Shown piece after piece: positions 1 to 64,000 of a DNA stretch of 64,000 nucleotides. The DNA lies in NCBI GenBank assembly GCA_020057295.1, contig JAGVGF010000006.1, positions 64,001-128,000 of the forward strand, read 5' to 3'. Made by a program: the position numbers and the translations under genes. The stretch is from an archaeon. GTDB lineage: Archaea > Nanobdellota > Nanobdellia > Woesearchaeales > UBA9642. Each line of letters opens with the position of its first letter. The first letter of the stretch is position 1. The notes beneath the pieces were generated by a model. That model was not told the origin of the DNA. It did no database searches and was given only the letters and a program-made list of their open reading frames with translations.

Positions 1-89
1 TTGGTTACAATGCACCTCCAAATTATATAGTTGGAGGATATGCTCCTAGTAATGACTTCAGGTTGTGGAGCGAAGTGCCATTAGAATAA
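1..89 (+). CDS. 3' end of a CDS truncated by the window edge (hypothetical)
   Basis: Open frame GYNAPPNYIVGGYAPSNDFRLWSEVPLE* ending at TAA 87-89. Confidence 0.5.
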   Translation, partial: GYNAPPNYIVGGYAPSNDFRLWSEVPLE

Positions 90-189
90 AGTTTAAGACA
101 TAAAGGCAAGACTTAAATTTGAACTACTATTGAATGGTCATTAAGCTTAATAAAGTATTAACGTTTTATTATAACAAGAGGTGGGTTGA

Positions 190-999
190 TTGGATTTTAA
201 AGTTGAAAATCGTAAAAATTTGCATGCTCAAAAATATTCTAAAGAAGATGTAGATATAGTTTACGAATTCTCTAAAGATGTAAAAAAAGAATTAGGAGAT
301 ATGCTTAAAGCAATAGTCCTATTCGGTAGTACAGCAAGAAGAATAGACACTAATAAGAGAGGTCATGATATAGATATATTATTAGTATTGGATGATGTTA
401 GAATTCAATTATCTCCAGAACTTATCCAAACATATAGAATTATAGTTGAAAAAATAGTTATAAAAGTTTCTAAAAGAATTCATGTTACAAGTTTAAGATT
501 AACAAATTTTTGGGAGTATGTTAGAGCTGGAGATCCTATCGCAATAAATATTTTAAGAGATGGTGTGGCTATTATTGATACAGGATTCTTTGAGCCACTA
601 CAATTATTACTTTATCAAGGAAGAATCCGACCTAGTGCAGAATCAATACACAATTATTTGTTGATGGCACCACAAACATTACAGAATTCTCGCGGACACA
701 TATTACAAGCAGTATTAGATTTATACTGGGCAGTTATTGACGCTGCACATGCAGCATTAATGTACGTTAACGAGATACCACCAAGTCCAGCACATGTGTC
801 TGATATGATGGAAGAAAAATTGATTAAACCAGGATTACTAGATAAAAAATATGCTCACACGATGAGAATGTTCTATACGGTTGGTAAAAGTATAATGCAT
901 GGCCAGTTAAACGATATTAGCGGAGATCAATATGATGGATATTATAGAGAAGCATATGATTTCGTTCTAGCAATGAAGAAATTTATAGAGAAGAAATAA
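190..999 (+). CDS. Minimal nucleotidyltransferase (MNT)-HEPN fusion protein
   Basis: LFGSTAR...HDIDIL Pol-beta NTase motif; C-terminal helical HEPN-like region (LYWAVIDAAHAALM); TTG start after GAGGTG RBS. Confidence 0.75.
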   Translation: MDFKVENRKNLHAQKYSKEDVDIVYEFSKDVKKELGDMLKAIVLFGSTARRIDTNKRGHDIDILLVLDDVRIQLSPELIQTYRIIVEKIVIKVSKRIHVTSLRLTNFWEYVRAGDPIAINILRDGVAIIDTGFFEPLQLLLYQGRIRPSAESIHNYLLMAPQTLQNSRGHILQAVLDLYWAVIDAAHAALMYVNEIPPSPAHVSDMMEEKLIKPGLLDKKYAHTMRMFYTVGKSIMHGQLNDISGDQYDGYYREAYDFVLAMKKFIEKK

Positions 1000-1017
1000 A
1001 TTCTAAAAATTTTTAAA

Positions 1018-1662
1018 ATGCATAATTATTCTAAGAATATGAATAAAGATAAAACTAAAGATATTCCGTCAAAAGATTTCAATCTACAAAAAAAGCTTTG
1101 TCTAGAAAAATTATACAAACCAGATAATAGTAGGAAAGGTACTGTTGATAAAGCTATAATCCCACTGATAGAATATATTAATTCTTTAGATAATTATTAC
1201 ACCACAAGTTCTTGTTCTGGACGTATACAATTATTAACTGAAGCTGATTCTAAACATGATGTTAAATGGTTATTATCAACACATTCGAAAACAACATATG
1301 CCAAAATTAATCAAATATTATCTTCTAAAAATTTAAAAAAGTATTCTAAAGACAGGGTTTGGTTGAGACAAGAAAATCTTATTTTACATGTAGCGTGTAG
1401 AACGATCGATGATGCTAATAGATTATTGAAAATTACACGCAATATAGGATTACGTAGAGGGGGAATTATTGCTGACTCTAAAATAATCATTGTAGAAATT
1501 TGCTCAACAGAAAAAATGAGTATTCCGGTAGCGGATAAAGGTAAATTAATTGTGTCTTCTGAATATATTAAATTAATATTAAAGATTGTAAATCAAAAAT
1601 TCTCCAAAGGTCAAGACAGACTTCAAAGATTAGAAGAAGGAATAAAAGAAAAATTAAAATAG
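1018..1662 (+). CDS. taw3: tRNA wyosine-pathway methyltransferase Taw3/TYW3
   Basis: G.VD..I..L...IN....Y.TTSSCSGRI and ILHVACR motifs. Confidence 0.9.
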   Translation: MHNYSKNMNKDKTKDIPSKDFNLQKKLCLEKLYKPDNSRKGTVDKAIIPLIEYINSLDNYYTTSSCSGRIQLLTEADSKHDVKWLLSTHSKTTYAKINQILSSKNLKKYSKDRVWLRQENLILHVACRTIDDANRLLKITRNIGLRRGGIIADSKIIIVEICSTEKMSIPVADKGKLIVSSEYIKLILKIVNQKFSKGQDRLQRLEEGIKEKLK

Positions 1663-1721
1663 CTTACAAAAATATAAAATAAAAAGCATAAATCAAATAA
1701 AATATTTCTATTGTTTTGAAT

Positions 1722-4700
1722 TCAACACTTATACACATTCATATCGCTTAGTGAGCCACTTACACATACTTCTGATGCATCTTTAAACACATCATTATAT
1801 TTATTCCAATTTGCAAGTACTCTTGTTGCCATCGTCGTATCCTTTGCATCATATCCGTGTACTAATAATTTATAGCTACTTCCAGTTTTTACTAAATGTA
1901 TTTTTCCGACACCAGGAGTATCTTGTACCGTACACTCAACAGGATTTCCATAAATACTTGCTGCTACAAGATTAGCACATATTCCACCAACAACAATCAT
2001 ATTTGTATTATAATCATCATTAGATATTTGATCATCAAATATAACTATTCCTGGAGGGAATGGATTATTTCCAGCATATCTTTGCATACTTGCAACTATG
2101 TCGGTTATACCCATCACATCATCAACAGCGGCTCTTCTACCAACAACAAACATTGTGTCAGGTTGACCTCCTTTATTTAAGAATGGTTGAGGGAAATCTT
2201 TTAATGTTTCTGTTGATTGTTGTACTGTCACGAGTGGAGCACAAGCATATACTGTTAAAGAATTTGTTAATTCTCCTGTAACACATAAGCTATTAGTATT
2301 GGCTGTAATGTTTTCAAGATTATAATCTTTCCAATTTGCAAGAACTTTTGTAGCCCTCTTCAAATCTTCATCGCTATATCCGTGAACTATAATTACAGGT
2401 TTATCATAATCAGTTACTATGAAATCTATACGTCCAACACCTTCAACGTACCCCTCGGCACAATTTGTAGGATTATCATAAACTTTTTCAGTTATGCTAT
2501 TACTACATATTCCACCAATTACTATAAATCCTTTAGAGTCCCAATCATTTTGAGTTATTTCTGTATCTAACTTAGCCCATCCTACTCCAACGTTTCCGGT
2601 TTTATTAGAATATCTTTGTAGACTCGCCGCAATATCCACTCCTGAGAGAACATTTACAGGTGTTGCTCTAGCACCTACAACAATTACTCCGGTAAAATCT
2701 TTTATGTCATTAAAGAAATATTTAGGATAATCTTTAAGGATCAGTGAAATTGCTGTACTATTCTGTATACATGCACCATTAATACATCCATTTTGGCATG
2801 TTTGCCAACCTCTCTTGAAAAAGTTTCCATCACAATAATATTCTGATACAGATGGTCCTGTAGGACTTGGTGCATTTAAACAATTTGTACAACACGAATC
2901 ATTAATAGAAACTACAAATCCGTCAGGGAATGTTTCTGTAACAGTTCCCTTAGTATATATATTTCCATTATCAGACTTACTACAAGTAACATCTGCTAGT
3001 TTTGCAAAGTGTCTAACAAATTTCTGCGACGCATTATAAGATCTTCCACCATAATCATAATTCATAGTTACAAATATATCATATGTTCCGGATGTTAATG
3101 CTAATGGTAAATTTATGTTGAATTGTTCAGTTGAATAACTATATCCTGAAGATAAACCGGTCACAGTTTTTACTTCAGATAAATGCAAAGCAGGTATACT
3201 TAAAGTAATATATACTGCACCTACTGTTGATGGGAAGTTATTGATAACTGAAACATCAGCATAGATATAATCTGCATTATATGCTCCTATAACGACAAAG
3301 TCTTGTGGATATACATTAACACTATGGAATTGTACACCTGAGTTTGTAGTAGAATTAATACATGCTCCTAATCTACATCCATTTGGACAATCATTCACTA
3401 TGAAAAATTCTCTATATGCAGGCAATGTTGCTTTATCACAGTACGCTTCCGCAATGTAGCATGCATTTCCACTACATGAATCGTTGTCAAAATTATTATA
3501 GTGATACCCTTGACCATTGTAAGAAACATACACAGAACTTCCTGATATAGGTGTTACACATTTATCGTTATAAAAACTGCCATCAACAGTTGTAAAACCT
3601 TTAACATAATAATATTTGCCACCGTCAGTATCTGTACATGTTGAATAAACATCTTCCGCAATATATCTCGCATAATATGAACCAAATATTACTGGAAAAT
3701 TGGTAAAAGGTCTATTTTCACCAATTACAATAACAAAATTTTCTGAAATCCATACTAGAAGGGTGTCGTTGTCATTATCTACATTGGCCGATACATATTT
3801 TCTACCGTTATGTTCCAAAATTGTGTATGAACCTTTATTACTTATATCTGCTAAAGCAACCTTTAAGAAGGATTGCGCTTCTGAAGAAGAAGAGAATACT
3901 GCAACAGTAGCTCTTGCTGTAATATCATTAGTAGAATCATAATATTCTATATTATATGCTGAATGCTTAAAACCATATTCTGTGGATTCAATTAAAGAAG
4001 GAGTTCTATTAACAAAATTTCCGATAGTAGTCACTATAAGATATTTGGAAAAGTCTATAGATATTGGAGTAGATTTACATGCTCCATCATCACATCCGTT
4101 TGGACAAGTATATTTTTCTCCAGATCCGCCTTTGTCAAGTGTACAAAATAATTCCATTACAGTATTACTATCATAACAATGATCTTCGCCAGTATCATCT
4201 TCAAAAGTTACAGTCCCTTTTAAATAATAATTTTTACCATCTGGATATTGCGAATTAGCGTCAGTATCTGTACACACTGATGCTTTCTTATATACTTTGA
4301 ATTGTCCATGCATTGTTCCAGGAGAGTATCCTGTACCATCATTGAATTTTAGAGTCCATGAATTGTCAAAATTATATTTTATGCCATAATATCCTTGCCT
4401 AGTATTTAGTCCTGGACTGTTAGAATAAAATGGGCCATAAGTTCCTGCACGCCATGCAGTATTGTGATTAAATATTAATTCTCTACCCACAGTAAAATGT
4501 CCTAAATAAATTTCAGAAGGCATTGGAGGATAATATCCGTAAAACGATCCTAATTTTATAGTGTGATTAAATAAATATAAATCTACATTAGCTGCTGCAT
4601 TAAACCATTCCATTTTAACATAATAATCTCCATCTTCACGTATTATTAAACGATTTTTTTTTGAGGCTGAATCGGTATAAGTTTCTGAAGTAACATCTAA

Positions 4701-4874
4701 AGCATCAAGATTAGAGTCTGTAGAAGAGTACTGCAAACCATCAGTTACTGCTCCTATAGCCATTCCAATATTATTAGCAGCTAAACTTGTTGTAGATGAT
4801 GCATATATCATCCCTACAATACCCAAAAATGCAACTATACCCACTACATATAGAACTATTGATTCTTCACGCAT
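1722..4874 (-). CDS. Large cell-surface protein with Cys-rich repeats and two C-terminal S-layer-like domains
   Basis: N-terminal TM; three C.D/K.D.G..Y..KG...E.YC...C.NGC..GAC repeats; duplicated LKD(Y/F)P...VVG..A...DI.AS.Q domain. Confidence 0.75.
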   Translation of the reverse strand: MREESIVLYVVGIVAFLGIVGMIYASSTTSLAANNIGMAIGAVTDGLQYSSTDSNLDALDVTSETYTDSASKKNRLIIREDGDYYVKMEWFNAAANVDLYLFNHTIKLGSFYGYYPPMPSEIYLGHFTVGRELIFNHNTAWRAGTYGPFYSNSPGLNTRQGYYGIKYNFDNSWTLKFNDGTGYSPGTMHGQFKVYKKASVCTDTDANSQYPDGKNYYLKGTVTFEDDTGEDHCYDSNTVMELFCTLDKGGSGEKYTCPNGCDDGACKSTPISIDFSKYLIVTTIGNFVNRTPSLIESTEYGFKHSAYNIEYYDSTNDITARATVAVFSSSSEAQSFLKVALADISNKGSYTILEHNGRKYVSANVDNDNDTLLVWISENFVIVIGENRPFTNFPVIFGSYYARYIAEDVYSTCTDTDGGKYYYVKGFTTVDGSFYNDKCVTPISGSSVYVSYNGQGYHYNNFDNDSCSGNACYIAEAYCDKATLPAYREFFIVNDCPNGCRLGACINSTTNSGVQFHSVNVYPQDFVVIGAYNADYIYADVSVINNFPSTVGAVYITLSIPALHLSEVKTVTGLSSGYSYSTEQFNINLPLALTSGTYDIFVTMNYDYGGRSYNASQKFVRHFAKLADVTCSKSDNGNIYTKGTVTETFPDGFVVSINDSCCTNCLNAPSPTGPSVSEYYCDGNFFKRGWQTCQNGCINGACIQNSTAISLILKDYPKYFFNDIKDFTGVIVVGARATPVNVLSGVDIAASLQRYSNKTGNVGVGWAKLDTEITQNDWDSKGFIVIGGICSNSITEKVYDNPTNCAEGYVEGVGRIDFIVTDYDKPVIIVHGYSDEDLKRATKVLANWKDYNLENITANTNSLCVTGELTNSLTVYACAPLVTVQQSTETLKDFPQPFLNKGGQPDTMFVVGRRAAVDDVMGITDIVASMQRYAGNNPFPPGIVIFDDQISNDDYNTNMIVVGGICANLVAASIYGNPVECTVQDTPGVGKIHLVKTGSSYKLLVHGYDAKDTTMATRVLANWNKYNDVFKDASEVCVSGSLSDMNVYKC

Positions 4875-5000
4875 CTTAACCCATCCTCCTAATAAAAGTA
4901 TATTAATCGAAATATTTTATAAAAACTGGATAAACTAATATTTAAAGATATCCTTTTGTATATCTGGAGAGAAATAAGGTGTTAGAATTAAAATTTAGAA

Positions 5001-5438
5001 TTATATTATAACATCTTTTACTGTAACATACGTTATGCTTATTTTTTGTAATTGCCCTATTGCTAAAAATTCTGAAACACTATTCACACTCAGTATACAT
5101 CCATTAGAATTAACTTCTTCTATAGTTATAGTATTTCCCGCATAGTATGTTGATGCACCTTCTCCCAACGTTACGGACAAAGTATTAGTATCATAATTGT
5201 TATTAACAGATACTAGTATTTTACATGATCGTGTTTCCTGTAATACTGCTGTTGCTTGACCAACATTTGGCAAGGCACTGGTTATGGTTGATTGTGCTCC
5301 ACTCTTTAATGCCAATATCACTATAATAACTATTGCAACGATAGCAAATATTGCTATCAAATAATTATTAGTTCTAGAAATCCTTGGCTGTTCCACATGT
5401 TTCTCAACGTGCGTTTTAACGCGCTTCTTTGCAACCAT
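5001..5438 (-). CDS. Hypothetical membrane-anchored protein
   Basis: Single TM followed by S/T linker, VGQA motif and small beta-rich domain. Confidence 0.7.
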   Translation of the reverse strand: MVAKKRVKTHVEKHVEQPRISRTNNYLIAIFAIVAIVIIVILALKSGAQSTITSALPNVGQATAVLQETRSCKILVSVNNNYDTNTLSVTLGEGASTYYAGNTITIEEVNSNGCILSVNSVSEFLAIGQLQKISITYVTVKDVII

Positions 5439-5526
5439 AAAGTCATCTTAGAGAATCTTATTTATATATTTTGTGTTATGAAATCACAATGTGTAAGATA
5501 ATTATTCTACAACAGCGATTATATCT

Positions 5527-6645
5527 TCATATCTTTCTTATTTTTGCAACGAAAAACCCTTCAGTATCATTATCGTAAGGATGTATTCGTAAACATTTTG
5601 ATACTTCAGGATTAATAACTAAATCTTCAAATTTCAGGATAGGCTTTGTTGTGTTTATTCCTAATTCCTTAAAATCTATAATTTCTAATTTTGCATTAGG
5701 ATACTTGTCTAATAAATATGATACTACAGCCTCATTTTCTTCAGGCTCTATTGTGCATGTACTATATACCATTACGCCATTAGGTTTCAACAAATTAAAA
5801 GCTAAATCTATAAGATTTTTCTGTATTTTACTCAATTTAGTTATACCGAGTGAATTCCACATTATAATTGTCTTTAATGATTTTCTAATAGTTCCAGTGC
5901 CTGAACATGGTGCATCTACTAAGATTCTATCAAATCTAAATTCTGGGTGTTCTTCGCTGATTCTCTTAAACCGATGTTCTTGCATCATAGTCTGTACAGC
6001 ATTTCTCACACCACACCTTTGCATATTCATTCCAAGTGCTCTAAGTCTTGCCCCAGCAATATCGTTGGCAATAAGTATCCCTTTATTATGCATATACATC
6101 GCTATCTGTGTAGTTTTACTTCCTGGAGCAGCACATAAGTCTAGTACAGTTTCTCCAGGTTGTGGATCAAGTACTACTGGTGGTATCATTGATGCAGATT
6201 CTTGGACATAAACATATCCTAAATGATGTTCTATTAAATTTCCTAAGTCAAAACGTTTGCCATCTTTGTATGTTATCCAGAATCCTTCTTTACACCAAGG
6301 GATTGGTTCTAAAATCCATCTATCGGATAACATTTTTCTAACTTCTTCAATATCTGCCTTTAAAGTGTTTACACGAATACATTTACGAATATATGATGTT
6401 GAATAATTCATAAATTTATCATAATCTTCACCTAATAATATTCTATAATGATCTTCAAATCTTTTCTTAACATCAACATTACGAGGAATTTTTTCTAACT
6501 TATGTGCACTGCCAGAATCATTACATTCAATGCAGAATTCATTAGTAGATGTATCAACATCCTCATTAATATTATCGCTGATATTGTTTTTTTCTATATT
6601 CTCTGCTTCTGCTGCTGCTTGATCTATATCTAATAACTTAGCCAT
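5527..6645 (-). CDS. NOL1/NOP2/Sun (RsmB/F) family RNA m5C methyltransferase
   Basis: QESASM, LDLCAAPGSKT, DAPCSG, YSTCT motifs. Confidence 0.95.
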   Translation of the reverse strand: MAKLLDIDQAAAEAENIEKNNISDNINEDVDTSTNEFCIECNDSGSAHKLEKIPRNVDVKKRFEDHYRILLGEDYDKFMNYSTSYIRKCIRVNTLKADIEEVRKMLSDRWILEPIPWCKEGFWITYKDGKRFDLGNLIEHHLGYVYVQESASMIPPVVLDPQPGETVLDLCAAPGSKTTQIAMYMHNKGILIANDIAGARLRALGMNMQRCGVRNAVQTMMQEHRFKRISEEHPEFRFDRILVDAPCSGTGTIRKSLKTIIMWNSLGITKLSKIQKNLIDLAFNLLKPNGVMVYSTCTIEPEENEAVVSYLLDKYPNAKLEIIDFKELGINTTKPILKFEDLVINPEVSKCLRIHPYDNDTEGFFVAKIRKI

Positions 6646-6713
6646 AATATTCAGAATAAGCGTTAGTTTATAAAAATTGTTGATAGTGAAAAGAAATTTA
6701 CTGTAATTTTGGT

Positions 6714-9473
6714 TTACTGCAGTTTAGGCAAGGTTATTTCTGGTGGTGTATTAAATTGATATTTTTCTTTAACAAAATATTTACTAATTTCCATCATTAT
6801 AAATCCAAGACAAGATATAGAAAGTATAATTATCCATTCCATAAATCCTAATGGGACAGTACCAAATACTTGCTGCAAAAACGGAACATATATCACGATT
6901 AATTGTATTCCTATAGAAGCTGCTATCCCTAATGATAACCATTTATTGCTTAATGGACTGATTTTTTTAAACGAAGCAAAACTTCTAGCACTCATTACTG
7001 CAAACATTTCAAACATTACAAGCGTAGTGAATGCTACTGTCTGTCCAAGTTGTAAATTACTTTTATAATATATACTAAATGCGAATAATGTTCCTAAACC
7101 CATAGCTACACCAAATATTAGTATAAGCCATAGCATTTGTTTTGTCAACGGATTCTCTTTAGGATTCCTCGGGCTATGCTTCATAACATCATCTTCTGCA
7201 GGTTCAGATCCTAAACCTAATGCTGGCAAGCCATCTGTCAATAAATTCATTAATAATAATTGTAAAGTAATTAAGGGTAACGGAAATGAGAGCAATACTG
7301 CAAAGAATACAGTAGTAACTTCACCGACATTGCAAGCCAATAAATATTTTGTCGACTTGATAATCCTATCATAAATATTTCTACCTTCAGCAATAGCATT
7401 GACTATGGTTGCAAAATTATCATCTGCAAGAATTGTTTTAGCAACCTCTTTACTAACATCAGTTCCTGAAATACCCATAGCTATACCTACATCAGCTTTT
7501 TTTAATGCTGGAGCATCATTTACACCATCACCAGTCATAGCAACAATGTGTCCTTTCTTTTGTAATGCTTCAACAATTCTAGTTTTTTGAATTGGAAGAG
7601 CTCTTGCGATTATCCTTATATTATCTATTTGTTGTTCTAATTCTAAGTTAGATAATTTGTCTAATTCTTGACCTGTTAATACTATATCACCATCACGTAA
7701 TAATCCTATCTGTCTACCTATAGCTTTAGCCGTCGTTGGATGATCTCCTGTAATCATCATAACTCTAATGCCTGCAGTACCACACTGCATTATAGCTTCC
7801 TTAACACCTTCTCTTGGAGGATCAATCATTCCAACAAGTCCTACAAAAATCAAATCTTTTTCAACACTAGAAACATCATATTTTTTTAAACTGCTAACGT
7901 CTCTATATGCAAGAGCTAAAACACGTAGTGAATCTTCAGCAAAGATATTATTAGAACGTAATATTCCATCTTTATCACTCTTAGTTATTAAACGTATTTT
8001 ACCATCAATTAGAATTTTACTACATGATCTTAAAATAAAATCTGGAGCTCCTTTAACATATGCTTCCGTTTTTTCATTAATATAATTTTCATATATTACA
8101 GACATTAATTTTCTATCCGAATCAAATGGTAATTCCTGAACTTTACTAAATGTACCTTCAAAATATTTTTCATCTAATTTACCTTTTCTTGCAAGTACAA
8201 TTAATGATCCTTCTGTAGGATCTCCGATTATCGACCATTTACCATCGCTACTGTCAGAACTTTTAGAGTCACCAGTATTGCTCACAAGTTTCGCATCATT
8301 ACACAAATATCCTATTCTAAACAACAATTCTAAGCCTTTTAGATTTTTATCATCTAAAACCTTATTATCAACAACAAATTCTCCAACAGGAGCATATCCT
8401 GAACCCTTTACTTCAATAACTTTTTTTCCAGTATACATTCTAGTTATAGTCATCTGATTTCTAGTTAATGTTCCTGTTTTATCAGAACATATTACTGTAA
8501 CAGCACCTAAACTTTCAGCAGCGGGTAATCTCTTGATAATCATATTTTTTGATGCTAATCGTTTTGCACCGCGTGACAAACTAATGGTTACTATTGCAGA
8601 TAATGCTGAAGGCACAGCAGCCACTGCTAAACTCAGAGAGAATATGAATAAACTCGCTAAGAATTTTCCCCACTGAACGTTACTTCTATCTAAAGTTATT
8701 AAACCTATAACAAATACTACAACAACTAATCCTAAAACTATATAAGTTAATTCTCTAGACATCTTTGCGAATTTTATTTCTAATGGTGTTGCAGTTTCTT
8801 CAATTTCTGAAATCGTTTGAGCTATCTTTCCAAATTCTGTTTTTTGACCTGTAAATGTAACAATTCCTTTACCATCTCCTCTAGTTACTATAGTTCCACT
8901 AAAAGCCATATTTTTTTGATCAGCGACAGATGATTCAGGTTTTAACTGTGTAACTAATTTTTTTGCAGGAACACTTTCCCCTGTTAGTGATGATTCATCA
9001 ATTTCTAAACTGTCAGAATCTATTAATCTAATATCTGCCGGGACAATATCTCCCTCCTCAATTAACACTATGTCTCCTGGTACTAATTCTCTTGAAGGAA
9101 TTTTTATTTCTCCACCATCTCTTAAGACTTTAGCATAAGGTGCACTAATTTTTTGTAATGCGTCCATTGCTTTTTCTGCACTGTATTCTTGAATAAACCC
9201 TAAAATAACACTTAATATTATTATTGCAAGTATCCCATAAAATTCTAGATGTTCTCCAACGAATAAACTTATTAGAGCAGCAGCAATTAAAAGCAATATC
9301 AAGAAATTTTTGAATTGATTAATAAATATTTTTAAGGCGGTGTTTTTGTTTTTTTTGTCTAATTCATTGAATCCATAATCTTTAATTCTCTTCTTAGCCT
9401 CAAGAGTATTTATTCCTTTATCATTAGAATTAAGTCTAAGAAATACATCTTTTACAGATTCATCAAAATACAA
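6714..9473 (-). CDS. Type II cation-transporting P-type ATPase (Ca2+/Na+-like, variant TM4)
   Basis: TGES, DKTGT, KGAP, DPPR, TGDGVNDAPAL motifs; about 10 TMs. Confidence 0.95.
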   Translation of the reverse strand: MYFDESVKDVFLRLNSNDKGINTLEAKKRIKDYGFNELDKKNKNTALKIFINQFKNFLILLLIAAALISLFVGEHLEFYGILAIIILSVILGFIQEYSAEKAMDALQKISAPYAKVLRDGGEIKIPSRELVPGDIVLIEEGDIVPADIRLIDSDSLEIDESSLTGESVPAKKLVTQLKPESSVADQKNMAFSGTIVTRGDGKGIVTFTGQKTEFGKIAQTISEIEETATPLEIKFAKMSRELTYIVLGLVVVVFVIGLITLDRSNVQWGKFLASLFIFSLSLAVAAVPSALSAIVTISLSRGAKRLASKNMIIKRLPAAESLGAVTVICSDKTGTLTRNQMTITRMYTGKKVIEVKGSGYAPVGEFVVDNKVLDDKNLKGLELLFRIGYLCNDAKLVSNTGDSKSSDSSDGKWSIIGDPTEGSLIVLARKGKLDEKYFEGTFSKVQELPFDSDRKLMSVIYENYINEKTEAYVKGAPDFILRSCSKILIDGKIRLITKSDKDGILRSNNIFAEDSLRVLALAYRDVSSLKKYDVSSVEKDLIFVGLVGMIDPPREGVKEAIMQCGTAGIRVMMITGDHPTTAKAIGRQIGLLRDGDIVLTGQELDKLSNLELEQQIDNIRIIARALPIQKTRIVEALQKKGHIVAMTGDGVNDAPALKKADVGIAMGISGTDVSKEVAKTILADDNFATIVNAIAEGRNIYDRIIKSTKYLLACNVGEVTTVFFAVLLSFPLPLITLQLLLMNLLTDGLPALGLGSEPAEDDVMKHSPRNPKENPLTKQMLWLILIFGVAMGLGTLFAFSIYYKSNLQLGQTVAFTTLVMFEMFAVMSARSFASFKKISPLSNKWLSLGIAASIGIQLIVIYVPFLQQVFGTVPLGFMEWIIILSISCLGFIMMEISKYFVKEKYQFNTPPEITLPKLQ

Positions 9474-9603
9474 CAGCTCACCTCTAATACAATTAATGCA
9501 ATACTAGTATAAACCCGAAAACCATATTTATAAATATTCTTATTTATTTGAATAACAGGAACATAATAAGATTTATATATTAGAAATCTTCAGTTATTCT
9601 TAT

Positions 9604-10341
9604 ATGGTTGAAAAGGAAATCTCTGAAGAGGATTTGAAGAATATGTCTGCTGAAGAGATTGCAGAATTACAGAAACAAAATTGTATATTTTGTAAAATTG
9701 CTAGCAAGGAAATTCCTGCAAAAATAGTACACGAGGATTCTGATTGTATATGTATTCTCGATATTAATCCTGCATCTGAAGGACACATATTAGTATTTCC
9801 AAAAAAACATTATATGATTATGCCACATGTTCCTGAAGATATACTTGCTAAAATGTTTAAGAATGTTGAATTGATGTCACACACATTACTAAAAACATTA
9901 CAATGTAGAGGAACTACGGTGTTTGTTGCTAATGGAGTGGCTGCAGGTCAAAGAGCACCACATGTTCTTATACATGTTTTTCCTCGTCGAGAAAATGATG
10001 GTTTAGTTCAATTGCCTAAATATGAAATGAATGATGAACAAATTTCTAAATTAAAATCCTTGTTGAAACCTTATATTACACAAGTGTTTGGCGGAAAAAA
10101 ATCTACAATTAAAGAAGCTGAATTTATAGAGAAGAAAAACGAAAAGATAGAAGAAGATATTGTTAATGAAGAAGTTGTTAAAGAATTAAAAAATGATAAC
10201 GTAGAAGAAAAAGATTTGAAAAAAAATCTCAAGAAAAAATCCACAGATAATAAAAATAATGAAGATAAAAAAGAGATTAGCAAAGATAAAAACAAAGAAA
10301 AGAAATTAGATTTAGATGATATATCGAGGTTATTTGGATAA
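9604..10341 (+). CDS. HIT-family protein with degenerate triad and charged C-terminal tail
   Basis: CIFCKI, LDINPASEGH, GQRAPHVLIH. Confidence 0.85.
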   Translation: MVEKEISEEDLKNMSAEEIAELQKQNCIFCKIASKEIPAKIVHEDSDCICILDINPASEGHILVFPKKHYMIMPHVPEDILAKMFKNVELMSHTLLKTLQCRGTTVFVANGVAAGQRAPHVLIHVFPRRENDGLVQLPKYEMNDEQISKLKSLLKPYITQVFGGKKSTIKEAEFIEKKNEKIEEDIVNEEVVKELKNDNVEEKDLKKNLKKKSTDNKNNEDKKEISKDKNKEKKLDLDDISRLFG

Positions 10342-10883
10342 TGGAATGCGTTATTTGTAATAAAAATTTTGAAAATAATATTTTATTCGAAGATGATAAA
10401 ATTATAATAATGTTAGCTGTTGAACCATCAGTCAATGGACACATACAAATATTTTCTAGAGAACATCATACTATACTTGAGCAAGTGCCTCAAGATATTT
10501 TGAATTTAATGGTTAATGCTGCTAATAAAATTTCTATAATATTATTTGAATTATTAAAAGTTCACGGTACAAATATAATTGTTAATAATGGTGTTCCAGC
10601 GGGTCAAAAAATTCCGCATGTATCAATAGATATTTTACCTCGACGTACAGAAGATAATTTGAAACTTGATTGGACATTGAAACAAGCTCCTCCTGAAGCA
10701 CTTGATAGTATTCATAGAATTATTGAAGAGGGAATGAGTAAGTCTGACATTATAGCAGTTACAGATGATAAAAAAGAAGAATTCAAGAAAGAGATTAAAG
10801 AGGAAAAAGTCGAAGAAAGTAACGATCAACCTCGTGAAAAGAAAACTAATTATTATCAGCAGTTGTTTGAGAGAACTCCTTGA
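10341..10883 (+). CDS. HIT-family protein with degenerate triad
   Basis: CVIC, P..NGH, GQKIPHVSID; start overlaps the upstream stop codon. Confidence 0.8.
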   Translation: MECVICNKNFENNILFEDDKIIIMLAVEPSVNGHIQIFSREHHTILEQVPQDILNLMVNAANKISIILFELLKVHGTNIIVNNGVPAGQKIPHVSIDILPRRTEDNLKLDWTLKQAPPEALDSIHRIIEEGMSKSDIIAVTDDKKEEFKKEIKEEKVEESNDQPREKKTNYYQQLFERTP

Positions 10884-10989
10884 TTTTTATTAAAAAATTT
10901 GAGAAGTAAAGTTTTTTAAAATTTGTTAAAAAAATAAATTATCTATAATATTCTTCTAGAAATATTAGATCGGATTGCAAGCAATCAGA

Positions 10990-11184
10990 TTAGTATCCTT
11001 TCTTCTTCTTATAGCATTCTTTGCAAAAAACTGGTTTTCCTTCTGTTGGCTTGAATGGTACTTCACATTCTTGTCCACATTCAGAACACGTTGCTTTATG
11101 CATTTCTCTAGGGCCGAAATCTCTTCGGAAACCGCCACTGCTGCCTCCGCCTGAACTTCTACCGCCTCGATTGAATCCTTCCAT
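10990..11184 (-). CDS. CxxC-x17-CxxC zinc-ribbon protein with Gly/Arg-rich N-terminus
   Basis: REMHKATCSECG..CEVPFKP..GKPVFCKEC. Confidence 0.9.
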   Translation of the reverse strand: MEGFNRGGRSSGGGSSGGFRRDFGPREMHKATCSECGQECEVPFKPTEGKPVFCKECYKKKKGY

Positions 11185-11244
11185 GCGCTTACGCCTCCAT
11201 TATAATATAAGGAAGAAACTACTAGTTATAAAGGTGACGGTATT

Positions 11245-12111
11245 TTAGAATATACCAGCATAATACATTATTATCGTTGCTATAAACGCCATTAAGAATG
11301 CAGGTATAAAGGGTATACCTTCCTTGATTGTTACTGTTTTAATCTTTCCTTTTGCAGCATATTTTTTTAATAATACTATTTGTTCTCTTGATATTCCTAA
11401 ATCTTTTGGTCCTGTAATGCGTTTTTTATCAATCCTTACATCCTTGTATATCCAGTCACCTTCTGTTAATTTAGATATCGATATGTCCTTGACCATACAG
11501 CTCTCCTCAATAACTTTTACAAATAACCACACATAAAACATTACATAGAACATCGCAACGAAAGATAAAAGTATCAGCCTAAATTGTTCTGGAATAAATA
11601 AAAATACGCATAATAGTAGAATTATTGTCGTGAATAACATTACTCTTCTGATTAATAATATTTGACTTTTTTGTGACCACTCTGCTAAGCTTTTAATAAA
11701 TATTTTACGATTTTTTATGGCAAGACCTATACTCCATATTAGTCCATAAATTGCACCAAATAATATTATATTTGCTAGTAGAATTAATATCCAAAAATTA
11801 TCTTGACCGAATAATGGAAAAAAATTAAATCCTAAGACAGCGCCGAGACCCATTATTAGTTTACTATCTCCACCACCCCATTGTCCCATATAAAACATCG
11901 CGTATGCTATTATAAGTCCTACTATAAAACCCATAATTGATTGTGATATATAGGTGTAATCTAAATATACTATAGAATATATAACCGATATTCCTAACGC
12001 AATAAATGTTAGACCATATGAAATATAATCAGGAACTTCTCTCTTCTTTATATCTGTAATTGTTGAGATTACAAGAGCAACAAATGCAATGATTATAGCA
12101 ATTAAAAGCAT
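11245..12111 (-). CDS. A24 prepilin/prearchaellin peptidase (FlaK/PibD/EppA-like)
   Basis: TD...REVPD and GGGDSKL catalytic Asp motifs, C-terminal IPFIP, multiple TMs. Confidence 0.9.
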   Translation of the reverse strand: MLLIAIIIAFVALVISTITDIKKREVPDYISYGLTFIALGISVIYSIVYLDYTYISQSIMGFIVGLIIAYAMFYMGQWGGGDSKLIMGLGAVLGFNFFPLFGQDNFWILILLANIILFGAIYGLIWSIGLAIKNRKIFIKSLAEWSQKSQILLIRRVMLFTTIILLLCVFLFIPEQFRLILLSFVAMFYVMFYVWLFVKVIEESCMVKDISISKLTEGDWIYKDVRIDKKRITGPKDLGISREQIVLLKKYAAKGKIKTVTIKEGIPFIPAFLMAFIATIIMYYAGIF

Positions 12112-12216
12112 AAATCATATTTCAAGGCAGAGTATTTAAAGTTTATGAGTTTTAGTAACTCCCCCATAATAACACAATATTTATATATTAGTATATCTTT
12201 TAGTATATTGGTTTAT

Positions 12217-12558
12217 ATGCAAATTCATAAAATCTGCAATTTGTGCGGAACTGGATCTGAGGAAACAGCAATATTTACGTGTAACTATGCTAAAGGCGAG
12301 TTACAGATATGTTTAGGCTGCCTAGCAGAAGGAATTCTAGAAACTGCTGCACAAAACAAACCTAAAATTCCTGCAACTAAACAAAATCCTGAAATAATCG
12401 ATCCGATGCTGTTCGATTTAAGCATTCCAGACGAAGTTTACGGCTTTGCCTGCGAATCATGTAAAAACATTCTATTCGCTGATTCATTTCCAGTACAATG
12501 TGAATCATGCCAACACATCAATCACGAACACGTTCTAGAAAGACAAATTAAAAAATAA
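12217..12558 (+). CDS. Hypothetical double zinc-ribbon protein
   Basis: CNLC...CLGC and CESC...CESC; ATG at 12217 downstream of a TTTATATA box. Confidence 0.7.
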   Translation: MQIHKICNLCGTGSEETAIFTCNYAKGELQICLGCLAEGILETAAQNKPKIPATKQNPEIIDPMLFDLSIPDEVYGFACESCKNILFADSFPVQCESCQHINHEHVLERQIKK

Positions 12559-12571
12559 TCGAGACAATAAA

Positions 12572-12847
12572 ATGGAAGAAAAACACAGTTTATACATTGT
12601 AGGAATAGTTGGAATAGTAGCCGTTGTTGCACTAGTAATACTAACATTAGGCGGAAACCAAAACAACACATCAACATCAGAAGATCCAGCAGGACAAGCA
12701 ATGGTTGTTGCAGATAGCGTAGCAGGATGCTTCGTGTACTGTGATAATACATATGTTCCTCAAGGAGGAGCAGACGCTAGCGGAATACATCAAAACAGCG
12801 ATTGTAAAAATTGGTGCAGAGGATACTACAATAGATTCTTACAATAA
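12572..12847 (+). CDS. Small secreted or membrane-anchored Cys-containing protein
   Basis: TM (LYIVGIVGIVAVVALVIL), N/T/S linker, AGQA motif, four Cys. Confidence 0.7.
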   Translation: MEEKHSLYIVGIVGIVAVVALVILTLGGNQNNTSTSEDPAGQAMVVADSVAGCFVYCDNTYVPQGGADASGIHQNSDCKNWCRGYYNRFLQ

Positions 12848-12898
12848 AGTATAATTTTTTTTCATTAACTTTTTAATTCTTTAAACATTTAATCAATC

Positions 12899-13528
12899 AT
12901 GAAAGATAAATTCGATTGGAAAAAAATCGATAAAATAGTATATGATAGACTTCATGATGAAAAATCTGGCCACGATTATTCTCACGTTAAAAGAGTTTTT
13001 AGTAACGCTATGATTATTGCAAAATCTGAAAAAAAAGTAGATTATGATATTCTAAAAGCCGCATGTTTACTACACGATATAACAATGATTAATCCTAAAA
13101 CTCATCATGTTGAAAGTTCTATAACAGCTGGAAAGATACTCAAAGATATGAACATATCTGATAATAATATTTTGAAAATTCAGCATTGTATAATTAATCA
13201 TAATAGAAATTTTGGCAAAGAAAAACCACTTCCAAAATCTAAATTATCTATTGAAGCTAAAATATTGGTTGATGCAGATAATATTGATGCATTAGGAAGC
13301 ATAGGGATTGTTCGTATGATACAATTTTCTACAAGGCAAGGAGTTCCATTGTTTCATTCCAAAAACGATAAATTAGATACTACATTATATGGTAACATGA
13401 AATTTATGATAAATATATCTAACAAAATGCTAACAGTTTCTGGAACAAAACTTGCAAAGACCAGAGTTAAAGTAATGAATGATTTTCAGAAATGCTTAGC
13501 TGATGAATGTAAACAATCACATTTATAA
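12899..13528 (+). CDS. HD-domain phosphohydrolase
   Basis: GHDYSHVKRV, LLHDI, DADNIDALG. Confidence 0.9.
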   Translation: MKDKFDWKKIDKIVYDRLHDEKSGHDYSHVKRVFSNAMIIAKSEKKVDYDILKAACLLHDITMINPKTHHVESSITAGKILKDMNISDNNILKIQHCIINHNRNFGKEKPLPKSKLSIEAKILVDADNIDALGSIGIVRMIQFSTRQGVPLFHSKNDKLDTTLYGNMKFMINISNKMLTVSGTKLAKTRVKVMNDFQKCLADECKQSHL

Positions 13529-13550
13529 AATAATAATTGTTTCTATGCAT

Positions 13551-13711
13551 TACCAATGATTTGTGAGGCTCGAATGAGCTGAATGAGGTATTATATTTCT
13601 AATGTAATACCAAAGGTATATAGGGAGAACTTTGTTATTAACCGATAGCTTCGATGAAGTCGAACTATCAGTTTTAATAAAACTTTTCCTAAAAGTTTTG
13701 GAGGAATAAAA
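13551..13711 (+). promoter_or_regulatory. Structured 5' leader of rpl7ae with tandem kink-turns
   Basis: TACC-AAT-GA-TT...AAT-GA-GGTA and inner TGT-GA-GGCTC/GAGCT-GA; further hairpins at 13635-13680 and 13681-13697; TTTATAAA box about 25 nt upstream. Confidence 0.7.
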
Positions 13712-14011
13712 ATGGATCATAAAGGATACGAACTTGTTGAAATAGCAAGAAAAAGTGGAAAGATAAAGAAGGGAACTAATGAAGCAACTAAGATGGTTGA
13801 ACGTGGCACTGCAAAGGCAATAGTCTATGCAACAGACGTAACACCAAAAGAGATTGTGATGCATATTCCATTACTAGCAAAGGAAAAAGGCATACCATGC
13901 TTTGAAGTTCCTAGTAAGGAAGAGTTAGGTGCAGCAGCAGGTTTAACTAAACCAACAGCAGCTGTCGCAATAGTTGATGCAGGCGATGCTAAAGCATTAT
14001 TAAAAGAATAA
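13712..14011 (+). CDS. rpl7ae: 50S ribosomal protein L7Ae
   Basis: GKIKKGTNEATK, A.DVTP.EIV.H, ELGAAAG. Confidence 0.97.
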   Translation: MDHKGYELVEIARKSGKIKKGTNEATKMVERGTAKAIVYATDVTPKEIVMHIPLLAKEKGIPCFEVPSKEELGAAAGLTKPTAAVAIVDAGDAKALLKE

Positions 14012-14028
14012 ATTTTGAGGTCTAAAAA

Positions 14029-14340
14029 ATGGCTGATAACAAAAAGAAACCTATGAAATTCGACAATGCTCCGCAGCAAACTACTGCAAGCGAAGAGCGT
14101 AAGGGTGGTAGTGTAAACTTCACTTTAGCTGTTCCTGCAAAAGTTGAGGAAGTTGTTGGAAGAACAGGTACAAGAGGAGAAGCCACACAAGTACGATGTA
14201 AAATCCTAGACGGCAGAGACAAAAACAAAAGTATGAGAAGAAACGTTCGAGGACCAGTACAAGTTGGCGATATATTAATGCTTAGAGAAACAGAAATCGA
14301 AGCAAGACCATTAAACAAGATGGGTAGAGGAAACCAATAA
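14029..14340 (+). CDS. rps28e: 30S ribosomal protein S28e with N-terminal extension
   Basis: [14 protein letters not shown]...[21 protein letters not shown]. Confidence 0.95.
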
Positions 14341-14350
14341 AGGTGAAAAT

Positions 14351-14530
14351 ATGAAATGCTCATTTTGCAATAATGAAATGTCAAAAGGCACTGGTAAAAT
14401 GTACGTAAAAGTATCAGGCCAAATACTTTATTTCTGTTCAAGTAAGTGTGAAAAGAATATGTTAAAATTAGAAAGAATACCACGAGAACAAAAGTGGGTC
14501 AATAATGCTGTTGAAAAGAAAACTAAGTGA
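14351..14530 (+). CDS. rpl24e: 50S ribosomal protein L24e (absent from ORF track)
   Basis: Translated by hand: MKCSFC...GTGKMYV...FCSSKCEKN....R.PR..KW; AGGTGA RBS. Confidence 0.95.
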   Translation: MKCSFCNNEMSKGTGKMYVKVSGQILYFCSSKCEKNMLKLERIPREQKWVNNAVEKKTK

Positions 14531-14534
14531 GAAG

Positions 14535-15059
14535 ATGACAGATAAACCAAAAGTAGATCCGAACGAACCAATAATGCAGAGAACATTAATATTGTTCAAA
14601 CCAGATTCTGTACAACGAGCAATCGTTGGAAAAGTCTTACAAAGATTTGAAGATGCAGGATTTAAGATTGTTGGTATGAAAATGCGATGGATTGATAGAA
14701 ATTTCGGTAAGAAACACTATTTTGATGTTGCACAAAGACATGGCGAAATTGTACTCAATAGATTATTGAACAGTATTACTGAAGGACCAGTAATTGCAAT
14801 GGTATTGGAAGGAATATCTGCGGTTGAACAGGTAAGAAAAATTGTTGGAAGTACAGAACCAAAATCAGCTACGCCTGGAACAATAAGGGGAGATTTCGCG
14901 CAACACTCGTATGCTGTTGCAGATAGCAAAGATGTCGGTATAAAAAACATCGTGCACTCTTCTGGAAGCTTGAAAGATGCAGAATATGAAATCGCATTAT
15001 GGTTTACACCAGACGAACTTCACACATACAAGACAGTACATGAAATACATGTATTTTAA
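14535..15059 (+). CDS. ndk: Nucleoside diphosphate kinase
   Basis: RTL..FKPD, G.TEP....PGTIRGD, NIVHSS. Confidence 0.95.
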   Translation: MTDKPKVDPNEPIMQRTLILFKPDSVQRAIVGKVLQRFEDAGFKIVGMKMRWIDRNFGKKHYFDVAQRHGEIVLNRLLNSITEGPVIAMVLEGISAVEQVRKIVGSTEPKSATPGTIRGDFAQHSYAVADSKDVGIKNIVHSSGSLKDAEYEIALWFTPDELHTYKTVHEIHVF

Positions 15060-15137
15060 TTTTTTATTTTAATATACTATTATAATTAACTAAAAATATG
15101 GAGGTAGGAGAACATACACTTGTTTTCCTAAAACTTT

Positions 15138-17318
15138 ATGGGAGAAAAAATGGTTGATCGCGTTATGCGAATCATGAACAAGCCTGACTTTATTAGAAAT
15201 ATTGCCACATGTGCACATATTGATCACGGTAAGACAACATTCTCAGATAACTTACTTTTTGGTGCTGGTATGATGTCACAAGAACTTGCTGGAAAAGCAT
15301 GTGTTCTAGATTTTCACGAAGATGAGAAGGCTAGAGGAATCACAATCGATGCAGCAAACGTTTCAATGGTACACGAGTGTGAAGGAGAAGAATATCTAAT
15401 TAATTTAATTGATACTCCTGGACACGTAGATTTCGGTGGAGACGTAACAAGAGCAATGAGAGCAGTAGATGGTGCAATAGTATTATGTTGCGCTGTTGAA
15501 GGAATCATGCCACAAACAGAGACAGTATTGAAACAAGCATTAAGAGAGCGAGTTAAACCGATATTATTCATCAATAAAGTTGACAGATTAATTAAGGAAG
15601 TAAAATTAACTCCTGAAGCAATGCAAGAAAGATTCATGAAGATTATTAATCATGTAAATAAATTAATTATAGATATTAGTCCAGACATGGGACCAAAATG
15701 GCAAGTAAATGTACTTGATGGTTCAGTATGTTTTGGTTCAGCATTTCATAATTGGGCAATGAGTGTTCCTTACATGAAAAAGAAAGGATTAACATTCAAA
15801 ACAATAATTGAAGCATATGATAACGATAGTTGGAAAGAATTAAAGAATATAGCACCTTTACATGAAGTAATTCTAGATGCTGTAATTCAACATCATCCAA
15901 GCCCGGTAAAGTCTCAAGTATATAGAATACCAAAGATATGGCATGGAGAAGTAGATAGTACAATTGGACAATCATTAATGCATGCAGATCCAAAAGGACC
16001 ATTAGCATTTGTTGTGACAAAGATGACTATAGATCCTCAAGCAGGAGAAATATGTGCAGGAAGAGTATTCAGTGGAACTGTACGTAGGGGAGAAACTGTC
16101 AGATTAAACAGAGCAAAAACAGATGTACGTATACAGCAAGTATTCATTTACAATGGAGCAAAAAGAGAAATAGTAGACAATGTTCCAGTAGGAAACATCA
16201 TTGGAATTGCAGGTTTAAGAGGAGCATATCCTGGAGAAACTGTTTCATTTGGTGAAATGGATACATTCGAAGCAATCACACACATTTTCGAACCAGTAAT
16301 GACTAAAGCAATCGAAGCAAAGAAGGCATCAGACTTACCAAAATTAGTAGAAGTATTAATACAAGTCTCTAAAGAAGATCCTTCAATAGTAATTCAGATT
16401 AATCAAGAAACTGGAGAACACTTAATGTCTGGTATGGGAGAATTACACCTTGAAATTATAGAAAATAGAATCAGAACAGAAAAAGGAGTAGATATTCAAT
16501 CCTCACCACCAATTGTAGTATATAGAGAGACAATTACAAAGAATAGTCCGGGATCATTTGAAGGAAAATCTCCAAACAAACACAACAAGTTCTACTTTAC
16601 TGTTGAACCATTGAGTCAAGAATTAAGAGATTCAATAAAAGCTGGAAAGATTCCAACTGGAAGAGTAAAGAAGAATATGCAAGATTTATGGGCAGAACTT
16701 GAAGCCGCAGGAATGGAAACTAAAGAATCAAGAAAAGTTAGAGATGTATACAATGGAAACTTATTAGTAGATGGTACAAGAGGAATTGTACACATTGGTG
16801 AAGTAATTGAAATGGTTTCTGATATGTTTGAGGATGTAATGATGAAAGGACCTCTTGCAAAAGAACCATGCATCGGTGTAAAAGTAATTTTAGATGATGT
16901 AAAACTTCACGAAGATGCAATTCACAGAGGACCAGCACAAGTATACCCAGCAGTAAGAGAGGGTATAAGGGGTGCGATGATGCAGGCAAATCCATTAATG
17001 TTTGAGCCAACTCAAGTATTACAATTTGATGCACCGGTAGAATTTATGGGAGAAATCTCAAAGTTAATCAGCAGCAAGAGAGGACAATTATTAGACATGC
17101 AACAGGAAGGAGCACATATTGCAGTAAAAGGAAAATTGCCTGTTGGAGAGATGTTTGGACTTTCATCTGATTTAAGATCCGCTACTGAAGGACGAGGAAA
17201 CTTCTTCGTATTAGACCAGACATTCGAGAAATTACCTGAAGAATTACAAGGTAAAATAATCAATAACATAAGAAGCAGAAAAGGTCTAAAAGGCGGCGAA
17301 GAAGAGCAATCTGAATAA
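15138..17318 (+). CDS. fusA: Translation elongation factor EF-2
   Basis: AHIDHGKTT, RGITI, DTPGHVDF, NKVD, diphthamide loop HEDAIHRG. Confidence 0.98.
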   Translation: MGEKMVDRVMRIMNKPDFIRNIATCAHIDHGKTTFSDNLLFGAGMMSQELAGKACVLDFHEDEKARGITIDAANVSMVHECEGEEYLINLIDTPGHVDFGGDVTRAMRAVDGAIVLCCAVEGIMPQTETVLKQALRERVKPILFINKVDRLIKEVKLTPEAMQERFMKIINHVNKLIIDISPDMGPKWQVNVLDGSVCFGSAFHNWAMSVPYMKKKGLTFKTIIEAYDNDSWKELKNIAPLHEVILDAVIQHHPSPVKSQVYRIPKIWHGEVDSTIGQSLMHADPKGPLAFVVTKMTIDPQAGEICAGRVFSGTVRRGETVRLNRAKTDVRIQQVFIYNGAKREIVDNVPVGNIIGIAGLRGAYPGETVSFGEMDTFEAITHIFEPVMTKAIEAKKASDLPKLVEVLIQVSKEDPSIVIQINQETGEHLMSGMGELHLEIIENRIRTEKGVDIQSSPPIVVYRETITKNSPGSFEGKSPNKHNKFYFTVEPLSQELRDSIKAGKIPTGRVKKNMQDLWAELEAAGMETKESRKVRDVYNGNLLVDGTRGIVHIGEVIEMVSDMFEDVMMKGPLAKEPCIGVKVILDDVKLHEDAIHRGPAQVYPAVREGIRGAMMQANPLMFEPTQVLQFDAPVEFMGEISKLISSKRGQLLDMQQEGAHIAVKGKLPVGEMFGLSSDLRSATEGRGNFFVLDQTFEKLPEELQGKIINNIRSRKGLKGGEEEQSE

Positions 17319-17404
17319 ATATTTATTATTTTTTCTTTTATTATTTTATTATTCAACTTATTTCTAAACAACAACTATTTAAATAATCATTCTTATCGTA
17401 AGCT

Positions 17405-17713
17405 ATGACTTTCATCATTATATATGTTACACATAAGAATTTGAAAGAAGCAAAAAAGATAAGCTCGCATCTTCTTAAGAAAAGACTCATAGCATGCGTG
17501 AATTTCTTTCCAATAGAAAGTAATTATTGGTGGAATAATAAAATAACTAATTCAAAAGAGATTATCTCATTGTTGAAGACTAAGAAAGAAAATTGGTTGA
17601 AAGTAAAGTCAGAAGTTAAGAAAATTCATCCATACACAACTCCATGCATTATGAAGTTTGACGTTGAAGCAAATGATGATTATGAGAAATGGATTAATAA
17701 AGAAATAACATAA
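17405..17713 (+). CDS. cutA: Divalent-cation tolerance protein CutA
   Basis: LIACVN, YWW, HPY.TPCI. Confidence 0.9.
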   Translation: MTFIIIYVTHKNLKEAKKISSHLLKKRLIACVNFFPIESNYWWNNKITNSKEIISLLKTKKENWLKVKSEVKKIHPYTTPCIMKFDVEANDDYEKWINKEIT

Positions 17714-17892
17714 AATTCATTGCCAATCTATCACTTTCTAATGGAAAATATCCTCTAGGTATCTTTAATATATTCTCCTATACAAAAGCAAAATATTTAT
17801 AAAGGAACTAAAATTCCTAGTATCATCCCGTTGTTGGGGTAATTATTTAAAATAAAGTTATATTTAGCTTACAATATTAGGAGGAATGTAAA

Positions 17893-19203
17893 ATGGCAAA
17901 GAATAAGGAACATATAAATCTTGTATTCGTAGGTCACGTAGATCACGGAAAATCAACTACTGTAGGTAGATTATTATACGATTCTGGTAATGTAGACGAA
18001 CAAGCAATGAGAAAATTAAAGGATAAGGCTCAAGAATTAGGAAAGGGCGGATTCGAATTTGCATTCGTTATGGATAATTTAAAGGAAGAACAAGAGAGAG
18101 GAGTTACAATTGACTTATCTCACAAGAAGTTCGAAACTGATAAATATTTCTTCACAATAATCGATGCTCCTGGACACAAGGACTTCGTTAAGAATATGAT
18201 TACTGGTGCATCCCAAGCAGATGCTGCAGTTTTAGTATGTGGTGCAAACGAGATTAAGGGAACTGAAGGAGTTACAGAATTACCACCACAAACAGTTGAA
18301 CACGCAAGATTAACAAAAATCTTAGGCGTAGGACAATTAATAGTTGCTGTAAATAAAATGGATATGCAGGGTTACTCACAAGAAAGATTTGAAGGAGTAA
18401 AGAAAGCAATCACAGCATTACTAAAGACTTCCGGTTGGAAAGTTGAAAATGTACAGTTTATAGCTATTGCATCATTACCTGGAGAAAATATTGTAAAAAA
18501 ATCCGATAAGATGCCATGGTATACTGGACCAACATTATTAGAAGCAATTAACAATTTAGCTGTTCCACAGAAACCAACTGATTTACCATTGAGATTACCA
18601 ATCCAAGATGTATATAACATCACAGGTATTGGTGTAGTCCCAGTAGGTAGAGTTGAAACTGGTGTAATTAAGGTTAACGATAAGGTTGTAGCAGTTCCAG
18701 GAAGAGAAGGTAAAGGAGTTCCTGGAGATGTAAAGACTGTCGAGATGCATCACGAGCAGATGCCAGAAGCAGGTCCTGGTGACAATGTCGGATTATCAAT
18801 CAGAGGATTTGGTAAGAAAGATGTTGCAAGAGGAGATGTTATTGGTCATGCTACTGATGTTCCAACTGTAGCAACAGAATTCACAGCACAGATTGTTGTT
18901 TTAAATCATCCAAGTGTAATAACTGTAGGTTATACTCCAGTATTTCACATACATACAGCACAGGTTGCATGTACAGTTTTGGAGATTGTTAAACAATTAA
19001 ATCCTATGACTGGTGAAACATTGAAGGAGCATCCAGACTTTATCAAGAATGGAGACGCAGCAATTGTAAAGTTCAAGCCAGTACAACCATTAGTAATTGA
19101 AACTCACAAGACAATACCACAAATGTCAAGATTTGCAATCAGAGATTCTGGTTCAACAGTAGCAGCTGGTATGTGTATTGAAGTTGTCAAGAAACAAATG
19201 TAA
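17893..19203 (+). CDS. tuf: Translation elongation factor EF-1alpha
   Basis: [29 protein letters not shown]. Confidence 0.98.
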
Positions 19204-19270
19204 ATATTATTTTTATAATTTTTTTATTATTATGATATGATGAACTAACTGTTCACCATTGGAGTAAACA

Positions 19271-19582
19271 ATGCAGAAGGCAAGAATCAAATTAGCAAGC
19301 ACCGACATCAATAAGATTAATCAGACATGTGAGTATATCAAAGATGTCGCTTCAAAGACTGGCGTAGTAATTAAAGGACCAATACCTCTTCCTACTAAAA
19401 AGTTAAAGATAACTACTAGAAAAGGTCCATGCGGTAACGGTACAGCAACTTGGGACAGATTTGAAATGCGAGTTCATAAAAGATTAATTGACTTAGGCAT
19501 TGATGAAAGAGCATTGAGATTAGTCATGAAGGTTCCAATTCCAGAAGGATTGAACATTGAAATCGAAATGATTGATGAATAA
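19271..19582 (+). CDS. rpsJ: 30S ribosomal protein S10
   Basis: [31 protein letters not shown]. Confidence 0.97.
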
Positions 19583-19650
19583 ATACTGATTCTAAATTTT
19601 TTATTTAAGAACAATTCTTTAAAGTTTAATTGATTCACATTTTTGTGATT

Positions 19651-20118
19651 TTAATTTTCTATTAACGTCTCTAATGCTTTCAAAGCATAGAATTTTATAT
19701 CTTCTTTAATATCTTTTGCAGATTCTAATTCCTCACTAGTAAACCATTTACAGTTTTCTGTTTTTTCAGTTTCTGACAGAACAAGTTCATCTGTTTTCGC
19801 TTTAGCAAAAAATGTGAGTGTAACATGTTCATGATTCTCATTTATTCTGTGTCTATTCATGAATATTGGCGGTATAAGTTCTTTATAATTCGCATATTTC
19901 CATAAGGGATGATTATGATTAAAGTACAATTCAACATCTAATCCTACTTCTTCTTTAACTTCACGTATTGCCGCCTGATTTGGATCTTCATCTAGTTCGA
20001 TATGACCTCCGACGCTCAGCCATATATGATATTTATCATGCTTTCGTAAGAGAACCTTATTTTTATAAACAACAAAAACTTCTACACAGAAATCTATTTT
20101 TTCGTGAATGTGAGGCAT
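19651..20118 (-). CDS. NUDIX hydrolase
   Basis: GGHIELDEDPNQAAIREVKEEVG Nudix box. Confidence 0.92.
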   Translation of the reverse strand: MPHIHEKIDFCVEVFVVYKNKVLLRKHDKYHIWLSVGGHIELDEDPNQAAIREVKEEVGLDVELYFNHNHPLWKYANYKELIPPIFMNRHRINENHEHVTLTFFAKAKTDELVLSETEKTENCKWFTSEELESAKDIKEDIKFYALKALETLIEN

Positions 20119-20194
20119 AATATTAAATTAGTATCATAATTTATAACTTTTTTGTTAATTGCTTTGCTTTTAGTAAACTTTATTAATATCTTCG

Positions 20195-20953
20195 ATGAGT
20201 TTTATGTTTATGTCTGATTCGATAAAAGTGGTGAGCTTTAATATAGAGTATTGTGCGTCTATAACTCAAGGTTATTGGGAATATGCTTTTTCTTGGTGGA
20301 AATATATTATACCGCATAATATTAATGCTATATGGAAAATTTCTGAATTAATTAATAAAGATGATATTGATATAGCCACATTCACAGAGATTGATGGTGG
20401 AAGTTATAGAACTAAGCATAAGAATTATCTTAATATAATGTCTCAACTAACTAATCTTAAGAGAAATACATTTTTCCCAGTACACAGTCTTGGTAAATTA
20501 TTTAATCAAGGTAATGGGATATTAACAAAATACGATTTGATAGAAGCTAAAAATATTAAGCTAGAGACTAATGGAGAAAATAGATATTTAAGCGTTAGTA
20601 AATTAAAATTCGGCGATACAGAAGTTAACGTGATGACTACACAATTAGCTTTAGGACACATTAGCAGAGTAAAAGAATTAAGACATATTGTTAGAATAAT
20701 TAATGAAACTCCTGGACTAGTAATATTTACGGGAGACTTGAATACACATAACGAAAAAGAATTAGATATATTAAAAGAGACTAGATTAAAAAGGATAGAA
20801 ACACCGCAAACATTTCCATCATGGGCCCCTAAAAAAAGGTTAGATTATGTATTTTACAGTCCTGAATTTGAGGTAGTAAATAGTTACGTTCTAGAAGAGT
20901 TAAAAATCTCAGATCATTTACCGATAGTTGCAGAATTTAAAATAAAAAAATAA
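20195..20953 (+). CDS. Endonuclease/exonuclease/phosphatase (EEP) family protein
   Basis: VVSFNI, GNGILTK, GDLN, LDYVF, SDHLP. Confidence 0.9.
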   Translation: MSFMFMSDSIKVVSFNIEYCASITQGYWEYAFSWWKYIIPHNINAIWKISELINKDDIDIATFTEIDGGSYRTKHKNYLNIMSQLTNLKRNTFFPVHSLGKLFNQGNGILTKYDLIEAKNIKLETNGENRYLSVSKLKFGDTEVNVMTTQLALGHISRVKELRHIVRIINETPGLVIFTGDLNTHNEKELDILKETRLKRIETPQTFPSWAPKKRLDYVFYSPEFEVVNSYVLEELKISDHLPIVAEFKIKK

Positions 20954-20963
20954 AGTAAAATAA

Positions 20964-22076
20964 TTATCTCACGCTAGTATATCCGCCCTTAATACCTTTC
21001 TTTGAGAATACTATCTGATATAATTGTATATTTCTACATCTAAACGAACCAGCGCAACTTAAAAGATAGTATCGCCACATACGATAAAATCTATCATCAT
21101 ATATCGGTTTTGTTCCTTTTAGTTCATGCCATGTTCTTTCAAAGTTTGCATGCCATCCCATCAATGTTTTATCATAATCAGCACCAAAATTGTGCCAGTC
21201 TTCAAGAGTAAAAAGTCCTTCAGCTGCTGCTGTAAGCTGTTTTGCTGATGGCAACATCGAATTAGGGAATATATACTTAGCAGTCCACGGTTCTGTAACA
21301 ACTACAGACTTATTTCCGGCAATAGTATGCAATAAGAATAATCCATGATCCTTCAAACATTTGTTTGCAAGCTCCATAAATGCTCGATAGTTCTTGTAAC
21401 CTATATGTTCACATAATCCTACAGATACTATACGATCAAACTGTCCGTGAGCTTCACGATAATCTGCTTCTATGAACGTTACAGGTAAACCTTTACACCA
21501 TTCTCTAGAATAAGCAATCTGTTCTTTACTAATATTGTAACTTACAACTTCACAACCGTATTCTTTTGCCATGAATCTTGCAAGTCCTCCGAATCCTCCT
21601 CCTAATTCAAGAACTCTCATTCCTTTTTTTAACTGAAGTTTTTCACATACTAATCTTAATTTTGCAACTTGTGCTTGATCTAATGTTTTTGCATTCTTCC
21701 AATATCCACAAGTGTACTGCATATTTTTGTCAAGCATTCTTGTGTACAATTCGTTTCCTAAATCGTAATGTTCCTGTGCTACAACTTTAGATTTAGATTT
21801 TGTTTGTTGATTAAACAATAACGATTTTATTGCTCCAGCCACAATTATTGTTTTTGAAACATGTTTATCTAATTCAGCATCTAATACTTTGTAGAAGAAT
21901 TGGTCTAAATCTTTTACATCCCACCAACCGTCCATATATGCTTCTCCAAGTCCTAAAGTACCTTGTGACAAAATTCTAGAGTATAAATTAGGATTATGTA
22001 CATGTATGTCCCACGTATTAGGACCATCAATTACGACTCCTGCATGATTCAACAATTTCTGTATTTTTTCTTTCAT
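20964..22076 (-). CDS. cfa: Cyclopropane-fatty-acyl-phospholipid synthase family SAM methyltransferase
   Basis: LGLGEAYMDGWW, HYDLGNELY, MQYTCGYW, KYIFP, RMWRYYLLSC; ATG at 22076 after GAGGT RBS. Confidence 0.93.
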   Translation of the reverse strand: MKEKIQKLLNHAGVVIDGPNTWDIHVHNPNLYSRILSQGTLGLGEAYMDGWWDVKDLDQFFYKVLDAELDKHVSKTIIVAGAIKSLLFNQQTKSKSKVVAQEHYDLGNELYTRMLDKNMQYTCGYWKNAKTLDQAQVAKLRLVCEKLQLKKGMRVLELGGGFGGLARFMAKEYGCEVVSYNISKEQIAYSREWCKGLPVTFIEADYREAHGQFDRIVSVGLCEHIGYKNYRAFMELANKCLKDHGLFLLHTIAGNKSVVVTEPWTAKYIFPNSMLPSAKQLTAAAEGLFTLEDWHNFGADYDKTLMGWHANFERTWHELKGTKPIYDDRFYRMWRYYLLSCAGSFRCRNIQLYQIVFSKKGIKGGYTSVR

Positions 22077-22144
22077 AATAAATACCTCGCATTTATTTTT
22101 TATATTTTTATTTCTTATATTTTGAATAATATCTGAGTTCAGAG

Positions 22145-23491
22145 TTATTTTCTCAAAACACATTTATCATACAAATTTTTAAATCTGTAATTAGCATCAT
22201 ATTTTTTCTTTAGTTTATCGTAAGTCTTTTTATTATATAACTCCCAAAATTTTTTCTCATCGTAATACGCTGTTGAATATAAAGATTTTTTTCCGCGGAG
22301 TTTCTCTACGATAAATTCTACTTTCTTGTTTAAGTATCCGTCTTCTTTACCTGTTTTTACTACATCCCAGAATCCAAAATTAATATATAATATTTCTGGT
22401 TTCATCACGTATAAATCGTATTTCGCTTTACCGTTAAGCGGTTGTGTTGGGCACATCCATACAGGAGCTATTCCTATCTCTTTTTGAAAAAAATCCAAAA
22501 ATTCTGGAGCGTTTGCTATAGGAATTTCTACATCTTGTATAACTGATTCTTTTTTTATTCCAAAAAATGCATCTATCTTTTCTAATATTTTAGTTTTTCC
22601 TGCAAATGCACGTATTTTCCAATAAGTTGTAGATTTCAAAAATTTCTTACCAACTAAAAATCTTACAATTTTATTTTGCACTCCAAAACTTGATGAACAC
22701 CAGAACCAGTCAGTATCCCATCTCCAGATATAATCTTTTATTGTTAAATAATCAGTAGTTTTTGTTTTTATCGATTTATAATAGATATTCATATAAGTAT
22801 AATCACTAACATAAGGAGCAGAGCTAACGCATTCTCCAATAGTTAGATACATTTCATTTTCACTAAATATAGATCCATCTACAAATGTCAAATCTTTTGA
22901 TTTTCTATATTTTTTACAATTAGAATTCACAGCATCAAAATAAGATTTAGAATTATCATATTTAGTGTGTGTTAACTTCACGTAAGGAAGTGTTTTTACA
23001 AGTTTGACTTTTAATCTTAATACATATCCAAATGTTCCGTAAGAGTTCGGAAATCCATAAAATAAATCTTTATATTTATTAGTTCTAGTGCATACGACTA
23101 TTCTTCCATCGCCAAGTAATAGTTCTAATTCTTCTATTGTTTCATGAACTAAGCCGTATTTGAATGATGAAGATTCAATCCCTCCACCAGTTGTTGCTCC
23201 TCCAATAGTTATGGATTTTAATTGTGGAACGACAGTCGGCATTAAACTATATTTTAGTGTCTCTTCTACTAATTCTTCGTACGTTGTCATTCCTTCTACA
23301 TCTGCTATAAGATTTTTTGAGTCAATATTAAGAACGTGATTAAAATTTTTTACATTAATCTTTTTTGCATTAACATCTCTGTGCCTAAACAGATTTGAAG
23401 TATCTTTCTGGAGAACAACTGCACCATCAATTGATTTAAATTCTTCTAATAGAATACGTTTACGTTCTTCAAAACCCCCATAACTATCCAT
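22145..23491 (-). CDS. FAD-binding oxidoreductase (PCMH fold; DHCR24/BfaA-TmsA-like)
   Basis: TSNLFR, VVPQLKSITIGGA..G.GIESSSF, FPNSYGT.GY, WRWDTDWFWCS, KSLYS. Confidence 0.88.
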   Translation of the reverse strand: MDSYGGFEERKRILLEEFKSIDGAVVLQKDTSNLFRHRDVNAKKINVKNFNHVLNIDSKNLIADVEGMTTYEELVEETLKYSLMPTVVPQLKSITIGGATTGGGIESSSFKYGLVHETIEELELLLGDGRIVVCTRTNKYKDLFYGFPNSYGTFGYVLRLKVKLVKTLPYVKLTHTKYDNSKSYFDAVNSNCKKYRKSKDLTFVDGSIFSENEMYLTIGECVSSAPYVSDYTYMNIYYKSIKTKTTDYLTIKDYIWRWDTDWFWCSSSFGVQNKIVRFLVGKKFLKSTTYWKIRAFAGKTKILEKIDAFFGIKKESVIQDVEIPIANAPEFLDFFQKEIGIAPVWMCPTQPLNGKAKYDLYVMKPEILYINFGFWDVVKTGKEDGYLNKKVEFIVEKLRGKKSLYSTAYYDEKKFWELYNKKTYDKLKKKYDANYRFKNLYDKCVLRK

Positions 23492-23542
23492 GAAATTATC
23501 AATAATAATGCTTTTAAAAAGGTTGCTAAAATGAAAGTATAA

Positions 23543-23667
23543 CGCCGACGCCCAGATTTGAACTGGGAAACCTTTCGGAAATGGTTCTTTTGGGCGAAAG
23601 ACCAAAAGTTTCGAAATAGCATTTCGCCATTCGAGACCATCGCAGTACCAGATTGTGCCACGCCGGC
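23543..23667 (-). tRNA. tRNA-Ser(CGA) with 43-nt intron at 37/38 (23587-23629)
   Basis: Acceptor GCCGGCG/CGTCGGC; ATGGT-CT-CGA-A|intron|A-ACCAT; long variable arm; D, variable and T arms identical to the tRNA-Ser at 30161. Confidence 0.9.
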
Positions 23668-23758
23668 ATAGTATATGAGATAGATAACATCTTATAAATT
23701 TTCTCGAAAAATATATAAAACAGCATTGGTTTCAAAAAGTATACTTGGAGGATTAAGA

Positions 23759-24001
23759 ATGGATGATATAGAACCTTACGATCACTTAAGAACAATATTA
23801 AGAGCAGAAGGATTCATGGCAGAAATATATAGAAGTACTAAAGGAATATATTTAGGAATACCTGTAGAGCAAATAGCTCAAGATAAAAATAAACAAAGCA
23901 TGGTTAAAGAAGCAATGGATAGAATTGCTGATGATTTAGGATTACATCCAGAAACTCATATATGTCAACACAGAATACAAATAAAATATTCTTTACTATA
24001 A
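23759..24001 (+). CDS. Hypothetical protein
   Basis: ORF with GGAGG RBS. Confidence 0.65.
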   Translation: MDDIEPYDHLRTILRAEGFMAEIYRSTKGIYLGIPVEQIAQDKNKQSMVKEAMDRIADDLGLHPETHICQHRIQIKYSLL

Positions 24002-24059
24002 ATATGCGGCAGCTAGAACATATCGATAATTTTTTATAGACATAATATTCTCTAAATGT

Positions 24060-24716
24060 ATGGCGTCTAAACCTATAATTATTCCAGACAATAACAATAA
24101 TTATTCAATTGAACAATTAAGCGTTCCAACACATTATCGTGAATATTTAAGTAATGTAATGATTCCAAGAGGTCTTATAAAAGATCGTATTGAAAAACTT
24201 GCTCAAGAAATTCACGAAGATTATCAAGATAAAAGTATACATTTAGTGTGTGTATTGAAAGGTGGAGAAAAGATTTTTGCTGATTTAACAAATAGTTTAC
24301 ACACGTTAAATAGCAGATATGGTCAGAAAAGCATTCCTATAACACATGACTTCATCAAAGCTTCAAGCTACATCAATACACAGACAAGTGGTTCAGTAAA
24401 TGTATCTACAGATCATAAACAATTAGAAAGTCTCAAAGATAAACATATACTTCTCGTTGAGGACATAATCGATACTGGAAAAACGATAGTTGCATTGAAG
24501 GAAATAATATCGAAGCACAATCCTAAATCATTAAAGGTAATTAGCCTATTAATTAAACGAATTAATCACAGTAATGGTTTTGTTCCAGATTATTGTGGAT
24601 TTTCTATACCAAACGAATTTGTCGTTGGATACTGTCTTGATTATAATGAACATTTTAGAGATTTACAACACATATGTGTTCTCAATACTCTTGGAAAGAA
24701 TTCATTCAAAGCATAA
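24060..24716 (+). CDS. hpt: Hypoxanthine(-guanine) phosphoribosyltransferase, eukaryote-like
   Basis: CVLKGG, SY loop, LLVEDIIDTGKT PRPP motif, FVVGYCLDYNE.FRDL.HIC. Confidence 0.95.
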   Translation: MASKPIIIPDNNNNYSIEQLSVPTHYREYLSNVMIPRGLIKDRIEKLAQEIHEDYQDKSIHLVCVLKGGEKIFADLTNSLHTLNSRYGQKSIPITHDFIKASSYINTQTSGSVNVSTDHKQLESLKDKHILLVEDIIDTGKTIVALKEIISKHNPKSLKVISLLIKRINHSNGFVPDYCGFSIPNEFVVGYCLDYNEHFRDLQHICVLNTLGKNSFKA

Positions 24717-24735
24717 ATATAATATCGCAAAATAT

Positions 24736-25953
24736 TTATTTCTTATAAGCTGCTTCTAGTATTCTGGAATAGTTTCTACTAATAAAATTAGAAAGATGCA
24801 ATAACGCTTCTCCGCCAATACCTGCTGTATTCAATCTTGATGTTCCATTTTCAGTTATCATAAATTGATTTACGAAGTGTCCAGATCCATCAGTTAGCCA
24901 TCTAATTGAATCATCAGTTGTTTTTTTATCTGCTTCCTTTCCACCTAGGAACATCTTTTTTGAACCATCACCATAGGTTTTTATTTCTATTCCAGCATCT
25001 GCAATTCTATTTTTTGGAAGAGATACATCTAAATGTTGTAATCCAATCTGTGGATTAAGGTGTCCGTCAACCCATTTTAGCACAACATCTATTTTTTCTC
25101 CATAAACACCTATTGCAAGATATTTTGCAGTTATTGATTTGCCATCAGTACTAATTCTTGCACGAATACGGCTCTGATCTGAACCAGATTTTAATTTTAC
25201 AATAGTTTCTCTACGACCATAAGTATCGTTATCAATATATGCTTCAGAATCTAAGATTTTTTCTAATGCATCTAAATTTAATTCTGATGAAGGATAATAA
25301 GCTCCAACATATCCTGTGAAAAAATGGAATAAAGGATACTCTCTTAAAATTGCAGCCTTTGAAGATGCATCTATTAAAGCATAAGCAAACACAGGATCTC
25401 CTACGGATAGATTTAATGGAATAGTATTTCCAATTGCGGCAGATTGTGTATGATTTTTGACAAGATGTGCAGCTTCTATATATTTTTCTTTAAATGTTTC
25501 TGTTACATCTACTTTAGCAATACTGTGTTTTAGTTGTTCAAAAAATTCTTGTGGAAGAAATCTTAACGGATAGCTTAAGCCGTATGCTTCTATAGCTGCT
25601 CTCTCAACAAGAAATTGTGATATATCTGGATGTAAGCTATCTAAATGTTGTTCAAATTTTCTAAGATTACCCATTCCTTCAAGTACAATGTCAGCTCTAG
25701 GGAAACTAAACTGTGATTCTGCTATATGATATATTTCTGCAAATGTTATAAGCTTTTTTCTTAATACATCCACACTTCCATTCATTATTTTAGCAGCATT
25801 TCCATTCATAGAACCAGATTCTAGCATATGGTCTATTCCTTTAAAACGTGTATCTTTATAGAAATCTACGGATTTTTTTAATATAGCACCAGCTACTTGT
25901 GTATCTCTTTGAAACTGTTCAAGATTCTTTAATAGTGTACTATTGTCGACCAT
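24736..25953 (-). CDS. Hypothetical protein
   Basis: 405-aa ORF with RBS; no recognised motif. Confidence 0.75.
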   Translation of the reverse strand: MVDNSTLLKNLEQFQRDTQVAGAILKKSVDFYKDTRFKGIDHMLESGSMNGNAAKIMNGSVDVLRKKLITFAEIYHIAESQFSFPRADIVLEGMGNLRKFEQHLDSLHPDISQFLVERAAIEAYGLSYPLRFLPQEFFEQLKHSIAKVDVTETFKEKYIEAAHLVKNHTQSAAIGNTIPLNLSVGDPVFAYALIDASSKAAILREYPLFHFFTGYVGAYYPSSELNLDALEKILDSEAYIDNDTYGRRETIVKLKSGSDQSRIRARISTDGKSITAKYLAIGVYGEKIDVVLKWVDGHLNPQIGLQHLDVSLPKNRIADAGIEIKTYGDGSKKMFLGGKEADKKTTDDSIRWLTDGSGHFVNQFMITENGTSRLNTAGIGGEALLHLSNFISRNYSRILEAAYKK

Positions 25954-26029
25954 AAAAACCCCTAAATATGTTATTACTAGAGAGTGACATCTATTTATAA
26001 ATTTATCGTTATATTCAATAATTTATAGA

Positions 26030-26398
26030 CTACAAACCTTCACGAAGAACTTCAAAATCAGAATAATCTTGCAACAATTCATCTCCTTTTTTTATATCTG
26101 TTTTGGCAAATATTTTTCCAAAAGATTTTGCATAAATATTAGGATTCTTAGAATGATTACAGAATCTAATATCGTCATGCGATAAATGCCACATATTCTT
26201 GTTTTTATCTAAATAACCATAGTGTTTAAAGAATTCTTTATACTTATCCGTAAGAATGTCAAATTCTTTTACAGAAAGCCATACATCAAGATCATGATTA
26301 GGAGTATAAACCAATTCTCCCTTAGAAATATCTTCATTAGCAAATACACCAGCGCCATGAATCCTACTCTTTCCAACCTTAATCTCTACGTGAAACAT
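26030..26398 (-). CDS. Minimal SET-domain protein
   Basis: SRIHGAGVFA..DI.KG, RFCNHS..PN, ELLQDY. Confidence 0.9.
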   Translation of the reverse strand: MFHVEIKVGKSRIHGAGVFANEDISKGELVYTPNHDLDVWLSVKEFDILTDKYKEFFKHYGYLDKNKNMWHLSHDDIRFCNHSKNPNIYAKSFGKIFAKTDIKKGDELLQDYSDFEVLREGL

Positions 26399-26404
26399 AA
26401 ATAT

Positions 26405-26707
26405 CTAAGAAAGATACGCGATTAATCCATTCAAGCGTTTCTCAGGAGTTGGAAAATATTTATCAGTTTTTAATCTAGGATATTTCGTTTTTAGACCTAC
26501 ATATATTTCTCTTATTTTTTCTAAATTAGTTTTACACTCACCATAATCTTCACTAGTTATACAACTTAAACAAAGTCCCCACAGATTTTGTATTTCTCTA
26601 TCTTCACTTTTAAAATCTATTTCTAACATTTTTAGATGACGACTAACAATGTTATACTCTCCTAAAAATCCGTTCAAAAGTTCTCTAGCTTCCCTCTTAT
26701 CAACCAT
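26405..26707 (-). CDS. Hypothetical protein
   Basis: ORF with AGGTGA RBS, just upstream of the SET gene in the same orientation. Confidence 0.7.
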   Translation of the reverse strand: MVDKREARELLNGFLGEYNIVSRHLKMLEIDFKSEDREIQNLWGLCLSCITSEDYGECKTNLEKIREIYVGLKTKYPRLKTDKYFPTPEKRLNGLIAYLS

Positions 26708-26827
26708 AAACTATCACCTAAATGTTTAATGGCAAATATACTTTAAAAATGTTTCCAAGATAATTTGTTAAAAAAAGTTAATGCTCCAGCAGATTAATGG
26801 TTATCTTTATTTTTCTTTAGAAAAAAC

Positions 26828-27544
26828 TTATTTTTTGGCAATGTTCCACAGCAATTCAAAATATGTTTTGAATGAATTGGACACAGATTTGCTCGTTATT
26901 AACGTAGCCATTGGCGTCTCTCCCCAACTTAATATGGCAACTTTTTTGCCATAAATAATCATTGTTATCGGTATTGAATACGAATCAGGCAAATATTTGA
27001 TTTCGGCATATGCTACTTTCCTTAAATCATCTTTTTGTTTTGTTGATTCAGTCGGTATTACCTTTGATTTAATATCCAATTCCTTTTTTCTGTTCTGAAA
27101 AGCAATAAAATCGTGTTTCATTATTTCCATAAATTTTCCCGAAGAGCCATATGCTATGTATTCTTTATACAGCAAAATATCATTAAGTATGGATTTTATT
27201 CCTTTTTTTCCAACATATGTTTGGGATTCTTCTACTTGTTTGGTAGAATTGTATAATCCAGAAAGTTCCGGCAATATCTCATTTGCGGCTTCTTCTTTTT
27301 CCTTTATCTGATTAAGGAATATTTTTGGGTCTGTCGCTCTGAATATTTTTCTATTTGCAGATATAGCATAACTTATCACGCCTTTTTCAATCAATCTTTC
27401 TGTCGCGTCATATGTCGCAGGTCTGTTTATTTGCGCCTTCTTGCTTAATTTACCAACTTGTGCATCTCCTATTTCTAATAACGAGACATATATTCTCGCC
27501 TCGTTTTTTGTGAGTCCTAATTTTTCTAGTTTTTCGCTTATCAT
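26828..27544 (-). CDS. TrmB-family transcriptional regulator
   Basis: LEKLGLTKNEARIY wHTH; C-terminal PLD-like domain ending FELLW. Confidence 0.9.
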   Translation of the reverse strand: MISEKLEKLGLTKNEARIYVSLLEIGDAQVGKLSKKAQINRPATYDATERLIEKGVISYAISANRKIFRATDPKIFLNQIKEKEEAANEILPELSGLYNSTKQVEESQTYVGKKGIKSILNDILLYKEYIAYGSSGKFMEIMKHDFIAFQNRKKELDIKSKVIPTESTKQKDDLRKVAYAEIKYLPDSYSIPITMIIYGKKVAILSWGETPMATLITSKSVSNSFKTYFELLWNIAKK

Positions 27545-27566
27545 TGTCGTAAATATGTTTACAACA
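27545..27566. promoter_or_regulatory. Putative TrmB operator (palindrome)
   Basis: TGTCGTAAA-TATG-TTTACAACA, 8/9 inverted repeat abutting the TrmB start codon. Confidence 0.55.
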
Positions 27567-27627
27567 TAAATTAATATATAAGTTTAACGTTACTACTATT
27601 AAATAATTAATAAAAGAGGTAAACAAA

Positions 27628-28047
27628 ATGAAAACACAAAAAATAAACTCAGCATTCAAAATCGGAGCAATATTAATAGGACTAACAGGAACATATATTG
27701 CAGGATACTTTAACGGACAAAACAATACTGAAGAATACTATGCAAAGAAACCCGTTCCAGAGTATCATATAGAAATTAACAGACAAAAAAACCACATAAT
27801 GAGCATAGACCTGCAAACTTCAATGAATGGATTGGAACCAAACCGTATAAGAATAAATCCAGACGGAACAATCGAAGACATAACTAAAAATAATCAAAAC
27901 AGATTACAAATTACTCCGTTTGCAGATTATCAACACAAAGAACTAGGTCTGCAAGGAACATACAACTCACAGATTAATTTACAAATAAAAGAATCCAGAC
28001 TGCTAGAACACAACAGCATAGACGCAAAAGTTTGCCAATATAATTAG
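27628..28047 (+). CDS. Hypothetical secreted or membrane-anchored protein
   Basis: N-terminal hydrophobic segment; GAGGT RBS. Confidence 0.7.
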   Translation: MKTQKINSAFKIGAILIGLTGTYIAGYFNGQNNTEEYYAKKPVPEYHIEINRQKNHIMSIDLQTSMNGLEPNRIRINPDGTIEDITKNNQNRLQITPFADYQHKELGLQGTYNSQINLQIKESRLLEHNSIDAKVCQYN

Positions 28048-28084
28048 GGAACATTGTCCCATGCAAATGTCCTGAGAGGACGAA

Positions 28085-28159
28085 TGCTCCCGCCGGGATT
28101 TGAACCCGGGTTTCTACCGTGAGAGGGTAGAGTGATTGACCGGTCTACACTACAGGAGC
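28085..28159 (-). tRNA. tRNA-Glu(CTC)
   Basis: GCTCCTG...CTACC-CT-CTC-AC-GGTAG...GGTTCAAATCC...CGGGAGCA. Confidence 0.95.
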
Positions 28160-28347
28160 ACATTCTTAGAACTGAAAGTTGTTTTATAAATATTTCGTCG
28201 GTACGAAATAGTTTCGAACGAATTGAGAAAAGATAATTATTTATACGTTATTCAGTCGTGAAATTATAATAAATAAATTTCACTACCGTCGATAAAAATT
28301 CATAAGTCTTATAAAGAAGTGTGGCTTTCCAAGCACAGGTGATATGA

Positions 28348-28947
28348 ATGGAATTTAAGGAAATTGTACAGAAGAGATATGCTACTAAAACGTTTGATGA
28401 AAAACAAATCCCACAAAATAAAGTTGACGAATTATTAGAGTTAATAAGACTTAGTGCTTCCTCAGCAAATATTCAACCATGGAAAATAAAAATAATAAAA
28501 GATCATAAAATAAAGGAACAACTTGCACCAATATCATGGAATCAACCTCAAATAACAACATGTTCTCACCTTTTAGTATTCTGCGCAGATAAAGATGTAC
28601 AAACCAGAGTAAAAACTATTGAAAAGAATCTGATAAAGAACGGCGCAACAAATGAAAGTTTGAAAGGATATATGGAAATGATAAACGGAATAGCAACAAG
28701 AATGAATGATGAACAAAGTTTAGCATGGGCTCAAAGACAAACATACTTAGCAGTAGGAAACGCAATCAACGGAGCAAAGAGTTTAGGATTTGATTCATGT
28801 CCTATGGAAGGATTTAATGCAACAGAATATTCTAAAATATTAAAGTTGCCTGAGAATCTAGTGCCAACATGTTTAGTGCCTATAGGATATGCAACAGACA
28901 CACCAAAGCCAAAAACAAGACTACCAAAAGAAGAATTATTTTTCTAA
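28348..28947 (+). CDS. Nitroreductase (NfsB-like)
   Basis: RYATK.F, SS.N.QPW, NQPQ, DSCPMEGF. Confidence 0.93.
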   Translation: MEFKEIVQKRYATKTFDEKQIPQNKVDELLELIRLSASSANIQPWKIKIIKDHKIKEQLAPISWNQPQITTCSHLLVFCADKDVQTRVKTIEKNLIKNGATNESLKGYMEMINGIATRMNDEQSLAWAQRQTYLAVGNAINGAKSLGFDSCPMEGFNATEYSKILKLPENLVPTCLVPIGYATDTPKPKTRLPKEELFF

Positions 28948-28999
28948 ATTTTTTTATAACTCTAAAAATGTAGAACACATACCGACTGTAAGAATATAT

Positions 29000-29572
29000 T
29001 TATCCGAATTTTGACAAAATCTGTCGTCCCATTTTTGCAACATACTCTTTGGTTTCTTTGCTTCCTTTAGAAGTAATGTGAATTAAGTATGTATCTTTGC
29101 AAATCCAAAGATGATAATAATAAACATTCGGCTCATTATTAATATTACCTCCATAATCGTTCACATTATTAACACGAAATCTGCTTTGATCTCCATAATC
29201 ATTCTCACTTATAAGTCCTTCAACACTATACAAGTGTAGGGAATCATATTGATATGTGCCATTCAGGGATTCAAAATTTGTAAATTTCTTCAATTCAACA
29301 ATTACTTGACTATCATTCAAATTATTAATATTATAATTACAGACACTATACTGCATCAGCGGCGAATACTCGCTAGTTTCATATTCCTCTGTTTGACACT
29401 CGGTCCCGTTGATTGTTATCCCGAGTTGTTGAAGATCTTGTTCATTAAACACCAACTCTTGAGTTCCTGATAGTGTACTGTTTGTAATTATTGTCGAATT
29501 AGATGAATTATTCACTATTGAACATCCTGTAACAAATATCAGGAAAATCCCTAAAAGTATAATCCTCTTCAT
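29000..29572 (-). CDS. Hypothetical lipoprotein
   Basis: Lipobox-like FVTGC after a hydrophobic stretch; N/S/T-rich linker. Confidence 0.7.
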   Translation of the reverse strand: MKRIILLGIFLIFVTGCSIVNNSSNSTIITNSTLSGTQELVFNEQDLQQLGITINGTECQTEEYETSEYSPLMQYSVCNYNINNLNDSQVIVELKKFTNFESLNGTYQYDSLHLYSVEGLISENDYGDQSRFRVNNVNDYGGNINNEPNVYYYHLWICKDTYLIHITSKGSKETKEYVAKMGRQILSKFG

Positions 29573-29692
29573 AATACTTTTTCAATTTACGGATTTATAT
29601 ATTTTATTATAAGCGATTTTGTCATCCACAAAACCTTTGACTGTAGAATTAGTAGATGAACCCACGCAGTTCGTGAGTTCGTCACTTTTGAC

Positions 29693-29713
29693 TCGCCTTT
29701 TTGTAAAAGGCGA
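29693..29713. repeat. Perfect 9-bp hairpin directly 3' of tRNA-Lys
   Basis: TCGCCTTTT-TGT-AAAAGGCGA. Confidence 0.6.
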
Positions 29714-29787
29714 CGGGCCATGGGAGATTTGAACTCCCGACCAACAGATTAAGAGTCTGCTGCGCTACCAGGCTGCGCTAATGGCCC
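29714..29787 (-). tRNA. tRNA-Lys(CTT)
   Basis: GGGCCAT...GCAGA-CT-CTT-AA-TCTGT...GTTCAAATC...ATGGCCCG. Confidence 0.95.
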
Positions 29788-29867
29788 ACATCGACTAGAA
29801 TCTGAATGTGTTTTTTAAAGGTTTTGATTTGAGTAAACTTTATAATAACATATTGCTTTCAATAAAT

Positions 29868-30104
29868 ATGGAAGTCGCAGGTATGGTAATAGGAACGTTT
29901 CTGATTATGGTATTGTTCTTTTTAGCTATAGCTGCCATAGCTATACTTGCGTTAGTATTTTGGATATTAATGCTTGTTGATTCTATAAAGAGAAAATATA
30001 AAGATGATAATGATAAAATAGTGTGGGTTTTGGTAATAGTTCTATTAGGAATTTTAGGAGCAATAGTATATTACTTTGTTATTAAGAGAGATAAAAAGAA
30101 ATAA
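29868..30104 (+). CDS. Small membrane protein (PLDc N-terminal-like domain)
   Basis: FWI.MLVD...R......K..W......LG..GA.VYY. Confidence 0.8.
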   Translation: MEVAGMVIGTFLIMVLFFLAIAAIAILALVFWILMLVDSIKRKYKDDNDKIVWVLVIVLLGILGAIVYYFVIKRDKKK

Positions 30105-30160
30105 TTCTATAATTTAATTTAAGTATTTATCTATAAGTAAATAAAGGTATAAATATAATA

Positions 30161-30242
30161 CGCCGCGGCCCAGATTTGAACTGGGAAACCTTTCGGAACT
30201 GGCTCTCAAGGCCAGCGCAGTACCAGATTGTGCCACCGCGGC
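30161..30242 (-). tRNA. tRNA-Ser(TGA)
   Basis: GCCGCGG...CTGGC-CT-TGA-GA-GCCAG, long variable arm, G73. Confidence 0.95.
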
Positions 30243-30274
30243 ATTTGATCGCTTGGTCGATCATTAAACTTTAC

Positions 30275-30350
30275 TGTGGGTGGCGAGATTTGAACTCGCG
30301 ACTTCGAGCTTATGAGACTCGCACTCTAAACCAAGCTGAGTTACACCCAC
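30275..30350 (-). tRNA. tRNA with CAT anticodon (elongator Met or Ile2; not initiator)
   Basis: GTGGGTG/CACCCAC acceptor, CGAGT-CT-CAT-AA-GCTCG; lacks A1-U72 and the GGG/CCC initiator pairs. Confidence 0.9.
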
Positions 30351-30413
30351 ACGGATATAAATTTATCTATGAATTAAGAACAAATGATTATTTATAAAGG
30401 TTATTTATAGAAT

Positions 30414-30809
30414 CTACATGCTTCTTAATTTTTTAGCTAAGTCTTCTAATACTTTCGGGTCAGCTTTTTTTGCTAGACAAGGATCTAAATCATTAACGTT
30501 ATTCACAGGAACAAGATGTAAATGCACATGGTCAACAGAAATTCCTTCAATAGCCAAACCTATCTTTTTAGCTTGAGTTACTTCTTTTAATTTAACAGAC
30601 AATTTTTTTGCAGTCTTAAATAATTCAGAGTAGAGTGGGTCATCAACGTCAAAAATATATTCTTGATGTTCTTTAGGAAGCAATAATGTGTGACCAGGAT
30701 GCATCGGATTAATGTCTAGAAATGCATATGTTTTTTCATCTTCATATATCTTATAACTAGGAATTTCTCCCTTGATGATTTTACAGAATATACAATCATC
30801 TTTTTTCAT
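30414..30809 (-). CDS. HIT-family hydrolase (intact triad)
   Basis: DCIFCKI, FLDINP..PGH, HVHLHLVP. Confidence 0.93.
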   Translation of the reverse strand: MKKDDCIFCKIIKGEIPSYKIYEDEKTYAFLDINPMHPGHTLLLPKEHQEYIFDVDDPLYSELFKTAKKLSVKLKEVTQAKKIGLAIEGISVDHVHLHLVPVNNVNDLDPCLAKKADPKVLEDLAKKLRSM

Positions 30810-30838
30810 TAAATCACCTAAATATTTGACGTAATTAA

Positions 30839-31474
30839 TTATTCTAAATATTTCTGTAAATCTGTTAATTCTAAAACCTTAGGATCATATTCTCTACGAT
30901 TTCTTCTATCGATAAGTATGCCTTTGATACCTATAGCTTTAGCTGTTTCCATGTCTGAATCTATACTATCACCGATCATTACAACATCTTCAGGCATTAA
31001 ATTATATGTGTCAATAATATTATTATAGAATTCTTTTTCATTTTTTAAAGTTCCAGTATCACAAGATAATATTATTAGATCAAAATATTCTTTAAACTTA
31101 TACCGTTCGATTACTTCTTTACTAAAGCAATCAATATTAGCCACGAGTATTAATTTATATTTACCTTTTAACTCTTCCAATGAAGATAAAGTGTCAGGAT
31201 AAAGTTTAGTTAATAATTTATTTTTATTCCATAAGCCAACTAATTTATCTATCAAATAGTCTTTAGGAACAAGATGAAATTCTTCACATACTTTAGCAAA
31301 TGCATCTTTCAATGATGCATGTGTCTGTGTCATGAAAACTTTTTCAAAACGCATTACAAAATCACTAAATGGCGCATCGATTCGTAGAATATATTTAACC
31401 TGTTTTAATGGACTTGGAAATACTCCATTTTCTACTAATGTACCTTGTAAATCAAATATTAATGCTTTAACCAT
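30839..31474 (-). CDS. HAD-superfamily hydrolase
   Basis: IFDLQGTL (second Asp replaced by Gln), K, MIGDSIDSD. Confidence 0.85.
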   Translation of the reverse strand: MVKALIFDLQGTLVENGVFPSPLKQVKYILRIDAPFSDFVMRFEKVFMTQTHASLKDAFAKVCEEFHLVPKDYLIDKLVGLWNKNKLLTKLYPDTLSSLEELKGKYKLILVANIDCFSKEVIERYKFKEYFDLIILSCDTGTLKNEKEFYNNIIDTYNLMPEDVVMIGDSIDSDMETAKAIGIKGILIDRRNRREYDPKVLELTDLQKYLE

Positions 31475-31510
31475 AAATAGCCCCCATTATTACGAATAAT
31501 TAGAGTGAGG

Positions 31511-31906
31511 TCAGGTTTTTAAAGTTTGCTCTTTATCCTCTTGATTCTTAAAGAACAACCATCCATTTTTAGCCTTAAGAAATTTTAATAAAGTATATCT
31601 GCCTTTTAGTTTCTTACCATGTAGGACAAATACGAATTTATTATCATGAACACTTTCCATCTCGTAAAAGCCATTATCCCATATTTTTACTGAACCTTTA
31701 CCATAGCCTTCCTTTATTTCTCCATGAAATGTTGCATAAGAAAGCGCATGATCATCTACTAATATTGCAAGTCTTTTTACACCTTCTTCAACTGATGGCT
31801 CTTTTGGAACGGCCCAAGATTTTAGAACACCATCTAATTCAAGACGAAAATCCCAATGTAAACGTGTAGCATGATGTTCTTGAACTACAAATATTAGTTT
31901 TTTCAT
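31511..31906 (-). CDS. Stand-alone LigD-type DNA 3'-phosphoesterase
   Basis: FVVQEHHATRLHWDFRLE..GVLKSWAVPK, RLA..V.DH...Y, YG.G.V.IWD.G. Confidence 0.92.
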   Translation of the reverse strand: MKKLIFVVQEHHATRLHWDFRLELDGVLKSWAVPKEPSVEEGVKRLAILVDDHALSYATFHGEIKEGYGKGSVKIWDNGFYEMESVHDNKFVFVLHGKKLKGRYTLLKFLKAKNGWLFFKNQEDKEQTLKT

Positions 31907-31907
31907 T

Positions 31908-33011
31908 TTATATGAAATAGAATGCTATGGCGATTATTAAATATAATGATATTAATTGTACCCCTTCAAGCCAATTACATCTTCCATCACCTGATAAATA
32001 ATTTATAATCATTACAGCCAGAAGCATGGATAATATTTCGAATAAGGTAAATACGAGCGAAAACCCGTAATTAAATATTGCACTGATAAATACTAGTATC
32101 GGAACGACAAATAACGCTATCTGTATCGCGCTGCTAAGACCTATCTCGAGAGCGGTATCAATATCATTTTTTAGAGCAAAGTGTATAGCGGTAGATTTTT
32201 CTGCCACATTAGTTAAAATTGCAATTAATATTACACCAATAAAAGTTTCAGTCATACCAAGCGAAGTTACGGCATGTTTTATAGTATTTACAAGTAATTC
32301 CGATTCTAAAGCGACAAAGAGTACTGCAATCAATAATATTATAAAAGCAGTTTTTTTACTTAAAGTAGGTTTTTCTTTCGTTGCTTGTATCTCATCACTA
32401 GAATCAAAAAGATGTTTATGAGTAAATAATGAAAATGATAATCCTGCTATGTACGTTAATGCCAAAACTATGGATATAGCATTACTTATTGCGACAGCAT
32501 TCCCTAATATTACTATCTCGGTAGGGTCAGCATGGGATGTTAGTGAGTAAACCGTAGGAATTGCAAGTCCTGCAACAGCGATAATCAACATTGTTGAAGA
32601 AACACCTACAGAATTTTTATTGAATTGTTGTTCTTTATACTTTAATCCACCGAAGAGAATACTAAGACCTGTTAATAATAACAGATTTCCTAAAATACTA
32701 CCTATGATTGATGCCTGTACAACAATAACAAGTCCTTCACTTAAGGCAATAATTGCAATCATTAATTCGATAATATTTCCAAATGTTGCATTAACAAGTC
32801 CTCCGATAGTAGGATTGCTTTGCAAAACAATTTCCTTAGTACAATATCCTATGATTGTCGCTAAAGGAAGTATTGCAAGTATTGAACTAATAAACGCCAT
32901 TGTTTGATTATCAGTAAAAAAAGAGAAATATACACTTATAGGAATAAATATTAACATCCATAAAATAATTTTTTCTAAAACATTAAGTACTATTTTCTTC
33001 GAATGAGTCAT
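31908..33011 (-). CDS. cax: Ca2+/H+ antiporter (CAX/ChaA)
   Basis: NATFGNIIE, GSILGNLLL, NVAE, SSAIQIALF, NWLEG. Confidence 0.92.
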   Translation of the reverse strand: MTHSKKIVLNVLEKIILWMLIFIPISVYFSFFTDNQTMAFISSILAILPLATIIGYCTKEIVLQSNPTIGGLVNATFGNIIELMIAIIALSEGLVIVVQASIIGSILGNLLLLTGLSILFGGLKYKEQQFNKNSVGVSSTMLIIAVAGLAIPTVYSLTSHADPTEIVILGNAVAISNAISIVLALTYIAGLSFSLFTHKHLFDSSDEIQATKEKPTLSKKTAFIILLIAVLFVALESELLVNTIKHAVTSLGMTETFIGVILIAILTNVAEKSTAIHFALKNDIDTALEIGLSSAIQIALFVVPILVFISAIFNYGFSLVFTLFEILSMLLAVMIINYLSGDGRCNWLEGVQLISLYLIIAIAFYFI

Positions 33012-33103
33012 TAACGTTCCGTGTGAATAAGGATTTATATAGTTTTCTTAAAAAGTGTCAAGAAATATAAATTAAAACGCAACAAAAGTGATTTATTCAG
33101 AAT

Positions 33104-33943
33104 CTATTTCGGAAATGATTTTACTTGAGGTAATAATTTAGCTATTTCTTTAGCTGCAACATCGTGTAAAATACTATTTGTTGCAAAATAAGATCTTGTA
33201 AGAACGCTACTTGATGCAGTGTAATCAATAGGTAAATCGTCAAGAGTTCTTAGTTTTCCGCCCGCTTCTTCTAATAGTATTTGTGGTCCACAAACATCCC
33301 ATTTACTAGATGCATAATTAGTATTTACGTGAATATCGAACTCTCCCATTGCAAGTCTCGCGAGCTTAATCCCGCTGCTTCCTTCTGGAATCTTGCTCTT
33401 TACTAAAAGATTATCCGAAACTACATCAAGATCGCGACTATTATTAAAGTTATTTCTAGTTACAAGAATTGCATCAGATAGAACACCAATCTTACTAACA
33501 GATAAACGTTTAGTTATCTCATTGTGAAAATAATATGCTCCCTTTCCTTTCTCTGCAAACCACAGCCTTTTATCTGTTGGGGCATAAACCAAACCAAATT
33601 CTGGAACTCCATTAATACATAAACCAATTATTATTGAAAACGAATCTGAATTACCAACAAATTCTTTTGTTCCATCAAGAGGGTCAATCATCCACACCCT
33701 TCCAGAGTAGCTAGGAGGTATAGCACCATTTTCTTCAGATAGAATATCATCCTTTGGAAATAATTTTTTAAACTCGCTTCTCAAAAAATCATCCGATTCT
33801 CTATCAGCAATAGTTACTGGATCAAATTTATCTCTCTTATAATCTACAGAAAAATCCTTACGATAATACTTCAATAAAATATTTCCAGCTTCTTCTACAA
33901 TAGGGAAAACTTTATCTAATAAAATAATATTGTGATTATTCAT
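33104..33943 (-). CDS. Inositol monophosphatase / CysQ-like 3'(2'),5'-bisphosphate nucleotidase
   Basis: PVT.AD, LSEE, IDPLDGTKEF, WDV. Confidence 0.9.
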   Translation of the reverse strand: MNNHNIILLDKVFPIVEEAGNILLKYYRKDFSVDYKRDKFDPVTIADRESDDFLRSEFKKLFPKDDILSEENGAIPPSYSGRVWMIDPLDGTKEFVGNSDSFSIIIGLCINGVPEFGLVYAPTDKRLWFAEKGKGAYYFHNEITKRLSVSKIGVLSDAILVTRNNFNNSRDLDVVSDNLLVKSKIPEGSSGIKLARLAMGEFDIHVNTNYASSKWDVCGPQILLEEAGGKLRTLDDLPIDYTASSSVLTRSYFATNSILHDVAAKEIAKLLPQVKSFPK

Positions 33944-33981
33944 ATCAAATAGGTAGAATACAATATTAATTTAAAAATTTA

Positions 33982-34024
33982 TGGGCTTCCCAAGAGTCGA
34001 ACCCGGGGTCTTTCCGTTGCGAAC
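33982..34024 (-). pseudogene. 3'-half fragment of tRNA-Ala(CGC)
   Basis: GTTCGCAACGGAAAGACCCCGGGT is identical to the adjacent tRNA-Ala, then TCGACTCTTGGGAAGCCCA; no 5' half. Confidence 0.75.
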
Positions 34025-34105
34025 ACACGTACCCTTTACAAAAGGTTACATCGAAAGTAATCAAGGACAACATAAAGTTGTCCGAATTTCTACAATAAAA
34101 TAACA

Positions 34106-34177
34106 TGGACAAGCCGGGAATCGGACCCGGGGTCTTTCCGTTGCGAACGGAACGTATTACCATTCTACTACTTGCCC
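34106..34177 (-). tRNA. tRNA-Ala(CGC)
   Basis: GGGCAAG/CTTGTCC with G3:U70; TTCCG-TT-CGC-AA-CGGAA; atypical T-loop TCCGATT. Confidence 0.9.
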
Positions 34178-34245
34178 AATTATTAACAATTTAATAAAAG
34201 GTATTATAAACAAACTTTATAAATTATTCTCTTATCTTGAATGAT

Positions 34246-35943
34246 ATGAATATCAGTGAATTACAATTAAGTATCAGAAAGCATGCATTAGCTAATGCTG
34301 TAAAATTCAATGGAAAAGCTAATCCTGGTTCTGTAATAGCAAAGATAATTGCAGAATTTCCGGAAGCAAAATCTGATATGAAAACAGTAAGTAAAGAAGT
34401 TAATGAAATTATAAAACATATCAACGAATTACCTTTGGATGTGCAAATGCATGAGTTAGAAGAACAATTTCCAGAAATGTTAGAAAAGAAGGAAAGAGAA
34501 GAAAGAAATATTTTTGCATTCTTAAATATTAAACCAGGAGAGAGGGTAAAAACGGGATTTCCGCCAGGACCGGAAAAATATCCGCATATAGGACATGCAA
34601 AATCTGCATTAGTAAATTATCTAATAGCAAAACAGTATGGCGGAGAATTTGTATTAAGATTTGAAGATACAAATCCTAATCTTGTAAAAGCAGAATTTTA
34701 CGACGTGATACAAGATAACTTAGCTTGGGTAGGGGCTAAATGGGATGAGTTACAATATGCTTCTGATTATATGGAATTATTTTATGAGTATGCTCTTAAA
34801 GTAATACAAAACGATAAGGCGTATATGTGTTTCTGTGATGATGAAAAAATAAAAAAATCAAGAGCTGAAGGACAAGCATGCAAGTGCAGATCACATACTG
34901 TTGCTGAAAATCTAAAATATTGGAACGAGTATAATACATATCCTGAAGGTAAAGCAATACTTAGACTAAAAATTGATTTAGAACATCAAAATAGCACAAT
35001 GCGTGATCCTACTATATTTAGGATTATAGATACGCCACATGCAAGACATGGAACAAAATATCGTATATGGCCTAATTATGATTTCCAAAATTCTATAATG
35101 GATGGATATTTCAAATTAACTCACCGCATACGTGGAAAAGAGTTTGAGATGCGTAACGAATTACAAAGATATATACAAGAAATATTAGAATTACCTCAAA
35201 CAAACATCTACGAATATGCCAGATTTAATATGGTGGGTGTTGAAAGTTCTGGCAGAAAAATAAGAGAATTAGTTCAGAGCGGAGAGTATATTGGATGGGA
35301 TGATCCTAGACTAACAACTATAGTAGCTCTTAGAAGAAGAGGATTTCTTCCAGAGGCAATAAAAAATTTTGTGTTAAGTAGTGGAATGAATAAATCCGAA
35401 AGTACAATGACTTGGGATGATTTGATAATACAAAACAAAAGAATAGTGGATAAGACAGCTAAAAGGTTTTTCATGATGCATGATTATGAAACAATAACAA
35501 TAGAAGGAGCACCACATCAAATATTAAAATTAAGATATCACCCAGATATTGATGAATTAGGACATAGAGAATTAGAAGTAGAAAAAGAATTTTTAATACT
35601 AAAATCCGACTTAAAAGAATTGAAAGATAATGATTTATACAGGTTTATGGATTGTTTAAACTTTAGAAAAAACGAGCAAATATATACTTTTGATAGTCAA
35701 GAATATGAACATTTTAAAAATAAAGGCAGAAAAATAATGCACTATCTACCAGCGTATGGAAATATAGATGTAGAGATATTTATGACTGATGCAACAATCA
35801 TTAGTGGAGTTGCAGAGCATAATATAAGGCATTTAAAAGTTAACGAAGTGATACAATTTGAAAGATTCGGATTCTGTCGATTAGATGCAATAGAAAAAAA
35901 GAATGGAAAAGAAATTTACAAATTCTGGTTCACACACAAATAA
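34246..35943 (+). CDS. gltX: Glutamate--tRNA ligase (archaeal)
   Basis: HIGH, LRFEDTNP, MRDP, GWDDPRL, QFERFGF; alternative TTG start at 34237. Confidence 0.97.
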   Translation: MNISELQLSIRKHALANAVKFNGKANPGSVIAKIIAEFPEAKSDMKTVSKEVNEIIKHINELPLDVQMHELEEQFPEMLEKKEREERNIFAFLNIKPGERVKTGFPPGPEKYPHIGHAKSALVNYLIAKQYGGEFVLRFEDTNPNLVKAEFYDVIQDNLAWVGAKWDELQYASDYMELFYEYALKVIQNDKAYMCFCDDEKIKKSRAEGQACKCRSHTVAENLKYWNEYNTYPEGKAILRLKIDLEHQNSTMRDPTIFRIIDTPHARHGTKYRIWPNYDFQNSIMDGYFKLTHRIRGKEFEMRNELQRYIQEILELPQTNIYEYARFNMVGVESSGRKIRELVQSGEYIGWDDPRLTTIVALRRRGFLPEAIKNFVLSSGMNKSESTMTWDDLIIQNKRIVDKTAKRFFMMHDYETITIEGAPHQILKLRYHPDIDELGHRELEVEKEFLILKSDLKELKDNDLYRFMDCLNFRKNEQIYTFDSQEYEHFKNKGRKIMHYLPAYGNIDVEIFMTDATIISGVAEHNIRHLKVNEVIQFERFGFCRLDAIEKKNGKEIYKFWFTHK

Positions 35944-35945
35944 AA

Positions 35946-36383
35946 CTAACACACAGATAAAATCTTTGCATCTTCAATTTGTTTTTTGTTTCTCAAAGCA
36001 CGATATGTGGTTATGGGTCCGCGAGTTATCGAATTCTTAACAACGCCATAAGCCGTTCCTAGAGCATGTCCAACTGCACCAGTTGCATATCCAGCAACTA
36101 ATCCCAAAGGTACGCTAAGACCGCCTGATATTATTGCCATAGGAAGATATGTGCCAGTAATTGAATCATCATAAGGGAAACTGTTACCAGCCAAAAAATT
36201 CCAAGCACAATATCCTGCTAACGATGCTAAGCCTAAAAATGTTGCTCCTCCGCCTAAAAGAGCGGTTGTGCAACTTACATTATCAGCACAGTTGGAGACA
36301 GATTCTCTTATTTTATAATTTTCAAATAGTTCTCTATTAACTACGTTTTCTAAATCTTTATTTTTTGTAATTGTATTGTTCAT
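35946..36383 (-). CDS. Hypothetical Gly-rich membrane protein (glycine-zipper-like)
   Basis: Two Gly/Ala-rich hydrophobic segments with GxxxG repeats. Confidence 0.7.
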   Translation of the reverse strand: MNNTITKNKDLENVVNRELFENYKIRESVSNCADNVSCTTALLGGGATFLGLASLAGYCAWNFLAGNSFPYDDSITGTYLPMAIISGGLSVPLGLVAGYATGAVGHALGTAYGVVKNSITRGPITTYRALRNKKQIEDAKILSVC

Positions 36384-36457
36384 TGTTAATCCCCTCTTTT
36401 TTAGAGATAAAAAATCTCTTATATACCACTATGTAGTGAATATTATATTTAAATGTT

Positions 36458-36478
36458 TGTTGGTTTAAAAAACCGACA
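36458..36478. promoter_or_regulatory. Putative TrmB operator between divergent TATA boxes
   Basis: TGTTGGTTT-AAA-AAACCGACA flanked by TATTTAAAT and TTTATATA. Confidence 0.6.
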
Positions 36479-36509
36479 TATTTATATAGCTAAATTATTA
36501 AATTAGAGC

Positions 36510-37241
36510 ATGACCAATCAAGCACTCGTTGATGCTCTTAATTTTTATGGATTCTCAGATAAAGAAACAAAAGTGTATCTCACAACACTAGAATTAGGTT
36601 CAGCCACAGCACAAGCCATATCCGAAAGAAGTACTCTTAACAGATCAACAGTATACGACATATTGCGATCACTAATATCTAAAGGAATAATATCTAATTC
36701 AGAAAAAAATTCTACACAGTACTTTGAAGCAGCAGGACCAGAAAAGCTTTTAGGAATACTAGATGAAAAACGTAACAAAATACAAAACGTGATGAAAGAA
36801 TTAAAGTTAGTGCAAGAATACGTAGTAAATAAACCAAAAGTAAGAGTTTTTACAGGAAAAGAAGGATTCAACACAGTGTTGGAAGATATATTATACACGA
36901 AAAAACATACAGATGTAATATCAACATCAAAAATATTTGACATAATGAGATTTGACTTTCCACACTATATAATAAACAGAGCCAAATATGGAATTACAGC
37001 GAGAGTAATACAAGAAGACTCGCAGGAAACAAAAGATCTAAAAAAATCTGACAAGAAACAATTAAGAGAAACAAGATCTATAAAATCATGGAATATAAAC
37101 AGCATGATGTTCATGTACTCAAACAAAACAGCAATAATAAAATTAGTAGAAGGAGAAATAATAAGCATATTAATCGAGGATAAAACATTATATGAAGATA
37201 ATGAAAAAATATTTGAAGTTCTTTGGGAAAAAGCAAAATAA
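36510..37241 (+). CDS. TrmB-family transcriptional regulator
   Basis: GFSDKETKVYL, RSTVYDIL..L..KG, FEVLW. Confidence 0.9.
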   Translation: MTNQALVDALNFYGFSDKETKVYLTTLELGSATAQAISERSTLNRSTVYDILRSLISKGIISNSEKNSTQYFEAAGPEKLLGILDEKRNKIQNVMKELKLVQEYVVNKPKVRVFTGKEGFNTVLEDILYTKKHTDVISTSKIFDIMRFDFPHYIINRAKYGITARVIQEDSQETKDLKKSDKKQLRETRSIKSWNINSMMFMYSNKTAIIKLVEGEIISILIEDKTLYEDNEKIFEVLWEKAK

Positions 37242-37286
37242 TTAAATTTATATACAATATAACTAATAAAATCTAAAGGTGATATC

Positions 37287-37457
37287 ATGAATGAATGGGT
37301 TATAGTTAAGACGAAAATTAAGGAAATGGTTGGAACATATAATGTATCACAAGATTTTACAGAAACATTAAATGCTAAAGTAAAACAGATGATACAAGAC
37401 TCTATGAAAAGAGCAGAAGCTAATGGTAGAAAGACAGTCATGGGACGAGACTTATAA
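37287..37457 (+). CDS. Small histone-fold protein (short-helix, face-to-face-type histone; absent from ORF track)
   Basis: MNEWVIVKTKIKEMVGTYNVSQDFTETLNAKVKQMIQDSMKRAEANGRKTVMGRDL; RKTV...D histone motif; AGGTGA RBS and TTTATATA box. Confidence 0.88.
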   Translation: MNEWVIVKTKIKEMVGTYNVSQDFTETLNAKVKQMIQDSMKRAEANGRKTVMGRDL

Positions 37458-37465
37458 GAATTTTT

Positions 37466-37894
37466 TTATACATAACTTTTTTGTTCTAATAACATTTTCA
37501 GTCGAAGAATAGTACTTTGTAAAATAGGAATCTTAGGATTATGTTTGTCTGTAGACTTTACTTTTATCAACAATAATTCAGCATTTTCCAAATCATTTCT
37601 CAACTCAAGAAGTAAAGGATCATCAATAATTCGTTTAACTTTCTCGTCAATTTTTTCAACAATTTTTGTTTTAGTAAATACAGGCTTTAAAGGATAATGC
37701 AAAGGAATGTGAGACACTTTCTCGTCAATAGTTTTTTCTATTTTATTTTTTATTAAGGGTTTAAATTCTTGAATAGGTCTAGCAGAAGTAACAGTTGGCA
37801 ATACAGAACTCGACTTGAATATTTTATTTAACAATCTATCTTTCTGTGCACTAAGTACTAAATGAGCATATAAATCTAGACGAGGATTTATCAT
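37466..37894 (-). CDS. Hypothetical protein
   Basis: ORF with short internal repeat (EKTIDEKV / EKIDEKV) and helical C-terminus. Confidence 0.7.
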   Translation of the reverse strand: MINPRLDLYAHLVLSAQKDRLLNKIFKSSSVLPTVTSARPIQEFKPLIKNKIEKTIDEKVSHIPLHYPLKPVFTKTKIVEKIDEKVKRIIDDPLLLELRNDLENAELLLIKVKSTDKHNPKIPILQSTILRLKMLLEQKSYV

Positions 37895-37895
37895 T

Positions 37896-38462
37896 TTACA
37901 TTAATCCTAAGAATTTTTTTCTTGAAGTTGGAGGACCATCTAATGGAGGCATCTGATCCATTGGAGGAAGATCATTCATCGGAGAAAATTGCCCCTGATT
38001 AAAATTCATCGACGGAATAGCATTATTAGGTTGCATCGTAGGAGGCATCATAGTCCTATTATTAATATTATTTACTGACGGAGGATTCATCTGCACATTA
38101 TTCATCATAGGTGATTGTATAGATTGATTACCACCTTGCATCGAAGTTTTTGCAACAGTTAAATTGTCGTTAATAGCAAGTAATGCTTTTGCAATCATCT
38201 CGTTCTGTTCTAACAATTTATCTAATTTCTCTGTAGGTTTTGAAGCTTGATATTCTTCAATTATGTCCTTCTGTGCATCGTCAAGAATAGTTATCAATCT
38301 ATTAACCGATATTGTAAGTCTATCCATAGAATCTATTAATGCACGACCTTTTTCGCCATCAGTTAAAGAACCTCGCTTAATTATTGATAGTTCCTTACGT
38401 AAATCGTCAATCTCATGTTTAGGCATGAGCTCGTAATCATCAGAATCTGGACCATTATCCAT
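37896..38462 (-). CDS. Hypothetical coiled-coil protein with low-complexity P/M/N/Q tail
   Basis: Helical N-terminal half, disordered C-terminal half ending RKKFLGLM. Confidence 0.75.
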   Translation of the reverse strand: MDNGPDSDDYELMPKHEIDDLRKELSIIKRGSLTDGEKGRALIDSMDRLTISVNRLITILDDAQKDIIEEYQASKPTEKLDKLLEQNEMIAKALLAINDNLTVAKTSMQGGNQSIQSPMMNNVQMNPPSVNNINNRTMMPPTMQPNNAIPSMNFNQGQFSPMNDLPPMDQMPPLDGPPTSRKKFLGLM

Positions 38463-38606
38463 ACTACACCCCTTTCAATAAGAATACTAGTATTTTGATT
38501 TATATATTTTTCCCTTTTGATAGACTTATTATCGAATAGCATTATCAGATAAATTATCGAACAGTATTTAAAAAAAATTTATAAATATACCACAATTTAT
38601 CAGTTT

Positions 38607-39926
38607 ATGATTGATATAAAGCTCATTAGAGAAAATCCTGAACGTGTAAAGGATAATATTAGAAGAAAGTTTCAAGATGAAAAAATAAAATTTGTAGATG
38701 AAATTCTAGAATGGGATAGAGAACTAAAAATAATTAAAGGAGAGTCTGAATCATTAAGAAACCGAAGAAATGTATTGAGTGAAGAGATAAATAAACTGAA
38801 GAAAGAAAAAAAGGAAATAACTCACGTATTACAAGAAGTTAAAGAAATACCTGAAAAAATTAAGAAGATAGAGGAAAAAATATTACATTTAGAAGATAAA
38901 ATCAATAAGAATATGCTTCAGATACCAAATATCATTTATGAAAATACACCCTCAGGAAAAGATGCTGGTGAAAATGTTGAATTAAGACGTTGGGGAACTA
39001 TTAAAAAGTTTGATTTTACACCAAAGACACACATAGAATTAGCTGAAAGTCTTGATATAGCAGATTGGGATGCTTCAGCAAAAGTTTCTGGGACAGGATT
39101 TTATTATTTAAAAAATGAATTAGCATTATTAAATCAGGCATTGATAAGATTTGCTATAGATTTTATGATAAATAAAAATTATGAGTATATAGAACCACCA
39201 TTAATGTTGAATGAAAAAGCAATATTTGCATCTATGGATAAGACAGCAATAGAACAATCAGTATACTCTATAAAAGATGAAGATCTTAATTTAATAGGAA
39301 CGTCTGAACAAGCAATACTTGCAATGCATACTAATGATACAATTCCAGAATCAGAATTGCCTAAAAAATATTTTTCATATTCTATGTGTTTTAGAAAAGA
39401 AATCGGAGCGCACGGTATAAATGAGAAAGGATTATGGAGAACACATCAATTTAACAAAGTAGAGCAATTCATTTTTTGCAGTCCAGAGGATTCAGAAAAA
39501 TATTATGATGAGTTGTTGAATAATTCGGAAAAAATATTACAAGCACTAGAAGTACCATATAGAGTAATAGAACTTTGTACAGGAGATTTAGCGGATTGGA
39601 AATATAGAAGTGCAGATGTAGAAGTATGGAGACCAACAACAAACGAATACGGTGAAGTAATGTCTTTATCAAATTGTACAGAATATCAGGCAAGAAAATT
39701 AAATATTAGATGCGTAGATAAAAAAGGAAATAAACGAGTTTTACATACACTGAATGACACAGCACTAGCAACATCAAGAATAATGGTTGCAATCTTAGAA
39801 AATAATCAGAATATAGATGGTAGCGTCACAATACCAAAAGTCCTTGTGCCATTTATGCATGGACGTACAGTCATTGCTCCAAAAAACAGAGTTCAGACAG
39901 CATTTACAGGACAAGAAAAAGAATAA
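38607..39926 (+). CDS. serS: Serine--tRNA ligase
   Basis: Coiled-coil N-terminus, GTSE, CFRKE.G, R.HQFNKVE, SNCTEYQAR, LNDT. Confidence 0.97.
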   Translation: MIDIKLIRENPERVKDNIRRKFQDEKIKFVDEILEWDRELKIIKGESESLRNRRNVLSEEINKLKKEKKEITHVLQEVKEIPEKIKKIEEKILHLEDKINKNMLQIPNIIYENTPSGKDAGENVELRRWGTIKKFDFTPKTHIELAESLDIADWDASAKVSGTGFYYLKNELALLNQALIRFAIDFMINKNYEYIEPPLMLNEKAIFASMDKTAIEQSVYSIKDEDLNLIGTSEQAILAMHTNDTIPESELPKKYFSYSMCFRKEIGAHGINEKGLWRTHQFNKVEQFIFCSPEDSEKYYDELLNNSEKILQALEVPYRVIELCTGDLADWKYRSADVEVWRPTTNEYGEVMSLSNCTEYQARKLNIRCVDKKGNKRVLHTLNDTALATSRIMVAILENNQNIDGSVTIPKVLVPFMHGRTVIAPKNRVQTAFTGQEKE

Positions 39927-40014
39927 TTCTCACTTAATAGTGACAAATTTCGTAAAGTATTTAAAGCAAAGAATTTGTCATTCAAATATAAAAATAGTAG
40001 AACAACTTATAAAA

Positions 40015-40740
40015 ATGAACAATCCAACATTAGAATCAATAGCAAAAGAACCTTTCAAAAGAGATATAAGAGGAAGAGTAATATGGTTCAAAGAAGATAA
40101 TGCTCGACTCGCAGCAGCATACGTCTTGAAAAATCTAGGTTATGATCTCGATATGCCTCGAGAGAAAAAAGTTCAATTTCTAGAACAAATAACAGAATAT
40201 AAAAGTATAATAACTCCCAAACATAACGGCGCAACAGGATTCTTATGTGAAAGGGCAAACCTTGCAGGATTATTAAATCACAGCAGGGCATATATGGACT
40301 ACGTAAAAAGCAGTCCGTTAGAATTCTTCAAATGGTTAGATCCGACTATTTTAGATACTAAAGAACAACATCATGTGCATGAATGGGACTTATCAATGAA
40401 TTATTGGGATGATAAACATTATGATATTCATGAGAGAAAGATTAGAAATGCTGTTCAGCATATGTTTGAGGAAAAACTTGGATACAGTTCAATAATGAGT
40501 CCTGAAGAGAAAGTAGAAACGTTTAGGAGTATGTTTGAATATAAAAATTCTGGAGAAGGAGGAGCTTTAAAATACTGTTACAACGTTCTTAAATTAAGAG
40601 GATTGATGAGTATTAAAAGGTCATATCTTGAAAATGTCACAGGAAGTCATCATGCACTTCTAAAATGGTTTTTTGAAGAAGACAAGGAAACTTGGAAGCT
40701 AATAGAAGAAAAATACTATAAAGGTAGAAAAGAAAAATAA
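40015..40740 (+). CDS. Hypothetical protein with two tandem repeats of about 100 aa (DUF4046-like)
   Basis: LGY...P.EKV....EYK...GA..........L.GL....R.Y...V..S....KW occurs twice. Confidence 0.7.
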   Translation: MNNPTLESIAKEPFKRDIRGRVIWFKEDNARLAAAYVLKNLGYDLDMPREKKVQFLEQITEYKSIITPKHNGATGFLCERANLAGLLNHSRAYMDYVKSSPLEFFKWLDPTILDTKEQHHVHEWDLSMNYWDDKHYDIHERKIRNAVQHMFEEKLGYSSIMSPEEKVETFRSMFEYKNSGEGGALKYCYNVLKLRGLMSIKRSYLENVTGSHHALLKWFFEEDKETWKLIEEKYYKGRKEK

Positions 40741-40746
40741 TTCAAA

Positions 40747-41121
40747 TTACCAAGTCTCAAATCTTTTATCCATTGCTTCATTAAGTAGCTTATCGGCACC
40801 CAATGATTTGTCAACTACAATATTTGTTTTTCCACAATAAGGACACTTAGAAACTTCTTGCGTAGATTTTCTGGAAAACTTGTAATGACAGCTGGTACAG
40901 ATATATCTAACCATCTTTTCAGTCTTTTCTGAAGTCTTCTTAACTGGTGGTTTATGTTCAGCAGCAATTTCCGAGACACTAGCTGTTGCACCCTTTAATG
41001 AAGAATTACGCTTATAACAGTCTACACATATCATATTTTCTCCACTAGAATCGGTTCTCATGTTGTGCATTAAGACTTTTCTACCACAACTTCTACATAC
41101 AATTAATAAATTATCATCCAT
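40747..41121 (-). CDS. Double zinc-ribbon hypothetical protein
   Basis: CRSC...CVDC; CTSC...CPYC. Confidence 0.75.
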   Translation of the reverse strand: MDDNLLIVCRSCGRKVLMHNMRTDSSGENMICVDCYKRNSSLKGATASVSEIAAEHKPPVKKTSEKTEKMVRYICTSCHYKFSRKSTQEVSKCPYCGKTNIVVDKSLGADKLLNEAMDKRFETW

Positions 41122-41180
41122 AATAATCACCTACAATCGTTAATAACTATTCTATAATAGTGTAAAGATATTGTATTTAT

Positions 41181-41999
41181 TTATATTTTTTTCTCTATTG
41201 CTTGCGTTAAGTCCTTAATATTCTCTATGGCTATGATTAATTTAGGGTTCTTAATCTTTATATCATCAAAATGCAGTGTTATTTTGTCAGCAGTCTCTAA
41301 AATGTATCTTAACCAGAACTCTACACTCTTATCCTTCCATGAAATTTTATGTTCTTCAAGAAAATCTATGAACTTTGTTAACTTAGTTAATGAATCCTCA
41401 ATATTTGTTATCACCATCAAGTATTGTGAATCACTAATTTTATGTTTGTGAATATTCTTTACACTAAACATTGTGTCGATATCCAAAAATGTGACATATA
41501 ATCCGTCAATTATAGCTTCAATTTCTTTAATATCTACGTCATGTTTTGTCTTAGATTTGAATTCGGATTTTATCCTATCGATATCTGTTCTGAATATAGA
41601 CATTGTTAGTATCATGGTATTAATTTTTCTATCTTGCGTATGATGCACATGATAGTGAGGAAAAATATGTTTTTGTAATAGCTTATCAATTAGTATTAAT
41701 ATTAGTATCGCACTAAGTATCAACTGTATGTATATTACTATCTGTAATGTTGAACTTGCATTAATTTTTACAACACCGAATATCGTAGCTGTAAGAAAGC
41801 TCAAGTATAATGATTCTAACAACCCATTAAATGTAAAGGATATATTCAATCCATTAAAAGTTAATTCCGAAAAAATAAAAGGCAATAATGAATATATTAT
41901 TGCGAATAAGAATATAGAAATAAGCCACGACATAAAAAAATTTAGGAACGAAGTCTTTCTAATCCATTCAAATAATCCCACCTTTTCTGTCATGTCCAT
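41181..41999 (-). CDS. 2TM ion-channel-like protein with degenerate selectivity filter
   Basis: TM-pore helix-TM (ESLYLSFLTATIFG) plus helical cytoplasmic domain. Confidence 0.65.
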   Translation of the reverse strand: MDMTEKVGLFEWIRKTSFLNFFMSWLISIFLFAIIYSLLPFIFSELTFNGLNISFTFNGLLESLYLSFLTATIFGVVKINASSTLQIVIYIQLILSAILILILIDKLLQKHIFPHYHVHHTQDRKINTMILTMSIFRTDIDRIKSEFKSKTKHDVDIKEIEAIIDGLYVTFLDIDTMFSVKNIHKHKISDSQYLMVITNIEDSLTKLTKFIDFLEEHKISWKDKSVEFWLRYILETADKITLHFDDIKIKNPKLIIAIENIKDLTQAIEKKI

Positions 42000-42272
42000 A
42001 AAATGATATACTAAATTTATAAATATGATTATTTATTGATGACGCATTATTCAATAAGAGTTCTTAATGCTGAAAATAAACAAAAATAGAGACATTTTGT
42101 GCTTATTTAAGCATAAACCATAACATTTAAATATAACAACATACTAAAAGATATTCTAGTATACAAAAGAGTATATTTGATGAGAGTTTTAGATAATTGA
42201 AATATCAATAAATATCGACGGTAAAAAACATTTAACGGAACAATTAGAATCGTTGGAACAAAGTAGATTAAA

Positions 42273-44021
42273 ATGGAACAAGAATTAATGACATTAGGAA
42301 TACTATTCTTCTTTGCACTAGTAGGAGGAGTACTAGCATCAAAATTCAAACAACCCATGCTTATGGGATTATTATTAGTAGGTGCATTCATAGGACCACA
42401 CATGCTCGGATTAGTAGAAGATACTAATATGATTAACATGATGATAGATTTCGGAGCAATCCTTATGTTATTCATGATTGGCCTAGAATTTGATCTAAGC
42501 AAGTTAAGAAAAATCGGATTAAAGGCTATAATTGTCGGAGTACTAAAAAGTGCAATAGTTGTATTTGTAGGATTCAATGTAGGACTATTATTAGGATTAG
42601 GCGTACCAACATCATTATTCATCGGCATAATAATAGCATTTAGCAGTACTGTAGTAATTGTAAAAGTTTTAGAACAAAAAGAATTAATGAATAGACAAGA
42701 GGTACCATTGTTAATTGCTGTATTAATAATTGAGGATATCTTGGCAGTATTAATATTAACATTCTTTTCTGGGATGATGGATAAGAATGCTGGAATGATT
42801 AACACTGCACAAAATTTAGTAATATCTATGTGTTCATTAATAGTAGTATATATGCTATTCGTAAAAATTGTTAAACCAATATTAGTAGCAATATTAAAAG
42901 ATAACATGAGTGAAGAAGTAATGACATTCTTGGCATTAACATTATGCGCAGGATTCAGCGGATTAGCATACTACTTAAATTTAAGCCCAGCAGCAGGAGC
43001 ATTCCTAGCAGGAAGTATTATAGCATCGTTATCTGAAGCCAAGAGTTTTGAAAAAGCAATCGCACCATATAATCTAATAATCAGCAGTTTGTTTTTCATA
43101 GCAATAGGAACATTAGTAAATTTTGCATCAGTAAAAGTAAACATCATGTTAATACTCGTATTAGTACTAACAGTAATATTAACAAGACTGTTCGCCTTTG
43201 GACTAATAGTTTATCTATTCGCAAATTTCAAGGGAGATAAAATGTTTTTCAGCAGTATGGCTATGTTTAGCGTAGGAGAATTTGCATTATTAATAGCTCA
43301 ACAGAGTAAAAATTTCAATATAGGCATAGATTTAATGAGTATAAGCGCAGCGATAATATTTATTACAGCAGTTTTGATGTCATTAACATTAAACTATAGC
43401 GACAGATTGTATCAGCCAACTAGCGAGAGCGTACCATATGGATGGAGAAAGAAGATGGATAGATACGCAGGATACATCAAATCATTATCGGAAGAATTAG
43501 ACCTAGATAATAAATATAGCCAAAATTTAAGAAAGAATTTTTTCGGCACAATGATGGGAATACTAATAATCTTACTAACAATATTTGGATGGCGCAAGTT
43601 GTCAAGCATACTATCAATTAACGAAGTAAGTCAGACCATTATAACCACATCATATCTTGCAACAATCGCACTAATCATAATTACAATGTTTTATGTAATA
43701 TTCAAGAGCCAAAAAGTGTTAAAATCGTTGAGTGAAATATTTACTAATGCAACAAGCAATAGAAGTATCAAACATAGCAGACATATAGTTATTAGAGCAT
43801 TTATAGCATTCACATTATTAATAGTTGCTTTAATATTCCCTTTCATAATGTTCATGTTTGGATTACCAACAATATACGTATTAATACCCTTTGGACTATT
43901 AATATTATTTGGATGGCAAATACATAAACTATCAGACGCTACAGCAGATACAACCAGTAGCTTTCAAAGTGTAGAACATTGGCATAAAGAACACCATAAC
44001 AAACTAGGATGGAGAGCATAA
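42273..44021 (+). CDS. CPA2 cation:proton antiporter with extra C-terminal TMs
   Basis: MFMIGLEF, FSST.VIVK, LIIED, GAFLAG, GEFA. Confidence 0.92.
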   Translation: MEQELMTLGILFFFALVGGVLASKFKQPMLMGLLLVGAFIGPHMLGLVEDTNMINMMIDFGAILMLFMIGLEFDLSKLRKIGLKAIIVGVLKSAIVVFVGFNVGLLLGLGVPTSLFIGIIIAFSSTVVIVKVLEQKELMNRQEVPLLIAVLIIEDILAVLILTFFSGMMDKNAGMINTAQNLVISMCSLIVVYMLFVKIVKPILVAILKDNMSEEVMTFLALTLCAGFSGLAYYLNLSPAAGAFLAGSIIASLSEAKSFEKAIAPYNLIISSLFFIAIGTLVNFASVKVNIMLILVLVLTVILTRLFAFGLIVYLFANFKGDKMFFSSMAMFSVGEFALLIAQQSKNFNIGIDLMSISAAIIFITAVLMSLTLNYSDRLYQPTSESVPYGWRKKMDRYAGYIKSLSEELDLDNKYSQNLRKNFFGTMMGILIILLTIFGWRKLSSILSINEVSQTIITTSYLATIALIIITMFYVIFKSQKVLKSLSEIFTNATSNRSIKHSRHIVIRAFIAFTLLIVALIFPFIMFMFGLPTIYVLIPFGLLILFGWQIHKLSDATADTTSSFQSVEHWHKEHHNKLGWRA

Positions 44022-44075
44022 TTAATTCGTGCGAAAATCATCTAAAGAAGAAATTTTTTATTTTATTCCATATTT

Positions 44076-46076
44076 TTATTCTATATACATTTCGTGTATT
44101 AATTCTATGAATGTAGTAATACTCCATGTTTGACACAAACATCCTCCGGATTTAAACCATCCGCTAGAGGCTAATTCTGAAGCGTAGCCAATAAATCCCC
44201 AGTACAGTATGTCTTGTGTTGATGCATGCATTATTTTTTGTATATAAGTATCATATTTTTCTTTATTTAATCTATACATTGCTATAGCAGCAAGATTGTT
44301 TATCCAGAACCAACTATCGCCGCGATGATAGCTTTTATTATCAATTCCTGTATAATATGGTTGATATAATCCGTTGCTCTTATCTATAGTGCTTAATCCA
44401 CCACATTTTACTGTATCTATATCCCATTCGCACCAAAGTTTACTTAGAGCATTGTCAAAAGTTGATTCCCAATCCTTAGGAGATACTAATTCAGGATATA
44501 AATAATAGGCTAAGAATATGTTAGGCCTAACAATTTCACTCATTGTGCAATCATATCCGTCGTTTAATACATTTAAGCCATTAACTCCTTTAAAGAATTT
44601 GTTACGTACAATCTCTGTTGTATCTTCTTCTAATTTTTTATAGTTATACTGATTATCTGTAATGCTTACAAGTTTTTCGTGTTTTTTAACAAACTTATTA
44701 GCTAAGTAATTATTCAATAGATTCATTAATTTTAACATGTTTAAAAATAGTGTTTGTATCTCTATCCTTGCACCCTCACGATAATCTGTATTATATGCTG
44801 AACCATTAAAGTATGTGTCCATCCATGTCTCCAGGTTACCATTAATTAATAATCCCTCCTTAGAATAATTCTTTAATAAAGATTTTATTGTGAACTGCAG
44901 CCTCTCTCTAATATATTTGAGATCATATAATGTGAAGTATACATCAAAATTATTACGTTGTTCGCAAATAATCATATAATCATATATTCTCTTAAATAGC
45001 CATCCTATACCATCAGCGTTGCCTAATTCTGTTGAAGGATATCTATTAGATAATCTACCATCAATTTTTATATCGGACAAGTATCTTAATATTATCTCCT
45101 TAGAACTTTCGTATCTATGTTCTAGAATTAATGCTTGCATAGATATTAGTTCGTCTCTAGCCCAGTATTGATGAAACCACGGAAGTCCAGCCCATAATCC
45201 GGTAACTTTCTTATGATCTACTTGTAAATGCATTAATAACCCATCAATAGCATGCACACAATTAGCATATGCCATTGCAACTTCTGGACCGGTGACTTTA
45301 TGTATTTCGCTCTTAGTCTTAATAACATTCTCAATATAATGATCATATACCGTTCCTATTTTTTCATCATTATCACTTATATCATTAACTTTAGATATTG
45401 CTTCTTCTTTATCATCACTAAATCCGAAATATAATTTAACATTTTTTTTGCACAACACTTGTAATGCATTATACACATAGCGCTCAGGATCGTTCTTTCT
45501 GTATGCATCATAGTGATAATATTTGTGAGACCACGTGTTTTTTAAAGTGTATCCAAAATTTGCGCCTTTAATTGCTAGATAAGATTTTTTAACCATTTCC
45601 TTTAATGATTCATCTCTATATTTAGTGTATTCAACAAGTAATATGTTCATGCCTTCCAATTTGTAAATTTTATAGATTCTTCCCTTATCATCAGAATCAT
45701 ATATTCCTCTAAAGTCTAAATCTATATTTATAAGTCCGTGGTACGATGATACATTGTATATCAAACCATTTTTTGCTATAACAAAATTCTCAATGACTTC
45801 AGAAGATCTGCGTTCAATGTTTGTGAAATTATTTATTAACTCAGTAGGATCTTTATCAATATATATGTTATCAACAGTCTTGTAGAGTGTAAATCCGTCG
45901 CTTGAACCTATCGCATTAAACCATCCTGTAAAATTTGTTATAGCATCTTTAGGATTAGCAGATAATGCAAAATAATGTCCGCGTCTACTAACTAAAAATA
46001 ATGACAGACCACGCTCTAAAGTATTACTAACATCTTTACTAACTTTTAATTTTTTTATCTTGTGTGTTATTAACAT
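44076..46076 (-). CDS. Glycogen debranching amylo-alpha-1,6-glucosidase (GH133-like)
   Basis: AGLPWF.Q.WARDELIS, TWMD, RPN, YHRGDSW, ELAS, QTWS. Confidence 0.88.
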   Translation of the reverse strand: MLITHKIKKLKVSKDVSNTLERGLSLFLVSRRGHYFALSANPKDAITNFTGWFNAIGSSDGFTLYKTVDNIYIDKDPTELINNFTNIERRSSEVIENFVIAKNGLIYNVSSYHGLINIDLDFRGIYDSDDKGRIYKIYKLEGMNILLVEYTKYRDESLKEMVKKSYLAIKGANFGYTLKNTWSHKYYHYDAYRKNDPERYVYNALQVLCKKNVKLYFGFSDDKEEAISKVNDISDNDEKIGTVYDHYIENVIKTKSEIHKVTGPEVAMAYANCVHAIDGLLMHLQVDHKKVTGLWAGLPWFHQYWARDELISMQALILEHRYESSKEIILRYLSDIKIDGRLSNRYPSTELGNADGIGWLFKRIYDYMIICEQRNNFDVYFTLYDLKYIRERLQFTIKSLLKNYSKEGLLINGNLETWMDTYFNGSAYNTDYREGARIEIQTLFLNMLKLMNLLNNYLANKFVKKHEKLVSITDNQYNYKKLEEDTTEIVRNKFFKGVNGLNVLNDGYDCTMSEIVRPNIFLAYYLYPELVSPKDWESTFDNALSKLWCEWDIDTVKCGGLSTIDKSNGLYQPYYTGIDNKSYHRGDSWFWINNLAAIAMYRLNKEKYDTYIQKIMHASTQDILYWGFIGYASELASSGWFKSGGCLCQTWSITTFIELIHEMYIE

Positions 46077-46157
46077 TTTATTTTCACAAAGCGAAAATAT
46101 AAAGCTATTAAGTGACAGTAATTAGCTGCTTATCTCTTAACGGTTATATTAATTATC

Positions 46158-47135
46158 TTACTGTTCTCCCCTGTAGAATCTTGCAGCTGTTTCTGGACTA
46201 ACCTGGTTAACAATGGTTTCTGAGCCATGTTCTACACCACCCCAAAGTTGTATCCTTGGAGTTATTTCTATATGGAAATGCAGAGTTTTAGCCGCAGGAT
46301 TATTCATATAACCTTTAGGCGTACAATGCAGATAATAATTATATGAACAATTCAAGTCTTTTAATCTGGACAAAACTCTCTTCATAATAGAAGCTAAATC
46401 TAAAAGGGCGTCATCACTAATTTCTGTAAGTGAGGCATAATGTTTTTTTGGGAAAATCCATATCTCATAATTAAATCTTGAGGCATAAGGAGTAAAAGCC
46501 ACGAAAGTATTATTCTCAAAACATCTTCTATAAGAAGCATTCTCTATATTTAATATTTCACAATGTGGGCAGGTTTGATAAGTATTAACAACAGTTAATT
46601 CTTCTCTTACTAATCTAGGAATATGCGCTAATGCTAATATTTGACTATGTGAATGTTTTACAGAAGTTCCTGCATCTTTACCATGATTCTTAAATAGATG
46701 AACATATTGTATGTGATCTTTAGAATATAACTCCTGCATTCTATTCTTATAGACTGTCAACAAGTTTTTTATTTCTACTTCATTAAAATCGTACAATTGT
46801 TTATTATGATCATTAGTTTCTGCAATAACTTCATGATATCCATAAGCATCAGAGAATGTAAAATATTTATTATCTGTCTGTATAAAATATTTACCAAGAG
46901 GTTCAACGATTGGAAATTTATTCTCAAACCATCTTATGATCCAAGGATTACCAAATCTACCTTTTTCTTTAGGTGTTAAATATTCATTTCCTGCACAAAA
47001 ATGACATGCAATTTGATTGTCAGAAAGATTGTTTGGATGAATAACACCATCTCTCCTAAAGCTATCAGGTCTTAATGTACGTTGCTCTGCAATTATTACA
47101 TATCGATCCAAAATATAATCCTTACGTAATTCCAT
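46158..47135 (-). CDS. galT: GalT-family hexose-1-phosphate nucleotidyltransferase
   Basis: ELR.D, C.FC.GNE, NKFP, NHG..AGTS..HSHSQ. Confidence 0.88.
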   Translation of the reverse strand: MELRKDYILDRYVIIAEQRTLRPDSFRRDGVIHPNNLSDNQIACHFCAGNEYLTPKEKGRFGNPWIIRWFENKFPIVEPLGKYFIQTDNKYFTFSDAYGYHEVIAETNDHNKQLYDFNEVEIKNLLTVYKNRMQELYSKDHIQYVHLFKNHGKDAGTSVKHSHSQILALAHIPRLVREELTVVNTYQTCPHCEILNIENASYRRCFENNTFVAFTPYASRFNYEIWIFPKKHYASLTEISDDALLDLASIMKRVLSRLKDLNCSYNYYLHCTPKGYMNNPAAKTLHFHIEITPRIQLWGGVEHGSETIVNQVSPETAARFYRGEQ

Positions 47136-47189
47136 AAATTTTACCCCTGATAATTTCTTTTATAAATCTTAGTCGCGTATTTTTGAATT

Positions 47190-48980
47190 TTATTTACCTA
47201 TTTTTGCTAAGGCCATATTGTGTGCAGTGATATAATTTTCAGCAAATATCTTCCAATCTGCTAAACTTGCAAAATTTTTAGCATTTAATTTTGCATCTAT
47301 ACGTTGTTGCTGTGTAAATTTCGAAAATTTAAACATGATATTAGCAAAATCATCAACAACTTTATCTTCAGACTTATTTAATCGTTCAAGTAAATAAACA
47401 CCATCCTTACGAGCATCATGATTTTTAATGAATGCACCAAATCCGCTTAAATCAGTTGTGAGAGCTGGAACGCCCAATGCTACGCTTTCTAAAGGAGTGT
47501 ATCCCCAAGGTTCATAGTAACTAGCAAACAATCCTAAATGACATCCTATAATCGCATCGTAGTAAGGTAAATCAATGAATCCATCATTACCATCCATATA
47601 TACTGGCTCAATTATTACTTTAACCATATCTTCCTTGCGATTCATCAAACCATTTTGTTTAAAGGCTATTACAAGTGCATTATTTAATTCGTCAATGTTA
47701 TGTGTAGAAAATGGAGGATTGCCTTTACGTTCAAAAGCAATTAAATCTTTCTTTAAGTGAGTATTAAAAGTGTCATGAATTAATTCTTGCTCGGCATTAT
47801 CTTTTTTTGCCAACATATCATAAATCATTCTGGTTAATATTTCTGCACCATTACTATTAACATAATTTTTTATATGCATATAATAATTTTTATTTTCCAA
47901 GAGTTCAATCTTTAAACCATGATTCTCCATCGGTATCCAGAAAAACACTGTGACTGTATGAACATTAGATCCAGAATCTTTTTTCAATTGTTCATTAAGT
48001 TTGCCCAAAGCCTTTATTAGAATATCATATCCTTTATTTTTATATTCGTAACGTCCAATAGTATAAAATATTAAGTTTTTGTCCATATCAAAAGTGTAGT
48101 AAGGAAAATAAAAATATGTTAGGAATTCTCTAATTTTATCTCGTGATACTCTATGTTTTATTGATGTATCTTCAAAGCTTGGGAATTGTGCAATATCCAA
48201 ACCGTTAAACAACAATATGTCGGGTTTTCTTGATAAAAATCGTTCAGATTCTATACCAGTAATTTCCGATACTGTAGTAAATACGTCAGCATTTAAAGCT
48301 GCAGCTTTTTCAGTTAAATGTTTAGCTTCTACAGTAAATCTGTATGCTTCAGATAGCGGTTCTATATTATTAAGAGTATGATATAAATCGATGCCGTTGG
48401 AAGCTAAAGTTCTACCTAGAACAGTAGCATGAGTTGTAAATATTGTGCCTACAGATTTGCAATTCTTTTTTAAGTACAACAAACCGCATGCCGATAACCA
48501 TTCATGAAATTGTGCAACAACTTTTTTATCTCTTAATGATTTATCGTTTAAGGAACCGATGAGCTTTCCTGTACAATAAGACCATAACAATGGTTCTTCA
48601 AAATCCCAGTATCCTCTTAAAGAATCAATTTTATAATCGTTCCAAAACATTTCTTTAATATAATTTTTTTGATCGATAACACCCATAAATTCTATTAATA
48701 TAACCTTAGGCTTACCCTTAACATCTTCCCATGTACCAAAATGACATTTAATATTTTCGCGTGCTAAATCATCGAATACTTGTTTAAATTGTGCTGGAGG
48801 AGGAGATTCTGTAAGTTCTACACGAGCATTATTTTCAAAGTAGGGACCGATTAAGTAATAATTTTTATAATATGATTGCATCTGCTCTACTTTAGAAGTT
48901 AGCACAGTGTATATTCCGCCAACTTTATTACATACTTCCCATGACACTTCAAACATATAATCAGCCAGTGCATTAATCAT
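47190..48980 (-). CDS. Glycogen synthase, GT3 (eukaryote/Bacteroidota type)
   Basis: FEVSWEVCNKVGGIYTV, FHEW, TTHAT.LGR, GRYEYKNKG, YYEPWGYTPLE. Confidence 0.93.
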   Translation of the reverse strand: MINALADYMFEVSWEVCNKVGGIYTVLTSKVEQMQSYYKNYYLIGPYFENNARVELTESPPPAQFKQVFDDLARENIKCHFGTWEDVKGKPKVILIEFMGVIDQKNYIKEMFWNDYKIDSLRGYWDFEEPLLWSYCTGKLIGSLNDKSLRDKKVVAQFHEWLSACGLLYLKKNCKSVGTIFTTHATVLGRTLASNGIDLYHTLNNIEPLSEAYRFTVEAKHLTEKAAALNADVFTTVSEITGIESERFLSRKPDILLFNGLDIAQFPSFEDTSIKHRVSRDKIREFLTYFYFPYYTFDMDKNLIFYTIGRYEYKNKGYDILIKALGKLNEQLKKDSGSNVHTVTVFFWIPMENHGLKIELLENKNYYMHIKNYVNSNGAEILTRMIYDMLAKKDNAEQELIHDTFNTHLKKDLIAFERKGNPPFSTHNIDELNNALVIAFKQNGLMNRKEDMVKVIIEPVYMDGNDGFIDLPYYDAIIGCHLGLFASYYEPWGYTPLESVALGVPALTTDLSGFGAFIKNHDARKDGVYLLERLNKSEDKVVDDFANIMFKFSKFTQQQRIDAKLNAKNFASLADWKIFAENYITAHNMALAKIGK

Positions 48981-48988
48981 TTATTCAC

Positions 48989-49600
48989 CTATGACAATAA
49001 CTTATAAAGTAATAGTACAAAGATCAATATTATTAATATAAAATATAACAAAGTCCATAAAATATTTTCACGATAATCATCATCAATCTCTTTACCTAAA
49101 CCTTTTTCTGGACGATATTTGTCTTCTTCATTATGACCCATACTAGATAATTTCTTATCAGATAATTTTTTCCTAGAAAATACGTGAAACCATTTCTTTC
49201 TGTTTTTAGCATCTTTTAATTGTTCATGATTTTTTTCTGTGTTGCTCAACTCAGACATTACAACTTTTTTAGTTGATTCTCGAGTTCTTTCCATCTCCAC
49301 TTCTTTTCGAGTCATCTTCATTATAGACTCTTCAACAGCTATTTCATTAATTCTATCTTTGAGAATATTTACGGTAGTATTTTTTGATAACACATATCTT
49401 ATCTTATCAGCTAAATTCTTATCTAATAACACAAATTCTATCCAGTTAGAGAAATCATTTTTTTGAGTATTAACAAATTTCGAGAATGCTACATCAGAAA
49501 TCTTTTCTAAGGCTATGGTTAAATCTAATAAATTTCTTATTCTACTACCATCATGTAATACAAACTCTTTGTCATGCGGAGCATTTATCACCAAAATCAC
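48989..49600 (-). CDS. DUF5752-like protein with C-terminal TM anchor
   Basis: F..HDG..I.NL..L...L....F..FVN..KNDFSNWI; C-terminal hydrophobic helix; alternative GTG start at 49591. Confidence 0.75.
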   Translation of the reverse strand: MILVINAPHDKEFVLHDGSRIRNLLDLTIALEKISDVAFSKFVNTQKNDFSNWIEFVLLDKNLADKIRYVLSKNTTVNILKDRINEIAVEESIMKMTRKEVEMERTRESTKKVVMSELSNTEKNHEQLKDAKNRKKWFHVFSRKKLSDKKLSSMGHNEEDKYRPEKGLGKEIDDDYRENILWTLLYFILIILIFVLLLYKLLS

Positions 49601-49626
49601 CTCTTTAAATAAAATTTATGATTAAA

Positions 49627-49977
49627 TTATTTTTTATTTAATTTTTCTAGTTTCTCGAATAAATATCTATACAATTCTATACTCATATCTAGTCTATTTC
49701 TTAAATTATGAATCTTCTTGGATAGATCCTCTTCTCTAAATACATCAGTTATCCAGTTCGCAAAGTCATTTCGTGTATCATTAACATGGTAACTAAACAT
49801 ATCATCGTTTATTGTTTGTAGAATATCTGCTAATTCTCTATAATTCTTTATCTGTCTTCCATCACACATCACAAAATATTTGTCAGGTGTTACCTCAACA
49901 AAAAGTGTATATTTTTTTGCTACAGGTTTAACGACGGATTTCTTTTGTTTCTCGATCGCACTTTTCTCCTTTTTCAC
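49627..49977 (-). CDS. DUF5752-like protein
   Basis: F.MCDG..IKN..EL...L....F.YHVN..RNDFANWI.DVF. Confidence 0.8.
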   Translation of the reverse strand: MKKEKSAIEKQKKSVVKPVAKKYTLFVEVTPDKYFVMCDGRQIKNYRELADILQTINDDMFSYHVNDTRNDFANWITDVFREEDLSKKIHNLRNRLDMSIELYRYLFEKLEKLNKK

Positions 49978-50018
49978 ACTCTCACCTCTAATTTTAATTC
50001 TGAATAATTAATCGTAAT

Positions 50019-51302
50019 CTAACGGATTACTTCATTAAGCATTTTTGCCGGTCGATCAGTAATCCTATGTTGAACATGATATTTATCTTTTAATTCAATT
50101 ACTATGCTTTTTTCTTGAATATGTTTTTTCATTCTTAAAATTAAGTCATTAAGTATATTCATAAAATTAATGTATGATTCATAAGGTGTATCATAAGGGT
50201 TGAAATATTTATGTACGTCTCCATCATTAAAATATTTTGTACACATGTAATAAAAGTGATCACTAGTGGTAAGTTTTCTCCAATCTTCTAATAAAACTTT
50301 ATTATTTAATTCTTTAACCATTTTTTCTAGAGCATAAAGTTCAGTTAATGCAGAATTTTGCATGTTATTACCAATCCAAGCACTTAAATCTCTCTCAATA
50401 TCAGCCCATGATACAAAATTATGTATGTCTAACTCTGCTACAGGTTCATTAAGTGCTAATTCTGAAGGCCATACAAAATGCGTGTGAGGATTCTTAAATA
50501 ATTCGTGAGGTAAATGTCTTAAGAAATTAAATATTCCTGTATCTTCCCACTGATGTTCACCGAATGTTTCATAATCCATAAACAAATTAACAGAATGCTC
50601 TGCATGTTGATTTAACCAAGTAGCATATTTCTCCGCAGTTAAGGGATATTCTTTCCAAGACTTTTGTCCGAATCTGAAAGCTATATCATCACTTAACTTG
50701 TAATTTTTCAATAATAATTTTAAATTTTTAGTTGTTTTAGCTTTGTAAACATAATTCGGACTACGCCAATCTAAAATATGATCTGCGCCCTCAGCAAGTA
50801 CTGCTTTAAATCCTAAACTTTCAACAAAATGTGCTAATTCGTTATTAAATATTAATTCAGTATTTCTAAAGACGACAGGTTCTTGACCAAATAATTCTTT
50901 AATTTTTTTACGATGCAATTCTATCTGCGCTTTAAACTCTTCTTTAGAGTAAAGATAAGAAAGCGAATGATAATATGTTTCTGATAAGAATTCTACACAT
51001 CCTGTATCGGCTAATTTTTTGAATGATTCTAAGACTTCTGGAGCATACTTTTCAAATTGTTCTAACGCTACACCGGTTATACTATATGAGACTTTAAATT
51101 GCCTGCCTGACTTTTTGTAAGTGTGTATAAGATCAAGTATTGCTTTATTTGTTGGTAAATAACATTTTTTAGCAACCTTCTGCATTACTTCTTTATTTTT
51201 ATGCTCATCAAAATAGTCGCTAGTATTGCCTATATTAAATACCGAATACCTCTTCATTCTGTAAGGTTGGTGTACTTGAAAATAAAAACATACATTTGGC
51301 AT
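50019..51302 (-). CDS. GH57 alpha-amylase/glucanotransferase
   Basis: FQVHQP, ETYYHSL, RNTEL, SDDIAFRF, MDYETFGEH, SWAD, SDHFYY. Confidence 0.93.
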   Translation of the reverse strand: MPNVCFYFQVHQPYRMKRYSVFNIGNTSDYFDEHKNKEVMQKVAKKCYLPTNKAILDLIHTYKKSGRQFKVSYSITGVALEQFEKYAPEVLESFKKLADTGCVEFLSETYYHSLSYLYSKEEFKAQIELHRKKIKELFGQEPVVFRNTELIFNNELAHFVESLGFKAVLAEGADHILDWRSPNYVYKAKTTKNLKLLLKNYKLSDDIAFRFGQKSWKEYPLTAEKYATWLNQHAEHSVNLFMDYETFGEHQWEDTGIFNFLRHLPHELFKNPHTHFVWPSELALNEPVAELDIHNFVSWADIERDLSAWIGNNMQNSALTELYALEKMVKELNNKVLLEDWRKLTTSDHFYYMCTKYFNDGDVHKYFNPYDTPYESYINFMNILNDLILRMKKHIQEKSIVIELKDKYHVQHRITDRPAKMLNEVIR

Positions 51303-51336
51303 AATTAACTCACCTTATATAAAATTTGTACAATAA

Positions 51337-52596
51337 TCACGGAGCTTTTTCACCATGAGCGTGTTCGTGTAATACTAAATTATAAATGTCAATACATTTT
51401 TGTGCTGGAACATTCCAACTAAATGTTCTAACTTCTATTGCACCATGATGTAATAATTCATGATGTAATCCTCGATAATTTAATACTGTTAGTATCTTGT
51501 TAGCTAATTCGTCAACATCCCAAAAATCTACTTTAAGAGCGTTCTTTAAGACTTCACTAACGCCTGATTGTTTAGAGATTATTACAGGAACATTATTTCT
51601 TAATGCTTCTAAAGGCGTAATACCAAAAGGCTCGCTTACTGAAGGCATCACGTACAAATCTGCGAGCTTGTACATTCTATCAACATCTGGTCCTGAAGCC
51701 CATCCAGCAAATAGTACTTTACTACCTATACCTAACTGCGCAACTCTATCAACAAGTCTTGCTTCCATATCACCATTACCTACTACAATAAATTTCACTT
51801 CAGGATCATAATCCAAAACTTTTTTTGCAGCCTCAATAAAATAGTCAGGACCTTTTTGTAATGTTAATCGTCCTAAATATAACACAACTTTTTCATTCTT
51901 CTTAACATTAAAATTAGGTTCATCAGTAAAATCTACAGCATTATGAACTACAACAATTTTATCTCCAGAAATACCATAATGCTGCATAATTTTTTGTTTA
52001 GTAAAATAAGATACCGCGATCACTCTATCAGCTTGCAACATTCCTTGTCTTTCAATATCATAAACATACTGATTAACGCTGTTGCCTCCAGTCCTATCAA
52101 ATTCTGTAGCATGCACTTGAACAATTAATGGTTTTCCAGTTGCCTTTTTTGCTTCAATACCAGCCGGGAAAGCCATCCAATCATGACAATGTATAACATC
52201 AAATTCTTCAGTCATAGCTATAGCTTTTGCAGCCATTGATAAACGATATACTTCATCATAAATATTTCTACCGTATAATACTTTAGAATTTTCAGATTTA
52301 GTTTTTAATGTTTCAATATATTGTTCATAATTGGTAGAATATTGCGTTTCAGTAAGATAAGGTTTTAACAAACTATCAATACGTTTTATCTTAAGATTAT
52401 ATCTAGAAAGATTAGATGCGATTAAGAGTTTAACGAATTCTGCCTTCATATCTTCTGGCCCATGCGGAATGACGAAAGTTACATCAACATTCTTGTTCGT
52501 TAAACCCTTGGTTAAGCCATAACATGCTGTGCCAAGACCGCCCGACATAAATGGTGGAAATTCCCATCCAAACATGAGTACCTTTAACTTATTCAT
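51337..52596 (-). CDS. GT4 glycosyltransferase (glycogen-synthase-like)
   Basis: MFGWEFPP..SGGLG, HCHDW, GR.T.QKG, PSVSEPFGITPLEA. Confidence 0.92.
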   Translation of the reverse strand: MNKLKVLMFGWEFPPFMSGGLGTACYGLTKGLTNKNVDVTFVIPHGPEDMKAEFVKLLIASNLSRYNLKIKRIDSLLKPYLTETQYSTNYEQYIETLKTKSENSKVLYGRNIYDEVYRLSMAAKAIAMTEEFDVIHCHDWMAFPAGIEAKKATGKPLIVQVHATEFDRTGGNSVNQYVYDIERQGMLQADRVIAVSYFTKQKIMQHYGISGDKIVVVHNAVDFTDEPNFNVKKNEKVVLYLGRLTLQKGPDYFIEAAKKVLDYDPEVKFIVVGNGDMEARLVDRVAQLGIGSKVLFAGWASGPDVDRMYKLADLYVMPSVSEPFGITPLEALRNNVPVIISKQSGVSEVLKNALKVDFWDVDELANKILTVLNYRGLHHELLHHGAIEVRTFSWNVPAQKCIDIYNLVLHEHAHGEKAP

Positions 52597-52901
52597 ACCC
52601 ACCTCTTTAAGGGCAACCCACTAGTATCTCTAACACAAAATATCTTCATTATACTAATACCCACTTTTGTAATACTAGTTACGTGAAGAAGATATATAAA
52701 AATGTTGTGTTTTTTTAAGCCTAAAATAAAGTCTAAGATATTTTTCTGAGCTTGAAAAATTATGTTTTTTAGGATTTTTCGCACAAAAAAAGCACAAATA
52801 AATAAATAACTTAATAACTTTAATAACAACTTAATATAATAAGTTAATTTAGTTTTAAATAATCGTAAAATTTATATAGTTCCTATGTCTTGTAAAATAA
52901 C

Positions 52902-53588
52902 ATGAACAACATAACATACGAAGAAATAAATCCTGAAATATTTTCAAATAACAAATGGCTTATCCTCAAGGAAATAGCTGAAGCACCACAATCGCCTAGC
53001 GATTTAGCATTAAAAACAAATACGAGCTTATCAAACATAACACAACAATTAAAATTGTTAGAAGCGTATAGACTTGTTCGTAAAGAGAAATCTGAAGAAA
53101 AAAGTAGCGGTAAACCAAGGACAATATATTACATTAACACAGAATTAGTATACTCTGTAATTCTAAGAAATGGCAAGGCTGAACGTAAATTGTTTATGAT
53201 TGATAACGCTAACAGTCTATTTTTTAATATCATCTTTAGTATGAATCAAGAAGATTTAACATTTATGCTTAAATTCAGTTTCAAGTATGAAGATATTCTT
53301 AAAAAATGCAAGGCTATAGGATTCTTAAAATCTACAAAGGACAGTATTGAATTGTTCTTAATAACCGATCATTTAGATGAGATAAGATCAAAGTTTAGCA
53401 ATATATTTGTTGATGATCATCATGGTAAAACTAAAAAAATAATTAATTGGAGCCATAACGAGTTTGAAGTTAATGATGGTCTAACCCGTAAAGATAAATA
53501 TTATATGGATATGATTAAGAATGTTCAGATAATACATGACCCTAACTCAATATTAAGAAATATAAAGACACACAGAGAAAATATGTAG
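52902..53588 (+). CDS. Winged-HTH transcriptional regulator with C-terminal degenerate NTase-like domain
   Basis: PQSPSDLA....TSLSNITQQLKLLE, GKPRTIY. Confidence 0.75.
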   Translation: MNNITYEEINPEIFSNNKWLILKEIAEAPQSPSDLALKTNTSLSNITQQLKLLEAYRLVRKEKSEEKSSGKPRTIYYINTELVYSVILRNGKAERKLFMIDNANSLFFNIIFSMNQEDLTFMLKFSFKYEDILKKCKAIGFLKSTKDSIELFLITDHLDEIRSKFSNIFVDDHHGKTKKIINWSHNEFEVNDGLTRKDKYYMDMIKNVQIIHDPNSILRNIKTHRENM

Positions 53589-53623
53589 GTGTGATAAATA
53601 CTTGATTTAATAAGAGATTAAAA

Positions 53624-53920
53624 ATGAATAAAGTTATTAAATTTTTAGATGAATTGAATGATGAAGAAATTTATGAGTTTGAGAAAGATTTAAAGAGTGG
53701 TAGTTTACAAAAATTCATAGAGCAAAAAAAGGAATATTATAAAATTAAGGATAAAATGTGCAGTACGTGCGGTAATAATGTTAATGAAGATTGTACTGTT
53801 TTAATCTTTGGAGATCCTAAGATAGGTGTTCGTAAAAAGGCTCACTTCTGTGGCTTTGATTGTCTGGAATATTTTATTAATAAGAATATTAAAAGAGTAA
53901 ACGTTAAAAAGAAGCGATAA
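53624..53920 (+). CDS. Small zinc-finger (TRASH-like) protein
   Basis: CSTC...FCGFDC. Confidence 0.7.
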   Translation: MNKVIKFLDELNDEEIYEFEKDLKSGSLQKFIEQKKEYYKIKDKMCSTCGNNVNEDCTVLIFGDPKIGVRKKAHFCGFDCLEYFINKNIKRVNVKKKR

Positions 53921-53944
53921 CCCTTAAATTATTCTGGTGAGTCT

Positions 53945-54172
53945 ATGGCATTACAACAGTTAAAATCATTATACGAAAAACGCAAGGCTAACCTTGTTAG
54001 TTTATTGGAGAGAAACCCTAAACTTGATCCTGCGAGACAACATCAGATTTATGGGGCAATATGTGAGATAGACATATTGTTAAAAACTATTGACCATTTA
54101 CGTGATCAAGAAATTCAAGAGAATTACGAGCTGGATGCTAAAGGCAGAGGTATGCGACCAGGTAGCATGTAA
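53945..54172 (+). CDS. Small helical-hairpin protein, paralogous to the N-terminus of the next gene
   Basis: LKSLYEKR..NL..LL..NPKLD..R...I.GAI.EID.L.KTID.LR.QEI.E. Confidence 0.75.
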   Translation: MALQQLKSLYEKRKANLVSLLERNPKLDPARQHQIYGAICEIDILLKTIDHLRDQEIQENYELDAKGRGMRPGSM

Positions 54173-54215
54173 GATAATTAAATAAGACATTCATGATTAA
54201 TATTTAAGGTGATTT

Positions 54216-55007
54216 ATGCCATTAAGAAAGTTAAAAAACATTTACGAGAAAAGAAGAAGTACTTTAAAGAATCTTTTAGATACTAATCCTAAACTAGATA
54301 AATCTAGGAAAAGTGAAATTACTGGTGCAATAGCAGAAATCGACGCTTTAGCTAAAACAATAGATACATTAAGAGAACAGGAGATTGAAGAAGGTAGATT
54401 ACTGGAAGTTAAAGCTACGAGTTCGTTTTTAGATAATATTCCATTAGTTCAAAACTTTAATGATAAAGTCAAATTAAAATTTGATAATTCTGCAACAAAA
54501 CAAGGTTTGGTTGATGCTTTTAATAAAAAGTGTGCTTCTAGAACTAAGTATGAACTGTTTGGACAAATTGCACGTGGTGAAGGTTATGAGCATATTGCTC
54601 AAATATTTTTTGAAACAGCATCTAATGAGCGAGAACAGGCACGCATAATACTAGAGTTTATGAAAGAAGATAAAGATACAGCGCACAATTTACGTAATAG
54701 TGCTGATCTTGAACGTAAAAATCACGAGTATTACTATGCTCAATATGAAAAAATAGCAGGTGATGAAAAATATCCTTATATTGTTGAGTTCTTTAAAGAA
54801 TTGTCACAGATTGAAGCAGAGCATGAGAAAAGATTTTTAAAATTATTAAAAACTTTTAATGAGAAAAAAGTTTTTAGAAGAGAAACCGTTGTTAGATGGA
54901 AGTGTAAGAATTGTGGATATATTTTTGAGGGTAAAGAAGCTCCACAAAAATGTAAAGTATGTAGACAGGGAAGAGCATATTTTGAGTTAAATCAAGAGAA
55001 TTATTAA
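54216..55007 (+). CDS. Rubrerythrin-like protein (degenerate di-iron site) with N-terminal helical-hairpin domain
   Basis: A..EGY..IA..F.ETA.NE, E.EHEKRF, WKCKNCGY...C..C rubredoxin domain. Confidence 0.85.
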   Translation: MPLRKLKNIYEKRRSTLKNLLDTNPKLDKSRKSEITGAIAEIDALAKTIDTLREQEIEEGRLLEVKATSSFLDNIPLVQNFNDKVKLKFDNSATKQGLVDAFNKKCASRTKYELFGQIARGEGYEHIAQIFFETASNEREQARIILEFMKEDKDTAHNLRNSADLERKNHEYYYAQYEKIAGDEKYPYIVEFFKELSQIEAEHEKRFLKLLKTFNEKKVFRRETVVRWKCKNCGYIFEGKEAPQKCKVCRQGRAYFELNQENY

Positions 55008-55042
55008 AGTATTTCTTAAGAATAATATAAAATGTTTACAGC

Positions 55043-56599
55043 TTATATTTGATCCCATGTTTTTTCTTGGTTAATCAATGATTCTATTATATGTCTAACA
55101 TGAGTTATTGATATTCTTTTCTGTTCTTCTGTATCTCTATTTCTAATTGTTACAGTTCCATGTTTATCGGAAGTTGTTTCTATAGAATCATAGTCAACAG
55201 TTATGCAAAATGGTGTTCCTGACTCATCTTCACGAAGATATCTTTTACCTATGCTTCCTGAAATATCATATCGTACGGAAAATTCTTTTTGTAATTCATC
55301 ATAAATTTTCTTTGCTACATCAGGAAGTCCATCTTTTTTCATTAATGGAAATACTGCTACATTTACTGGACTCATATGCCACGGTACTAAGAATTTTGTT
55401 TTACCTTCTTTTTCATCAATTCTTCTATAGAATAAATCAAGTAGCGCGAATGTTGGTCTGTCTGTTCCGAATGCTATTTCTATAATATTTGGTGTTTCTG
55501 TTTTTTCTGCTGCTGTTGATTCTTCGTTGAATAATTTTAATTCTTTGCCTGAATGTTTTCCATGCTGTGTCAAGTCATAATCTGTTCTATCATGAACACC
55601 ACATAATTCGAACCATCCGAAACTGTTAAGTTTTACTTCAATATCCCACGCATCTTCCGCATAGAATGCCTTTTCATCAGGGAAATGTTGTCTTAACCTT
55701 ATCTTATCTTCAGGGATTCCTATCTGTCTAAATAATGAGTATGCCATATATACAGCCCATGCGTAAGCCTTATTTTTGAAATATCCTTTTTCCATTGCTT
55801 CATACACAGATAAAGGTTTATGCTCATGATTTTGTTCTTGGAACTGCCAAGGCCATAAAGGCATTTTTTCATGTTTTATGTCATCATATTTTTCGAAATT
55901 ATTTTTTTGTTCTTTAAATAAGAATATTTGTGCTTCGGCTTGTGTAAATTCTCTGCATCTTAAAACATGCTGTCTTGGACTTATCTCGTTACGATATGCT
56001 TTACCAATCTGAAATACTGCATAAGGAAGTTTTTTTCTAAAGAATTCGTTATATCTCAAGAATGGAAGATATGTTGTTGTTGCAGTCTCTGGTCTGTTAT
56101 ATGCTTCTACATCAAGACCAACAGTTGTTTTCATCATTAAAGTGTGTCGCTTGATTGTTTTAGCAAATTCCGATTTACAGCTAGGACATTTAACATGATT
56201 TTGTTCTATAAAATGTAATAATTCATCATCTGTCTTATGATCAAAACTCTGTTCAGGAAATAATTCGCTAAGTAAATTATCTACTCTAAAATTTCCTTTA
56301 CACTTAGAACATGTAATTACCGGATCTGTAAATCCTCCTAAATGTCCTGATGCCTGCCACACTTCCTTCTGCATTACAGTAGGACATTCAACTTCCCAGA
56401 AACCATTCTTTTGATATAATTTTCTAATTTGATTCTCTACATTATTCTTTAATAATTTTCCTAAAGGAGCGTAAGTATAAAATCCTGCAAGTCCGCCATA
56501 TATTTCTGGCTCAGGACCCCAAATGAAACCTTTCTGCTGCATAAAACTAAGTAATTCGTCATAGAATTTGTTACCTGTTTTGCTAGTATTATCAACCAT
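55043..56599 (-). CDS. glyS: Glycine--tRNA ligase (alpha2 type)
   Basis: EIYGG, ASGH..GFTDP, RPETA, RNEISPR, REFTQ.E, GSIGKRY.R.DE.GTP. Confidence 0.97.
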   Translation of the reverse strand: MVDNTSKTGNKFYDELLSFMQQKGFIWGPEPEIYGGLAGFYTYAPLGKLLKNNVENQIRKLYQKNGFWEVECPTVMQKEVWQASGHLGGFTDPVITCSKCKGNFRVDNLLSELFPEQSFDHKTDDELLHFIEQNHVKCPSCKSEFAKTIKRHTLMMKTTVGLDVEAYNRPETATTTYLPFLRYNEFFRKKLPYAVFQIGKAYRNEISPRQHVLRCREFTQAEAQIFLFKEQKNNFEKYDDIKHEKMPLWPWQFQEQNHEHKPLSVYEAMEKGYFKNKAYAWAVYMAYSLFRQIGIPEDKIRLRQHFPDEKAFYAEDAWDIEVKLNSFGWFELCGVHDRTDYDLTQHGKHSGKELKLFNEESTAAEKTETPNIIEIAFGTDRPTFALLDLFYRRIDEKEGKTKFLVPWHMSPVNVAVFPLMKKDGLPDVAKKIYDELQKEFSVRYDISGSIGKRYLREDESGTPFCITVDYDSIETTSDKHGTVTIRNRDTEEQKRISITHVRHIIESLINQEKTWDQI

Positions 56600-56681
56600 A
56601 ACATAATGAGAATGACGAGAATTTAAAAATGTTATTTTATTTCGACACTAAATTTATAAATTATTAACGTTTTAAATTAGC

Positions 56682-57191
56682 ATGGAAGATTTACATAAAG
56701 TTTGGTCACATAGATGGGTTACACCAAAAGCCAAATGCAGAAATTCTCCGATACAAGGATTAGGAGTATTTGCGATTGCGCCAATAAAAAAAGGAGAGCT
56801 AATAGCGATATTAGGCGGAGTAATTGTTCAAAAATCAGAGATAAGAAAATATTGGAAGATTATGGGACATGTTGGAATACAAATTGCTGATGATTTTTTT
56901 ATTGTGCCGACAACAAGAAAAGAGTTAGAAGAAACCGGTGTTTTCAATCATTCATGCGAACCGAATATAGGATTTGTAGACAGTACACAGTTCGTTGCAA
57001 TCAAAGATGTAAAAAAGGGCGAAGAATTAACTTTTGATTATGCATTTAATGAAACAGAGAATGAATCTTTTAAATGTGAGTGTGGATTTAAAAATTGTAG
57101 AGGAACAATCACGAAAGAAGATTGGAAAATACCATCAATCAGGAAAAAATATAAAAAATATTTCTCTCCTTATTTGAAAAGAAAAATATAA
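56682..57191 (+). CDS. SET-domain protein with post-SET Cys cluster
   Basis: S.IQG.GVFA...I.KG, FNHSCEPN, ELTFDY, CECGFKNCRG. Confidence 0.92.
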   Translation: MEDLHKVWSHRWVTPKAKCRNSPIQGLGVFAIAPIKKGELIAILGGVIVQKSEIRKYWKIMGHVGIQIADDFFIVPTTRKELEETGVFNHSCEPNIGFVDSTQFVAIKDVKKGEELTFDYAFNETENESFKCECGFKNCRGTITKEDWKIPSIRKKYKKYFSPYLKRKI

Positions 57192-57230
57192 AAAGTTATA
57201 TATTAAAAAAATCTATAAAAACTAATCAAA

Positions 57231-58433
57231 TCAATCATCATATTTAACAAACTTGTCTCCCTTAACAGTCTTAACAATTAATGGTTTTGTAACATCGCCG
57301 TTCTTATCAAATGTTAGTATTCCTGATGCACCAGTATAATTTTTAATTGTATATATGCAATTTTTCACATCGTCGACATAATCACCATATCGTTCAATGC
57401 ATAAACTAAGTATCATGAGAGAATCATAACCGTTTGCCGATATCATTTCCGGACCAGAATCATATTCTTTTGTATATTTATGTTTATATAATAGCATGCT
57501 ATCTGTTTGTGATTTATCGTCATAAGGATAAGGGTATATTATTGATTCATTAACATAACCTGCTATTTGTATTAGTTCTTGACCCTCCATAGGGCTCGGA
57601 CCATAATAATTCATACTATAACCTAATTCTCGAGATTGTTTAATAATTTGCCCAACATTTCTAGGAGAACCTAATATAAATAAATGTTTAGCACTGAGTT
57701 TTTTTAACTTTAATAGATAAGTTCTAAAATCTGATTCTTTACTATCAAAATATTGTATAGAACCGACAGCATTAGTTTTATTATATACCTCTAAAAAAGG
57801 TTTTAAGTAAGAAACACTATAGTCGGTATTTATAGCTATAATATATAATTTTTCGTCGATTCTCTTTGATAAATATTCTGCCCAAAATGGTGCTTCTTCC
57901 ATGACATTTATTTGTGTTCTGAAAATATAATCACCCATTAGACTAATTTCACTGGCTTGGGCAGCTGGAATAATTGTTAATATCTTATCTTTTTCAGCAA
58001 GAGGTGCTACAGCCAATACTTCTGATGAACCATAAGGTCCAATAATATAATGTACGTTATCAATATCTCTAACTTTAGTATAAGCAGTAACTGATTGACG
58101 TGGATCATACTGCGTATCTTCAAAGATTAACTCAAAAACATATTTATTTCTTGGGATAGCATTAATATCTTTTTGAGCAAGCAGCACTCCACGTCTTAAA
58201 TAGTTACCGGCTTCAGCCCTAACACCAGTGAGTGGAGCTAGGACGCTGATCTTGATGATTTGTTTAGATTCTTGAGGAATCTCTTGTACAACGTGACCAG
58301 TTGTATCAACCCGACCTGTTGTATCTGTTTCAATACCTGTTGAAAGCAAGTATACAAATGCGCCCATACAAGCGAGTATAATCACAATGAATATTATTAT
58401 TCCCACATTTCTAGACTTAAAAGATTTAACCAT
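57231..58433 (-). CDS. Membrane-anchored ABC/LIV-type substrate-binding protein
   Basis: APLTG..A..G, EDTQYDP, IGPYGS, YIFR, GYD, GASG...FDKNGD. Confidence 0.9.
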   Translation of the reverse strand: MVKSFKSRNVGIIIFIVIILACMGAFVYLLSTGIETDTTGRVDTTGHVVQEIPQESKQIIKISVLAPLTGVRAEAGNYLRRGVLLAQKDINAIPRNKYVFELIFEDTQYDPRQSVTAYTKVRDIDNVHYIIGPYGSSEVLAVAPLAEKDKILTIIPAAQASEISLMGDYIFRTQINVMEEAPFWAEYLSKRIDEKLYIIAINTDYSVSYLKPFLEVYNKTNAVGSIQYFDSKESDFRTYLLKLKKLSAKHLFILGSPRNVGQIIKQSRELGYSMNYYGPSPMEGQELIQIAGYVNESIIYPYPYDDKSQTDSMLLYKHKYTKEYDSGPEMISANGYDSLMILSLCIERYGDYVDDVKNCIYTIKNYTGASGILTFDKNGDVTKPLIVKTVKGDKFVKYDD

Positions 58434-58467
58434 GAAAGAGTAGTATCTAAATCACTATTTAAATCTT

Positions 58468-58488
58468 TGTTGTTTTAAATAAACAACA
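58468..58488. promoter_or_regulatory. Putative TrmB operator between divergent TATA boxes
   Basis: TGTTGTTT-TAAAT-AAACAACA perfect inverted repeat flanked by TATTTAAAT and TTTATATA. Confidence 0.62.
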
Positions 58489-58520
58489 ATATTTATATAT
58501 TCTAATTATTAATAAAAAAG

Positions 58521-59255
58521 ATGGATTCAGATAAATTAAGGGAAGTAGGTCTCAACGACAAAGAATCAAAAATATATCTAACATTACTACAATTACAGGA
58601 AGCCATAGTATCAGATATAGCTAAAAAAAGTAAACAAAACAGAAGTTCATTATATGCCATTCTAGATTCTCTATGCGATAAAGGCATCGTAACATACATC
58701 ATAAAAAATAACACAAGATACTACAGAGCTGCTGAACCAGAGAAATTGCAAGATATGTTAAAAGATAAAGAAGAAGCACTAAGATTAATGATGCCAGAAT
58801 TAGCAGCACTATTCAAGCCCATGAGCAAAAGACCTGTAATAGAGATTCTGGAAGGAAAAGAAGGAATAAAGACCATGTTAAATGACATAATACATCAACG
58901 ACAGGAGTGGTTAGCATATACTGCACCCGGGGCAGGCAAAAGAATAATGGGACAATATGTGAATTTATTTCATAAAAATAGAGAAAAAGAGAAAATACAA
59001 TTAAAAGCAATTTTACTAAATACTCGTGAAGGGCAAAATAGAGCAAAAGAACTGAAAAAAATGAAATATACAGAGGTAAGATTTATACCAACAACATATA
59101 AATCTCCAGCATCAAATTGGGTATACAGCGATAGGATTGCAATAATGTTCTGGGATGAAGAGTTTCCATTTGCTGTGAGAATTATTGACAAAAAACTTGC
59201 AGACAGTTACCGAGAACATTTTAAGATGATATGGAATGTATCAGAAAAATCGTAA
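58521..59255 (+). CDS. TrmB-family transcriptional regulator
   Basis: LREVGLNDKESKIYL, RSSLY..L..L..KG, EGKEGIK, FKMIW. Confidence 0.9.
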   Translation: MDSDKLREVGLNDKESKIYLTLLQLQEAIVSDIAKKSKQNRSSLYAILDSLCDKGIVTYIIKNNTRYYRAAEPEKLQDMLKDKEEALRLMMPELAALFKPMSKRPVIEILEGKEGIKTMLNDIIHQRQEWLAYTAPGAGKRIMGQYVNLFHKNREKEKIQLKAILLNTREGQNRAKELKKMKYTEVRFIPTTYKSPASNWVYSDRIAIMFWDEEFPFAVRIIDKKLADSYREHFKMIWNVSEKS

Positions 59256-59282
59256 TTAAAACATTAATCTAACCATTCTAGT

Positions 59283-60203
59283 CTATTCTAATCTCGTCTT
59301 ATAGAAATGATGATTCTGTATCGGAACTATTTGCGAATATCGTATCATGTCATGAAATTGACTTCGGACTTTATTCAATTTCTCATTTATATGAACATAA
59401 TTATTATCAACTATCTCAAACATATAACTGAATTCTCCAACGCATGCGAATCTACGCACAACTAATGGATCAAGTTTTAGTTGAGAGTTAAATTTTAAAA
59501 AATCATCAAATTTATCGTCAGCAAATTTTAATAACACGCTATAATACATGAATCCTTCCCTATCAAAATCTATTACTGTTAAAAAATTCTCTATCACTTT
59601 ATTTTTTATTAGATGTTTTAGTCTATTATGGACAATATCGTATGTTAACCCTGTAATCTTAGATAGTTCTAACGCACTTAATCTGCAATTGATGCTTAGT
59701 TCATTCAATATTTTTTTGTCTTTGTCGTCTATTTCTACACTAATTACGGGTTTTTCTAATCTTTGAAGTATAAAATGTGAAGTTATTATCTTTTTCTTTA
59801 CGAAAAATTGTTGTAACTCAAGCATCATCTTGTATAAATCCTTAGTGATTATTTTTAGGTTATAACTATATTGTGTAATAGATTTCATTATAATTATGCA
59901 TCCGTTGATTTGACTTAATTCTTTGATAAATTCTGTCTCATCTTCTATGTATCGTGTTTGTATAAAAATATAATATGTCGCATATCCTATTTTTTGATAA
60001 TCGATATATGCATGAAATCCTTTGATAACCTTGTCCTTAACTAATTTATTTATTCTATAAAGTGCGGTTTGTTTACTTACACGACATTTTGTTGCTAAAT
60101 CTTTTAGCGGAATGCGTGCATTATCCCTTAAAGCGCTTAATATTTTTATATCTACCTTGTCTAATTCAGAACCTTCAAATAAATATTCTATCATTCCATC
60201 CAT
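59283..60203 (-). CDS. Tandem Lrp/AsnC-family regulator
   Basis: Two LDKVD.KIL..L..N.R / IDDKD.KIL.EL..N.R HTH-RAM modules. Confidence 0.9.
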   Translation of the reverse strand: MDGMIEYLFEGSELDKVDIKILSALRDNARIPLKDLATKCRVSKQTALYRINKLVKDKVIKGFHAYIDYQKIGYATYYIFIQTRYIEDETEFIKELSQINGCIIIMKSITQYSYNLKIITKDLYKMMLELQQFFVKKKIITSHFILQRLEKPVISVEIDDKDKKILNELSINCRLSALELSKITGLTYDIVHNRLKHLIKNKVIENFLTVIDFDREGFMYYSVLLKFADDKFDDFLKFNSQLKLDPLVVRRFACVGEFSYMFEIVDNNYVHINEKLNKVRSQFHDMIRYSQIVPIQNHHFYKTRLE

Positions 60204-60389
60204 AAAATAGTATAATTATGTATTATTTATATATTTTTCCTAAATTATTAGAATTTTCTACATTGTTATTTTATTATGCCAAGAAGCTATACTAATACTA
60301 TCATTATTTGATTCCGAAATATTTTCGGAAAAATAAGAAATAGTGTAATAAATATAAAACAATTTAAAAAAAAAATACGAGGGATTAAT

Positions 60390-61364
60390 ATGGCAAGCGT
60401 AACATTGGATAAAGTTGTACAGAATGTTGGAACATTTAAAGGAGATATAAAGGAACAACGAAGAGATTATGAGAGAGCAAAACAAGGCGTCGAATTATTA
60501 GATAACGACCTAAGTAAAGAAAAACTTGAAGATGCATTAAGAAGAGCTTCTGAGTATAGTGAATTTAACATACCAACTGCGCCAGTAGATACAGAGATAG
60601 TTCGTGGAGATGTTTCATTTAATGTAAGATCTGAAGCAACAACTAAAAGACCACAATACAAAACAGCTGTTACAGGAATAGAAAATTACATTAATGGCAC
60701 ACATTTTTTAGTTAATAATGGACATACAATTACAGGAGTTGTTAAAGAAGGAAATAAATGGTATGTAGCAACAGACACTTTACTCGAACATTGTGAAATT
60801 ATGCTAGCAAGCATAATGATTCCGGATATTAAACAAACAATAACATACATTCTAAGCGGAGATTTGTCTGCCGAACCAACACCAAAAACAATTGATTTGG
60901 GAAGTCAAAAGTCTTCACGTGCATTAAATGCAGAGAATTTTGCAAATTATGCAAGAAGAGATAGATTGAGACAAGATCTAAGTAAATTTGTTGAATCATA
61001 CGAGCTAGCACTATCTCAAGAAGAAAAAACAGGAGAAGGTATTGTACAAGTAAATACTAGAGCAGGTTACAAAGAAGAGAAAATTAAGAGCAAAGGTGCA
61101 AATTGGGCATATGTAGCAAAGACTCTGATAAGAATTAAAGAAAAAGATGATGAAGGAGAATTAAACATGCTAGCTGATTCGGAAACAAGTCTTGCATCAA
61201 AGAAGCGCGAATTACCATTCTACGACTTGAGAACAAGAGATGTAAGAGGAAGCGAAAAAGTATATGTTAGTCTACAAAGTGTATACGATAGAATACAAGA
61301 TTTAAAGGAACAGGAAGTAATCAAATCAAGTAGAAGTAAAATCAAGGCACAAGAAATCGTATAA
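60390..61364 (+). CDS. Hypothetical protein (possible internal duplication)
   Basis: 324-aa ORF with GAGG RBS. Confidence 0.75.
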   Translation: MASVTLDKVVQNVGTFKGDIKEQRRDYERAKQGVELLDNDLSKEKLEDALRRASEYSEFNIPTAPVDTEIVRGDVSFNVRSEATTKRPQYKTAVTGIENYINGTHFLVNNGHTITGVVKEGNKWYVATDTLLEHCEIMLASIMIPDIKQTITYILSGDLSAEPTPKTIDLGSQKSSRALNAENFANYARRDRLRQDLSKFVESYELALSQEEKTGEGIVQVNTRAGYKEEKIKSKGANWAYVAKTLIRIKEKDDEGELNMLADSETSLASKKRELPFYDLRTRDVRGSEKVYVSLQSVYDRIQDLKEQEVIKSSRSKIKAQEIV

Positions 61365-61428
61365 GATATCTAAATAAACGTAGAAAAATTTTTATTTTAT
61401 TTTTTTATATAAGGTTTTTATTTTTTTC

Positions 61429-61758
61429 TTATACTTTTTGATGTTTTTCCAAATAAAGTTTCACGTGCGAGTCAATCATAGGATTAGCACCCTTATCTAA
61501 TTCATAAATAATATTTTCTGATGTTCCACCCCATGAATATTTACCTGATTTTTTATCAATTTTATAGATTTTAAACTCTCCTGTGGATACGCCCTTCTTT
61601 AAATGATAATATATTAATCTCATCGTCACAGGAGGATATAACTCTATATATACTTTGTATAATTCATAACCATGTAATTTTTTATAGAAATATAATATCT
61701 CTACAATATTCTGTCTAACTTTTGATCCTAATGGTCTTCCTTGTTTTCTATCAGGCAT
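61429..61758 (-). CDS. Conserved hypothetical wHTH-like protein
   Basis: GRP.GS.VRQNIVEIL...HGYE.Y..Y...R.IYYHL.KG, G.YSWG. Confidence 0.75.
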   Translation of the reverse strand: MPDRKQGRPLGSKVRQNIVEILYFYKKLHGYELYKVYIELYPPVTMRLIYYHLKKGVSTGEFKIYKIDKKSGKYSWGGTSENIIYELDKGANPMIDSHVKLYLEKHQKV

Positions 61759-61808
61759 AATATTTATTCGATGAATAACTTTAAAAAGTTGATGCCTATA
61801 TTGTTTGT

Positions 61809-62774
61809 ATGCATCTATTAATTTTATCTGGGGAAAACTTAGAATTAGCAAAGATTGAAGCAGAATCATTACTTGGTTTAGAAAGTACATCGCTTGTTAA
61901 TGAGCAATTATACTGTACAATACCAACAGAAAATATTAATAAAATTTCACGATTAGCATACACTAAAAAAGTTTATGAGATAGCATATATCACAAATATT
62001 AACAATTTGGAATCTTCACTCGAAGCATATCCTTGGATTAATAATTATAAAAAAAATTTTTGTATAAGGTTAGAATCAAATTCTCAACGTAATGAGAAAT
62101 ACTATGCTAAATTTGTTTGGAAAAGCTTAGAAAAACACGTAACTCCAAAGGTTAATTTAGAAAATTCTGATTTATTAATAGAAATATTTATTCATGAAGA
62201 TGCAGCGATAGTATGCAGATTTATTTATGAAAACTTTGAGGATTTTGAATCTCGTAAAGCACACTTTAGGCCAGTATTACATCCAACAGCGATGCATCCA
62301 AAGATGGCGCGAGGACTTGTTAACATATTAAATCCTAAACCTAAAGAATTTATTATTGATCCATTTTGTGGTGCATGCGGTATATTAACTGAAGCGGGTT
62401 TGATGAATTTAAAATTTAAAGGTTATGATATCGATAAAAAAATAATTTCCGATGCTAAAACAAATTTACAACACTACACAATTAATTCTAAAAATTATAA
62501 AATAATAAAAAAAGATTCCACAACAATAAAAAAATTAAAGAATATAGTCACGGATTTACCTTATGGACTTAGTTCTAAAAAATCTGAAGAATTAAACAAA
62601 TTGTATTCTAAATTTTTAAAAAATGTTTCTGGTAATGCTGTTATTGTGATGCCAGATTTTATTAATTATAAAAAATTATTGAAAGAAAATTTATCAAAGA
62701 GACTCAAAGTAGTTAAAATTATAGATTATTACGTGCATAAGAGCTTGACCAGAAAAATAATAATTATAAAATAA
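61809..62774 (+). CDS. trmG10: tRNA (guanine10-N2)-methyltransferase TrmG10/Trm11
   Basis: THUMP-like N-terminus, RP..HP....P..AR..VN, DPFCG.CG, TDLPYG. Confidence 0.85.
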   Translation: MHLLILSGENLELAKIEAESLLGLESTSLVNEQLYCTIPTENINKISRLAYTKKVYEIAYITNINNLESSLEAYPWINNYKKNFCIRLESNSQRNEKYYAKFVWKSLEKHVTPKVNLENSDLLIEIFIHEDAAIVCRFIYENFEDFESRKAHFRPVLHPTAMHPKMARGLVNILNPKPKEFIIDPFCGACGILTEAGLMNLKFKGYDIDKKIISDAKTNLQHYTINSKNYKIIKKDSTTIKKLKNIVTDLPYGLSSKKSEELNKLYSKFLKNVSGNAVIVMPDFINYKKLLKENLSKRLKVVKIIDYYVHKSLTRKIIIIK

Positions 62775-62775
62775 A

Positions 62776-63591
62776 TTATTTCTTGAAATGTTCCTTATGT
62801 GCTTCATCTTCGAATAATTTTAAAGCATCATCTACAGACATATTTTCGTGGACCATCATTCTTGCAGCTTTGCTTATAGCGTAAGGTTTATCGTGTTGCC
62901 ATACATTTCTTCCTATAGCAAGTCCTGTGACTCCTGTTTTTAAAACTTCGTCAATTTTCTTAAAGAAGGAATGTTCATCAGTTTTACTTCCACCTGCAAC
63001 AAGAACTTTTGATCTTCCAGCACATTTTACAACCCATTTGAATGCTTCAGGATCATTAGGATACTTTATCTTAATAAAATCTGCACCAAGTTCTTGACCA
63101 ATACGTGCAGCGTAAGCTAATTGATTTACATCAAGTTCGTTAGTTATTTTTGGACCATTGAGATACACCCACGCAATTACCGGTATTCCATAATCGTGAG
63201 ATTGCTCGATTACTTTTCCTAATGTTTCGAACTGTTCTGGTTCCGTAACACTGCCTACAGACATCTTGTAACCGATGGCACTTGCACCAATTTTGACAGC
63301 TCTATCAACAGAACAGAAAGGTTTTGAAATTAAAGATGCATCTGTTAGACTGGTTTTTCCATTAATTTTTACAACTAGAGGAACATCTCTATAATAACTG
63401 TGATAGAATTTCTCAGCAATTCCAGAATGAACTATTACTCCATTGTACATTCCTTCTAACGCAATATCGAAAATATATTTTGGATCAACATTTTGCAAAT
63501 TAAGATCCACAGGACCGTGCTCTAATCCTTGATCGTGTGCAAGAAGTAGTGATCGACCATTCTTCATTAGCTTACTAGTATTAACTCTCAT
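62776..63591 (-). CDS. fba: Class I (DhnA-type) fructose-bisphosphate aldolase
   Basis: LAHDQGLEHGP, YAARIG.ELGADFIKIKY, VAGG.K, GRNVWQ. Confidence 0.9.
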   Translation of the reverse strand: MRVNTSKLMKNGRSLLLAHDQGLEHGPVDLNLQNVDPKYIFDIALEGMYNGVIVHSGIAEKFYHSYYRDVPLVVKINGKTSLTDASLISKPFCSVDRAVKIGASAIGYKMSVGSVTEPEQFETLGKVIEQSHDYGIPVIAWVYLNGPKITNELDVNQLAYAARIGQELGADFIKIKYPNDPEAFKWVVKCAGRSKVLVAGGSKTDEHSFFKKIDEVLKTGVTGLAIGRNVWQHDKPYAISKAARMMVHENMSVDDALKLFEDEAHKEHFKK

Positions 63592-63654
63592 AACACACCT
63601 CTTTAGCTATAATTATGAACTATTATTTTAAATAGTTTCCTATTTGAGAAGGAT

Positions 63655-64000
63655 TTATTCGTATAATATTTGATTTATGTACTTGAAAAGAGATTTGTGA
63701 TCTTTAAATATTTTTTTAGCGCCTTTCAGATATTTTTCTCCAAGAGTTGTTTCAATTGCGAGTACATTAAGTTTTGATCTTATCGCACTTTCTATTCCTA
63801 GAGGAGCGTTTTCAATAACAATAATATTTTTCTGACTCACATCACTTTTAGTCAGTTTTAACATCTTCAAGGCTTTAAGATATGGTTCTGGAGAAGGTTT
63901 TCCATTTTTAATATCATCACCAGAAACAACAACTTCGAATAATCCACTGAAATATTTTTTTATGATGGTGTTAGAAAATTCCTTATTAGCGCCTGTAACT
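63655..64000 (-). CDS. HAD-family phosphatase (beta-PGM-like), 5' end truncated by the window edge
   Basis: Frame extends to the edge: VTGA...SGDDI..GKPSPEPYL...VIENAPLGI.SA. Confidence 0.85.
   Translation of the reverse strand, partial: VTGANKEFSNTIIKKYFSGLFEVVVSGDDIKNGKPSPEPYLKALKMLKLTKSDVSQKNIIVIENAPLGIESAIRSKLNVLAIETTLGEKYLKGAKKIFKDHKSLFKYINQILYE

What the first reader, a model, noticed from the sequence alone, without database searches (positions are those of the whole stretch)
20964..23491. Bacterial fatty-acyl modification module (cfa plus FAD oxidoreductase, BfaAB/TmsAB-like) in an archaeon
Seen: two adjacent co-oriented genes, a Cfa-family SAM methyltransferase and a PCMH-fold FAD enzyme with the WRWDTDWFWCS motif, directly 3' of tRNA-Ser(CGA). 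Established: in Actinobacteria this pairing (BfaA/BfaB, TmsA/TmsB) methylenates and then reduces oleoyl phospholipid to 10-methylstearate. Archaea use isoprenoid ether lipids, and many DPANN lack lipid synthesis. Inference: this organism may remodel unsaturated acyl phospholipids taken from a bacterial or eukaryotic host or from the environment, which would imply a partly non-archaeal membrane or a non-archaeal partner.
Basis: partly seen in the sequence, partly recalled or inferred. Interest (0 to 1): 0.85.

Follow-up and report, generated by a model that had tools for sequence, protein, structure and literature searches.

The report
Fatty-acid methyl-branching gene pair in archaeon
A tiny symbiotic archaeon that cannot make any membrane lipids carries a working copy of a bacterial two-gene set that puts methyl branches on unsaturated fatty acids, which suggests that it lives on, and tailors, fatty-acid lipids taken from bacteria.

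Summary
On the minus strand lie an intron-bearing tRNA-Ser(CGA) (23542-23668), a 448-aa PCMH/VAO-fold FAD protein (23491-22145) and a Cfa-family methyltransferase (22076-20964; the frame is open from 22163). The contig is from a Woesearchaeota-type DPANN archaeon and the genes are not contamination.

The FAD protein belongs to the BfaA family. It is 41-50% identical over its full length to actinobacterial proteins in bfaAB operons. It keeps all 33 invariant residues of the family. Relatives sit next to a Cfa homolog in 71 of 80 bacterial loci, and natural FAD-Cfa fusions exist.

The methyltransferase is not actinobacterial BfaB (28-31% identity). It is E. coli-type (51%; NCBIfam Cfa equivalog). 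It branches outside the clade that holds E. coli Cfa and groups with FAD-linked Cfas of Acidobacteria and Nitrospira.

In 401 genomes of the phylum, Cfa occurs in 44 and the pair in 10.

The genome lacks the archaeal phospholipid genes and the fatty-acid synthesis genes that I searched for. It does have a PlsC-type acyltransferase and a murein lytic transglycosylase.

Best reading: two-step methyl-branching of scavenged unsaturated acyl phospholipids. The product and the substrate are inferred, not shown. Cfa in Woesearchaeota and the lipid-scavenging idea are already in print. The reductase partner appears to be new.

The parts
23542..23668 (-). tRNA-Ser(CGA) with a 43-nt intron in the anticodon loop, directly upstream of the FAD gene
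   Evidence: aragorn -i. Missed by default ARAGORN and by Rfam at gathering threshold. The congener G177 also has tRNA-Ser(CGA), without an intron, directly upstream of its FAD gene.
23512..23520 (-). TATA-like TTTTTAAAA centred about 25 nt before the FAD start codon. This is a possible archaeal promoter for a leaderless transcript (inference).
   Evidence: Read from the sequence. Not tested.
22145..23491 (-). BfaA-family FAD-dependent oxidoreductase, 448 aa, PCMH/VAO fold. Predicted reductase of the exomethylene intermediate.
   Evidence: PF01565. 45-58% identical to 80 bacterial loci, including 34 actinobacterial ones. 41% identical over 99% of its length to the Tsukamurella FAD-binding oxidoreductase, which sits in the bfaAB context. 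Keeps 33 of 33 invariant and 58 of 58 columns conserved at 95% or more. Model pLDDT 91.2; best solved folds are cytokinin dehydrogenase and DprE1, TM 0.63-0.69. No hydrophobic segment: maximum KD19 0.88.
22085..22089 (-). Shine-Dalgarno-like GAGGT, 8 nt before the Cfa ATG at 22076
   Evidence: Read from the sequence. Not tested.
20964..22076 (-). Cfa-family SAM-dependent methyltransferase, 370 aa from M30 (the frame is open from 22163). Predicted to methylate or methylenate a cis double bond of a phospholipid acyl chain.
   Evidence: PF02353 at 7.8e-76. NCBIfam PRK11705 at 557 bits, cut-off 400. E. coli Cfa structure 6bqc at E 1.1e-123; 51% identity to E. coli K-12 Cfa. Catalytic and bicarbonate residues are kept: C152, E252, H279, I281, Y330. 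Lies outside the E. coli Cfa clade, among FAD-linked Cfas.

Best explanation
The two genes form a horizontally acquired, now fully domesticated, bacterial-type operon for mid-chain methyl-branching of fatty acyl chains. It is a BfaAB-like pathway.

Step 1 (inferred from family membership): the soluble Cfa-family enzyme transfers the methyl carbon of SAM to a cis double bond of an unsaturated acyl chain that is already esterified in a membrane phospholipid. This gives an exomethylene intermediate.

Step 2 (inferred from the BfaA family): the FAD enzyme reduces the methylene group with NAD(P)H to a saturated methyl branch. The product would be of the 10- or 11-methyl-16:0/18:0 type.

Substrate source: both proteins lack signal peptides and membrane segments. 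In the genome I found none of the following: fatty-acid synthase (KAS), desaturase, GGGP synthase, CarS, CdsA, CDP-alcohol phosphatidyltransferase. The substrate must therefore be unsaturated acyl phospholipid that the archaeon has taken into its own membrane from a partner, most likely a bacterium.

Shown: the identity, intactness, conservation, genomic integration and distribution of the genes.

Inferred: the product (methyl branch rather than cyclopropane ring), the substrate, and the origin of that substrate.
For: Gene identity.

Functional coupling of the two genes:
- A CMAS homolog lies beside the FAD gene in 71 of 80 bacterial loci (70 on the same strand) across at least 7 phyla, although the Cfa partner belongs to three separate lineages.
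- All 10 of 10 archaeal genomes with a close FAD homolog have Cfa adjacent.
- 5 of 7 longer homologs are natural fusions carrying both PF01565 and PF02353.

Experimental precedent: co-expression of bfaA and bfaB gives 10-methylstearate via a 10-methylene intermediate (PMC5660069 passages; PMC7791843 abstract and passages).

Placement of the window's Cfa:
- It falls outside the clade of E. coli Cfa plus 16 FAD-less archaeal Cfas (SH-aLRT 97, 96).
- It groups with FAD-linked Cfas of Acidobacteria and lies near those of Nitrospira.
- Nitrospira is reported to make 11-methyl-hexadecanoic acid (review PMC5516240, passages).
- Among archaeal rows only, 10 of 14 in that group are FAD-paired against 0 of 16 in the E. 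coli clade.

Intactness:
- The FAD protein keeps 33 of 33 invariant residues.
- The Cfa catalytic residues are kept.
- GC3 matches that of the neighbours.
- The pair occupies the same slot (EEP gene - Cfa - FAD - tRNA-Ser - HGPRT) in congener G177, at 83% and 72% amino-acid identity.

Dependence on foreign lipid. The own genome is rated 100% complete, and the control genomes gave the expected hits in each search:
- Not found: GGGPS, CarS, CDP-OH phosphatidyltransferase, KAS, desaturase, CdsA, GpsA.
- The single UbiA protein is not DGGGPS (30 bits, cut-off 296).
- A PlsC-type acyltransferase is present.
- An SLT murein transglycosylase domain is present.
- In the control genomes both of these families gave hits only in bacteria.
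Against: - No chemistry was or could be tested. No sequence feature was found that distinguishes methylene-forming from cyclopropane-forming Cfas. Only 4 columns separate the two E. coli-type groups (Ec G116A, D173E, I174L, T197N), and none is shared with all FAD-linked lineages.
- The Cfa passes NCBI's equivalog cut-off for a true cyclopropane synthase.
- Three Patescibacteria FAD-linked Cfas (L002, L022, L063) fall inside the E. coli clade, so clade does not predict pairing perfectly.
- 9 of 80 bacterial FAD genes have no Cfa neighbour.
- The bacterial loci were selected through the FAD gene, so their pairing rate is not an unbiased figure for Cfa.
- All trees are quick searches with SH-aLRT support only. 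The careful search did not finish.
- The window's FAD protein is not inside the actinobacterial clade that contains the positional bfaA orthologs.
- Presence of Cfa does not go with PlsC in the phylum: 11 of 44 Cfa-positive genomes have PlsC against 118 of 357 Cfa-negative ones.
- Absence of lipid genes is phylum-wide (GGGPS is convincing in 2 of 401), so it does not single out this genome.
- The host is unknown.
Confidence: 0.55

Rival explanations
1. The Cfa is an ordinary cyclopropane fatty-acyl phospholipid synthase like that of E. coli. The neighbouring FAD protein has a different role or none in this reaction, for example oxidation or further conversion of another lipid. The archaeon would then cyclopropanate scavenged acyl lipids rather than methyl-branch them.
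For: The Cfa scores 557 bits against the Cfa equivalog, cut-off 400. It is 51% identical to E. coli Cfa. All bicarbonate and catalytic residues are kept. 34 of the 44 Cfa-positive genomes of the phylum carry Cfa without the FAD gene. The literature annotates these genes as cyclopropane synthases.
Against: The FAD and Cfa genes are strongly and repeatedly linked across phyla, and natural fusions exist. The FAD family is the one shown experimentally to reduce the methylene product. The window's Cfa lies outside the E. coli clade, with FAD-linked Cfas. BfaB enzymes also keep the bicarbonate site (passage of PMC7791843).
Confidence: 0.22
2. The pair acts on a non-acyl alkene of archaeal origin, for example unsaturated isoprenoid chains of scavenged archaeol or of polyprenyl carriers. 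It would add and reduce a methyl branch there, so no bacterial-type lipid is implied.
For: The organism is an archaeon. It has a polyprenyl synthase and a UbiA prenyltransferase. The nearest named Atlas cluster besides actinobacterial ones is 'Delta(24)-sterol reductase family' (score 0.98, automatic name). That family reduces isoprenoid-derived double bonds (this last point is recalled).
Against: The proteins are 53-61% identical to Cfas and 52-58% identical to FAD proteins of bacteria that have acyl lipids. The Cfa has the full-length E. coli-type architecture, including the N-terminal domain. No example of a Cfa-family enzyme acting on isoprenoid chains came up in any call.
Confidence: 0.1
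3. The genes are a recently acquired, unexpressed or decaying passenger with no present function.
For: The distribution is patchy. The pair was found in 10 of 401 genomes of the phylum, and in only 1 of 9 other genomes of the genus in the FAD search. It lies next to a tRNA gene, which is a common insertion site.
Against: Both frames are intact and every invariant residue is kept. The composition is fully ameliorated: GC3 19-24% against 14-31% for the neighbours. The pair is conserved in synteny in a second species at 72% and 83% identity. Plausible host-type expression signals are present.
Confidence: 0.08
4. The region is bacterial contamination or a chimeric assembly.
For: The genes are of bacterial type and bacteria are their closest named carriers.
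Against: The pair is embedded in a 243-kb contig between archaeal EF-1 alpha/S10 and an intron-bearing tRNA. GC and GC3 equal those of the genome. Contigs of a related strain (85-97% alike) in a groundwater run bridge the EEP-Cfa junction and link the FAD 5' end to the HGPRT gene. That run may belong to the same study as the window, so it is not certain to be independent. The same arrangement is seen in congener G177.
Confidence: 0.02

Closest known systems
BfaA/BfaB (formerly TmsA/TmsB) of Actinomycetota: 10-methylstearate (tuberculostearic acid) synthesis; Machida 2017 (PMC5660069), Blitzblau 2021 (PMC7791843)
   Same: Both have a two-gene operon with the FAD gene upstream of the Cfa-family gene, in the same order as in the window. 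The FAD protein belongs to the same family, at 41-50% identity over its full length with all family-invariant residues kept. The methyltransferase has the CMAS domain with the bicarbonate site kept.
   Different: The window's methyltransferase is only 28-31% identical to the actinobacterial BfaB-type partners and forms a separate lineage. The window's FAD protein branches outside the actinobacterial clade. The spacer is 68 nt rather than a 4-bp overlap. The host is an archaeon without fatty-acid synthesis.
E. coli Cfa (cyclopropane fatty acyl phospholipid synthase, PDB 6bqc)
   Same: 51% identity over the full length. The window's protein passes the NCBIfam equivalog cut-off and keeps the catalytic residues.
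   Different: E. coli cfa has no FAD-enzyme neighbour. The window's Cfa lies outside the clade holding E. coli Cfa and carries E instead of D at Ec173 and N instead of T at Ec197.
Cfa->FAD pairs of Acidobacteria, Nitrospira and Verrucomicrobia (uncharacterised; Nitrospira makes 11-methyl-16:0)
   Same: These are the closest bacterial relatives of the window's Cfa (53-59% identity) and are paired with the same FAD family.
   Different: The gene order is reversed (Cfa first). None has been characterised. The link to 11-methyl-16:0 is a correlation taken from a review.
TmpB/TmpA of Desulfobacteraceae, Marinobacter and Thiohalospira (10-methylpalmitate)
   Same: A Cfa-family methylenating enzyme next to a flavoprotein.
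   Different: TmpA is a geranylgeranyl-reductase-like flavoprotein, not homologous to BfaA (PMC7791843). The window's protein is PF01565.
Cfa genes reported in Woesearchaeota MAGs (Zhang 2024, PMC10936187)
   Same: An E. coli-type cfa in DPANN archaea of the same lineage. I found it in 44 of 401 genomes.
   Different: In the passages I read, that report mentions no FAD partner and interprets the gene as a cyclopropane synthase.

Membership tests
BfaA (FAD-binding oxidoreductase of 10-methyl fatty acid synthesis) | N-terminal PCMH-type FAD-binding domain (PF01565) in a two-domain VAO-fold protein of about 450-470 aa | tested here: met
   PF01565 at E 8.6e-15. Model pLDDT 91.2; whole-length fold matches to cytokinin dehydrogenase and DprE1.
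BfaA (FAD-binding oxidoreductase of 10-methyl fatty acid synthesis) | Full-length homology to actinobacterial proteins encoded in bfaAB operons | tested here: met
   45-50% identity to 34 actinobacterial loci. 41% identity over 99% of the length to the Tsukamurella protein, whose context (RecR, YbaB, amidase, SRPBCC, FAD oxidoreductase, SAM methyltransferase, DnaX) equals that in the Fig. 2 legend of PMC5660069. The characterised M. chlorophenolicum and T. curvata proteins themselves could not be fetched.
BfaA (FAD-binding oxidoreductase of 10-methyl fatty acid synthesis) | Co-oriented neighbour of a Cfa-family methyltransferase | tested here: met
   The same holds in 70 of 80 bacterial loci and 10 of 10 archaeal genomes.
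BfaA (FAD-binding oxidoreductase of 10-methyl fatty acid synthesis) | Branches within the clade of characterised (actinobacterial) BfaA | tested here: not met
   The actinobacterial rows form one clade (34 rows, SH-aLRT 100) that excludes the window. The window belongs to a sister lineage of the same family.
BfaA (FAD-binding oxidoreductase of 10-methyl fatty acid synthesis) | NADPH-dependent reduction of the 10-methylene acyl chain | not testable with these tools
   Needs an enzyme assay or heterologous expression.
BfaB (actinobacterial methylenating Cfa homolog) | Membership of the actinobacterial BfaB lineage | tested here: not met
   28-31% identity. The actinobacterial partners form a separate clade (33 rows, SH-aLRT 100).
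BfaB (actinobacterial methylenating Cfa homolog) | CMAS domain with a conserved bicarbonate site, next to bfaA | tested here: met
   The residue list is recalled; the letters were verified on E. coli K-12 Cfa.
Cfa, E. coli type (NCBIfam PRK11705 equivalog) | Score above the curated equivalog cut-off | tested here: met
   557.4 bits against a cut-off of 400.
Cfa, E. coli type (NCBIfam PRK11705 equivalog) | Groups with E. coli Cfa in a tree | tested here: not met
   Outside the 20-row clade that holds E. coli Cfa (SH-aLRT 97). These are quick trees only.
Cfa, E. coli type (NCBIfam PRK11705 equivalog) | Product is a cyclopropane ring | not testable with these tools
   No diagnostic residue was found.
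TmpA/TmpB (10-methylpalmitate system) | Reductase is a geranylgeranyl-reductase-like flavoprotein | tested here: not met
   The window's flavoprotein is PF01565. The definition of TmpA comes from PMC7791843.

The most novel reading that the evidence does not exclude
This Woesearchaeota-type archaeon, and roughly a tenth of its phylum that carries cfa, builds its cell membrane from bacterial-type ester-linked fatty-acyl phospholipids taken from bacterial hosts. It then chemically tailors these lipids itself. Here the tailoring converts unsaturated chains into oxidation-resistant mid-chain methyl-branched chains. Such an organism would be an archaeon living on the 'wrong' side of the lipid divide with its own lipid signature. 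The same toolkit is shared by horizontal transfer with Patescibacteria, which face the same problem.
Probability: 0.4. Interest if true: 0.8.

Novelty: new member of a known kind. Interest (0 to 1): 0.5.

Why it matters
If the pair works as predicted, it is direct genetic evidence that some DPANN archaea hold unsaturated fatty-acyl phospholipids in their own membranes. The enzymes are cytoplasmic and can only act on such lipids there. It would also show that these archaea remodel the lipids rather than merely borrow them.

This makes the 'do DPANN have bacterial-type membranes?' question testable. The tests are to express the two genes, then to look for 10- or 11-methyl fatty acids in small-cell fractions.

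It also matters for biomarker work. Mid-chain methyl fatty acids are used as markers of actinomycetes and sulfate reducers (recalled). The FAD+Cfa pair is far more widespread than that, occurring in Acidobacteria, Nitrospira, beta-proteobacteria, Patescibacteria and DPANN.

The general idea and the presence of cfa in Woesearchaeota are already in print, so the advance is incremental. It consists of the reductase partner, its distribution, and a sharper product prediction.

Tried and rejected
- Association tests in the phylum gave nothing. GGGPS is missing almost everywhere (26 of 401 with any match, only 2 convincing), so it cannot discriminate. PlsC-type acyltransferase is present in 129 of 401 and is not enriched in Cfa-positive genomes (11 of 44 against 118 of 357).
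- A search for sequence determinants of product outcome gave four clade-specific columns and no convincing signature.
- The careful (bootstrap) Cfa tree did not finish in two 300-s runs on one CPU. Only quick trees are reported.
- A literature search linking 10-methyl fatty acids to Usitatibacter, Casimicrobium, Pelomicrobium, Bryobacter or Solibacter returned only community surveys.
- I looked for an 'empty site' in genus mates with the HGPRT gene as anchor. Only G177 (same arrangement) and G403 (no shared flanks) have that gene, so no insertion boundary could be defined.
- Expression: no RNA holder was listed for the stretch. This says nothing either way. The single DNA run, X1, held 0.19 of the words. 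One 187-nt bin (23688-23874) had no cover, and the contig that links the FAD gene to HGPRT skips 23531-23630 and 23660-24019.
- The weaker archaeal FAD_binding_4 relatives (32-36% identity, 7 genomes) are not next to Cfa and have no constant neighbour. I treated them as a paralogous family and used them only as an outgroup.
- Supplements were closed. Additional files 1 and 3 of PMC7791843 (gene lists and sequences) and the supplementary alignments of PMC5660069 were not seen. They would have allowed a direct comparison with the characterised proteins.
- Searches for prior reports of the FAD partner in archaea used 'tmsA/tmsB/10-methyl', 'DPANN + cyclopropane' and 'tuberculostearic acid/BfaA/BfaB'. 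None of the listed papers links BfaA to DPANN or CPR. This covers only the held library.

Unpublished genomes:
- The tally 44 of 401 includes G395.
- The tally 129 of 401 includes G243, G359, G242, G395 and G332.
- The tally 26 of 401 includes G243.
- G395 was left out of the trees, and no conclusion rests on any of these genomes.

Rows dropped from the Cfa tree:
- G395.
- The 13 other Cfa-positive genomes for which one search returned no locus: G090, G353, G094, G064, G328, G236, G399, G093, G254, G217, G076, G160, G194.
- Bacterial Cfa hits shorter than 200 aa: L011, L036, L053.

Rows dropped: the partial row L002_c2 was left out, and only 5 of the beta-proteobacterial rows were kept, as the outgroup.


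Full report
WHAT IS THERE. The window is G000:C3:64001-128000, part of a 243-kb contig. The genome is 1.20 Mb in 6 contigs and is rated 100% complete and 0.46% contaminated. Three features lie on the minus strand:
- a tRNA-Ser(CGA) at 23542-23668 with a 43-nt intron. It was found only by aragorn with the intron option and was missed by default ARAGORN and by Rfam;
- 50 nt further on, a 448-aa ORF at 23491-22145 with a PF01565 FAD_binding_4 domain;
- a Cfa-family ORF that ends at 20964 (PF02353, E 7.8e-76).

The Cfa frame is open from 22163. Homologs align from the ATG at 22076, and a GAGGT lies 8 nt upstream of it. I therefore take 22076 as the start, which leaves a 68-nt spacer. A TTTTTAAAA lies about 25 nt before the FAD start codon. 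This is a possible archaeal TATA box for a leaderless mRNA; that reading is an inference.

THE ORGANISM AND THE ASSEMBLY.
- EF-1 alpha (17893-19203) passes the archaeal/eukaryotic equivalog cut-off (650 bits against 540).
- Every named protein among its 120 best relatives is from Woesearchaeota, Nanoarchaeia, Nanoarchaeota or 'archaeon'. The best named one is 87% identical.
- GC is flat at about 30% across the window.
- The two genes have GC3 of 19% and 24%, within the 14-31% range of their neighbours. Genome GC is 31.0%.
- A second species of the same genus (G177) has the same arrangement: EEP-family gene, Cfa (83% identical), FAD (72%), tRNA-Ser(CGA), HGPRT-like gene.
- Logan contigs of a groundwater run hold a related strain, 85-97% alike. 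One contig bridges the EEP gene and the 3' end of Cfa. Another joins the 5' end of the FAD gene to the HGPRT gene. That run may come from the same study as the window, so I count it as weak support.

Contamination or chimerism is very unlikely.

THE FAD PROTEIN IS A BfaA-FAMILY ENZYME.
- It has more than 8000 relatives in the protein collection. The best 120 are all at least 52% identical. The named ones come from Nanoarchaeota, Woesearchaeota, Patescibacteria, Legionella and Gammaproteobacteria.
- A scan of species genomes gave 579 relatives. The best 80 loci (45-58% identity, nearly full length) include 34 from Actinomycetota, among them Amycolatopsis, Prauserella, Nonomuraea, Actinomadura and Mycobacteriales.
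- In the plasmid collection the protein matches a Tsukamurella 'FAD-binding oxidoreductase' at 41% identity over 99% of its length.
- That Tsukamurella gene has this context: RecR, YbaB/EbfC, amidase, SRPBCC protein, FAD oxidoreductase, SAM methyltransferase, DNA polymerase III. This is the context listed for bfaAB orthologs in the Fig. 2 legend of Machida et al. 2017 (PMC5660069, passages read).
- That paper, and Blitzblau et al. 2021 (PMC7791843, abstract and passages), show that co-expressing bfaA and bfaB in E. coli or yeast converts oleate to 10-methylstearate through a 10-methylene intermediate.
- The window's protein keeps 33 of 33 invariant columns, and 58 of 58 columns conserved at 95% or more, in an 89-row alignment.
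- Its AlphaFold model (pLDDT 91.2, pTM 0.90) matches cytokinin dehydrogenases and DprE1 over its whole length (TM 0.63-0.69). It is therefore a two-domain VAO/PCMH flavoenzyme. No closer solved structure exists.
- The protein Atlas lists actinobacterial 'FAD-binding oxidoreductase' clusters and a 'Delta(24)-sterol reductase family' cluster as nearest. The names are automatic, so this is only a lead.

THE PAIRING IS THE CONSERVED UNIT.
- Among the 80 bacterial loci a CMAS homolog lies beside the FAD gene in 71. It is on the same strand in 70 and on the opposite strand in L034. It is absent from 9 loci, all gamma-proteobacterial or unclassified Pseudomonadota. In four of these nine (L003, L026, L043, L080) I checked the flanking genes, and they are unrelated: gamma-glutamyltranspeptidase, ABC transporter, dynamin, FMN reductase.
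- The order is FAD then Cfa in 33 actinobacterial and 3 Patescibacteria loci. It is Cfa then FAD in 14 beta-proteobacterial, 6 acidobacterial, 3 Nitrospira and several other loci.
- Five of the seven longer homologs found are natural fusions carrying both PF01565 and PF02353.
- In 401 genomes of the window's phylum the FAD protein has a close relative (41-72% identity) in 10, G000 included. All 10 have Cfa adjacent.

The bacterial loci were picked through the FAD gene. The figure therefore says that BfaA-like genes nearly always have a Cfa partner, not the reverse.

THE METHYLTRANSFERASE IS E. COLI-TYPE BUT NOT IN THE E. COLI CLADE.
- It scores 557 bits on the NCBIfam Cfa equivalog, cut-off 400.
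- It matches the E. coli Cfa structure 6bqc at E 1.1e-123.
- It is 51% identical to E. coli K-12 Cfa.
- The residues I recall as the bicarbonate and catalytic site of E. coli Cfa are C139, E239, H266, I268 and Y317; I verified the letters on the K-12 sequence. They are kept in the window (C152, E252, H279, I281, Y330) and in every group examined.
- In a 100-row tree the FAD-linked Cfas fall into three lineages: actinobacterial (33 rows, support 100), beta-proteobacterial (17 rows) and E. coli-type (50 rows).
- Within the E. coli-type lineage, one clade of 20 rows (support 97) holds E. coli Cfa, 16 archaeal Cfas from genomes without the FAD gene, and 3 Patescibacteria Cfas.
- The window, all 9 other FAD-paired archaeal Cfas, the acidobacterial, Nitrospira and verrucomicrobial FAD-linked Cfas, and 4 FAD-less archaeal Cfas lie outside that clade (27 rows, support 98).
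- A mixture-model tree of 54 rows again recovers the E. coli clade (96). It places the window with G177, G339, G292 and six acidobacterial rows. Rooted on the beta group, the FAD-linked rows form a basal grade.
- Counting archaeal rows only, which were sampled through Cfa and not through the FAD gene, 10 of 14 outside the E. coli clade are FAD-paired against 0 of 16 inside it. These rows are related to one another, so this is a description and not a test.
- Exceptions: L022, L063 and L002 (Patescibacteria) have a FAD gene next to an E. coli-clade Cfa. L002 carries Cfa (window-like, partial) - FAD - Cfa (E. coli clade) in a row.
- Only four columns separate the two groups (Ec G116A, D173E, I174L, T197N), and none marks all FAD-linked lineages. 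Sequence alone therefore does not tell the product.
- Nitrospira, whose genomes carry the window-like Cfa plus the FAD gene, is reported to make 11-methyl-hexadecanoic acid (review PMC5516240, passages). This is a supportive correlation, not a demonstration.

ORIGIN.
- In the FAD tree (98 rows, quick) the actinobacterial sequences form one clade (support 100) that excludes the window.
- The window, G177 and G339 form a clade (99).
- Archaeal sequences occur in at least two or three places and are mixed with Patescibacteria.
- Both gene orders occur among archaea: FAD first in G000, G177 and G339, and Cfa first in the other seven.
- Within the window's genus, 4 of 9 other genomes have a Cfa. 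Three of those are of the E. coli clade and lack the FAD gene.

The pattern fits several transfers between bacteria (including CPR) and DPANN, followed by vertical descent in small groups. No donor can be named. Actinobacteria are not the source.

WHAT THE GENOME CAN AND CANNOT DO WITH LIPIDS. I ran family searches of the own genome. Each was checked on 14 control genomes, which gave the expected hits.
- Not found: GGGP synthase, CarS, CDP-alcohol phosphatidyltransferase, ketoacyl synthase, fatty-acid desaturase, CdsA, GpsA.
- Found: one polyprenyl synthase. One UbiA-family protein, which is not DGGGP synthase (30 bits against a cut-off of 296). A 350-aa PlsC/PlsB-type acyltransferase with the FPEGTR block (30.5 bits, Pfam cut-off 23). 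An SLT lytic-transglycosylase domain (43 bits).
- In the controls the last two families gave hits only in bacteria.
- Castelle et al. 2021 (PMC8204110, abstract and passages) read such transglycosylases in Woesearchaeota and Pacearchaeota as a sign of bacterial hosts.
- Neither the FAD protein nor the Cfa has a hydrophobic segment or signal-like N-terminus (maximum KD19 0.88 and 0.83). They should act from the cytoplasm on the cell's own membrane.

These absences are phylum-wide and known from the literature. They fit the explanation but are not specific to this genome. Presence of PlsC does not correlate with presence of Cfa.

MECHANISM PROPOSED. The cell takes up monounsaturated acyl phospholipids from a partner. 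Cfa methylates the cis double bond using SAM. The carbocation is resolved to an exomethylene. The BfaA-like flavoenzyme reduces this to a methyl branch. The result is a fully saturated chain that stays fluid at low temperature. A cell that cannot desaturate, elongate or synthesise acyl chains, and cannot otherwise repair or tune the lipids it receives, would gain a way to adjust them. The first and last parts (uptake, benefit) are inference. The two chemical steps are inferred from homology to tested enzymes and from the conserved pairing. Confidence is about 0.55. The main rival (0.22) is that the Cfa simply makes cyclopropane rings.

COMPARISON AND NOVELTY.
- Zhang et al. 2024 (PMC10936187, passages) reported cfa in five Woesearchaeota MAGs as new for archaea.
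- My searches for bfaA/bfaB, tmsA/tmsB or tuberculostearic acid together with DPANN found no report of the reductase partner in archaea or CPR. These searches cover the held library only.
- The finding is therefore a new member of a known kind: a BfaAB-like pair with an E. coli-type methyltransferase, in a DPANN archaeon. It comes with a sharper and testable product prediction and a quantified distribution: Cfa in 44 of 401 genomes and the pair in 10 of 401.
- Interest is moderate. A lipid-divide specialist would find it useful rather than startling.

LIMITS.
- No experiment could be run.
- All trees are quick searches (SH-aLRT only). The careful search did not finish.
The supplements are closed and I used no sequence from memory. 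The link to them therefore runs through positional orthologs.
- The tallies include a few unpublished genomes (listed under Tried and rejected). None carries a conclusion.

Noticed in passing
window 23542-23668 (-): The tRNA-Ser(CGA) carries a 43-nt intron. Default ARAGORN and Rfam at gathering threshold both missed it. The congener G177 has the same tRNA without an intron, followed by an intron-bearing tRNA-Gly(CCC).
   Followed up: partly
G000:C6:25170-26222 (L131:1303-2355), outside the window: A 350-aa PlsC/PlsB-type glycerolipid acyltransferase (PF01553, 30.5 bits) with an FPEGTR block but an H-x4-E in place of the usual H-x4-D. It is followed by a PIG-L family deacetylase. The family is present in 129 of 401 genomes of this archaeal phylum, and among the controls only in bacteria.
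   Followed up: partly
G000:C5:31487-32014 (L135/L136), outside the window: An SLT (murein lytic transglycosylase) domain in a 342-aa open frame of this archaeon. Among the controls the family is found only in bacteria. It fits a bacterial host.
   Followed up: no
L091-L098 (G162, G246, G294, G371, G031, G251, G093, G079): A second, more distant family of FAD_binding_4 proteins (32-36% identical to the window's) occurs in 7 further genomes of the phylum and as a second copy in G079. It is not next to Cfa and has no constant neighbour (PIN/RHH, GDT1 and nucleotidyltransferase were seen).
   Followed up: partly
L002:7-3135 (Saccharibacteria MAG contig): Three genes in a row: a window-like Cfa (partial, 61% identical), the FAD gene (58%) and an E. 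coli-clade Cfa. This organism may make both methyl-branched and cyclopropane chains.
   Followed up: partly
P0241, P0243-P0246: Natural single-chain fusions of the FAD_binding_4 and CMAS domains (851-1116 aa), 46-47% identical to the window's FAD protein. Their organisms are not named.
   Followed up: no
window 23726-24001 (+): A 91-aa ORF without a Pfam match lies between the tRNA and the HGPRT-like gene. The related strain's contig in run X1 skips 23660-24019, and G177 has a tRNA-Gly there instead, so this spacer is variable.
   Followed up: no
L003, L010, L019, L026, L039, L043, L045, L066, L080: A gamma-proteobacterial subgroup of the FAD family stands without a Cfa neighbour (neighbours seen: gamma-glutamyltranspeptidase, ABC transporter, dynamin-like GTPase, FMN reductase). 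Its partner methyltransferase may be elsewhere in the genome, or it may have another substrate.
   Followed up: partly

What the first reader, a model, noticed from the sequence alone, without database searches (positions are those of the whole stretch)
24060..24716. Eukaryote-type HPRT in a DPANN genome
Seen: a 218-aa protein with an N-terminal extension (IIIPD....Y......VPTHY...L..VMIP.GLI.DR.E.LA..I) and a C-terminus DYNEHFRDLQHICVL...GK..FKA. Established, from recalled sequences: animal and apicomplexan HPRTs have these extensions (human VISDDE.GY.....IPNHY...L..[31 protein letters not shown]...GK.KYKA), whereas bacterial Hpt of about 180 aa lacks them. Inference: gene transfer between a eukaryote and this archaeal lineage, or an unrecognised prokaryotic sister clade of eukaryotic HPRT, serving purine salvage in a probable auxotroph.
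Basis: partly seen in the sequence, partly recalled or inferred. Interest (0 to 1): 0.8.

Follow-up and report, generated by a model that had tools for sequence, protein, structure and literature searches.

The report
Human-type purine salvage enzyme in DPANN archaeon
A tiny-genome archaeon carries an intact purine-recycling enzyme built like the human and malaria-parasite version, and its relatives hold half-way forms, so this "eukaryotic" design may have an archaeal origin.

Summary
ORF 24060-24716 (+) encodes a 218-aa hypoxanthine-guanine phosphoribosyltransferase. It matches human HGPRT end to end (212 bits; bacterial Hpt about 90-108 bits, from residue ~30 only). All 11 catalytic positions checked are intact, and the model superposes on human HGPRT (TM 0.91/0.95).

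The host is archaeal: aEF-2, aEF-1alpha and archaeal GluRS lie on the same 244-kb contig. A same-order genome is titled Candidatus Woesearchaeota. The gene's composition is native.

The long form is rare and patchy: 6 of 401 genomes of the order, 5 of 401 in the phylum sample, 2 of 10 in the genus.

In trees the query clade is not nested in any sampled eukaryotic crown group, and an alliance with fungi is rejected (AU p 0.009). The base of the long-form clade consists of DPANN enzymes that carry the N-terminal extension but keep bacterial-like states elsewhere.

The direction of the ancient link is unresolved (AU p 0.069). PurD, the GMP synthase C-domain and PNP were not found; PRPP synthase and PurA are present. 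This fits dependence on purine salvage.

The parts
24060..24716 (+). Coding sequence of the long-form hypoxanthine-guanine phosphoribosyltransferase (218 aa plus stop)
   Evidence: ORF. PF00156 at 91.7 bits. TIGR01203 HGPRTase at 184.6 bits, cut-off 150. Human HGPRT at 211.8 bits end to end. Model pLDDT 89.5, TM 0.91/0.95 to 6bnj.
24060..24185 (+). N-terminal extension, residues 1-42 up to invariant R43; hallmark 1 of the long form
   Evidence: 42 residues precede R43, against a median of 17 in 10 bacterial Hpt and 46 in 22 named eukaryotes. Aligns to human residues 5-43.
24303..24332 (+). Approximate position of the loop insertion between the LKGG helix and the SY flexible loop (about residues 82-91); hallmark 2
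   Evidence: 34 residues lie between G68 and S103, against 24 in all 10 bacterial rows and a median of 34 in named eukaryotes. The exact borders are read from the alignment by eye.
24450..24485 (+). PRPP-binding motif LLVEDIIDTGKT (residues 131-142) with E134, D135, D138
   Evidence: Invariant E134, D135, D138 in the 27-row alignment A1. Aligned to human vediidtgkt.
24555..24560 (+). K166-R167 ('LLIKR'); K166 aligns to the human 6-oxopurine-recognising lysine; KR rather than bacterial KP is hallmark 3
   Evidence: KR in 3 of 3 query-clade genomes and 18 of 22 named eukaryotes (4 KK); KP in 9 of 10 bacteria and 2 of 2 L087/L093. The role of the lysine is recalled, not tested.
24660..24713 (+). 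C-terminal tail after R200 (18 residues, DLQHICVLNTLGKNSFKA); hallmark 4
   Evidence: Tail of 18 residues, against a median of 13.5 in bacteria, 14 in L087/L093 and 20 in named eukaryotes. Helix 210-216 in the model.
24030..24038 (+). TTTTTTATA, a TATA-box-like element about 26 nt upstream of the ATG (possible archaeal promoter of a leaderless or short-leader mRNA)
   Evidence: Read directly from the sequence. The function is inferred and was not tested.
22145..23605 (-). FAD_binding_4 oxidoreductase, the divergent upstream neighbour that travels with the HPRT gene (database form 448 aa, so the true start is probably internal)
   Evidence: PF01565. Adjacent to HPRT in the same arrangement in same-genus genome G363 (71% identity) and not found in 4 other same-genus genomes. 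Named relatives are prokaryotic only.

Best explanation
The ORF encodes a working 6-oxopurine phosphoribosyltransferase (HGPRT). It uses PRPP and Mg2+ to turn scavenged hypoxanthine and guanine into IMP and GMP. The host is a small-genome Woesearchaeota-type archaeon that appears unable to make purines de novo or to make GMP from IMP. The enzyme has the full 'long' architecture otherwise known from animals, fungi, stramenopiles and apicomplexans: N-terminal extension, loop insertion, KR motif and C-terminal tail. It is a resident archaeal gene, not a recent import. It belongs to a small clade of long-form HPRTs scattered patchily among genomes of this DPANN order, and it has probably moved among them as part of an accessory block. 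That clade stands beside the eukaryotic enzymes, not inside any sampled eukaryotic group. Other DPANN genomes hold intermediate forms that have the extension only. My favoured reading is that the long form was built stepwise in DPANN-like archaea, and that eukaryotic HPRT shares that ancestry or was acquired from it. Shown: the sequence, fold and catalytic residues; the archaeal host; native composition; patchy distribution; exclusion from fungi; the intermediate character states. Inferred: enzymatic activity and substrate range, auxotrophy, and above all the direction of the ancient archaeon-eukaryote link.
For: Function:
- TIGR01203 scores 184.6 bits against a cut-off of 150.
- Human HGPRT matches at 211.8 bits over residues 4-218.
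- The 11 positions K67 G68 S103 Y104 E134 D135 D138 K166 F187 D194 R200 are all identical to 22 of 22 named eukaryotes.
- The AlphaFold model (pLDDT 89.5) superposes on human 6bnj at TM 0.91/0.95 and 1.3 A over 217 columns, and on Plasmodium and Toxoplasma enzymes at TM 0.94-0.95.

Metabolic context in G000:
- Present: PRPP synthase at 378 bits, PurA at 352.7 bits, an IMPDH-family gene at 250.8 bits.
- Not found: GMP_synt_C, GARS_A above its cut-off, PNP_UDP_1.
- This is the only HPRT in the genome.

Resident gene:
- It lies mid-contig in a 244-kb contig with aEF-2, aEF-1alpha and archaeal GluRS.
- GC is 0.301 and GC3 0.196, against 0.315+-0.026 and 0.201+-0.031 for 528 long ORFs. Codon-usage distance falls at the 0.6th percentile.

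Distribution:
- 6 of 401 genomes of the order carry a full-length match and 5 of 401 in the phylum sample.
- 2 of 10 genomes in the genus and 4 of 11 in family f61 carry it.

Phylogeny:
- The careful tree (93 rows) gives a long-form clade at 100/98, with L087/L093 from same-order genomes at its base (99/97 for the remainder). The query clade has 94/90 and lies outside the opisthokont core (95/94), the stramenopiles (92/94) and the alveolates (100/96).
- Query clade plus fungi is rejected (dlnL 63.3, p-AU 0.009).
- With 37 more short and intermediate rows, the N-extended forms still make a grade below a 100-supported long clade. The three named ones are a Nanoarchaeota MAG and two Woesearchaeota. 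g61 falls outside a group of query clade plus eukaryotes supported at 95.

Characters (N-lead / loop / K-x motif / tail):
- Bacteria: 17 / 24 / KP / 13.5.
- L087 and L093: 43-44 / 23-26 / KP / 14.
- L096: 54 / 28 / KR / 17.
- g61: 41-42 / 27-33 / KR / 17-20.
- Query clade: 42 / 32-34 / KR / 18-19.
- Named eukaryotes: 46 / 34 / KR or KK / 20.
Against: - The backbone inside the long-form clade is a polytomy in the careful tree.
- Monophyly of the 9 labelled DPANN long or N-extended rows costs 32 lnL units but is not rejected at 0.05 (p-AU 0.069). Monophyly of named eukaryotes is not rejected either (p 0.465). A simple two-clade picture, which says nothing about direction, therefore remains allowed.
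- Many 'grade' branches are long (about 1.0 or more), so attraction to the outgroup is possible. L096 has a deviant composition, and in the quick tree it falls among SAR eukaryotes.
- Most environmental rows could not be labelled. Some deep members of the 'query clade' (P0125, P0130, P0134, P0155, P0180, P0205) could be unsampled eukaryotes.
- Eukaryote sampling covers fungi, animals, stramenopiles/oomycetes and one alveolate, plus unnamed EukProt/MMETSP rows. No named Amoebozoa, Excavata, Archaeplastida or Asgard archaea were included.
- The patchy distribution in an accessory block is what horizontal acquisition would also produce.
- Activity was not assayed.
- The AU groups were fixed by taxonomy or BLAST rank, but were written down after the first trees had been seen.
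Confidence: 0.55

Rival explanations
1. Ancient transfer from a stem or early eukaryote into a Woesearchaeota-type archaeon, followed by spread among DPANN genomes. Under this reading the long form was invented on the eukaryotic side, and the archaeal long forms are secondary.
For: - Patchy distribution: 6 of 401 in the order, 2 of 10 in the genus, 4 of 11 in f61.
- The gene lies in an accessory block shared only with G363.
- Neither eukaryote monophyly (p 0.465) nor DPANN monophyly (p 0.069) is rejected.
- L096 groups with SAR eukaryotes in one quick tree.
- The long form is far more widespread and diverse in eukaryotes.
Against: - DPANN genomes hold N-extended intermediates. These share the extension but keep the bacterial-like KP motif, short loop and short tail, and they sit at the base of the long clade with 99/97 support.
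- g61 falls outside a group of query clade plus eukaryotes at SH-aLRT 95.
- Forcing DPANN monophyly costs 32 lnL units.
- The co-travelling neighbour is prokaryotic.
Confidence: 0.3
2. Recent transfer from a crown eukaryote such as a fungus or an animal, the top named hits in the database search.
For: The best named hits are fungi (Smittium, Catenaria, Coemansia) and cephalopods at 49-52% identity. The Atlas nearest clusters are 98-100% Eukaryota.
Against: - Identity to any named eukaryote is only about 45-52%.
- Query clade plus fungi is rejected (p-AU 0.009).
- The query clade lies outside the opisthokont core, which has 95/94 support.
- GC, GC3 and codon usage are fully native.
- The gene is shared at 54-78% identity by genomes of two other families and genera.
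Confidence: 0.04
3. Assembly or binning artefact: a eukaryotic fragment wrongly joined to an archaeal genome.
For: None found beyond the eukaryote-like best hits.
Against: - The gene lies at position 88,060 of a 243,751-bp contig, with archaeal translation genes 5-9 kb away.
- There are no introns and the composition is native.
- The same gene with the same neighbour occurs in an independent same-genus genome.
- Contamination is rated at 0.46%.
Confidence: 0.01

Closest known systems
Human HGPRT (HPRT1; PDB 1bzy, 6bnj) and the apicomplexan HG(X)PRTs (Plasmodium 1cjb/3ozf, Toxoplasma 1fsg)
   Same: Same length class (218 aa against 217-233 aa). The match runs end to end (211.8 bits to human, 186 bits to P. 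falciparum). It has the same four architectural hallmarks and identical residues at the 11 catalytic positions checked. The fold is the same (TM 0.91-0.95, rmsd 1.3-1.5 A).
   Different: Only about 45% identical in the structural alignment. It is encoded in an archaeal genome without introns. It is placed outside the sampled eukaryotic crown groups. Substrate range (xanthine or not) and oligomeric state are unknown.
Bacterial Hpt (about 175-185 aa; e.g. E. coli-type 1g9s, 5knr; NCBIfam PRK09162)
   Same: Same type I PRTase core, PRPP motif and catalytic residues. The reaction is presumably the same. TIGR01203 covers both.
   Different: Bacterial Hpt lacks the N-terminal extension (17 against 42 residues before R43), the loop insertion (24 against 34) and the longer tail (13.5 against 18), and has KP instead of KR. 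It matches only from residue ~30, at 90-108 bits. The query scores 97.4 bits against NF006605/PRK09162, below the 181-bit cut-off.
N-extended DPANN HPRTs of the L087/L093 type (G185, G013; NCBI-named Nanoarchaeota and Woesearchaeota proteins P0273, P0274, P0337)
   Same: A homologous N-terminal extension (P-I-x-I ... VP..Y ... L..V[LM]IPRGLI..R..KL). The taxonomic neighbourhood is the same. They sit at the base of the long-form clade.
   Different: They keep bacterial-like LLDKPSRR, have no loop insertion, and end in a short VLKEEVYK-type tail. They are 37-39% identical to the query.
Typical archaeal purine PRTases (Pyrococcus horikoshii 1vdm; Sulfolobus GpT-2 4z1o)
   Same: Type I PRTase fold and purine salvage role, as named by the depositors.
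   Different: They are barely related to the query: 26.4 and 23.3 bits, covering the PRPP motif region only.

Membership tests
HGPRTase (NCBIfam TIGR01203, equivalog) / type I phosphoribosyltransferase (Pfam PF00156) | Profile score above the curated cut-off | tested here: met
   TIGR01203 scores 184.6 bits against a cut-off of 150. PF00156 scores 91.7 bits against 26.3.
HGPRTase (NCBIfam TIGR01203, equivalog) / type I phosphoribosyltransferase (Pfam PF00156) | PRPP-binding motif and catalytic/purine-binding residues (human K68, G69, S103, Y104, E133, D134, D137, K165, F186, D193, R199; roles recalled from the literature) | tested here: met
   All 11 aligned positions are identical to human and to 22 of 22 named eukaryotes (alignment; string KGSYEDDKFDR; invariant columns).
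HGPRTase (NCBIfam TIGR01203, equivalog) / type I phosphoribosyltransferase (Pfam PF00156) | Catalysis of hypoxanthine/guanine + PRPP -> IMP/GMP + PPi | not testable with these tools
   Needs an enzyme assay or complementation test.
Long-form ('eukaryote-type') HPRT architecture | N-terminal extension of about 25-30 residues ahead of the core, homologous to human residues 5-35 | tested here: met
   Query residues 4-218 align to human residues 5-217. 42 residues precede R43, against 17 in bacteria.
Long-form ('eukaryote-type') HPRT architecture | Loop insertion after the LKGG helix, KR motif, and extended C-terminal tail ending GK..[FY]K | tested here: met
   Loop of 34 residues against 24; KR; tail of 18 against 13.5.
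Long-form ('eukaryote-type') HPRT architecture | Whole-chain fold match to solved long-form enzymes | tested here: met
   TM 0.91/0.95 to human 6bnj over 217 columns; 0.94-0.95 to Plasmodium and Toxoplasma; model pLDDT 89.5.
Eukaryotic HPRT clade (phylogenetic membership in a crown group) | Nested within a named eukaryotic lineage | tested here: not met
   The query clade (94/90) lies outside the opisthokont core (95/94), the stramenopiles and the alveolates. Joining it to fungi is rejected, p-AU 0.009. Other supergroups were not sampled.
Bacterial short Hpt (NCBIfam NF006605 / PRK09162) | Profile score above the cut-off; about 180 aa without extensions | tested here: not met
   97.4 bits against a cut-off of 181. 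The protein is 218 aa with all four long-form hallmarks.

The most novel reading that the evidence does not exclude
The long-form HPRT of eukaryotes, the lineage of the human Lesch-Nyhan enzyme and of the apicomplexan drug-target enzymes, was assembled stepwise in Woesearchaeota-like DPANN archaea. The order was the N-terminal extension first, then the KR motif and tail, then the loop insertion. It reached the eukaryotic stem from there. Living DPANN genomes still preserve each intermediate stage. This would be a DPANN, not Asgard or bacterial, contribution to the eukaryotic gene set.
Probability: 0.4. Interest if true: 0.75.

Novelty: new member of a known kind. Interest (0 to 1): 0.55.

Why it matters
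The long HPRT architecture is usually treated as a eukaryotic trait. Finding intact, natively composed copies in DPANN archaea, together with archaeal half-way forms, gives a concrete, testable case for where a well-studied eukaryotic enzyme came from. It could be an example of gene flow between DPANN archaea and early eukaryotes, in whichever direction. It also identifies how these small-genome archaea, which seem unable to make purines or to convert IMP to GMP, obtain both IMP and GMP from scavenged bases. A prokaryotic long-form HGPRT would be an easily expressed comparator for the human and Plasmodium enzymes. In five full-text searches and passages of two papers I found no report of this form in DPANN.

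Tried and rejected
The environmental rows P0003-P0026, P0121-P0268 therefore stay unlabelled.
- The genome-contig scan was likewise dominated by the short type; of the 80 loci kept, only L002 was long-form.
- The viral scan gave one giant-virus-MAG contig (L191), which falls inside the opisthokont-containing clade. It is not a donor candidate for the query.
- The two Atlas calls (35, 73) returned only eukaryotic clusters of 50 or more members, with no archaeal label.
- The search of earlier findings held nothing relevant.
- I suspected from memory that the FAD-binding neighbour was a eukaryote-like DHCR24 relative. One search shows prokaryotic named relatives only and one search gives only weak VAO-family hits, so the idea of a 'eukaryotic gene island' was dropped.
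- The 405-aa downstream ORF has no family and no match in 5 same-genus genomes.
- Gene context is not conserved between G000 and G087.
- Contamination and recent-import readings were rejected on contig position and composition.

Rows left out of the trees:
- Five bacterial extracts with uncertain starts (L030, L070, L079, L080, L081).
- L090, which has an internal stop.
- For the 93-row careful tree, also L012, L051, L078, L101, L109, P0230, P0254 (long branches) and about 200 redundant or unlabelled rows of the 293 assembled.
Full report
**The observation.** One search lists a single ORF at 24060..24716 on the + strand: 218 aa, ATG start. Pfam gives PF00156 (91.7 bits). NCBIfam gives the HGPRTase equivalog TIGR01203 at 184.6 bits against a cut-off of 150. 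The bacterial-type model NF006605 stays below its cut-off (97.4 against 181).

Against all PDB chains the best matches are human HGPRT (211.8 bits, E 9e-62, query 4-218 on human 5-217). Next come human PRTFDC1, Plasmodium (184-186 bits), Schistosoma-sized and Toxoplasma enzymes, all end to end. Bacterial Hpt chains of 177-207 aa match only from about residue 28-33, at 90-108 bits. Typical archaeal purine PRTases (1vdm, 4z1o) reach only 23-26 bits.

**The host.**
- The window carries aEF-2 (TIGR00490, 1016.6 bits), aEF-1alpha (TIGR00483, 650.2 bits) and archaeal GluRS (TIGR00463, 520.2 bits), each above its curated cut-off. It also has TrmB-family regulators and five tRNAs.
- The window is C3:64001-128000 of a 1.20-Mb, 6-contig genome rated 100% complete and 0.46% contaminated. 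The contig is 243,751 bp.
- G087, in the same order by the tool's grouping, is identical at this locus to L002. Its record is titled 'Candidatus Woesearchaeota archaeon'. The GTDB-style order name is my inference from that title.
- HPRT has GC 0.301 and GC3 0.196, against 0.315+-0.026 and 0.201+-0.031 for 528 long ORFs of the genome.
- Its size-matched codon-usage distance lies at the 0.6th percentile, so it is as typical as a gene can be. Contamination or a recent import is therefore very unlikely.

**What the protein is and does.** In a 27-row alignment of the query with its nearest relatives, R43, G68, S103, Y104, E134, D135 and D138 are invariant. K166, F187, V188, D194 and R200 are nearly so. 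By the human alignment these are K68/G69, S103/Y104, E133/D134/D137, K165, F186/V187, D193 and R199. I recall these from the HGPRT literature as the pyrophosphate, flexible-loop, Mg/ribose, catalytic-base, 6-oxo-recognition, purine-stacking and Mg residues; their roles were not tested here. The 11-position string is identical in the query and in 22 of 22 named eukaryotes.

An AlphaFold2 model built on that alignment has mean pLDDT 89.5 and pTM 0.86. Foldseek puts human HGPRT first (6bnj_B: TM 0.91/0.95, rmsd 1.3 A, 217 columns, 45% identity). Plasmodium and Toxoplasma enzymes follow at TM 0.94-0.95. I conclude, by inference from these tests, that the protein is an active hypoxanthine/guanine PRTase. 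Whether it also takes xanthine cannot be told.

**Metabolic setting.**

| Family searched in G000 | Result |
|---|---|
| PRPP synthase | present, 378 bits |
| Adenylosuccinate synthase (PurA) | present, 352.7 bits |
| IMPDH family | present, 250.8 bits |
| AIRS domain | one gene only |
| PF00156 | three matches: this gene, PRPP synthase, one weak 28-bit hit |
| GMP synthase C-domain | not found |
| GARS_A (PurD) | nothing above cut-off |
| PNP_UDP_1 | not found |

Each of these families was found in all 14 control genomes. The query protein finds no second HPRT in the genome. This pattern suggests that IMP and GMP both have to come from scavenged bases through this enzyme, with AMP made from IMP via PurA. 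That is an inference from a handful of family searches, not a full pathway census. Passages of PMC8421398 say that Woesearchaeota generally have minimal capacity to synthesize nucleotides; the word 'salvage' does not occur in that paper.

**Distribution.**
- Among the 120 best of 2581 hits in the 5.8-billion-protein collection, 25 environmental proteins (P0002-P0026, 51-81% identity) come first. Named hits then appear, and every one is a eukaryote at about 45-52% identity: fungi, cephalopods, chelicerates, rotifers, oomycetes, stramenopile algae, Amoebophrya.
- An exhaustive phmmer scan of 1.84 billion cluster representatives finds only 148 at E<=1e-30.
- In 401 genomes of the order, 57 have any HPRT-like match at E<=1e-5. 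Only 6 have a full-length, high-scoring one: G000, G363 (same genus, 78%), G087 (54%) and G327, G361, G060 (one genus, 43-47%).
- A phylum-wide sample of 401 high-quality genomes adds no carrier outside the order (5 of 401 at E<=1e-35).
- Within the query's genus 2 of 10 genomes carry it. In family f61, 4 of 11 carry it, adding G598. f87 holds only G087.
- All but one of the genomes with a match have a single match (G296 has two), so in its carriers the long form replaces the short form rather than adding to it.

**Neighbourhood.**
- The divergent upstream gene, a FAD_binding_4 oxidoreductase, sits next to HPRT in the same arrangement in G363 (71% identity). It is not found in four other same-genus genomes.
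- The downstream 405-aa ORF matches none of five same-genus genomes.
- Two database relatives, HPRT P0005 and oxidoreductase P0390, share the same longest-contig length of 306,468 bp. This suggests, but does not show, a third genome with the pair.
- The oxidoreductase's named relatives are Nanoarchaeota, Woesearchaeota, Patescibacteria/Parcubacteria, Legionella and Gammaproteobacteria. No named row among the 120 listed is a eukaryote.
- The next gene is a bacterial-type cyclopropane-fatty-acid synthase (PRK11705, 557 bits).
- In G087 the neighbours are unrelated: a MetK-type SAM synthetase, an Lhr helicase and an EamA transporter.

HPRT thus lies in a variable, mosaic block of prokaryotic make-up. 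That fits lateral movement among DPANN genomes and gives no hint of a eukaryotic donor.

**Phylogeny.** I assembled 293 rows:
- the query;
- open frames extracted from genome loci;
- 31 eukaryote-labelled proteins (26 named to genus, five EukProt/MMETSP rows);
- the environmental proteins;
- bacterial Hpt.

A FastTree of 291 rows, a PMSF quick tree of 114 rows, a careful IQ-TREE search of 93 rows (LG+C20+F+G4 PMSF, 218 columns) and a quick tree of 108 rows with 37 extra short and intermediate sequences agree on the following points, rooted on bacterial Hpt.

1. A long-form clade is strongly supported (100/98).
2. Its first branches are N-extended enzymes from same-order genomes (L087 from G185, L093 from G013); the remainder has 99/97 support. 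In one search this base widens into a grade that includes the only three NCBI-named proteins of that type: one 'Nanoarchaeota archaeon' and two 'Candidatus Woesearchaeota archaeon'. Beyond them, the list turns into ordinary ~180-aa bacterial Hpt.
3. The query, G363 and G087, with close environmental rows, form one clade (94/90). It lies outside the opisthokont core (95/94), the stramenopiles (92/94) and the alveolates (100/96).
4. The order of branching among the query clade, the g61 clade, L096 and the eukaryotic groups is unresolved in the careful tree. The two quick trees put the query clade as sister to a clade of all named eukaryotes (SH-aLRT 92, 95), with g61 outside.

AU tests on the careful tree:

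| Constraint | dlnL | p-AU | Outcome |
|---|---|---|---|
| Named eukaryotes as one clade | 2.9 | 0.465 | not rejected |
| The nine labelled DPANN long or N-extended rows as one clade | 32.1 | 0.069 | disfavoured, not rejected |
| Query clade plus fungi as one clade | 63.3 | 0.009 | rejected |

**Characters.** Four architectural hallmarks separate long from short forms (alignment; counts over the 93 rows). They are the residues before R43, the residues between G68 and S103, the dipeptide at 166-167, and the residues after R200.

| Group | Before R43 | G68 to S103 | 166-167 | After R200 |
|---|---|---|---|---|
| Bacteria (10) | 17 | 24 | KP (9 of 10) | 13.5 |
| L087, L093 | 43-44 | 23-26 | KP | 14 |
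| L096 | 54 | 28 | KR | 17 |
| g61 genomes (3) | 41-42 | 27-33 | KR | 17-20 |
| Query-clade genomes (3) | 42 | 32-34 | KR | 18-19 |
| Named eukaryotes (22) | 46 | 34 | KR 18, KK 4 | 20 |

The g61 genomes also carry a private insertion of about 12 residues after the PRPP motif. The L087/L093 extension is recognisably homologous to the long-form one. Yet their LLDKPSRR and VLKEEVYK motifs match the bacterial consensus, which would be an odd result of mere fast evolution from a long form. This series is partly independent of the tree's long-branch problem, and it is my main reason for favouring an origin of the long form among DPANN-like archaea.

**Caveats.**
- Many branches in the grade are long.
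- L096 deviates in composition, and it sits among SAR eukaryotes.
- Most environmental rows are unlabelled, because look-ups of their contigs were unavailable (look-up of encoding contigs closed) and the metagenome scan was saturated by short Hpt.
- No named Amoebozoa, excavates, Archaeplastida or Asgard archaea are in the trees.
- The AU groups were written down after the first trees had been seen.

The direction of the ancient archaeon-eukaryote link is therefore favoured, not shown.

**Literature.** Five full-text searches found no report of a eukaryote-type HPRT in DPANN: 'hypoxanthine phosphoribosyltransferase'+DPANN; HGPRT+phylogenetic+HGT+archaea; Woesearchaeota+'purine salvage' (no papers); HPRT/eukaryotic-like/archaea/DPANN; and phosphoribosyltransferase/Woesearchaeota/Nanoarchaeota/eukaryot. 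Passages of PMC11068357 state that HGPRT is present in bacteria and archaea and discuss transfers into insects, not this case. Subscription journals are not covered, and I did not open supplementary files.

**Verdict.** This is an intact, natively composed, long-form HGPRT in a Woesearchaeota-type genome that serves purine salvage. As an enzyme it is a new member of a known kind. The notable part is evolutionary. A small, patchy DPANN clade, together with archaeal intermediates, stands next to the eukaryotic HPRTs. A recent eukaryotic donor is excluded for fungi and unlikely in general. The origin of the 'eukaryotic' architecture becomes directly testable.

Noticed in passing
window 20964-22163 (-): A bacterial-type cyclopropane-fatty-acyl-phospholipid synthase (NCBIfam PRK11705, 557 bits against a cut-off of 400; PDB 6bqc, 416 bits) in an archaeal genome. 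The enzyme normally acts on unsaturated fatty-acyl phospholipids, so its substrate here is unclear. It overlaps the FAD-binding gene by 19 bases on the same strand.
   Followed up: partly
window 22145-23605 (-); L278 (G363:C99:248-1657): A FAD_binding_4 oxidoreductase of unknown substrate that co-occurs with HPRT in two same-genus genomes. Its close relatives (53-63% identity) lie in Nanoarchaeota, Patescibacteria, Legionella and Gammaproteobacteria, a distribution typical of genes shared among small-genome symbionts.
   Followed up: partly
window 24736-25953 (-): A 405-aa ORF convergent on HPRT. It has no Pfam or NCBIfam match and no match in five same-genus genomes, yet its codon usage is native (GC3 0.143).
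   Followed up: partly
window 26030-26398 (-): A 122-aa SET-domain protein (PF00856, 51.3 bits), a family better known from eukaryotic histone methyltransferases, two genes downstream of HPRT.
   Followed up: no
window 9604-15059, 19651-20118 and 30414-30809: A neighbourhood rich in nucleotide-handling genes: three HIT-family proteins (two in tandem at 9604-10883), an HD-domain protein, nucleoside diphosphate kinase, and a NUDIX hydrolase.
   Followed up: no
window 23726-24001 (+): A 91-aa ORF with no family match fills most of the 454-bp gap between the FAD-binding gene and HPRT. The corresponding gap in G363 is only about 290 bp.
   Followed up: no
L002 6763-7908 (-) (genome G087): A bacterial/eukaryotic-type (MetK) S-adenosylmethionine synthetase, with all three Pfam domains, lies directly upstream of the long-form HPRT in the named Woesearchaeota MAG. 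By my recollection archaea usually have a different SAM synthetase family.
   Followed up: no
L084, L085, L086, L279 (genus g61): The long-form HPRTs of this genus share a private insertion of about 12 residues right after the PRPP-binding motif (DSGKTITGYTKPNKEKVPG-type). Some have replaced the lysine aligned to K67 with E or Q.
   Followed up: partly
L191 5001-5612 (IMG/VR giant-virus MAG contig, 7.5 kb): A long-form HPRT (44% identical to the query) on a contig binned as a giant virus. In the trees it sits in the opisthokont-containing eukaryotic clade.
   Followed up: partly
L096 (genome G192): A same-order genome whose HPRT has a 54-residue N-terminal lead, KR and a 17-residue tail, but deviant composition. 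Its position jumps between trees: a polytomy, among SAR eukaryotes. It may reflect a separate transfer or a long-branch artefact.
   Followed up: partly
window 31511-31906 (-): A stand-alone LigD 3'-phosphoesterase domain protein (PF13298, 126.6 bits).
   Followed up: no
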